Positions 1 through 64,000 of a DNA stretch of 64,000 bases are shown one piece after another; position 1 is the stretch's first letter, and each line of letters begins with the position of its first letter. The stretch spans positions 27,280,001 through 27,344,000 of the forward strand of contig OZ024758.1 of assembly GCA_964016885.1 (NCBI GenBank), given 5' to 3'. The position numbers and the translations under genes were made by a program. The DNA comes from Eledone cirrhosa (taxonomy: Eukaryota). The notes under the pieces are model-generated. The model was not told the DNA's origin, did not search any database, and saw nothing but the letters and a program-made list of their open reading frames with translations.

Positions 1-1029
1 ATGTCCACTCCCATTACATTAAATTGGAGCTTGTAGTATTGAATGTTTCTCTGAATATGTTTCCATGGAAAGCAAGTTGCTGTAGAGTTAGGTGTGAATT
101 TCAGCTGAGGTATATGAGCTACAAAACCTGCCATGGACATTGTTGTCACTTGATAATTAACATTATACACCTTAAATTAGATAGCTTGGTATTGTAGACC
201 CAGGGGCGGGTTTGTTTCGGTCATGAAATTGGGAGGGTGGTCTTAGATGATTGAAGCTTTTTCCTACTCTCAATATTCAGATTGCGAGATGCTATTTCTG
301 TTTGTTTGTATGTATGTGTGTGTATGTATGCGTGAGTGTATGTATGTATGTATGTAGGTAGGTAGGTAGGTAGGTATGTGTGTATGTAGGTAGGTAGGTA
401 TATATGTGTATGTATGCATGAGTGTATGTATGCATGAATGTATGTATACAGGTAGGTAGGTATGTGTGTATGTATGTATGTATGTAGTTAGGTAGGTATA
501 TATGTGTGTATGTATGTATATAGGTAGGTATATATGTGTATGTATGTATATAGGTAGGTATATATGTGTGTATGTATGTATATAGGTAGGTATATATGTG
601 TATGTATGCATGAGTGTATGTATGTATATAGGTAGGTAGTTAGGTATATATGTGTGTATGTATGTAAGCATACCTACATGTATATATGTATGTATCTGTG
701 TGTGTAAGCACGTGAGCATTTGTGTACGTATGAGATTATGTGAAGTATCGTTTACTAATGGAGGGAAAAGAATCTGGTTAGATTATTATTTTGTTGATGT
801 ACTCAAGCTAAGCCGTGGATTTCTTAATGAGGAAGGATAACACTTGCACTCGATAGTGGTGGGAAATAACTACAGGTGATGTTGTAATGGTGCGGCGAAA
901 GAATCTTTTAAAAAATAAAACAGAATTCCTCTTTTTATTGTACATGAAAAAATAATAATAAATCTCAGCTTAAACAATACAGCACTTGCCTTGCGGGTTA
1001 TTTAGACCAAGCATGTCAAACTGAGGTTT

Positions 1030-1482
1030 CCCGAGGGCCACATGGGTCACATATGTGTTGTATGAGGGCCACATGGGTCACATGTGTTGTCTGAGGGCTA
1101 CATGGGTCACATGTGTTGTCTGAGGGCCACATGGGTCACATATTTGTTGTCTGAGGGCCACATGGGTCACGTATGTGTTGTCTGAGGGCCACATGTGTCA
1201 CATGTGTTGTCTGAGGGCCACATGGGTCACATGTGTTGTCTGAGGGCCACATGGGTCACATGTGTTGTCTGAGGGCCACATGGGTCACATATGTGTTTTC
1301 TGAGGGCCACATGGGTCACATGTGTTGTCTGAGGGCCATATGGGTCACATATGTGTTGTCTGAGGGCCACATGGGTCACATATGTGTTGTCTGAGGGTCA
1401 CATGTGTTGTCTGAGGGCCACATGGGTCACATGTGTTGTCTGAGGGCCACATGTGTCACACATGTGTTGTCTGAGGGCTACA
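1030..1482. repeat. ~29-31 bp minisatellite (GAGGGCCACATGGGTCACATGTGTTGTCT), about 15 copies
   Basis: Direct tandem copies visible. Preceded by CAAGCATGTCAAAC, which resembles an hAT-MITE start. Confidence 0.9.
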
Positions 1483-2717
1483 CACGACAACTCATTGCGC
1501 ACATTACAACACGCTTTTTTATTTTATGTTGCGAAGATAAAACATGCTCGCGCTGTAGAAACCTTTGGGGGGTAACATGTTGAAATGCCTTCTTAATACT
1601 GAAAATCCTATATCGTCCAACAAAATTCCCAATCCCCCACCTTGGTCTAAGGCATTGATAATGTATACAATTTGGATAAAGTAGAATTGTAAAAGACCAT
1701 TCTAATCTACATACAGACATGTTGTTTTGTTTTTTTCGAAGGTACAGGTGGCATTCAGCAGCTAAACATGTACCAATGTAGTTTTTAGATATAACGCTTC
1801 TCGACAATCTAGAATAATCTTAAACTGGGCTTAGTGGTTATTCCCTTCGCTTGAAAGCCGGTTATTTTTTAGTTGCTAAACTTTACAGTAATGAATACGT
1901 TGAGTAATTTACTGAGATTCAATTACAAAATACAACATTTATTAATCAAACGTTTAAGTAATTTTAAAATGTAAATCTTTGAATTTGTAGTAAAGCAAAA
2001 ACTGATGTTTATATTTTAAATTATAATTAAACTCCTGATAAGGAGATTATGAATAAATTAATTTCATTAGCGGTAATCCACTTTACATCTTTTATACTTA
2101 CTACTCAAACATTTCTGTATTACCGGTAGAGGGTCGGACGCTATGTTTTGCAGCATAGAATTACGACCCTTTACGTTGGCAATATCGGTAGAGCGTCGGA
2201 CAACGTGCTTTGCAGCATATTGTGATGTCGCTTCACATTCTGATTAGCCAAGGTTAGCTTTGCCTTTTATTCTTACAGGGTTTATAAAATAAAATACCAG
2301 TAACGAACTGGGGTCGATTTAATCGACTTCCCCCTCCCCAAATTGCTGGCCTTGTGCCTCAATCAGAAGCCTTTATTTTCATTTGCAGAGATTCGTATTA
2401 CCTACTTTCTAAGTGGTTTATGTCTGTAAGCCACCGATAAAACTTAACCATTACATATATGTAGCCAGTAAGGTGGGTTCACTATTCGATTGTATTCTTT
2501 CTTTTAATAAAAGTCATTAGTAACGGACTAGTTATTTATAGATTAAAAGCGAGTTTCCTTGTGTGTAGCATATTGTGTTTTATAAAATCGTATATTATTT
2601 TGTGAAAAGATGTGCAGTGAAATGAGACGAATATTCAGAGATCTGCAATGAGGTATGCGTTATGCATAAATTCAATGTCGCTCTACAAATACCTGTATCA
2701 GTTAAAGTAGGAAAATA

Positions 2718-3520
2718 GGCGGCGAATTGGTAGTCGTTAGAACGTCAGATGAAATGCGTTGCGGTAGTCGTTAGAACGTCAGATGAAATGGCGTTTCGAT
2801 AGTCGTTAGAACGTCAGATGAAATAGCGTTGTGATAGTCGTTAGAACGTCAGCTGAAATGCGTTGCGGTAGTCGTTAGAACGTCAGATGAAATGGCGTTG
2901 CGATAGTCGTTAGAACGTCAGATGAAATGGCGTTGATAGTCGTTAGAATGTCAGATGAAATGGCGTTGCGATAGTCGTTAGAAGGTCAGATGAAATGGCG
3001 TTGCGGTAGTCGTTAGAACGTCAGATCAAATGGCGGTTCGATAGTCGTTAGAACGTCAGATCAAATGGCGTTGAGGTAGTCGTTAGAACGTCAGATCAAA
3101 TGGCGTTGAGGTAGTCGTTAGAACGTCAGATGAAATAGCGTTCCGATAGTCGTTAGAACGTCAGATGAAATGGCGTGGCGGTAGTCGTTAGAACGTCAGA
3201 TGAAATGGCGTTGCGGTAGTCGTTAGGACGTCAGATGAAATGGCGTTGCGGTAGTCGTTAGGACGTCAGATCAAATGGCGTTGCGGTAGTCGTTCGGGCT
3301 CTCTGCATTCTCTGACTTCAAATTTCGTCAAGATCAACTTTTCCTTTCACCCTTTCAAGGTCGAAAAATAAAGTACCAATCCAACACTGGGTTCGATTCT
3401 TCCTCTATATCTCTTCTTCTCTGGAAGAAATCGGCTGTATTCAGACTGGAAAGGGTGTTGACTCCGACGGCTCTAAATTGCCACAGACACGCTGTATGTC
3501 ACGACGGCGCCGTTAAGACG
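2718..3520 (+). mobile_element. tRNA-headed SINE (alternative-tail subfamily) with a 35-bp head segment amplified about 16 times (2730-3293)
   Basis: GGCGGCGAATTGG head, tandem GTAGTCGTTAGAACGTCAGATGAAATGGCGTTGCG, then the shared central block (ACTTTTCCTTTCACC...GGTCGA..AAATAAAGTACC) and a GAAGAAATCGGCTGT tail that also occurs at 16680, 29940 and 60970. Confidence 0.75.
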
Positions 3521-3644
3521 AGTTCATACTATTTGAAAAACTATTAAACGACGCCATTACTGTATAACAACTCTTGCACAAAGGCATATTTACGGTTTAT
3601 TTTGTTAGAATGTATTTGGATAAGCCCCTCATTATTTTATTTTT

Positions 3645-3825
3645 GGCAGTATCGGTAGAGGGTCGGACGCCATGCTTTGCAGCAAAGAGTTACGGTCCTT
3701 TATGGTTTGAGTTCAAATCCCGCCGAGGTTAACTTTGCCTTTCATCCTTACGGGGTCGATAAAATAAGGTACCAGTAATACACTGGGATAATTGCTGGCC
3801 TTGTGCCAAAAGTAGAAACAATTAT
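3645..3825 (+). mobile_element. Main tRNA-derived SINE family copy (~185-200 bp)
   Basis: A-box-like TGGCAGTATCGGTAG, B-box GAGTTCAAATCC, central TTTGCCTTTCATCCTTACGGGGTCGATAAAATAA, tail GGCCTTGTGCCAAAAGTAGAAACAATTA. Further copies at about 2185, 4955, 5305, 13640, 28615, 35820(-), 36050(-), 38163, 39460, 60175(-) and 61132. Confidence 0.9.
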
Positions 3826-4277
3826 TTTATTTTCATTCAGCCGATTTATATTCGAAACGATTCGAGTATGTTTTCTTTTATTATTAGTTCTGTCTGGGTG
3901 TGGGGTCTGTGACCATGGTCACCACGGGCCTTCTGAGACTCGCGGTATCGACTTGATTAGTAATGCACCCATTGAACAGTTGCAGATCGATAGCTACAGG
4001 GAGGGCTGAAGGGACAGAGCATTGGTAATGAGGCAGTTCTAGAAGGTTGACGTTTTATGTAGGAAAGATCAGATGCTGCAGTTAATATGGCCACTAAGAG
4101 GAGATGCAATATGGATGACAAGAAGAGGATATACGAGTGAATTGAACGGAAGCTGCTGTAGATCAGCGAAGACAACTGTAGTAGCGGTAGATAATGTCCA
4201 GGTTCTATAATGACTAAGTTATTAACATGTGGATTAGCATATCAAATTTAATTAAAAAAAACATTTCCATCCTAGAG

Positions 4278-4605
4278 CAGTGATTCCCCACGTGGGGCGC
4301 ACGCCACACAGAGAGGCAATTTCAATATTATCAGGGGGACAATTTGAAAATTATGTTAATGAGAAAAAATTTCAGGTTTTTTTACTTTTACATCAAGGCG
4401 ACTTTGGTACACATTACTGTCGGTAACTGCTGTCTCACCTCCTCCACACATGTTATGGTGCATCTAGCACCACCAATACACCGATTTATTTACACTTTGC
4501 AGTTGATCATCGCTGTTTTCATATCATATCAAAGGGGTAGGGAGGGCATAACAATTTTTGAGCTGTTGGGTTGAGGTATGGTGCACAAAAGGTTGGGAAT
4601 CACTG
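4278..4605. mobile_element. hAT-type MITE
   Basis: TIRs CAGTGATTCCC / GGGAATCACTG with an exact 8-bp TSD TCCTAGAG on both sides. Confidence 0.85.
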
Positions 4606-7600
4606 TCCTAGAGAAGGACACATAATCCAACACACTATAGTTTAACCTAACTAACATCACATTGGCTTATATTCCCTGCGATATATTGATGTCATATTCT
4701 GATCGATATGTAATTCTCTACTGCTTAGAATTATTAAGCAGTTGTTCTTTATACGAAATATTTGTAATTTCTCCTGTCTACATTTCGTATGATTGAATGT
4801 TCTTTCAAAATATTAAGTTATAATTGTATAATTTGCAGTTTAAGGATTTTAAAGTAACATTATACATCTTACAGAGGCCATTTGAGGTAGTCAAATATTT
4901 TGGCTGTTTTTTTCAAGAGTACTTCTTTTATATTGCTATTATTCCACCAACGTAGGGCAGTGGATTGGCAGTATCGGTAGAGGATCGGGCGCCATGCTTT
5001 GCAGCATAGAGTTACGGCCCTTTATGATATGAGTTCAAATCCCGCCGAGGTTAACTTTGCCTTTCATTCTTACGGGGGGGGGGTCGATAAAATAAAGTAC
5101 CAGGCAAGGCACTGGGGTCGATTTTAATCGACTTTCAAAAATTGCTGGCCTTGTGCCTATATAAGAAACCAACGTTGTCAATATGGTCGTCACCGATGTC
5201 ATCGTCACTGACATCGCCGTCATCATCATCATCAACATCTTCATCCCACCACCGCCCTCACCATCACTACCACTATCATATCCATGGATTTCATTATTGA
5301 CGCCTAGAGTTACGGCCCTTGCCATTCTGAGTTCAAATCCCGCCGAGGTTAACTTTGCCTTTCATCCTTGCGGATGTCGATAAAATAAAGTAACAGTAAT
5401 GCACTGGGGTAATTGCTGGCCCCTTATGCCAAAAGTAGAAACAATTATTATCCCCATCTTCATCCTCATCTTCTTCACCATCTTTATATTCACAATCATC
5501 ATCTTCATCTTCATTCTCTTCACCATCTTTATTTTCATCATCATCATCATCATCATTCTCATCATTATCATTATTTTCATCATCATCATCATCATTCCCT
5601 TCATTATCATTATTTTCATCATCATCTTCAACATCGCAACTCCAACAATACAATTTCGTTTTAATTTCCCCCCAGTCCCTCTTAACTCCGTTAGAATTCT
5701 TTGAAAATGAAATTTTCTGTCCATATAAGAATGAATGTTAATTTAAATTCCTTTACAGTCTCTAAATGTTAAAGTACTCGCACAACAAAAAACTTAAAAG
5801 ATTAGATGTCAGTCAGTTGGTATAGAACTATTTTTTTTTAATGATTTGCCTATTGGGCGATAGCAATCACTTAGATTAGCAATCATTGCATTTCTGGTAT
5901 TTTATCCAACTTCTGGGAGCACTTCGGTACATTTCTGGTGCCTTTGGGAAACAGCCTATTTTCCACCGCTGTAGACTGATTTAAATTAATCGACAGGAAC
6001 ACGCAATGAATAAATAATATAATATAATTTAGACCGAATGCATCGCCGCACGTAGTTACACACACACTATGCATGCATACATACATGCATACATGCATGC
6101 ATACATACATACGGCACAAGCAAATACGCACTTATCACCCATCGCCTCCACCCACAAAAGGTATACAAATACAAACGAACAATCATTTGAATGCATTGCT
6201 CACGTGCTTCTATTATGTCGATATTTATAGTAATATTGGAATTCAACCATGAAATTTTCATAAATCTAGAAATTTGTTTTGTAGCTAGAAGATAAGTTTC
6301 CGATTAATATTGAAATCTAGTGAAAAGGAAGAATTCTATTCCATAAAAAATAAAAAATGACGATAATTGTACTGTATTGATGACGAATCTAAATCGAATG
6401 GGGCAGACTTTATTTTCTTTCTTTACTTTTTTTTTTATCTTTCTTTTCTTTTCTTTTTCTTTTTTGTTTCCATATTTTTTTCTCCGGCAACAGATTCGTT
6501 TTATTTCGCTCCCCATTCTTCATTACTTTCTCCAAGTATGCTCACTTTCTTAATGTAATTTGTTGGACATTGCCAATTCTATAGGAAAACAGAAAAATAA
6601 AAACAGTAAAGGAACAAATATTAAAAAAAAAAAAAAAGTCCACATTGGTGAAAAAAAAAAAAAAAAAAAAAAAAGAATTGACAAAATTATCTTCAATATT
6701 ATCTCTACCACGGCAACAACCATAACGCCAACAACAACAATAATAGCAACAGCAGCAACAACTACAACAGTATCAAATATTTGGCAACGGTGACGATGAC
6801 AATACACGTATTATCGAAATTTGTCATCGAATTGCATATACAGAAGTATTGTAAAGATTTTATAATTTCCCACCCAGTGAGTATTCACAGGACTTGATTA
6901 ATATGATATAAAAAAATAGAAAATAAAAGATAACATTTTTTTCTTAATCTAATTGCTTTGCCCGAAATGCTATTTATCGAGACGACGCTAACAATTTAAT
7001 GAAAGAAAGAAAGAAATATTTCAATTAATAATTTGGAGAAGATAAAAATTTCGTTAGTTCAGTAATTTGATAGTTTGAAAAAGTCTGAGTTATTGATATT
7101 TCCGACAACAGAGAAAAACTTTTAGAATTATTAAATCTGAAACTTCCTATTTTCTCTCCGTTATTTGATACCGTTGTAGATTTGTAACTTTACAGCAATG
7201 GTGGAATAAGGGAAAGAACATTCAGTTTTCAAATAAAATTAATGGAATAGATAATTTTCTTGCTATTAGCAACAGATAATTGTAAAATTGAGAAAACGAT
7301 TGAGAAAAAGCATCTCTAGCTGTGGCAAAAGAAAGCAAGTTGAGGTGATATACAATTTACGAAGTGAGGGTAGCCGCCAATAAACTTATGTTCACGTGGG
7401 AATGGATTCACATCAATGACACCATCAATGATTAAAATTATTTCAAGAAGGAATTCAATTATGTAGACATTTTAATATTACACCTCAATGAGTGACATCG
7501 ATAAGGATTGGCTTTTGAGAATACAAGCCATTCTTGCCAACCGAATCTACTGGAGCATTGTAAAATAGTGTCTTGCTCAAAGACACGATGCACCACCGGG

Positions 7601-9591
7601 AATAAAACTCCCGATCGTAAGCCGAACACCCTAACCACTTTTCCACGTACCTTCACATGGTAAACATACCTTTATCAAATACACCTTCTCCGGGCCTAAA
7701 CTTCTCTTTCTAACGTTCACAGCAGTAAAATAACTTGTGTGATGTAAATAACAAAGAAGAAATCTTAATAAAATTACTGCTTATATACAAAATTTATCAA
7801 ATATTGTGATTGACACCGGAAATAACGAAGGCAGCGGAAAATATTGAAAATTGAGTTACGAGCGCTTTGTTTGTAAATCAATTTTACAAAATGTCACATC
7901 AAAAAGCAATTTAAATTCAACTGACAGAAATACATCTATCCATCCATCGATCTATCCACCCATCGATCTATCAATCCATCCATCTATCCATTCATACATA
8001 CATGATGGCTGCAACTCGATTTCGAGTAATACCATCGCTTGATACTTAAGAATGAACATTACGGACGTGGCTTTTAAATCCTATGGCCAGCAATACTATG
8101 CATCGCAAAAATGTAACATATCAAGCGATGCCTGTGCTTGAAGCTTTTTTTGAGTGAGGAAAGGCTTTGCACGGGGCCAATCGCATTCTCTGAACATCGA
8201 ATGCATTTGCCCAAAAAGAATTGTATATCACAGTAACCTCATAGAGAGAGAGAGAGAGAGAGAGATGTCTTAATGAAGACTAGGAGTTCTCGCTCCACAA
8301 AAAAAAAAAAAAAAAAAAAAAACTTTATTAGATGAAAAACATCCATCCATCCTTCCTTACATACATACTATTTTCAGGAAGGAAAAATACGATCCAGAAT
8401 GTAGTTCCTGATATAAATAAAGACAGATGATGATTGGAAAGCTTTGATCATGGACCTGCTCAATTAGCGATCACCTAGGGCTAAAGAACAACTATAAATG
8501 TTTCTAGCTAATGAGAAATAGACTTAATAATCACCATATATAAAGCTCTTTCACTGTCAAAACACTATTAAAGCTGTTAAAGCTAATTTCAAATCGAAAT
8601 AATTAAAATAATCTCTCTCTCTTTCTCCCCTCTCCTTCCCTCGCTTCATTTCCAAATTCATTGGAAATCTATATTCTGATCTTCTCTACTGTAGATCTTC
8701 TATAGGATTTCAAGAATTTGTCCATGTACGACATTACTTGTCCTTTCCAAACTATTCATATAGATATCTTGAAAAAAATTATTATATAGAATTTTTATCA
8801 TTCATTCCAAACTTCCCTGGACAAATGTCTGAGTGAGCATATTGTACTGGTTCAAATAGAAGGACAATTATTTACTAATGGACATTTTCGTAAAGATAAT
8901 ATTCACTATAGGATTTTTTTTCCTTGGGCGATTTTTGCCAGTTGAATGCACAGGTAAAAGAGAGGATCCATTAAACATATGCCATTTTTTTTCTCTCTCG
9001 CCTGTTCTTGATACACCGAAGAAAGATATAAAAAGAATTGAGTTCTGTCGCTGAATATTTTAAATGATGGAAGGAAGTAGAACGGAAATTAAAGGTCGAT
9101 AGACGGCATAAAGTATGGCTTATAAATATCTCACTTGGTCGGTTTAGATGAAGATAAGTACGAGGCAGATTTTTATATTTATTTTTGACGTTATAAATAT
9201 GAGTAAAATATTTAGGAAAAGTTATCTCAATACCACCTTTGTAAAGAGAAATATATTCATACTATTTTTTTTTTCCATTAAAAAAAAAAAATCTTACTCG
9301 TTAAGAATTTCTGCTGGTTAGAGAAACTATTTTGAAACTAACACTGAAAATATTTATGTTTAATGGAATTATGTTCAACGAACCACCTTGTCCAAAAACC
9401 GTAACATTTAGGTTCTCATCTAACGGCATTCAAAATTTCTAGTTTGTGAAATGTACCGGTCATCTATCCAAGCCAGAAGAAACAAACTAAAAGAAAAACT
9501 CATGTGCGTGTGTTTATGTATATGTGTGTAATAAATACATGTTTGTGTGCTTGTATGTTTACTGAAAGGAAGAGTTTCACGTTACTGCCAT

Positions 9592-9628
<37 letters not shown>

Positions 9629-9716
9629 CAAAAGTTTTATTTAAAATTGTTAGGATACAACAAGTAAATATTTTTATAACTGATATAAAGCATTCGACAA
9701 GTATTTGGAGTAGATA

Positions 9717-10119
9717 TACGATATTAATAAATGGAAACTATATTTATAAAACCATATTTATTTCATTATACATATTTCAGGGATACCAAATTAAATTATG
9801 GTATGCCTTCATCAAACAAAATACATTTTTTTTTTCTTTTTTTTTTTCTTTCCATCTCTCCGTCTTTTTCTTTCTCTCCGTCTTTTTCTAATTGTCCTTA
9901 ACACTATGACTTATTAAAATAATATAAACAACTCACTATCCGGATGGCTTCCAAAAGTAATGGTTGCATTTTAATAGGGTACGTCAAAGCTTATTTGTAA
10001 AACTGTTATATATTGTATTTTGTCTGATGAAGGCATACCATAATTTAATTTGGTATCCCTGAAATATGTATAATGCAATAAATATGGTTTTATAAATATA
10101 GTTTCCATTTATTAATATC

Positions 10120-10122
<3 letters not shown>
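9717..10122. mobile_element. Foldback element (about 105-bp arms, about 190-bp spacer) with a degenerate HHR on each arm; family shared with 29148-29501 and 56572-56725
   Basis: 9717-9824 is the reverse complement of 10014-10122. The left arm extends outward to about 9625. Flanked by (TA)n. Confidence 0.75.
10021..10073 (+). ncRNA. Degenerate type I hammerhead ribozyme motif (mirror copy at 9766-9818, - strand)
   Basis: CTGATGA-AGGCATACCA..TGGTATCCCT-GAAA-TATGTA. Core and stem II are good, stem I is poor. Confidence 0.55.
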
Positions 10123-10183
<61 letters not shown>

Positions 10184-10524
10184 CCGAAACTATTTTCCCC
10201 ATAAGAAATATTGAGAGAGAGAGAGCTATAGTTACTAACTACACAGCAAGTGACGTTTTCCCGCCGATACTCCCAGCTTGCCGCCAACCGTTGTTGCCGG
10301 CTTGCGTGTTCGTTACTCGCGACACCGTTCGTCACCCGAGACGTTTTATGTTCAGAAAAATTCTCCCTGAACTGATTTGTTCGCGATGAAAGGCGTTCGT
10401 GGAGCGAGTTTCTCCTCTCTCTTTCTCACTCTCTCTCCCTTTCTCACTCTCTCTCTCTCTTTCTTACTCTCTCCCCCTTTCTCATTCTCTCTCTCTTCCT
10501 TCCTTTTTTTCTCTCTTTCTCTCA

Positions 10525-10573
<49 letters not shown>

Positions 10574-11597
10574 TCTGCCTTTCTCACTCTCTCTGCCTTT
10601 CTCACTCTCTCTCTCTCTCTCTCTCTTTCTTCCTTTCTCTCTCTCCCTCTCTCTCTCTCCCGCTCTCCCCCCCCCCCCTCTCGCTTTCTTTGTGAGACAC
10701 ACCACAACAGAAACACAAATCCTCCATCTCAATTTTACTTTTAAGAATCATAACTGTGAAATCGGTAAAGTAAATAAATATTCTTATAAGACGACTTGCA
10801 TTTTCAATTTCCTTTCCTTATATTATATTATATTATATTATATTATATTATATTATATAAATATATATGTATATACATGCATAAGATAAATAGATATGAT
10901 GTATGTGTGTATGTGTGTGAGTGTGAACCATATATGCTATTCGTTTGTTGTTATATCTCCAGTATCGTGTTATTTTCTATGTGGTTGTCAATTTATTTAC
11001 ATTATTTTGTGTCGAAAATCCGAGCGCGGTGTTGTTTTGCAAAAGAAATATTTTTTTATTGATGTAATGAAATGGTGTTATGGTGTTAAAGGACACCTTT
11101 TCTTTTGATTATTCTTTATATTACCGGTAAAAACGAATATTTCATCCTACGTTGAACGTGTTTAATGTAAAACATTAAAACAATTAAAATAAAAGCTGTT
11201 TCCAGAGCCGTAATATAATCATGGTTTCTTTTTTTAATTTTTTTTATTCATCTTGGCCCACAAAACATGAAAGCATTTCCAATCTAGCTCGCCTCTCCAA
11301 ACATTTGTCGACCCCGTGATCTAGATAGAATCTAACACATTTTATCGATGTCCTATATAAATGTGGTTATTGTTTTACATACTCTGTTTATTCCGACTGT
11401 TTCGTAGAGTATTGTATAGAAATCCTTGTCAAAAGATTCGTACACGCTCGCATCTCTGCCCCTCCCCACCACACCACCACCCCAGACACACACCACACCA
11501 CACCATAACATAACACATGTTGTACACACGCCCTACCTACCCAGCCGCACACCACTTGCACACTTAGAAATCTATACGTACGCACTTTCTTTTTCTG

Positions 11598-11632
<35 letters not shown>

Positions 11633-11659
11633 ATTTACATATACACAAACTAGACAAAG

Positions 11660-11706
<47 letters not shown>

Positions 11707-12528
11707 TTTGGCAACCATTCACGATGTGGCTCAATGATGATTGAATTAATTAAATAATCAGAGCAATATACTATCTGTTAGAACACGAAAAGTGTGAAAC
11801 AACAGAATGTTCACTTTTCGTGTTCTAACATATATGCCTAGCTTCTTTAAAAATTTTTCGGGGATAGCCGTGGTGGTGGTGATCGTATGTCATTGGCTAA
11901 TTTTCAACCAATCAGAGTACCTCTCTCTATATCTCTTCCACTGTTACTTACGCCTGTTTCTCTCTATCTGTTCCGTCTCTATATATATCTCTTACTCTTT
12001 CGCTTTGCACTCCTCCCCTTCAATACCATCTCTCCCCCTCTCTATATATTTGTTACTCTATCGCTGCACGCTCCTCTCCTTCAATATATCAATTACACAC
12101 GCTTTACACTCCTTTATCCCCAGCGCCCCTATATATACACCCCCCCTCTCCCGCATCTATATTTTAATGTACCGTTGCACCGTGAATATATGTGTCTATA
12201 TATATATACATATATATTGTATATACACATTCATGTATGTGTATACACACTCATGTATGTATATACACTGGTTTTATGTGTGTATTGTAAATTTGTACTG
12301 TTAAAACACGAAACTAACATTCGATTGACACTTTGATTACCTGTACAGGCAATAGTTATTAGAATGCTGTTGAAGTGTGTATATATTTTTGGGGGACATC
12401 CTGTATATACACACATTATATATAATACAATAAACAGATAAATACACACATATATATATGAGCTTATTTAATTATAAATATTGTGAATTTTTAACTCAGT
12501 TCAATTATATATATAAATGGTTTCTACA

Positions 12529-12563
12529 GGACTAGAACTGTTTCATTCGAAAGAAATCATCAT
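12529..12563 (-). ncRNA. Decayed hammerhead ribozyme remnant
   Basis: Minus strand reads (A)TGATGA-TTTC-TTTC-GAAT-GAAA-CAGTTCTA-GTCC. C3 and the 5' strand of stem I are missing. Confidence 0.3.
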
Positions 12564-13177
12564 AATATTGAGAGGGGGGACTAGATAAAATATTTCAAAT
12601 CAAATGTGTATAAGTTATAAGTTAAAATGTATAAATAGAGACGATAGTGGAGGTATATCTGTTTAGTGGAACAGTAGACGATAGAATTAAATACAGACGA
12701 TAATCTCCCTTTAATGAAACAGCAGACGATAGAATTAAGGCAATTTAAATTTTAAGCATTTGCATTTTTGCCTTTCATCGTTACGGGGTCGATAAAATAA
12801 AGTACCAGTAATACACTGTCACTAGACGACTTTCAAATTGAATTGTTGGTTCCATTTCTTTAGTATTTTCAATTGTAGTTATCTACTTAAAAAGCGTTAC
12901 ACGGTTAGAGACATAATTCGTAAGTTATATCTTCCCTATTAAACCATTGCAGTATTTCGCCTACAATAGAACAAAAATGAAATGTTCTTTAAAGAAACAG
13001 GAATATAACTTTATAAAAAAAAAAGTTGCATCCGCTTCTTTTATCATTGATAATTTTTTCGTTTTAATATTAATTGTTTTTTGTAGTTGTTTATATTAAA
13101 AATCTTACTGTAATATTTACTTAAACGAAGGCAAACATCTAAACTTATAGATTAATCTTGAGCGAAGGACTAGATAA

Positions 13178-13243
<66 letters not shown>

Positions 13244-14978
13244 GAAGAATGATAAAATTTCAAGCAAAGAGTTTAATTAGGTATATTTTGTAATATTATT
13301 AACTAATTATTATAATTAACGCGCATATTTTGCTATCCTCAAACACGTTTACACATGGCATGAAATATAACTAATCCGAGATGGCTAGGTTTCATCTTCT
13401 AACTGGATATACGAAATCCATTATGTCTTGACAACAACATGAGGTAACATTATGTTATTCACAGACACACTTTGTACACTGTTCCATATCAGAATGTATT
13501 TCCTTCGTCACATTCACAAACAGTATTGAAAATATGTTCTTCGGCAAATAAAAATGTTTTGTTCATAATATTTCAACTAGCGATTGCTCTACTCCACGCA
13601 CGACCACCATAAATTAATGACCAGCTCAACACAAGTATTGGTAGAGCGTCAGACACCATGCTTTGCAGTATTGTTATGGTCCTTTGCATTCTAAGTTCAA
13701 ATCCTGCCGAGGTTAACTTCGACTTTCATACTTACTAATTCGATAAAATAAAGTACCAGTAATGGACTGCCGTAATGGATTTGTGCCGAAAAATAGAAAC
13801 ACTATTAATGTGCAATAAGAGCAAAATATAACGACATTGCTCAATTATTTTATCTAATGTTGTAATAACACAAGGAAATGTTGTTTGTGTATTTTTTTTT
13901 ATATTTGCTCATAGGCTTTTACAATTTCGCTCAGCCAACAACTATTAAAAAGTGAGTTGCTTAAGATAACAATTTAATCACAAATTGTTGCTATCTTTTA
14001 ATACACTCCAACAAGTCATCAAATTATGTACAATAAAAACAAATCTTATTAATTTGCTCAGGGAATATAAAGAAAATGTATATACACTGATAATTGCAAT
14101 TGTATGTAAATATTTTGTTTTTGTATTGTATATTTTATGTTTTCTATTATGTATAATATATTGATTTAATATTGATTGTTTTTTGTAGTTGTTTATATTA
14201 AAAGTCTGAAAATATTTTTATACATCTTACACTAATATTTATAAGATAATTTATAATAACAATTACATAATCTAATTACATTACAACGATAATTTATTAT
14301 TAATATATATCCTGTTTAACTAGAGTTATTACAAGCGTTGCCTTAAAAAAATATTAAACTAGACATGAAAAATGCGCAAGCTCAAAAGTGCCACAGAATG
14401 TTATAATAAACCTTCAAAAGTGTGGGACTAGAGTTGTTGCTAAAAAATATTGTAATCATTATATATCGTACATTCTGTGGCATCCTTTATAAAAATAGCT
14501 TAAACCAACGAAGCCTTTATTTTTACGCTATTTCACTTAGTTAATTCTTAGAGTGTAACATATAAAAATAAATACATCTATGTTTAATGTAATAACAACA
14601 GCTATAAATAATTACGTAATATTATTATCATATACTCATAGTAACAAAATAATTGTGTTGAAATTTAATATGATGCTTATATGAACGATCAAATCTATAA
14701 TGATAATTTCTTAAATATACTAATAGTAAAATAATTTAGTTATCTATTGTTACATTTTCATAGAACTATAATATTAACAATCGTATTGCATTATCAAATT
14801 TTTATCACTACAAACTTTCATATTGGAATTACCTTAAGCCACTTATTATTACTTCGCTTTCGTACTTTTACAGCTGTAGATATTGCGCTGTATCTTATAT
14901 CTAATATCAATATCTCGTGGTAATTTGCATGAAGTGTAAAATAGGTTTATTAATAACTTTAATATGAAATGTATTATA

Positions 14979-15066
14979 CAGGGCTGCGGAGTCGGCCAAA
15001 AATTGACTGGCTCCAACTCAGGATCCGATACTCCATTATTTCCTAAATTTCAGCTCCGCAGCTCTG
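14979..15066. mobile_element. Small hAT-like MITE
   Basis: TIRs CAGGGCTGCGGAG / CTCCGCAGCTCTG with near-identical 8-bp flanks GTATTATA / TTATTATA. Confidence 0.65.
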
Positions 15067-15604
15067 TTATTATATTAATTAATTTATTTTAATCAACCAC
15101 AAAAAAAAAAAAACAATTAAACCAGGCTATAAGATTAAGTCTTTTAATCTTATAGCCCGGTACGAATAGAACCTATGAAGAAATAATTGTTTCTACTTTT
15201 GGCACAAGGCCAGCAATTACCCAGTGCATTACTGGTAGAAATAATAGATAAATAAACGACAGCCATCTATTCGCGATCAACAACTATAGAATATTTATCC
15301 ACTATTTCTAATAGCACGTGGAAATCAATTAAATATATCGTCAACCATACACAATTAGGTATAAAATTAAAGTTAGAAGAAAAAAATGTATATAAACATG
15401 TGCGTGTGTGTGCGCGCACGTATGTAATTATTTTATTTATATAGATTTATAGGGGGAAAAGGAAAGTTAGAACTTCACAGCTGTCGACTTGTTTCACGCC
15501 CCCGTATCAGTCAGATACGTAAAGGGTGTGTATATAGTTGTATAAATACTGATATATATACAGTAGTGGTAGTTGTTGTTGTTGTTGTCGTCCCCCCACC
15601 ACCA

Positions 15605-15890
15605 CGTCGGTTCCAACGACGGGTGTTCCAGTTGATTTGATCAACGGAACAGCCTACTCGTGAAATTAACATGCAAGTGTCCGAGCATTCCTCAGAGACG
15701 TGTGCCCTTTAACGTAGTTCTCCGAAATTCAGCGTAACACAGTGGCTGACAAGGCTGACTCTTTGAATTACAGGCACAACTCATTTTGCCTGCTGAATGA
15801 ACTGAAGCAACGCGAAGAAGCCAACGTGCCGGCGGTAATCGAACTCGCAATCTCGTGAGCCAACCACTCAAACCACTAAAGTCTGTGTGT
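15605..15890 (-). mobile_element. Second, unrelated SINE family copy (tRNA-like head at right end)
   Basis: Right end contains the reverse complement of a B-box-like GAGTTCGATTACC. ACTGAAGCAACGCGAA matches the repeat at 54520-54645; a related remnant lies at 7545-7650. Confidence 0.5.
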
Positions 15891-16167
15891 TCACTATCTT
15901 ACCAGTGCACTCTCATGGAGTGATCAAATGAGGTTTATTTTTTAACATAGTCCCCGGAAAGACACACTGCAGTTATTAATAAGAAGAGTTGAAATTAATG
16001 CAAGCGCGATTTCACAGCTCTAGCACTACTCCTTCATAGTCAGCCGATTCTTCTATACTTTACTGTTGCATAAATTAATATCCGGCAAAATGTTAATTTG
16101 ACGATATTGTCAGTCGAATGGTTATTCCCTTTTAACATTCGATAGTTTATTATTTCAATAATAGTGT

Positions 16168-16355
16168 GGTGGATTGGCAGTATCGGTAGAGAGTTGGACA
16201 CCATGCTTTGCAGCATAGAGTTACAGTCCTTTATCGTCTGAGTTCAAATCCCACCGAGGTAAACTTTGCCTTTCATCCTTACGGGGTCGATAAAATAAAG
16301 TACCAGTAATGCACTGGGTAATTACTGGCCTTGTGCCAAAAGTAGAAACAATTAT
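16168..16355 (+). mobile_element. Main SINE family copy
   Basis: Full head, central block and tail. Confidence 0.9.
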
Positions 16356-16393
16356 TTCAATAATAAATTTTATTTCTACCATTTAAGATATAA

Positions 16394-16782
16394 GGCGCCG
16401 AATTGCCAGAGACATCAGGTCGTCGGATTAAACATTCCTCGGCATTTGAACCAGCTAACTGAGACGTCAGGTCGTCGGATTAAACATTCCTCGGCATTTG
16501 AACCAGCTAACTGAGACGTCAGGTCGTCGGATTAAACATTCCTCGGCATTTGAACCAGCTAACTGCGCTCTAAGTTGAAATCTCGCTGAGTTCAACTTTG
16601 CCTTTCATATTTTCGTAATCTAAAAAATAAAGTACCAGGACTACGTTAGATTCTCTTCTGTTCACTCTTTCTTTCCCCTAGAAGAAATCGGATGTGTTCT
16701 GACCAGGAGATGGAAGGGATCTGACAGGTTTTGAAATGCACAAGACTCGCTGCGTGTCAGGACGGCGCCCCTGCGACTCCAT
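16394..16782 (+). mobile_element. Alternative-tail SINE with a 52-bp head segment triplicated (16409-16565)
   Basis: GAGACGTCAGGTCGTCGGATTAAACATTCCTCGGCATTTGAACCAGCTAACT x3, followed by the central block and the GAAGAAATCGG tail. Confidence 0.75.
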
Positions 16783-17119
16783 TATTAATTAAGAGCCCTT
16801 TACCTTTTTCAATTTAAGATATTAATACATTTTCATTGTAATATAGCGAATTGGCAGAATAGTTAGAACATGAGATAAAATACATCAAGGTTATTCGTTC
16901 AATGTCTGTACGGTTTGTGGTCGACTCCGGCCGAGGTTGAATTTACTTGATCTTAATAAAGTACCAGCCAGTCGATGAGTGGTATCGATTCTTCTATTCC
17001 CACGGACAAAGCTAACTGGCAAGGGACCCAGGGAGTAGGCATTCATAAACTAAACCAAGTAGTATAGGGAAGTGACATAACCAATGACTGGTATAGTAGA
17101 ATCCGCACTAACTGCTACA

Positions 17120-17445
17120 AGGATAAAGAAGATGCACAAAGAGAGAGGTAATTACAAAGGCATGAAATTGCTGAATCAGGCAACGAAGGTTACAGAAAGA
17201 GGGCTATTAAAACTGATTAAGGACAGAATTAATCTTGATGAAATGCAGTTTAGGATTATGTCAGAGGAAAGTACTACTGACGCCATCTTCCTAGTGAGAC
17301 AACTGCAGAAATACTTAGCTAAGAATAAGCCCCTTTACATAGCATTCATTAACCTAGTCACGTTTGAGGATCCAGCAGGATCAGTTGGAGACGCTTGATT
17401 CTGACAGGACCCGCTGGAGGGAGTGTTTGAGGACTCTGCCCCCAC
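17120..17445 (+). pseudogene. RTE-clade LINE reverse transcriptase fragment fused to an RTE C-terminal remnant
   Basis: NYKGMKLL..KV.ER..LDEMQF..STTDAIFLVRQLQ..LYIAFINL matches RT domains 1-2. The next ORF reads LETLDSDRTRWRE. Confidence 0.8.
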
Positions 17446-17732
17446 GACCCTCTCAGGAATATGTGGGAGACGTTTACTTCTGTCAGGACCCGCTGGAAGG
17501 AGTGTTTGAGGACTCTGCCCCCACGACCCTCTCAGGAATAAGTGGGCAAAGAAGAAGATTCTTCTTCTATTCCCAATTCCACATTACCTCTCTGAATTGT
17601 AACTGGAATACAAATGTCTAGCCAAGTCAGATTCTATCTCACCGATTCAGCATTATGATTGCCTCATGTGGACACGTGTCTGTGGAATAGTCAGCTGTAA
17701 ATACGTTAATTTCATGTGAATTCTGAATATGA

Positions 17733-18288
17733 TTTTTCTTCTTCTTCTTCTTTTTCTTTTTTCTTTTTTTTTCTTCTTTTCTTCTTTTTTTTTCTTCTTT
17801 TCTTCTTTTCTTCTTCTATTCTTTTTCTTTTCTTTTCTTTTTCTTTTCTTTTCTTTTTCTTTTCTTTTTCTTTTCTTTTTCTTTTCTTCTTTTCTTCTTC
17901 TTTTCTTCTTCTTTTCTTTTCTTCTCCTTTTCTTCTTCTTCTCTTCTTTTCTTCGTCTTTTCTTCTTCTCTTCTTTTCTTCGTCTTTTCTTTTTCTTTTT
18001 TTCTTTTCTTCTTCTCTTCTTTTCTTCTTTTCTTCTTTTCTTCTTCTTCTTTTCTTTTCTTCTCCTTTTCTTCTTCTTCTCTTCTTCTCTTCTTTTCTTC
18101 GTCTTTTCTTCTTCTCTTCTTTTCTTCTTCTTCTCTTCTTTTCTTCTTCTTCTTTTCTTATTTTCTTCTCCTTTTCTTCTTCTTCTCTTCTTCTCTTCTT
18201 TTCTTCGTCTTTTCTTCTCTTCTTTTCTTCTTCTTTTCTTTTCTTCTTTTCTTCTTCTTTTCTTCTTCTTTTCTTCTTCTTCTTCTTC
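17733..18288. repeat. Polypyrimidine (CTT/CTTTT)n tract
   Basis: Almost pure C/T simple repeat. Confidence 0.95.
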
Positions 18289-18409
18289 AAACGTAACATC
18301 AACCACTTCTCTACTATATGTTCACTATGATCACGAATGAAACGTTCTTGATAACTCTCTTTATTGATGATTGATCATAGAAACAGTAGCAGGTGAGGCA
18401 ACAACTCCC

Positions 18410-18745
18410 GCTCTGTATCTCCGGTTAATCCTCCTCCTTCTCCTCCTCCTGGCGGGCGACATCGTGATCAACCCCGGACCTATCTGTGCCCAGAGTGTGC
18501 CAAGACGATTCGCCGTGACATCGCACCATTCATCTGCACGGCTTGCCCACGCGACTTCCACAGGAAATGTAGCGGCTTGACTCGAGTTCAACAGAAGAGT
18601 CATCAAAGCGTCGTCTGCAGTTTCTGTCGGGGAAACAGCAGACGACGCTTATGTCGCCAGCAAATGATCAAAATCTCCGATGCCACCTATGCCAGGGAAA
18701 GACCCGATCAAATGTCAATCATGCTCAAACAATGCGCATAGATAA
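18410..18745 (+). pseudogene. 5' coding end of a non-LTR retrotransposon: 2A-like peptide followed by PHD finger(s)
   Basis: LLLLLLAGDIVINPGP, then after a 1-nt frameshift YLCPECAKTIRRDIAPFICTACPRDFHRKCSGLTRVQQKSHQSVVCSFC (C4HC3). A second partial finger reads IKCQSCSNNAHR. Confidence 0.75.
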
Positions 18746-18859
18746 TGAGTGGATTGTTATCACCACCAACTCTGCTCCAGCATGGGTGAAGTCGTGGGTC
18801 TCCCACACGCCAGTCTAGCGCTACTGAGAGTAATCCTCAGGCGCCTGCGGTAGCAAAAC

Positions 18860-19397
18860 AAACAAACAGCAGCAGCACTAGCAGCAGCAGCAGAGACAAC
18901 AGCAACACATTACAAGGATAACATGCAACAACATACAACAACATACAACGACAGCAATAACAGCAACTGCAACAATAACAACTGCAACAACAGCAACACA
19001 TAACAGCAACAAACAACGACAACTACAGCAGCAACAACAGTAGCGACAATAACAACACCAGCAACAACAACAGCAGCAACAACAGTAACAAAAGCAACAG
19101 TAGCAGCGACAAGAACAGCAGCAGCAGCAACAACAACAATAACAGCAACAGCAGCAGCAACAACAAGAGCAACAGTAGCAATAACACCAGCAACAACAAC
19201 AGTAACAACAACAGTAACAATAACAGCAACAACAACAGTAGCAATAACAGCAATAACAGCAACAGTAGCAATAACAGCAACAGTAGCAATAACAGTAGCA
19301 ATAACAACAGTAGCAATAACAGCAACAACAACAGTAGCAGCAATAACAGCAATAACAGCAACAACAGTAACAACAACAACAGTAGTAACAACAACAC
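18860..19397. repeat. (CAA/CAG/TAA/TAG)n trinucleotide tract
   Basis: Simple repeat; it explains the poly-Leu ORF. Confidence 0.95.
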
Positions 19398-19796
19398 TTT
19401 CGCTAATAAATCAAGGAAGTATCTGTCAAGTTGTTGAGAAATGGTTTACGGAGTGACTTCCATTAGAATTATTCAATAGTTTGAAATATTTGTATTACCT
19501 TTTGCCGACACAAAATGTCACTAGTTTCATTAGATTTTTACTGTTTTTATGATTTTCTCTATGTTGTCTTCCATCATCATCAGCTTTATCATCACCATCA
19601 CCATCATCATCATCGTCTTTATGATCATCATTGTCTTGTTCATCATCATCATCATAATCGTTATCATAATTCTATGTCAAAATGTTCATGCTTTCATAGG
19701 TTGGATGGGTCTTTTCCAGCATTACTTCTTTTATTGCAGTCATTTGTGAGTTTCAGAGATTTGCGATCAGTTCTCTCCAATCCTAACCACACCTTG

Positions 19797-20722
19797 CTTG
19801 GTTTTCCTTAGTCTTCCTTGTTTGTTTTTTTTGTTTTTTGTTTTTTGGGGGTTTTTTGGTTTTTTATCTTCCTTGGTTTTCCTTAGTTCTTCCTTGGTTT
19901 TCTTTAGTTCTTCCTTGGTTTTCTTTAGTTCTTCCTTGGTTTTCCTTGGTTTCCTTGGTTTCCTTGGTTTTCCTTTGTTCTTCCTTGGTTTTCCTTAGTT
20001 CTTCCTTGGTTTTCCTTGGTTTCCTTGGTCTTCTTTGGTTTTCCTTAGTTCTTCTTTGGTCTTCCTTAGTTCTTCTTTGGGTCTTCCTTAGACTTCCTTG
20101 GGTCTTCCTTGGTCTTCCTTGGTTTTCCTTAGTCTTCCTTAGTCTTCCTTAGTCTTCCTTAGTCTTCCTTAGTCTTTCTTGGGTCTTCCTTGGGTCTTCC
20201 TTAGACTTCCTTGGGTCTTCCTTGAGTCTTCCTTGGTTTTCCTTAGTTCTTCCTTTGTTTTCCTTAGTTCTTCCTTGGTTTTCCTTAGTTCTTCCTTGGT
20301 TTTCCTTAGTTCTTCCTTGGTTTTCTTTAGTTCTTCCTTGGTTTTCCTTGGTTTCCTTGATTTTCCTTAGTTCTTCTTTGGTCTTCCTTAGTTCTTCTTT
20401 GGGTCTTCCTTAGACTTCCTTGGGTCTTCCTTGGGTCTTCCTTGGTTTTCCTTAGTCTTCCTTGGGTCTTCCTTAGACTTCCTTGGGTCTTCCTTGGTCT
20501 TCCTTAGTCTTCCTTGGGTCTTCCTTAGTCTTCCTTGGGTCTTCCTTAGTCTTCCTTGGGTCTTCCTTAGTCTTCCTTGGGTCTTCCTTAGACTTCCTGG
20601 GTCTTCCTTGGGTCTTCCTTAGTCTTCCTTGGGTCTTCCTTAGACTTCCTTGGGTCTTCCTTAGACTTCCTTGGGTCTTCCTTGGTCTTCCTTAGTCTTC
20701 CTTGGGTTTCCTTGGTCTTCCT
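19797..20722. repeat. 10-13 bp minisatellite (TCTTCCTTAG / TCTTCCTTGG(G) variants)
   Basis: Direct tandem variants over about 920 bp. Confidence 0.9.
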
Positions 20723-20877
20723 CCACTGCATATTTGAAAATTCTTGGGGTTTCATTATATATTTGTCTGCATGATTTTTAAAATCATTCATATCAATATA
20801 AAGATTGCTTCTGTTTTCAGAATCCACATTTTCGTTATCTCTATTTCCAGATTTTATGATGGGTAATCTTTCAATTT

Positions 20878-21060
20878 CTTTTAATCGATAATTCTTCGAT
20901 ATCTTTTAGAGATATATCACCGACTGTTGGTGGAGATTCTTCGATTAAGAAGCACTACCTTTGCAGGATATCCTTGACAACAATATCCGACCAGATCTAC
21001 CTGTCTGTGTGGCTTCACATATACCAAAATCTGGTCGCTTTGTCATTCGCCGAAACCTTC
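20878..21060 (-). pseudogene. Highly decayed R4/Dong-like restriction-like endonuclease fragment
   Basis: Manual translation FWYM*SHTDR*IWSDIVVKD..CFLIE..P...DISLKDIEELS resembles the W-D..I.TDR....RPDIVV.D....LID...P....K..EK pattern. Confidence 0.5.
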
Positions 21061-21071
21061 TGTTAGTATTC

Positions 21072-21445
21072 AATAATTGTTTCTACTCTTGGCACAAGGC
21101 CAGCAATTACCCAGTACATTACTGGTACTTTATTTTATCGACCCCGTAAGGATGAAAGGCAAAGTTTACCTCGGCGGGATTTGAACTCAGATCATAAAGG
21201 GACGTAACTCTTTGATGCAAAGCATGGCGTCCGACTCTCTACCGATACTGCCAATATTCAATAATTGTTTCTACTTTTGGCACAAGGCCAGCAATTACCC
21301 AGTAAATTACTGGTACTTTATTTTATCGACCCCGTAAGGATGAAAGGCAAAGTTAACCTCGGCGGGATTTGAACTCAGACCGCAAAGGGACGTAACTATG
21401 CTGGAAAGCATGGCGTCCGACTCTCTACCGATACTGCCAATATTC
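21072..21445 (-). mobile_element. Two adjacent main-family SINE copies
   Basis: Two reverse-complement copies separated and flanked by TATTCAATAA. Confidence 0.9.
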
Positions 21446-21721
21446 AATAATGCTGGCATAACTTTCAAACCAATGTCTTTAGATGTGTTCTTCTTTCTTT
21501 TTTGAGACGCGGCAGCCAAAGTGCTTATTTTTTACCCCATCTCTATAATTACTTAATGTATTCACTTTCATTATATGTTTCTGATGACTTCTGGTGGGGA
21601 GACTTGGATCTTGTGCCGCAGTCAAGAATCCTTCAGTCTGAGCTAAATTTATTCTTTCTTTCTTTCTTTCTTTCTTCCTTTCATTCTTTTTCTTCTTTCT
21701 TCTTCTTCTTCTTATTCTTAT

Positions 21722-22388
21722 TGTGAATTGGCAGTATCGGTAGAGGGTTGGACGTCATGCTTTCTAGCATAGTTACCTCCCTTTACAGTCTAAGTTCAAA
21801 TCCCGCCGAGGTTAACTTTGCCTTTCATCCTTACGGGGTCGATAAAATAAAGTACCAGTAATGTACTGGGTAATTGCTGGCCTTGTACCTAAAGTAGAAA
21901 CAATTATTATTCTTATTCTTCTTATTCTTCTTCTTCTTATTATTATTATTGCGGTGGATTGGCAGTGTCGGTAGAGCGTTGGACGCTATGCTTTGATGCA
22001 TAGAGTTACGGCCCTTGCCATTCTGAGTTCAAATCCCGCCGAGGTTAACTTTGCCTTTCATCCTTACGGGGTCGATAAAATAAAGTACCAGTAATGTACT
22101 GGGTAATTGCTGGCCTTGTACCTAAAGTAGAAACAATTATTATTCTTATTCTTCTTATTCTTCTTCTTCTTATTATTATTATTGCGGTGGATTGGCAGTG
22201 TCGGTAGAGCGTTGGACGCTATGCTTTGATGCATAGAGTTACGGCCCTTGCCATTCTGAGTTCAAATCCTGCCGAGGTTAACTTTGCCTTTCATCCTTAC
22301 GGGGGTCGATAAAATAAAGTACCAGTAACACACTGGGTAATTTGCTGGCCTTGTGCCAAAAGTAGAAACAATTATTATTATTATTATT
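21722..22388 (+). mobile_element. Three tandem main-family SINE copies with a duplicated (TTC/TTA)n linker
   Basis: Copies start at about 21722, 21951 and 22185. The linkers at 21901-21950 and 22134-22184 are identical. Confidence 0.9.
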
Positions 22389-22932
22389 AAAGTGATAGAC
22401 GGCAGAATCTGTAGAACGACAATTTGCAACATATAGTTACGTCCCTTGACGTTATGAGTTCATATATCCCGATTAAATCGACCACATTCCTCAAAACGTA
22501 TGGCTTTGTGGCTATATTAGAAATCCTTATTATCATGCTTGAAGTAAGTTTAATAAACCTTTTTTTTTTTCTTCTCTTAAAGATGTTATCTCTAATTGAC
22601 ACTTCATTAATTTTGCACTGAAATTCAGTAAATTACCCTTTGATAGGGACATCATCACTCTCGCTTCCTTTACACATGACAAGATCAATACGCCATTTTG
22701 TTTTCTGCGGACAAAGCAAGTTTCTTTAATTATCATATTTGCTTTCCCTAAGGATATGGAATGATATGGTTGGGAATAAAAGAAATATACACTCACACAT
22801 TGATTCATGCACAAACACGCATGCATGCATACATATGTATATACATGAGAGGGAGAGAGACTATATAAGCAGAGAGGAGGAGAAAGAGCTATTTTTTGTA
22901 TAAACGTAGACGTATACATACATTCACATGAG

Positions 22933-22971
<39 letters not shown>

Positions 22972-23047
22972 TATATAAATATACGTGTTTATATATACGT
23001 ACGTATATACGTATATGTATATAAATAATTGTATGAGTGCTTATGTA

Positions 23048-23080
<33 letters not shown>

Positions 23081-24426
23081 TGTAACAATATGTAAAGAAA
23101 TTTAATTAAATCGGTTAGTCAACAATTTTATCTTTGTGATCTGAGAAATCATATCATCATCATTTAATTAGAAAAGCCGCCATGTTTGTTTAGTTATTTT
23201 AGATGAAATTTCTCGCTTGTCGTATAAATTTCCTATTTTATGTTAAAATTCCTTGCATAGTTTTTTGTTTGCTTGAGAGCGCATAACTTTATTGGGTATG
23301 TTCGAAACAAATATTTGATGAAACGATACAAATTAAATATACCTGTTTGCAGTTTTGTTGTTGCTTTCGACCTTCACAAAATATCATTGATCGCCAGCCA
23401 AAATTAGTAAAATGAATTTCATTCTAATTTGAAGAAAAGAAAAATATTGTTGAAGACATCAATAAAATGTAACTGAATTCACTAAGCTAATGAAATAAAA
23501 TGTTTAATAAATTGTTTCATTTTTAATATATAACTGTTAATTATTGCTCAAAGCGTCGTTAGAGCGACGGATAAAAAATACTTGGCGGTATTTGTTCCGG
23601 TTCTCTGCGCTCTGTGTTGAAATCACGCCGGACCCAACTTTACTTTTTCTTCTTTCGAGCAAGTGTGGTAGATTGGCGGTTTAGTCTGAGGTGGGGGAAG
23701 CGATATCCATAGTTATTTTCAGGGACTCCGAGACTGATGTGAAGTAAGAAGGTATTCCCAAACTGAAGATTTGGCTTGAATTCTTACAGCAGAGAGAACC
23801 CCATTAAAGTCCCTGAGGACGAGCTAGTAATGTTAGGATGGGCGGCGGATTATGTTTACACCACCCGTGCAGACCACGACAGGATTTCAATACAGAATCT
23901 CGGAACAAATACCGCAAAGAATTTCGTTCGAGGCTTTAATATTTCTCCCAATCTATTGCACAGAACTAGTACTTTATTTTGTCAACGCCAACAGAACGAG
24001 AAGCAAAGTTGACCTCGGCGAGATTTGAATTCAGAGCTCAGGGAACTAGATTAAACACCACAAGGTATTTTGTCCTACTCTAACGACTTTAATCGTCCTC
24101 GGTATGATGAATGTTTCCGCAAATCACATGACGGTAATGAACTTTAAACATTAGAATAGCTTGTTATATTAGAGACCTTTGATACATTTCAGAAACCGCA
24201 TGAGTAAAGTGTCACTCTCCAGCATTAAGGATTCATAACTAAAACTGTAGAATCTCTCACACCAAACAGCAAACATTTTCAATTTTATAAACAAAGCTAA
24301 TAACACAGTGATGGAAAACACTTTGATGGGGTTGTCCAAATAAGATAAACTTAAATAAGTAAATGGCAATGTTTTTCAAGAGTTTAATGGAATTAGGAGA
24401 GAAATTTGCATTCCTTTCCCGAAGTT

Positions 24427-24478
<52 letters not shown>

Positions 24479-25049
24479 TCACATTCTTCACAATTAAATC
24501 GTTACAAGATTGCAGTGTTGTTTTGTAATAGCTCGATATAGAATTCTCACACTCGCTAGCATAACACAATCTCTAAAAACGTAAAGACCGTGGTAAAAAC
24601 GCAGTTGTCGAATAACCGTGGGATTTCATCAGAAAAAAATAAAATAAAATGCAACCTTTTGTTGTTGTTTTTTTTCTTATCGTATAGTTTCAGATGACAG
24701 ATGGGTTTGCAATACGAGGATGTGAACAGGCGCAATAAAGCAATAAACCATTATAGCAACAGTATTCTAATTGTATTTCAAGCAATGCATTTACGAAATT
24801 TAGTTTAAAATAAAGTCAAAGTTCAATTTGATAAAATCAACCAAGGAAGAAAGATATATCGGACCTTGTGTGTATACATGCGTGTGTATATACATGTGTG
24901 TGTGTGTGTGTGTATACATGTGTGTGTGTGTATACATGCGTGTGTATACATGTGTGTGTATGCGCACATTAACATCTTTGTATATATGTATGTGGAAGAA
25001 GGTCATTCTCCTGGGATTCATTGAAAACAAAGTGTAGTTTGAGCTCCGA

Positions 25050-25097
<48 letters not shown>

Positions 25098-25254
25098 ACA
25101 TAATATGCATACAGGTGTGTTTATAAATGTATGAAAAAAGGAATCAATACGTAACTGTAGGAGTTAGAGAAAAGCAATGAAGAATGACCTGATGCTGAAT
25201 GAAAACAAAAGCAATATATACATACACACACACACACCGACCACAACTAAATAT

Positions 25255-25795
25255 GGAATGATACGCGATGCCCCCCCCCCCCCCCACACACACAGCCCCA
25301 GCGGTCAGAATGGAGAAGGCGTTTCCCCGGAGGACAGCAAAGGAGACGCGCTGGAAAATCCACTCCAACTCGCGGGGCTTACACCTGCGGCTGGTCAGCT
25401 CAGCGCCTATGGTGGTGAGTAGGGAGGTAGTCCTGGGGCCGAGGACACTAGAAGTCTCCACTGCCAGAGGTACAACCGCAAACCTGTCAGAGAGCGACCG
25501 GTATTTGAGGAGTTTAGCCCCCTCAGCCCGACGTGCAGCAGAACCTGGGTCAGTCGCAGACTGCACCAGGATGCGGCTGCAGAAAGTGTCGGTGCAAGTG
25601 GCATCCCAGACGAGGGGTTTGCCATTGCGGAACGGGAAGATGGTCATGCCATCAGGCCTTTTGCCGTCCCCTCGGTCCAGCCCCACCGGCACGAGCTGGG
25701 AAGGGAAGCCTGCAGCGTCCAAGCCATGCTTTATTACCTCGTTGAGGGCAGCATGGCGTGGAAGGCAGCCGGCACTGTGGCGACAGGAAAGCTGG
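25255..25795 (-). pseudogene. CRE-like non-LTR retrotransposon 3' fragment (zinc knuckle end plus restriction-like endonuclease)
   Basis: SCRHSAGCLPRHAALNEVI..RPDGMT..WDATCTDT..K..KY..L..PLAVETSSVLG..FQRVSFAVLRGNA. GC-rich compared with the flanks. Confidence 0.85.
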
Positions 25796-26165
25796 TTTAA
25801 ATTTATGTATTAACAGTTTAACTTCGTTCCGCGTTGTCTTAGACGTACTTATTGAAGTCTATGACACCTAACTCGTCAGATGCTTTGAGAAAACGTCATA
25901 GAGAGGAAAAATATGGCTACCAAATGAGAATTGTTCGGAGCTTCAATTGGTTGGCTCAGGTCATATGTTGCAATGGACATTTCAGCGATAACTACACGCG
26001 AAAGATGAGAGTTTAGCGACAACAAACGACGCTGAGTATCTGCTGCCGCTGTTTCATGCGATAAGGTTGATAACTTCGGCATCATTTTCCGTATTGGCAT
26101 GCTCTATAGTTCTTCGGTGTTAGCTGTGATTGTGCAAGATGAATAAGGGTTGACTATCCTGTTTT

Positions 26166-26201
<36 letters not shown>

Positions 26202-26475
26202 TATTTTATATATATATATATATAAACTTATTTTAATACCGCTGGAGCCACTTTTTTCACATAAAAACAGGTAGAATTTCCAAAACTAATCAGATTAGAG
26301 CAAACATCACGGACGCTCTATCTCAAAATTATTTTTGAAAAGCATTAGAAATGCGCAACCGGTAAAACTTAAAACCAAAACTGAATACTAACCAATACTA
26401 TTACTAATTCTCACTTATTCCTAATTAAACTATTTTTCACTGTGAACAATTTGTCAGCATTTTCTTTTCCGTTTA

Positions 26476-26537
<62 letters not shown>

Positions 26538-26661
26538 GGAGGTGAGTTTTATTGTAGTACAATAAAGCAATGCAGATATCGGATAAGAAGCACTCTACAG
26601 TTTGTAGGACTGGAGTATACATAATATATAAGAACAAAAGATGGTTAAAGGAGTTCCATGT

Positions 26662-26730
26662 ATTTTATTATGCGCATTTCAAAAACAAATATCATCATGC
26701 AATAATATTTGTGTTTTCATCAGATAAAAC
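26662..26730 (-). ncRNA. Type I hammerhead ribozyme
   Basis: Reverse complement of 26848-26916. Confidence 0.85.
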
Positions 26731-26847
26731 AGGACATGATATGAAGGCTAAAAAACACTTGTGGATAGTTCAGTTTTAAATCAACATATGTTGATTTAAA
26801 ACTGAACTATCCACAAGTGTTTTTTAAACTTCATATCATGTCTTCCT

Positions 26848-26916
26848 GTTTTATCTGATGAAAACACAAATATTATTGCATGATGATATTTGTTTTTGAA
26901 ATGCGCATAATAAAAT
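26848..26916 (+). ncRNA. Type I hammerhead ribozyme
   Basis: GTTTTAT-CTGATGA-[16-bp stem II, loop GCAT]-GAAA-TGCGCA-TA^-ATAAAAT. Palindromic stem III ATGCGCAT, predicted cleavage after 26909. Confidence 0.85.
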
Positions 26917-26974
26917 ACATGGAACTCTTTTAACCATCTTTTGTTCTTATATATTATATATATATATATATATA

Positions 26975-27595
26975 CAGGGTGTCCCAAAAATGTATACACA
27001 CTTTGATTACCTGCACAGGCAATATTTATTAGAATGATCTACAGACATAATTCAGTTGTATGTAAACACCCCCAAAACGTTTACATAATTTAAATAATTG
27101 TTTCTACTTTTGGCACAAGGCCAGCAATTACCCAGTACATTACTGGTACTTTATTTTATCGACCCCCGTAAGGATGAAAGACAAACTTAACCTCGGCGGG
27201 ATTTGAACTCAGAATGGCAAGGGCCGCAACTCTATGCGTAAAAAGCATGACGTCGACCATCTACCGATACTGCCAATCCACCGCCCCTAATTTAAATAAT
27301 TGTTTCTACTTTAGGCACAAGGCCAGCAATTACCCAGTGCATTACTGGTACTTTATTTTATCGACCCTGTAAGGATGAAAGGCAAAGTTAACCTCGGCGG
27401 GATTTGAACTCAGATCATAAAGGGACGTAACTATGCTGGAAAGCATGGCGTCCGACCCTCTACCGATACTGCCAATCCACCATATTTAAATAATGCATAT
27501 AATTGCCCCTAATTTAAATAATGCATATAAAACAGAATTTATTTTAATGCATTTTTTAAAGATTTTGTTGTGTATACATTTTTTTGTAACACTGT
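26975..27595. mobile_element. Tc1/mariner-like MITE interrupted by two minus-strand SINEs (about 27095-27287 and 27295-27482)
   Basis: TA-CAGGGTGTCCCAAAAATGTATACAC ... GTGTATACATTTTTTTGTAACACTG-TA. A related copy lies at 12328-12405. Confidence 0.65.
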
Positions 27596-28010
27596 ATATA
27601 TCAACATCATCATCATCATCGTTTACCTGTCTACCTTCCATATGCTAAAAAGAGCTAAAGTGATCTGTGCGAAGAATTAGCGACCAATGACCTGGAATTA
27701 CTTAACACGGCGTTTCTTTAGTGTCGGTTTGTTTGTTGATAGATATTGCATTCTGCGCCAATAACTGTAGCGCCTCGCGGGGGTAGAGTTGACAGTTTCA
27801 AGCTGCAGGAGGGTAACTGGTGAATTCATCCAACATAATGTATCTAAATTTTAAAATTAATTTATCTATATTCATTTATTTTCACTATAAAATAATATAT
27901 GTAATTGATGTTTTTTACACGTTATCTAAAAACGAAAATAAAAGCTTACTTTATTCTAATTAATTTATTTATATATATATAGTTATGTAATAAACAACAT
28001 AAGGCAATTA

Positions 28011-28071
28011 TTCCATTTACCAGTGGTTTCTTAAAAGCAAAAAAATGTTGCTTTCAATCATCAGAATGAAA
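28011..28071 (-). ncRNA. Type I hammerhead ribozyme
   Basis: Mirror of 28164-28224, with one A-to-G change in stem I that keeps a G-U pair. Confidence 0.85.
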
Positions 28072-28163
28072 AAATCCTGGAGTATTTATTGACGTTGGAT
28101 TTTAAAAACAAAAAATGCAATCTATATACTCAATAAATACAATCAATAAATACTCCAGGATTT

Positions 28164-28224
28164 TTTCATTCTGATGATTGAAAGCAACATTTTTTTGCTT
28201 TTAAGAAACCACTGGTAAATGAAA
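28164..28224 (+). ncRNA. Type I hammerhead ribozyme
   Basis: TTTCATT-CTGATGA-TTGAAAGCAA..TTGCTTTTAA-GAAA-CCACTGG-TA^-AATGAAA. GUA cleavage predicted after 28217. Confidence 0.88.
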
Positions 28225-28316
28225 TAATTGCCTTATGTTGTTTATTACATAACTATTAAGCTCTGTTACCTACATAGAGCACTCTTTTTTCCTGGACTTT
28301 TCCGACGGAATTACTT

Positions 28317-28373
<57 letters not shown>

Positions 28374-28510
28374 GAGAGAGAGAAAAAAAAAGCAAGTTTG
28401 TTCATAAAGTTGAAATATAAACTTACTCCGTATTTTGACAAACGAAGTTAGTCTGATAGTGAGGTTTTTAAAACCCTCTGAATGGAAACGGGATGAGTAG
28501 TGACCTACAT

Positions 28511-28571
<61 letters not shown>

Positions 28572-28786
28572 CCATCCAGGGAGTGTAACGCGAGTTTTCT
28601 GTAGGAGTAACCATTCGTCCGGACGCCATGCTTTGCAGCATAGAGTTACGGTCCTTTACGGTCTGAGTTCAAATCCCGCCGAGGTTAACTTTGCCGTTCA
28701 TCCTTACGGTGTCGATAAAATAAAGTACCAGTAATGTATTGGGGTAATTGCTGGCCTTGTGCCTAAAGTAGAAACAATTATTATTT

Positions 28787-28838
<52 letters not shown>

Positions 28839-28839
28839 A

Positions 28840-29014
28840 AAGGAATTGTGGTAAGGAACCAAATAGACCATATCGCACCAGAGTACTCAATACTTAGTGT
28901 AATAGAGTGGGAAATAGGAAAAAGTATGACCCCGACGGCAGAGCTCAAGCCGTTTCGACGGCTATTTCTGGAGTCCAACCGCTTGAGCTCTGCCGTCGGA
29001 GTCACACTTTTTCC

Positions 29015-29017
<3 letters not shown>
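28840..29017. mobile_element. (TA)n-inserted hairpin element; second copy at 40860-41056
   Basis: Shared GTGGTAAGGAACCA..TACTCAATACTTAG leader and a GC-rich inverted repeat CCGACGGCAGAGCTCAAGC / GCTTGAGCTCTGCCGTCGG. Confidence 0.7.
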
Positions 29018-29050
<33 letters not shown>

Positions 29051-29147
29051 TATATATATAGAGATATTTAATTTGCTGGTAATTCAACAAATTTATTTAT
29101 AACAGATTCGAAGCACTCGACAAGCTTCCTGGAGTATAATATCAATG

Positions 29148-29501
29148 ATATCAATGATATTAATAAATGGAAACTATATTTATAAAACCATATTTATTTT
29201 ATTATATATATTTCAAGGGTACCAAAAACTTTAGTATGCCTCATCAGATAAGTTACAAAATTTGTTTTATAAATAGTGGCATATCCAAGAAACCAGACCT
29301 TATCGGTTCAAGTTCTGTTTCGATGGTAAAACAGAACCTGAACCGATAAGGCCTGATTTCTCGGGTATGCCACTATTTATAAAACAAATTTTGTAACTTA
29401 TCTGATGAGGCATACTAAAGTTTTTGGTACCCTTGAAATATATATAATAAAATAAATATGGTTTTATAAATATAGTTTCCATTTATTAACATCATTGATA
29501 T
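29148..29501. mobile_element. Foldback element (about 170-bp arms, about 8-nt loop) with a degenerate HHR on each arm
   Basis: Mirror ORFs METIFIKPY on both strands. CTGATGA at 29402 and GAAA at 29435 on + strand, mirrored near 29200-29250. Left tail 29060-29147 is homologous to 9630-9716. Confidence 0.8.
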
Positions 29502-30369
29502 ATATATATATATATATGTGTTCAATGCTACAATGAAAACAAAAAAGGATGATATCTGTGTACATATGCATAAAAATTAATTGTTAGCTAAAATGAAAGA
29601 TTATGGTCAGTATCCGGAATAGAGTCGAGGATATTCATAAGATTGAAGATTCCAACAATTTTTTTTTTGTGTTTAGCAGCACCACGGTATCGCTTCTTTG
29701 ACTTTTCTGGTTCTCTTCCTGGCGTGTATTGCTCAATTTGTGCCTTGTTATAAATATAGATAAATATAGGCGACGAATTGGCAGAGTCGTTAAGACCTCG
29801 GATAGAATACCTTACGGTATTCGTTCCACCTCATTGCGCTCTCTGAGTTGAAATCCCACCGGGTTCAATATTGCCGTTCATCCTTTCTAGGTCGATAAAA
29901 AAGTACCAGTCCAGTACTGGGGTCGATTCTTCCTCTATAGAAAAAATCGGCTGTGTTTAGACCTGGAGACAGTTGGGCTCTGCCAGGTTCAAAAGTGCCT
30001 TAGACACCGCGTTTGACGGTGCCTCTACAACTCCACAAGGAATTATGAGATCTTTATATTTATCCTATAAATACTGGAGTGGTGAGCTGAGTTATTTTGT
30101 TTTTTTGGCAACATCTGGAGAACTTCAACTGTACACTTTCCACATTGTGTGTTGAAAGGATGACGGTTGTCGAGCTTTCCCTAACTCTTTAGTGTTCAAA
30201 CCGGCCAAAACCGGCCAGAATTCTCTACCTCTTTCTGTTGAAACTGGCTGTAACTGGTCACTCAAACTGATCTTAAGGTATTGTTCTCAAAATAAATACT
30301 TTCAAAATCTCGTAGATGCAATATGTGAGGTAAAGCCTTTTACATGAAAATATAATAGCATATATAAAA

Positions 30370-30558
30370 TAACTGTTTCTACTTTAGGCACAAGGCCAGC
30401 AATTACCCAGTGCATTACTGGTACTTTATTTTATCGACCCCGTAAGGATGAAAGGCAAAGTCAACCTCGGCGAGATTTGAATTCAGATCGTAAAGGGACG
30501 TAACTATGCTGGAAAGCATGGCGTCCGACCCTCTACCGATACTGCCAATCCACCGCCC
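30370..30558 (-). mobile_element. Main SINE family copy
   Basis: Full-length reverse complement; ATATAAA on both flanks. Confidence 0.9.
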
Positions 30559-30628
30559 ATATAAAGTAAATTTTCAAAAAGAACAATAAACAAGTTACCA
30601 CGAGTCGCGAAGGTTGCCGATGTTATTT

Positions 30629-30936
30629 TGTTGTTGGTTCCTGAGGCTGGTGTAGTCTAAGACCAGGAGAGAGAGAGAGTAAGGGTCTGTGGTTGACTGT
30701 AGACCTCGGCGGCCTGTAGTAGCCGGTGAATCTTTACATAGTCATACTATAGCGTACGGCTCCGATCTCTCTGTGTTAAACGTGGGATGATACAGGCTTT
30801 ATATACCTGTCGCTTTCTGTCTCCCACCTCGAGGGATCGCCCACGCATGAACCCGTTCACACCGAAAAGGATGGTGACCTAGAATTTGATTTTTAGGTGT
30901 CACTCAAGGTTCAAGGCGTGGACAGATTTCGCTACA
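30629..30936 (-). mobile_element. Possible solo LTR
   Basis: GC-richer ~300-bp block with TG..CA ends and TATATAAA on the minus strand. No TSD found. Confidence 0.25.
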
Positions 30937-31077
30937 TACATATATATATAAAAATGACCGACTGAATCCACACGCGTGTGTGTGTGTGTGTGTGGGGGGG
31001 GGGTTCTTATTATTTTCCCCGTTCCTTCTTTATCCTCATCACTCTTTACTTTCTATTTATCTTTTATTTTTAACTCT

Positions 31078-31115
31078 ATCTGGTGATGAAGGACTAGTAT
31101 CCGAAACGCTAAGAT
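31078..31115 (+). ncRNA. Degenerate type I hammerhead motif
   Basis: ATCT-G-GTGATGA-AGGA-CTAGTA-TCC-GAAA-CGCTA-AGAT. C3 is mutated; ATCT/AGAT forms stem I. Confidence 0.45.
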
Positions 31116-31799
31116 TCTCTTCCTACTATTTCAAGTGTTTAACTAATATATTTCTTCGATGTACTGTGCCATTTGTTTTGTTAGTTTTGTTATTTCTGTT
31201 TACCTTCTACACACACACGCACACACATACATACACACATGTATATACATACATACACACACAGACAAATCAAAGTGAAATAAATATATCCGATTATATT
31301 TAACGTTTGTCATTTGAACTACTATTGTTAGATTATCTTCTCTTTTTGTTTTGTTTCATACTAAAGTAATTAAAACACTTATGGCAGCTGATGAATTAGT
31401 ACAAAAATTCTTATTTTCAAAATGGCAGAAATATAGGTCAGTTGGTATGTGGCTTCCTACTTCATAAAAAAAACAACTACGTAAAACGTAAGGTTTACCT
31501 TCGGTAAAGTAAACTAAATGATTGTACGAGTCAATAACAAAGATAATCAAATCGATACCGTTCTATCTAGATCTTCTGGGCGTGCTCAGAGGTCTCTTTG
31601 TTATATTAACGATACATTTGAGCTGAACACCCTTTAGAAAGTATTGTAGGGTATTGAGGAGAAGGTTCGTGTCAACGGGTGGATTATTATACAGTATCTT
31701 CATCTGTGAAACATATATACATATACACCAGGTCCGAACACAAAGGAACCAAACTCTTACTGTCACTGCCTCCGTCTTTATCTCTCACTAATATGAGCA

Positions 31800-31992
31800 A
31801 ATAAGGGCCCACGCACTGGCCGCCCCGCGGACAGAATAGAGAAGGCGTTTCCCCGAAGGATGGTGAGAGAGAAGTGCTGGAAGAGTCATTTCACATCGCG
31901 AGGCTCACACCTGTGAGTGGCCAACACTGTGCCGATGGTGATGAGTAGGGAGATGGCTCTAAAGTCAAGGACACCAGAAAAATCTCCACTAT
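31800..31992 (-). pseudogene. Second CRE-like 3' fragment
   Basis: Aligns by eye to 25300-25463 (GAGAAGGCGTTTCCCCG, ACACCTG, ATGGTG.TGAGTAGGGAG). Confidence 0.7.
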
Positions 31993-33784
31993 TTAATAAA
32001 GATACTAGTGATGCTATAAACTTGGAGATGGTCAAAAGTGTTTAAAGTTTGACAGACCACATTTCTGTCATTTACATACTCCACTTGTATATACACATTT
32101 TACGCATTTACACATCTGAACAGGAGGCTATGATCTCTATTTGAATCGGTAACAATGCACTATGAAGTATTTATGTTTTTCAATTGGGACAAATTTATGT
32201 CACAAGACATTAATAATTTGTAGGTTCTATTGAAAACAAGTTCTGGAACATATTTTTCTATTTGTGACTATTTATAGTGCGATGGTTAAACAAGAGATTT
32301 AATGGGGGAGATGATGATCTGTGTAAAACATTCTATATGAAACAGGCAAAGAAGTAACATGGAATCAGGAGAAATCTTAGGCTAAGCTGCTGCTTTTCAT
32401 TAAATACCTTTTCGTCATACGAGATGGAAATTTGCAAACAAAAGCCATTGAAAACAACGTCAACGGAGAAATATTTCAACTCATTGCGTGTATCCTGAGC
32501 AGCATTTCACAGGAAACAATTTCAGAGCTCCTTAATACGATATCTAAAAGGGTAAATACTGCTTTCGACAAAGGGCAAGTCTACTAAACAGTAAATCATG
32601 CATTTAAATGCATCAAATTTCATTAATTGCTTTCACAAATAAATCGTTCAAAACATCAGGGCGACTATATACTCTTGATATACCTCTGTCTCTCTATATA
32701 CTGTGTTTATAACTGAGTATATCTATATATAAAAGTATTTATGTTTGTGTAAAGCTAATTATTTATGGAATTTAAAGCGCTGTCTAAATTATTTCAAGAA
32801 TTTGAATTATTTCTTTCGACTAGAAATTCATGAGGTCAATTGGCAGAATCGTTAGAGTATGAAATAGAATATCTTGTGGTATTCGTTTCAGTTGTCTCTG
32901 ATTTGAATTCAAATCCCGTTGAGATCAACGTTTCTTTACATCCTTTCCGAGTCCATAAATGAAGTACAAATCCAAGGCGATGTAATTGCAGAATCGCTAA
33001 CGTACCGGACTAAATGCCTTGCAGTATCTGTTCTGACGCTTTGTGTTCTGTGTTGAGTGACCACAAAGGATACACTCTTTTGTAAAGTTCTTTTTCATCA
33101 AGTGCCAAAGTATTTCTGCAGCTTATTGCTCTCTATGGCAGCACACCAATTGGCAGGAGAGAACAATTGTAAGGAGAAAATGGAATAAACAGAAATGCAT
33201 ATTATCACACATGTTTGCCTGAAAAGATCCATTTCATAAAGAATGTTGATATATATCTCAAACATTATAGAAGCTACAGAATTGCTGCATTAAATAGCCA
33301 CATCATAACCACAACGTAGCTTGATGTTGGTTCGAGAGACAGTCGTATCAGATGGGCATAGTGAAAGCTAAATAGAGACAGATATTTTACAGAATTAGCT
33401 ATAATTGCAGAAGCAGTGAAAACGGCAGAGAAAAAAAATACTGCTTGATGAAGGACAACTCGTAAAATATTAGTTGTTGAAGGCTTGCTTGTCAGATTAA
33501 GAATGTTCATTCGTGTTTGTGTGGTTTTAATTAATATTTGTAGTGAAGAATATGATAGTTTCGTTCGTGTAGTGAGCACGAGATATGTAATAGAGAAACG
33601 AATCCTTACAATAGAAATCTCCATCAACAATTAATTTGTTTTTGCTGATTACATTATCGGGCATATTGGTTTGTTGCATTAAATTATAGTGTCAAGCACT
33701 TCAAATCTTTATCAAACTGCATGGACTCACATGTGTATATTCAACGCGTGTAAAGCATATAACTACACATTATATGCATAGGTG

Positions 33785-34216
33785 AGGGCGGTGGATTGGC
33801 AATATCGGGAGAGCGTCGGACAACGTGCTTTGCAGCATATAATGATGTCGCTTCACGTTCTGAGTTCAAATCCCACCGAGGTTAGCTTTGCCTTTCATCC
33901 TTACGAGGTTAATAAAATAAAGTACCAGTAACGCACTGGGTTGATTTAATCGACTTTCCTCTTCCTAAAAATTGTTGGCCTTGTGCCTAAATCAGAAACC
34001 ATTATATACATAGCTAGGGTGGTGAATTGGCAGTATCGGTAGAGGGTCGGACGCCATGCTTTGCAGTACAGTTACGTCCCTTTACGGACTCAGTTCAAAT
34101 CCCGCTGAGGTTAACTTTGCCTTTCATCCTTACGGGGTCGATAAAATAAAGTACCAGTAATGTACTGGGTAATTGCTGGCCTTGTGCCAATAGTAGAAAC
34201 AATTATATACATAGCT
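33785..34216 (+). mobile_element. Two tandem SINEs; the second has a 16-bp TSD
   Basis: ATTATATACATAGCTA flanks the copy at about 34017-34201 on both sides. Confidence 0.9.
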
Positions 34217-34730
34217 AAATCTGCATTTTTGAATCACAAATATATTTAAAGTGGGCCAATATTTATAATTTAGATAAGCAAATTAAGAAGTAATATACTA
34301 TATGACACGCGCAAAAAATTCTCATAATGATTGAAATCTTCCTTTTAGTTAGAAAAAGAAAACTAAAGCCCAGCGGCACTTTTTAGGGTCTCTCAAAAAG
34401 AATGAAAGACAACTTCAAGAAATTAAGGATCAAGTTTTGCAAAATTAATGTTCATTCTTAGGGGGAAATCTGATCTTTGTTTGTAGTCGGAATCAGTTAC
34501 AGAAATGTTTCGGTAGTATTGGTCCACACAGGCATATCAATCATGTTCCCGCAACTGGTGCAGCCATTCGTTGAGGTGCCACCCACTCTAGAGGCTTTCA
34601 TAGTCAGCCATCGCCACGGGTCTCTATTGACAGGTCATACGTAAAAGGCTCTCGGTGTTGTAACCTGCCCAGGGGTGTTCGGGTAGAGAGAATACCTTGA
34701 TGACCAGCAGCGGAATCCTTAGGCTTATAA

Positions 34731-34748
34731 TCTCTATATATAAAACTG

Positions 34749-34824
<76 letters not shown>

Positions 34825-35328
34825 TGAGTTTGAATCCCTAAAACTCGAGAAGTACCCAACCGATTTTTTTCAAACTTTACATATGTATTACTTATGTTTC
34901 AGGGAGTGTTATGCATGTACAAAAATTCAAGTTTTCGATCCCCTTAGGGGAAAAACTGTTTTTTCAGGCTTTTTGAGGCGTTACGTCCGACCGATTTCCT
35001 TGAAATTGTAACTATGTATTAGTCAGTTTCTTCTTCATACCATGAGCAAAGAAAATCCAACCTTTTTATGGCCTAGTGCCCGCATTAGGTGAAAAACTTC
35101 CTTTTTTTTCAGCGTTTTAGGGCTTTTTTGAGGCGTTACGTCTAGCCGATTTTCCCGAAATTTCAAGGCATATTATGCACATAAAAAAAATTCATTTTCT
35201 TGACCCCCTAGGGCCCACATTAGGTGAAAACCTGCATTTTTCCTGCTTCATCAAGGAAAATCTTAAAGATTATCCAACCATCAGTTCCAAAATACCTTAT
35301 CCCGTGCAACGCCGGGTACCACTGTCAG
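34731..35328 (+). mobile_element. Non-autonomous Helitron
   Basis: A|TCTCTATATATAAAA 5' end, (GT)n, 3' hairpin CCCGTGCAACGCCGGG, then a decayed CTAG (TCAG|T). Confidence 0.75.
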
Positions 35329-36502
35329 TCTAATTTAAACCTTCATTGATCGACTGACAGTAATTTTGATATTAAAAAAAGAGCAGCGAAGATTTTTGGC
35401 CGGAATACTTTGCATAATTGAAAACAAAAGGAGCTAATAATAATAATAATCTACGTGAGCCAATGGCAAGAATTCAGAAGAATAAAGGTGATGTACTGAA
35501 TGACATGCATAAAAGATTCTTTATTCTTTGAAATACTTCTTTTAACTAAAGAGAAACAAATCAACAAATGGCAAAAAGCTAGGTGCAACTGTTAGCGATT
35601 ATCAAAGAAATGAGATTATTTTAAGAAATTAAAAATCAACATTGAATCCCAGAATCAATGGCTAATTAGCAGTTCTTTTTTATACTTCGAATAACATACA
35701 GTGCATTGTCAGTAGTCAAAATAATGACATTTTTATTTTATATGTTGTGGTTAGAAAACCAACGGAGCAACAAGTGCAATTGGGAAATCTGTGACGTAAA
35801 TCTCTCAATTGTTGTACATTGTTTCTACATTAGGCACAAGGCCAACAATTTTGCGGGAGGCAAAAGTCGATTAAATCGGCCCCAGTGTATTACTGGTACT
35901 TTATTTAATCGACCTCGTAAGGATGAAAGGCAAAGTTAACCTCGGCGGGATTTGAACTCAGACCGTAAAGGGCCGTAACTCTATGCTGCAGAGCATGGTG
36001 TTATGGCTCTTTACGGTCTGAGATCAAATCCCGCCGAAGTTTGTACAATAACTGTTTCTACTTTTGGCACAAGGCCAGCAATTATCCCAGTGCATTACTG
36101 GTACTTTATTTTATCGACCCCTTAAGGATGAAAGGCAAAGTTAACCTCGACGGGATTTGAACTCAGAACGTAAAGGGCCACAATGGTGTCTAACGCTCTA
36201 CTGATACTGCCAACCCACCGCCCTAAATAAATCTACATTATTGTAAACTAGCAGAAAAACAACCTTTCGCTGTGGTTTTCTGCTAGCATGTATAGTGTGT
36301 ATATTGATATTATACGCAGGTATATATACATGTAGATATGATACATGTATAGTGTGTATATTGATATTATACGCAGGTATATATACATGTAGATATGATA
36401 CATCAAATAAAATCGTAGTTGACAATATCCACAGAAATTGAACGAAGACTGTGTTACACTGAGTCAGTAACGTAATCTATGATATATTAAAAAAAGACGA
36501 TA

Positions 36503-37961
36503 TCTATCTATATATATAAAAGCAAGTCGGTATGTCTGTCTGTCTGTGTACAAATACTAGGCTCCTTTTAACTTTTGAAGTTCTAGGCCGATTTCAACCA
36601 AATTTGGCACACGTATTGCCTATATGCCAGAGCAGGTTTTGGACAAAAACAAATTTGAAAAAAATATCGATATTGGGGCCGAAAAATCGATTTTGTGTGT
36701 GTATCTGTCTGTGTACAAATACTAGGCTCCTTTTAACTTTTGAAGTTCTAGGCCGATTTCAACCAAATTTGGCACACGTATTGCCTATATGCCAGAGCAG
36801 GTTTTGGACAAAAACAAATTTGAAAAAAATATCGATATTGGGGCCGAAAAATCGATTTTGTGTGTGTATCTGTCTGTGTACAAATACTAGGCTCCTTTTA
36901 ACTTTTGAAGTTCTAGGCCGATTTCAACCAAATTTGGCACACGTATTGCCTATATGCCAGAGCAGGTTTTGGACAAAAACAAATTTGAAAAAAATATCGA
37001 TATTGGGGCCGAAAAATCGATTTTGTGTGTGTATCTGTCTGTGTACAAATACTAGGCTCCTTTTAACTTTTGAAGTTCTAGGCCGATTTCAACCAAATTT
37101 GGCACACGTATTGCCTATATGCCAGAGCAGGTTTTGGACAAAAACAAATTTGAAAAAAATATCGATATTGGGGCCGAAAAATCGATTTTGTGTGTGTATC
37201 TGTCTGTGTACAAATACTAGGCTCCTTTTAACTTTTGAAGTTCTAGGCCGATTTCAACCAAATTTGGCACACGTATTGCCTATATGCCAGAGCAGGTTTT
37301 GGACAAAAACAAATATGAAAAAAAAAAACGATATTGGGACCGAAAAATCGATTTTGTGTGTGTATCTGTCTGTGTACAAATACTAGGCTGCTTTTAACTT
37401 TTGAAGTACGAGGCGGATTTGCTTCAAGGAATGATATTTCTATGTCCAGTGGATGGTCAACGTGGTAGTGGCAGCGCCATCTTACGCATAGGGTTTAGTC
37501 TACTGAAGGACATCCTCATCACTCGTCGACTATTGTCGAGATGATGGATCTCACTCTCATGCCCCAGAATCCCCTGTCCCCCATCGCTGCCCCCAGGTCC
37601 TGTCTGCTGATTCCCGTATCCCTAGAGATAACGTCAGGGAATGACAGCTTCCTACTCCTAGTTAGGCTGGAGTCAGGGTTCCAGAGCAAGGACATACGGT
37701 GCGTCTATTCCATCTTTATCCCCTTACTCATACCTACTACAGCAAGGCCGGACCTGAAATCATTCACGTCAATTAACTCAAGCTACCCCATGAATTGTTT
37801 TTATGTTGCCGTTTATTTCACTCAATCATGTCACTGTACACCCATTTTGTTAAACTTTGTTTTACAATTACATTTCAATTCTTTGCTGAACCTTTGGCTC
37901 TCGTTATACGGACAAACAGGCTGTCATTCCTTTCCCGAGCAACGCCGGGTACATCTGCTAG
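36503..37961 (+). mobile_element. Non-autonomous Helitron with an internal 165-bp tandem array
   Basis: A|TCTATCTATATATATAAAA 5' end, 3' hairpin CCCGAGCAACGCCGGG, CTAG|T terminus. Confidence 0.85.
36540..37406. repeat. 165-bp tandem repeat, about 5.2 near-identical copies
   Basis: GTACAAATAC recurs at 36548, 36713, 36878, 37043, 37208 and 37374. Confidence 0.95.
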
Positions 37962-38442
37962 TTATATATAAACTGCATTAGGAGAAAATTAGTGACAGAA
38001 ATATATGAATGTTTATTTAAGCGATCGCTAACCGGAAGTGTTGACATTTGAAAATTTTAAAGAAGTGAATCTTTAAACAGTAATAAAATATATTTAATGA
38101 ACAGTCACGAAATTTAGTGGATAAATTATGTTATATTCATTCATTATTTATTCAAAGTATGGTTGGGTGAATTGGCAGTATCGGTAGAGGGTCAGACGCC
38201 TTGCTTTGACGCTTAGAGTTACGGCCCTTGTCATTCTGAGTTCAAATCCCGCCGAGGTTAACTTTGCATTTCATCCTTATAAATAAAGTACCAGTAATAC
38301 ACTGGCTAATTGCTGGTCTTGTGCCAATAGTAGGAACAATTATTTATTCAAAGTAATCCAACCTATTTTACTAATGGGATAACAAATTATAAACCGTACG
38401 CAGTCCTGCGCTCCTTACTTTATTATAGTTTAAATGTACGAT

Positions 38443-38630
38443 AGTTGTTTCTACTTTAGGCATAAGGCCAGCAATTACCCAGTGCATTACTGGTACTTTA
38501 TTTTATCGACCCCGTAAGGATGAAAGGCAAAGTCAACCTCGGCGGGATTTGAACTCAGATCGTAAAGGGACGTAACTATGCTGGAAAGCATGGCGTCCGA
38601 CCCTCTACTGATACTGCCAATCCACCGCCC
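38443..38630 (-). mobile_element. Main SINE family copy with TSD TTTAAATGTAC
   Basis: Full-length reverse complement with an 11-bp direct repeat on both flanks. Confidence 0.9.

Positions 38631-64000: not shown

Follow-up and report, generated by a model that had tools for sequence, protein, structure and literature searches.

A loopless palindrome with a hammerhead motif in each arm is probably a pseudo-LTR-only insertion of an abundant Penelope-like element

We analysed a 64-kb stretch of Eledone cirrhosa DNA (hereafter, the window), which is AT-rich, microsatellite-rich and eukaryote-like, and which contains a palindrome with a hammerhead ribozyme motif in each arm. We conclude that the two ribozymes are one ribozyme duplicated head to head, and we consider it highly probable that the palindrome is an insertion of just the pseudo-LTR, together with its mirror image, of a very abundant endonuclease-type Penelope-like element (PLE). 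A one-sided tail, a (TA)n target, a high copy number and four similar insertions in the window all point to a PLE insertion. An earlier note on this DNA had caught the palindrome but missed these four features. The observations on which we draw concern the anatomy of the unit, the abundance of its family, two kinds of 3′ end, several joints and conservation of the structure on the sense strand.

The centre of symmetry lies between positions 26787 and 26788, with a spacer of 0 nt, and the symmetry is perfect over 39 bp on each side; the loopless palindrome with a perfect centre that had been described from the letters alone is thus borne out. Over 26616-26962 the arms are self-complementary at 96%. 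They differ by two adjacent substitutions (26747-48), by a 3-nt indel near 26732, by a substitution at 26650 and by another at the outer edge. The palindrome is real, but the bounds first given to it (26621..26957) are too narrow: because positions 26535-26615 are covered in the family data in the same way as the arm, this 81-nt tail also belongs to the element, which makes it larger than first reported. Tracts of (TA)n lie on both flanks of the palindrome unit, and would mask any target-site duplication. The parts of the unit are as follows.

26479..26534, no strand: (TA)n microsatellite, presumed target site, left part (from sequence)
26535..26615, minus strand: one-sided 3′ tail of 81 nt, without a right-arm counterpart (from family coverage in 4/4 runs)
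26616-26787, minus strand: left arm of 172 nt, a pseudo-LTR-like copy with its 5′ end at the centre, reading outward
26661..26731, minus strand: minimal type I hammerhead of the left arm, with core 26723-26717, GAAA 26680-26677 and H17 26669
26787..26788, no strand: loopless head-to-head junction (from joints in the family data)
26788-26962, plus strand: right arm of 175 nt, a tail-less copy running into (TA)n (from sequence)
26847..26917, plus strand: minimal type I hammerhead of the right arm, with core 26855-26861 and GAAA 26898-26901
26955..26974, no strand: (TA)n microsatellite, target, right part (from sequence)

Part of the stretch was present in 20 of 24 rows of public sequencing runs, from 15 studies and with no RNA run among those listed as containing it, a spread to which carry-over of a high-copy repeat may have contributed. 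We used positions 26535-26787 (the left arm and its flank) as the reference for a comparison with four of the 24 runs, X1, X22, X4 and X9. Family records comprised 3657 contigs in X1, 5044 raw reads in X22, 32 contigs in X4 and 27 contigs in X9; the signal in X4 and X9 was low, and X22, a reduced-representation library, is biased towards a small number of loci. In X1 the arm reached a summed depth, which is not the same as true copy number, of ~2.07 M where its coverage was highest (26643-26678), against ~0.89 M for the tail; the arm:tail ratio of 2.3 had no clean equivalent in X22. Dividing X1 depth by 26, the median depth of eight listed records, puts the family at ~10^4-10^5 copies, an order of magnitude at best. 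Both tailed and tail-less 3′ ends occur in the family, and the tail-less kind is frequent: 47 contigs of X1 and 268 reads of X22 had loose (TA)n ends before 26616. A 24-nt motif was absent (0 matches) from the metagenome, viral and prokaryote contigs scanned.

Four joints between opposite strands were recorded in the family. Single contigs gave 26721/26787 and 26603/26696; 26628/26787 came from 3 contigs and from 78 reads (2 starts), and 26565/26787 from 97 reads (1 start). The three that involve 26787 have no letters recorded between the joined positions. Because three of these four joints, which come from few contigs or read starts and from a reference stretch that stopped at 26787, use that same position, 26787 looks like a recurrent, fixed 5′ start of the family, the other arm being cut at varying places. 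The earlier suggestion to check whether the same centre recurs at other loci gave a divided answer. An X9 contig has the same centre letters, but is flanked by unrelated sequence and has the majority allele at position 26770, and its run bears another organism label; from the differences in allele and flank, the centre is present at another locus. However, no 26787/26787 joint was among those listed in the four runs. An X4 contig of a diverged copy stops 15 letters beyond the centre, as an exact palindrome would in an assembly graph with k = 31, the value that we presume was used, and one X4 record extends 35 letters beyond the centre without a called joint. Among the records listed from the four runs, no read or contig bridged the full locus.

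The CUGAUGA core occurs at +26855 and at -26723, and both hammerheads point outward from the centre. In the right arm, stem III occupies 26901-26908, and cleavage is predicted after 26909 on the plus strand. Stem I is 8 bp, including one G.U pair, and not 7 bp as first reported; the long stem II and AUA site described for each arm were seen again, stem II being ~15 bp with one C.U mismatch. Stem III is the palindromic AUGCGCAU, of 8 nt. Both arms contain the elements of a minimal type I core (CUGANGA, GAAA, NUH, and stems I and II). Pair 10.1-11.1 is A-U in the studied copy and not G10.1-C11.1, and family variants toward G and C were seen at 10.1 and 11.1, individually. The core of the complete hammerhead that had been claimed for each arm is therefore intact, but the 10.1-11.1 pair departs from the usual G-C, and folding models predict a stable stem III only when two molecules pair.

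A strict motif scan found 7 matches in the window, compared with a mean of 0.08 and a maximum of 1 in 50 shuffles. A relaxed scan found 12 (mean of 0.23 in 30 shuffles) and missed one of the families described below (B1); its match at +31654 was set aside as weak. Rfam gave 0 matches at gathering score across the 64-kb window and, at E up to 10 over 26500-29600, 53 matches with 0 hammerheads among them. We dismissed these 53 sub-gathering matches, mostly to microRNA hairpin models, as chance matches to long stems.

A transcript of the full unit is predicted to fold into a single rod at -251.2 kcal/mol, in which hammerhead pairs have a probability of <1e-17. These predictions agree with the earlier proposal that a rod formed from either strand would block ribozyme folding. 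In a lone arm, stem I is predicted to form ~4% of the time. Two same-sense copies are predicted to share an 8-bp intermolecular helix III, their cofold lying 12.1 kcal/mol below two monomers. The rod could also be a substrate for ADAR or a source of siRNA.

We tallied 40 of 50 variant rows of the family. Eleven variants fell within hammerhead stems, and pairing was kept on the sense strand in 9/11 but on the antisense strand in only 4/11. For stems I and II, sense pairing survived in 9 of 10 variants (binomial P = 0.029 against an expectation of 0.57 per transition); the tenth, combined with another family variant, would create G10.1-C11.1. The sole variant of the universal core bases among the rows examined was at N7. 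A stem III variant, at 26675, disrupts the AUGCGCAU palindrome. Because the variants preserve sense, not antisense, pairing, they indicate that the hammerhead is conserved in one polarity and that the second polarity arises by duplication. We infer that the hammerhead is the family's ordinary dimer-type motif, selected in the element's own transcript. Sense A-to-G variants were in excess, which might be a trace of ADAR in the templates; tolerance of G.U pairs explains the excess.

The window contains four further head-to-head hammerhead insertions, whose spacers measure 8, 32-50, 188 and 321 nt and which belong to other families or subfamilies. All four are bordered by (TA)n at their ends or close to them, and all carry additional sequence on a single side. 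These insertions, a further tailed end and a coding PLE remnant are listed here.

9625-10128, no strand: family B2, with arms 9711-9825 and 10014-10128, a 188-nt spacer and C3U in the left core
27979-28315 (pair 27979-28256), no strand: family C, with a 32-50-nt spacer, a stem III palindrome of 9 nt, ACCACUGGU, and additional sequence at right
29075-29501 (pair 29148-29501), no strand: family B1, with 173-nt arms, an 8-nt spacer, a left tail and stem III AUAUAUAU
41068-42048 (pair 41068-41884), no strand: family D, with 248-nt arms, a 321-nt spacer and ~165 nt extra at right
46050-47430, minus strand: 5′-truncated Neptune/Nematis-type PLE, with a GIY-YIG ORF remnant, a 3′ hammerhead and a probable inverted tail
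56572-56728, no strand: tailed end of a family B copy, adjoining the N gap 56372-56571

The hammerhead core of family D is CCGAAGA (U4C) in both arms. The tail of the studied element (26535-26615) aligns with the B1 tail at 29.1 kb (0/2000 shuffles) and with B2 at 9.7 kb (5/2000), and has no significant alignment with the family C tail at 28.3 kb (246/2000 shuffles). In two short related palindromes beside (TA)n, at 28914-29017 and 40935-41056, motif scans found no hammerhead. The window also holds a retrozyme-like array at 42260-43850 (minus strand), a same-strand tandem of ~470 nt with a type I hammerhead per unit (-43493, -43019, -42555); a fourth, diverged unit of this hammerhead repeat lies at 40340-40650 on the same strand (-40610). 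A ~200-nt SINE-like repeat, which we take to resemble octopus SINEs, is very abundant and often tandem or inverted (27085-27484, 28620-28782, 21072-22465 and many other places).

The ORF remnant at 46572-47369(-) was placed by the ESM atlas with GIY-YIG and HTH_animal clusters (0.96-0.97), and shares 60% identity with an RT-domain protein of Octopus vulgaris (E 5.6e-74; 3 matches among 225 candidates). This match, together with the SINE resemblance, makes an octopod host probable. Its GIY-YIG motif is preceded by a CX4CxxC linker, given as a mark of Neptune and Nematis PLEs in the consulted part of PMC8557442, and a hammerhead lies 3′ of the ORF remnant, at -46265. The last 37-56 nt of the PLE remnant match both arms of a mini palindrome (42067-42143) at 91-95%, and an extra 57-nt segment at the 5′ end of the remnant matches a one-sided extension of the mini palindrome (42067-42207) at 84%. 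Judged by this match, the 57-nt segment is probably an inverted tail. Since the remnant and the mini palindrome share both an end and an extension, a coding PLE in the same genome builds such structures. Pfam gave 0 families for the PLE ORF remnant and for 25147-25809, and RVT_1 was below threshold in one of three homologues. In tblastn searches of the window, three PLE proteins matched only the 46.6-47.4 kb remnant. BLASTN gave no match between the PLE remnant and the studied palindrome element, and the two belong to different families; no PLE coding sequence in the window could thus be linked to the family of the palindrome. Other retroelement-like ORF remnants lie at 63082-63654 (+), where RVT_1 was below cut-off (E 4.4e-06), and at 25144-25809 (-) and 50739-51443 (-).

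How tandem or inverted PLE insertions form is stated to be an open question in the consulted parts of two studies (PMC8557442, PMC11167929). The consulted part of one of them (Frangieh et al. 2024, PMC11167929) reports that a PLE protein cleaves and extends both strands of AT-rich DNA, that its RT initiates at two sites bounding the tail, that the protein is predicted to be a dimer, and that hammerhead cleavage is dispensable in vitro for the activity of the protein. If the palindrome is a PLE insertion, the RT/GIY-YIG protein of a putative autonomous partner would nick AT-rich (TA)n DNA on both strands, and reverse transcription would be primed at two RNA sites, the end of the tail for one cDNA and the start of the tail for the other. 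Both cDNAs would extend to the 5′ end of the RNA, 67 nt ahead of the hammerhead core, and would then be joined. Arrival of both at the same 5′ start (26787) would give a loopless palindrome, and earlier stops would give uneven joints and spacers. Alternatively, the second arm would arise by self-priming fold-back from one cDNA. The rod would be a by-product that locks the hammerhead off in any read-through transcript of the studied insertion.

The arms share some rare alleles, at 26770 (4% in X1, 8% in X22) and at 26634 (20% in X1, 4% in X22), and differ at common ones. The right-arm allele at 26650 accounts for 55, 40, 45 and 31% in X1, X22, X4 and X9, respectively, and that at 26748 for 55, 78, 19 and 58%. 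The exact 3-nt indel allele of the right arm occurs in other family copies, at only 2% in X1. Because rare alleles are shared and common ones differ, simple fold-back followed by private mutation predicts the pattern poorly. It would fit with two templates drawn from a single source lineage, with conversion by other copies or with the palindrome being copied whole, and the arm differences at the two sites near 55:45 in X1 (26650 and 26748) also fit whole-palindrome copying. One extended reading, possible but rather unlikely, is that the arms come from two RNA templates of one lineage through a dimeric PLE enzyme that primes both strands, or that the unit is a self-propagating palindrome with a fixed centre, and that such copies are a main source of the long perfect dsRNA in octopus hyper-editing.

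We think it unlikely that a PLE-derived non-autonomous element was amplified intact as an asymmetric palindrome, with a fixed centre and with separate alleles in its tailed and tail-less arms; tail-primed reverse transcription of a read-through hairpin RNA would be one way to do so. Such amplification is consistent with the right-arm alleles at 26650 and 26748 each making up 55% of X1 depth, with the arm:tail depth of 2.3, with the recurrence of the centre in the X9 contig and with the X4 contig that stops 15 letters past it. However, the share of these two alleles shows no steady half in X22, X4 and X9 (40/78, 45/19 and 31/58%), the exact 3-nt allele of the right arm stands at 2% in X1, and the rare alleles shared at 26770 and 26634 (4% and 20% in X1) would need copying from arm to arm. 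Moreover, the family has four other joints, and spacer length varies in the window's other families.

A MITE or foldback DNA transposon (Tc1/mariner-like, with a TA target) that carries a hammerhead in its inverted repeats by chance would also be palindromic, short, high-copy and within TA. We regard this origin as very improbable, since the terminal symmetry is broken by an 81-nt tail at one end without a mirror, the stems are conserved at the RNA level on one strand, the build is common to several unrelated hammerhead families, and the window holds a PLE ORF remnant built in a similar way. Equally improbable is an assembly or library fold-back artefact at the locus. Perfect palindromes are hard to assemble, no bridging record was among those listed, and runs X1-X3 may be the source sample; but the earlier argument that the arm differences speak against an artefact holds, in that the arms differ internally and three right-arm alleles also occur in other family copies. 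In addition, the centre was seen again in a run with another organism label, and five such structures with differing spacers lie within 64 kb. The viroid-like ambisense organisation to which the earlier note likened the unit is scarcely credible: an integrated viroid-like or retrozyme-like ambisense replicon would account for a ribozyme on each strand, opposed in a rod as in FHVd-LR (consulted part of PMC7461866), but the two ribozymes are identical copies of one, antisense pairing is not conserved, the single site per strand with no same-polarity tandem means that no unit-length RNA or circle can be released, and the family is one of high-copy genomic DNA with a retroelement tail and target.

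The single locus is ordinary, and the family is the useful part. In a family of this size, arm-to-arm alleles can separate fold-back, two-template priming and whole-unit copying computationally; if the two-template or fixed-centre reading were true, arm allele patterns over tens of thousands of copies would be a direct record of the way in which inverted PLE insertions are assembled. In octopus, an exceptionally large fraction of loci can form long near-perfect dsRNA, and in a frog a palindromic repeat partly accounts for heavy editing (consulted part of PMC5625713). Given that five such hairpins lie in 64 kb, PLE end palindromes are a candidate source of octopus long dsRNA.

In the openly accessible literature on octopus and cephalopod Penelope elements, hammerheads, palindromes and twin priming, we met no account of this family, although supplements or Repbase may already list the sequence. 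Among known systems, hammerhead viroids and viroid-like RNAs of the FHVd-LR type (consulted part of PMC7461866) resemble the unit in that ribozyme motifs of the two polarities lie opposite each other within a rod. In contrast to the studied unit, which is a genomic inverted duplication of one motif, those RNAs replicate as circles and their ribozymes are active. Non-LTR retrozymes (Li et al. 2026, bioRxiv 10.64898/2026.07.22.740005; PMC7229834) are, like the studied unit, non-coding, carry a type I hammerhead and are proposed to be PLE-derived. However, they release circles, and Li et al. define them as same-strand tandems, with at least two tandem hammerhead units on the same strand; the studied unit is inverted and has one hammerhead, and one site, per strand.

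The hammerheads themselves are closest in form to the minimal hammerheads of metazoan PLEs. According to the consulted part of Cervera and de la Pena 2014 (PMC4209133), PLE pseudo-LTRs carry minimal dimer-type hammerheads with low in vitro activity, and dual minimal hammerheads ~100-700 bp apart on opposite strands probably derive from truncated PLEs. The studied motifs share with these the type I architecture, a long helix II, a short palindromic helix III that needs a dimer, and the pairing on opposite strands at 100-700 bp. They differ in their helix II of ~15 bp, their helix I of 8 bp and their A-U pair at 10.1-11.1 in place of G-C.

For the insertion as a whole, the closest known system is the EN+ PLE insertions with an inverted pseudo-LTR and a tail, likely of the Neptune/Nematis type. 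Arkhipova et al. 2013 (PMC3846280) describe, in the part consulted, inverted pseudo-LTRs with a tail on one of them and palindromes at head-to-head junctions, for which self-priming was proposed. The consulted part of Craig et al. 2021 (PMC8557442) describes insertions with an adjacent inverted 5′-truncated copy, a tail at one end, (TA)n targets and hammerheads near the 3′ ends. The studied unit differs from these in lacking an ORF, in that both arms reach one 5′ start and so leave no loop, and in its tail of 81 nt, compared with 30-40 nt for the published tails in the parts consulted. It has in common with them a head-to-head inverted copy at the 5′ end, a palindrome at the junction, a tail at one end, a (TA)n target, a hammerhead in the terminal repeat and joints that vary among copies.
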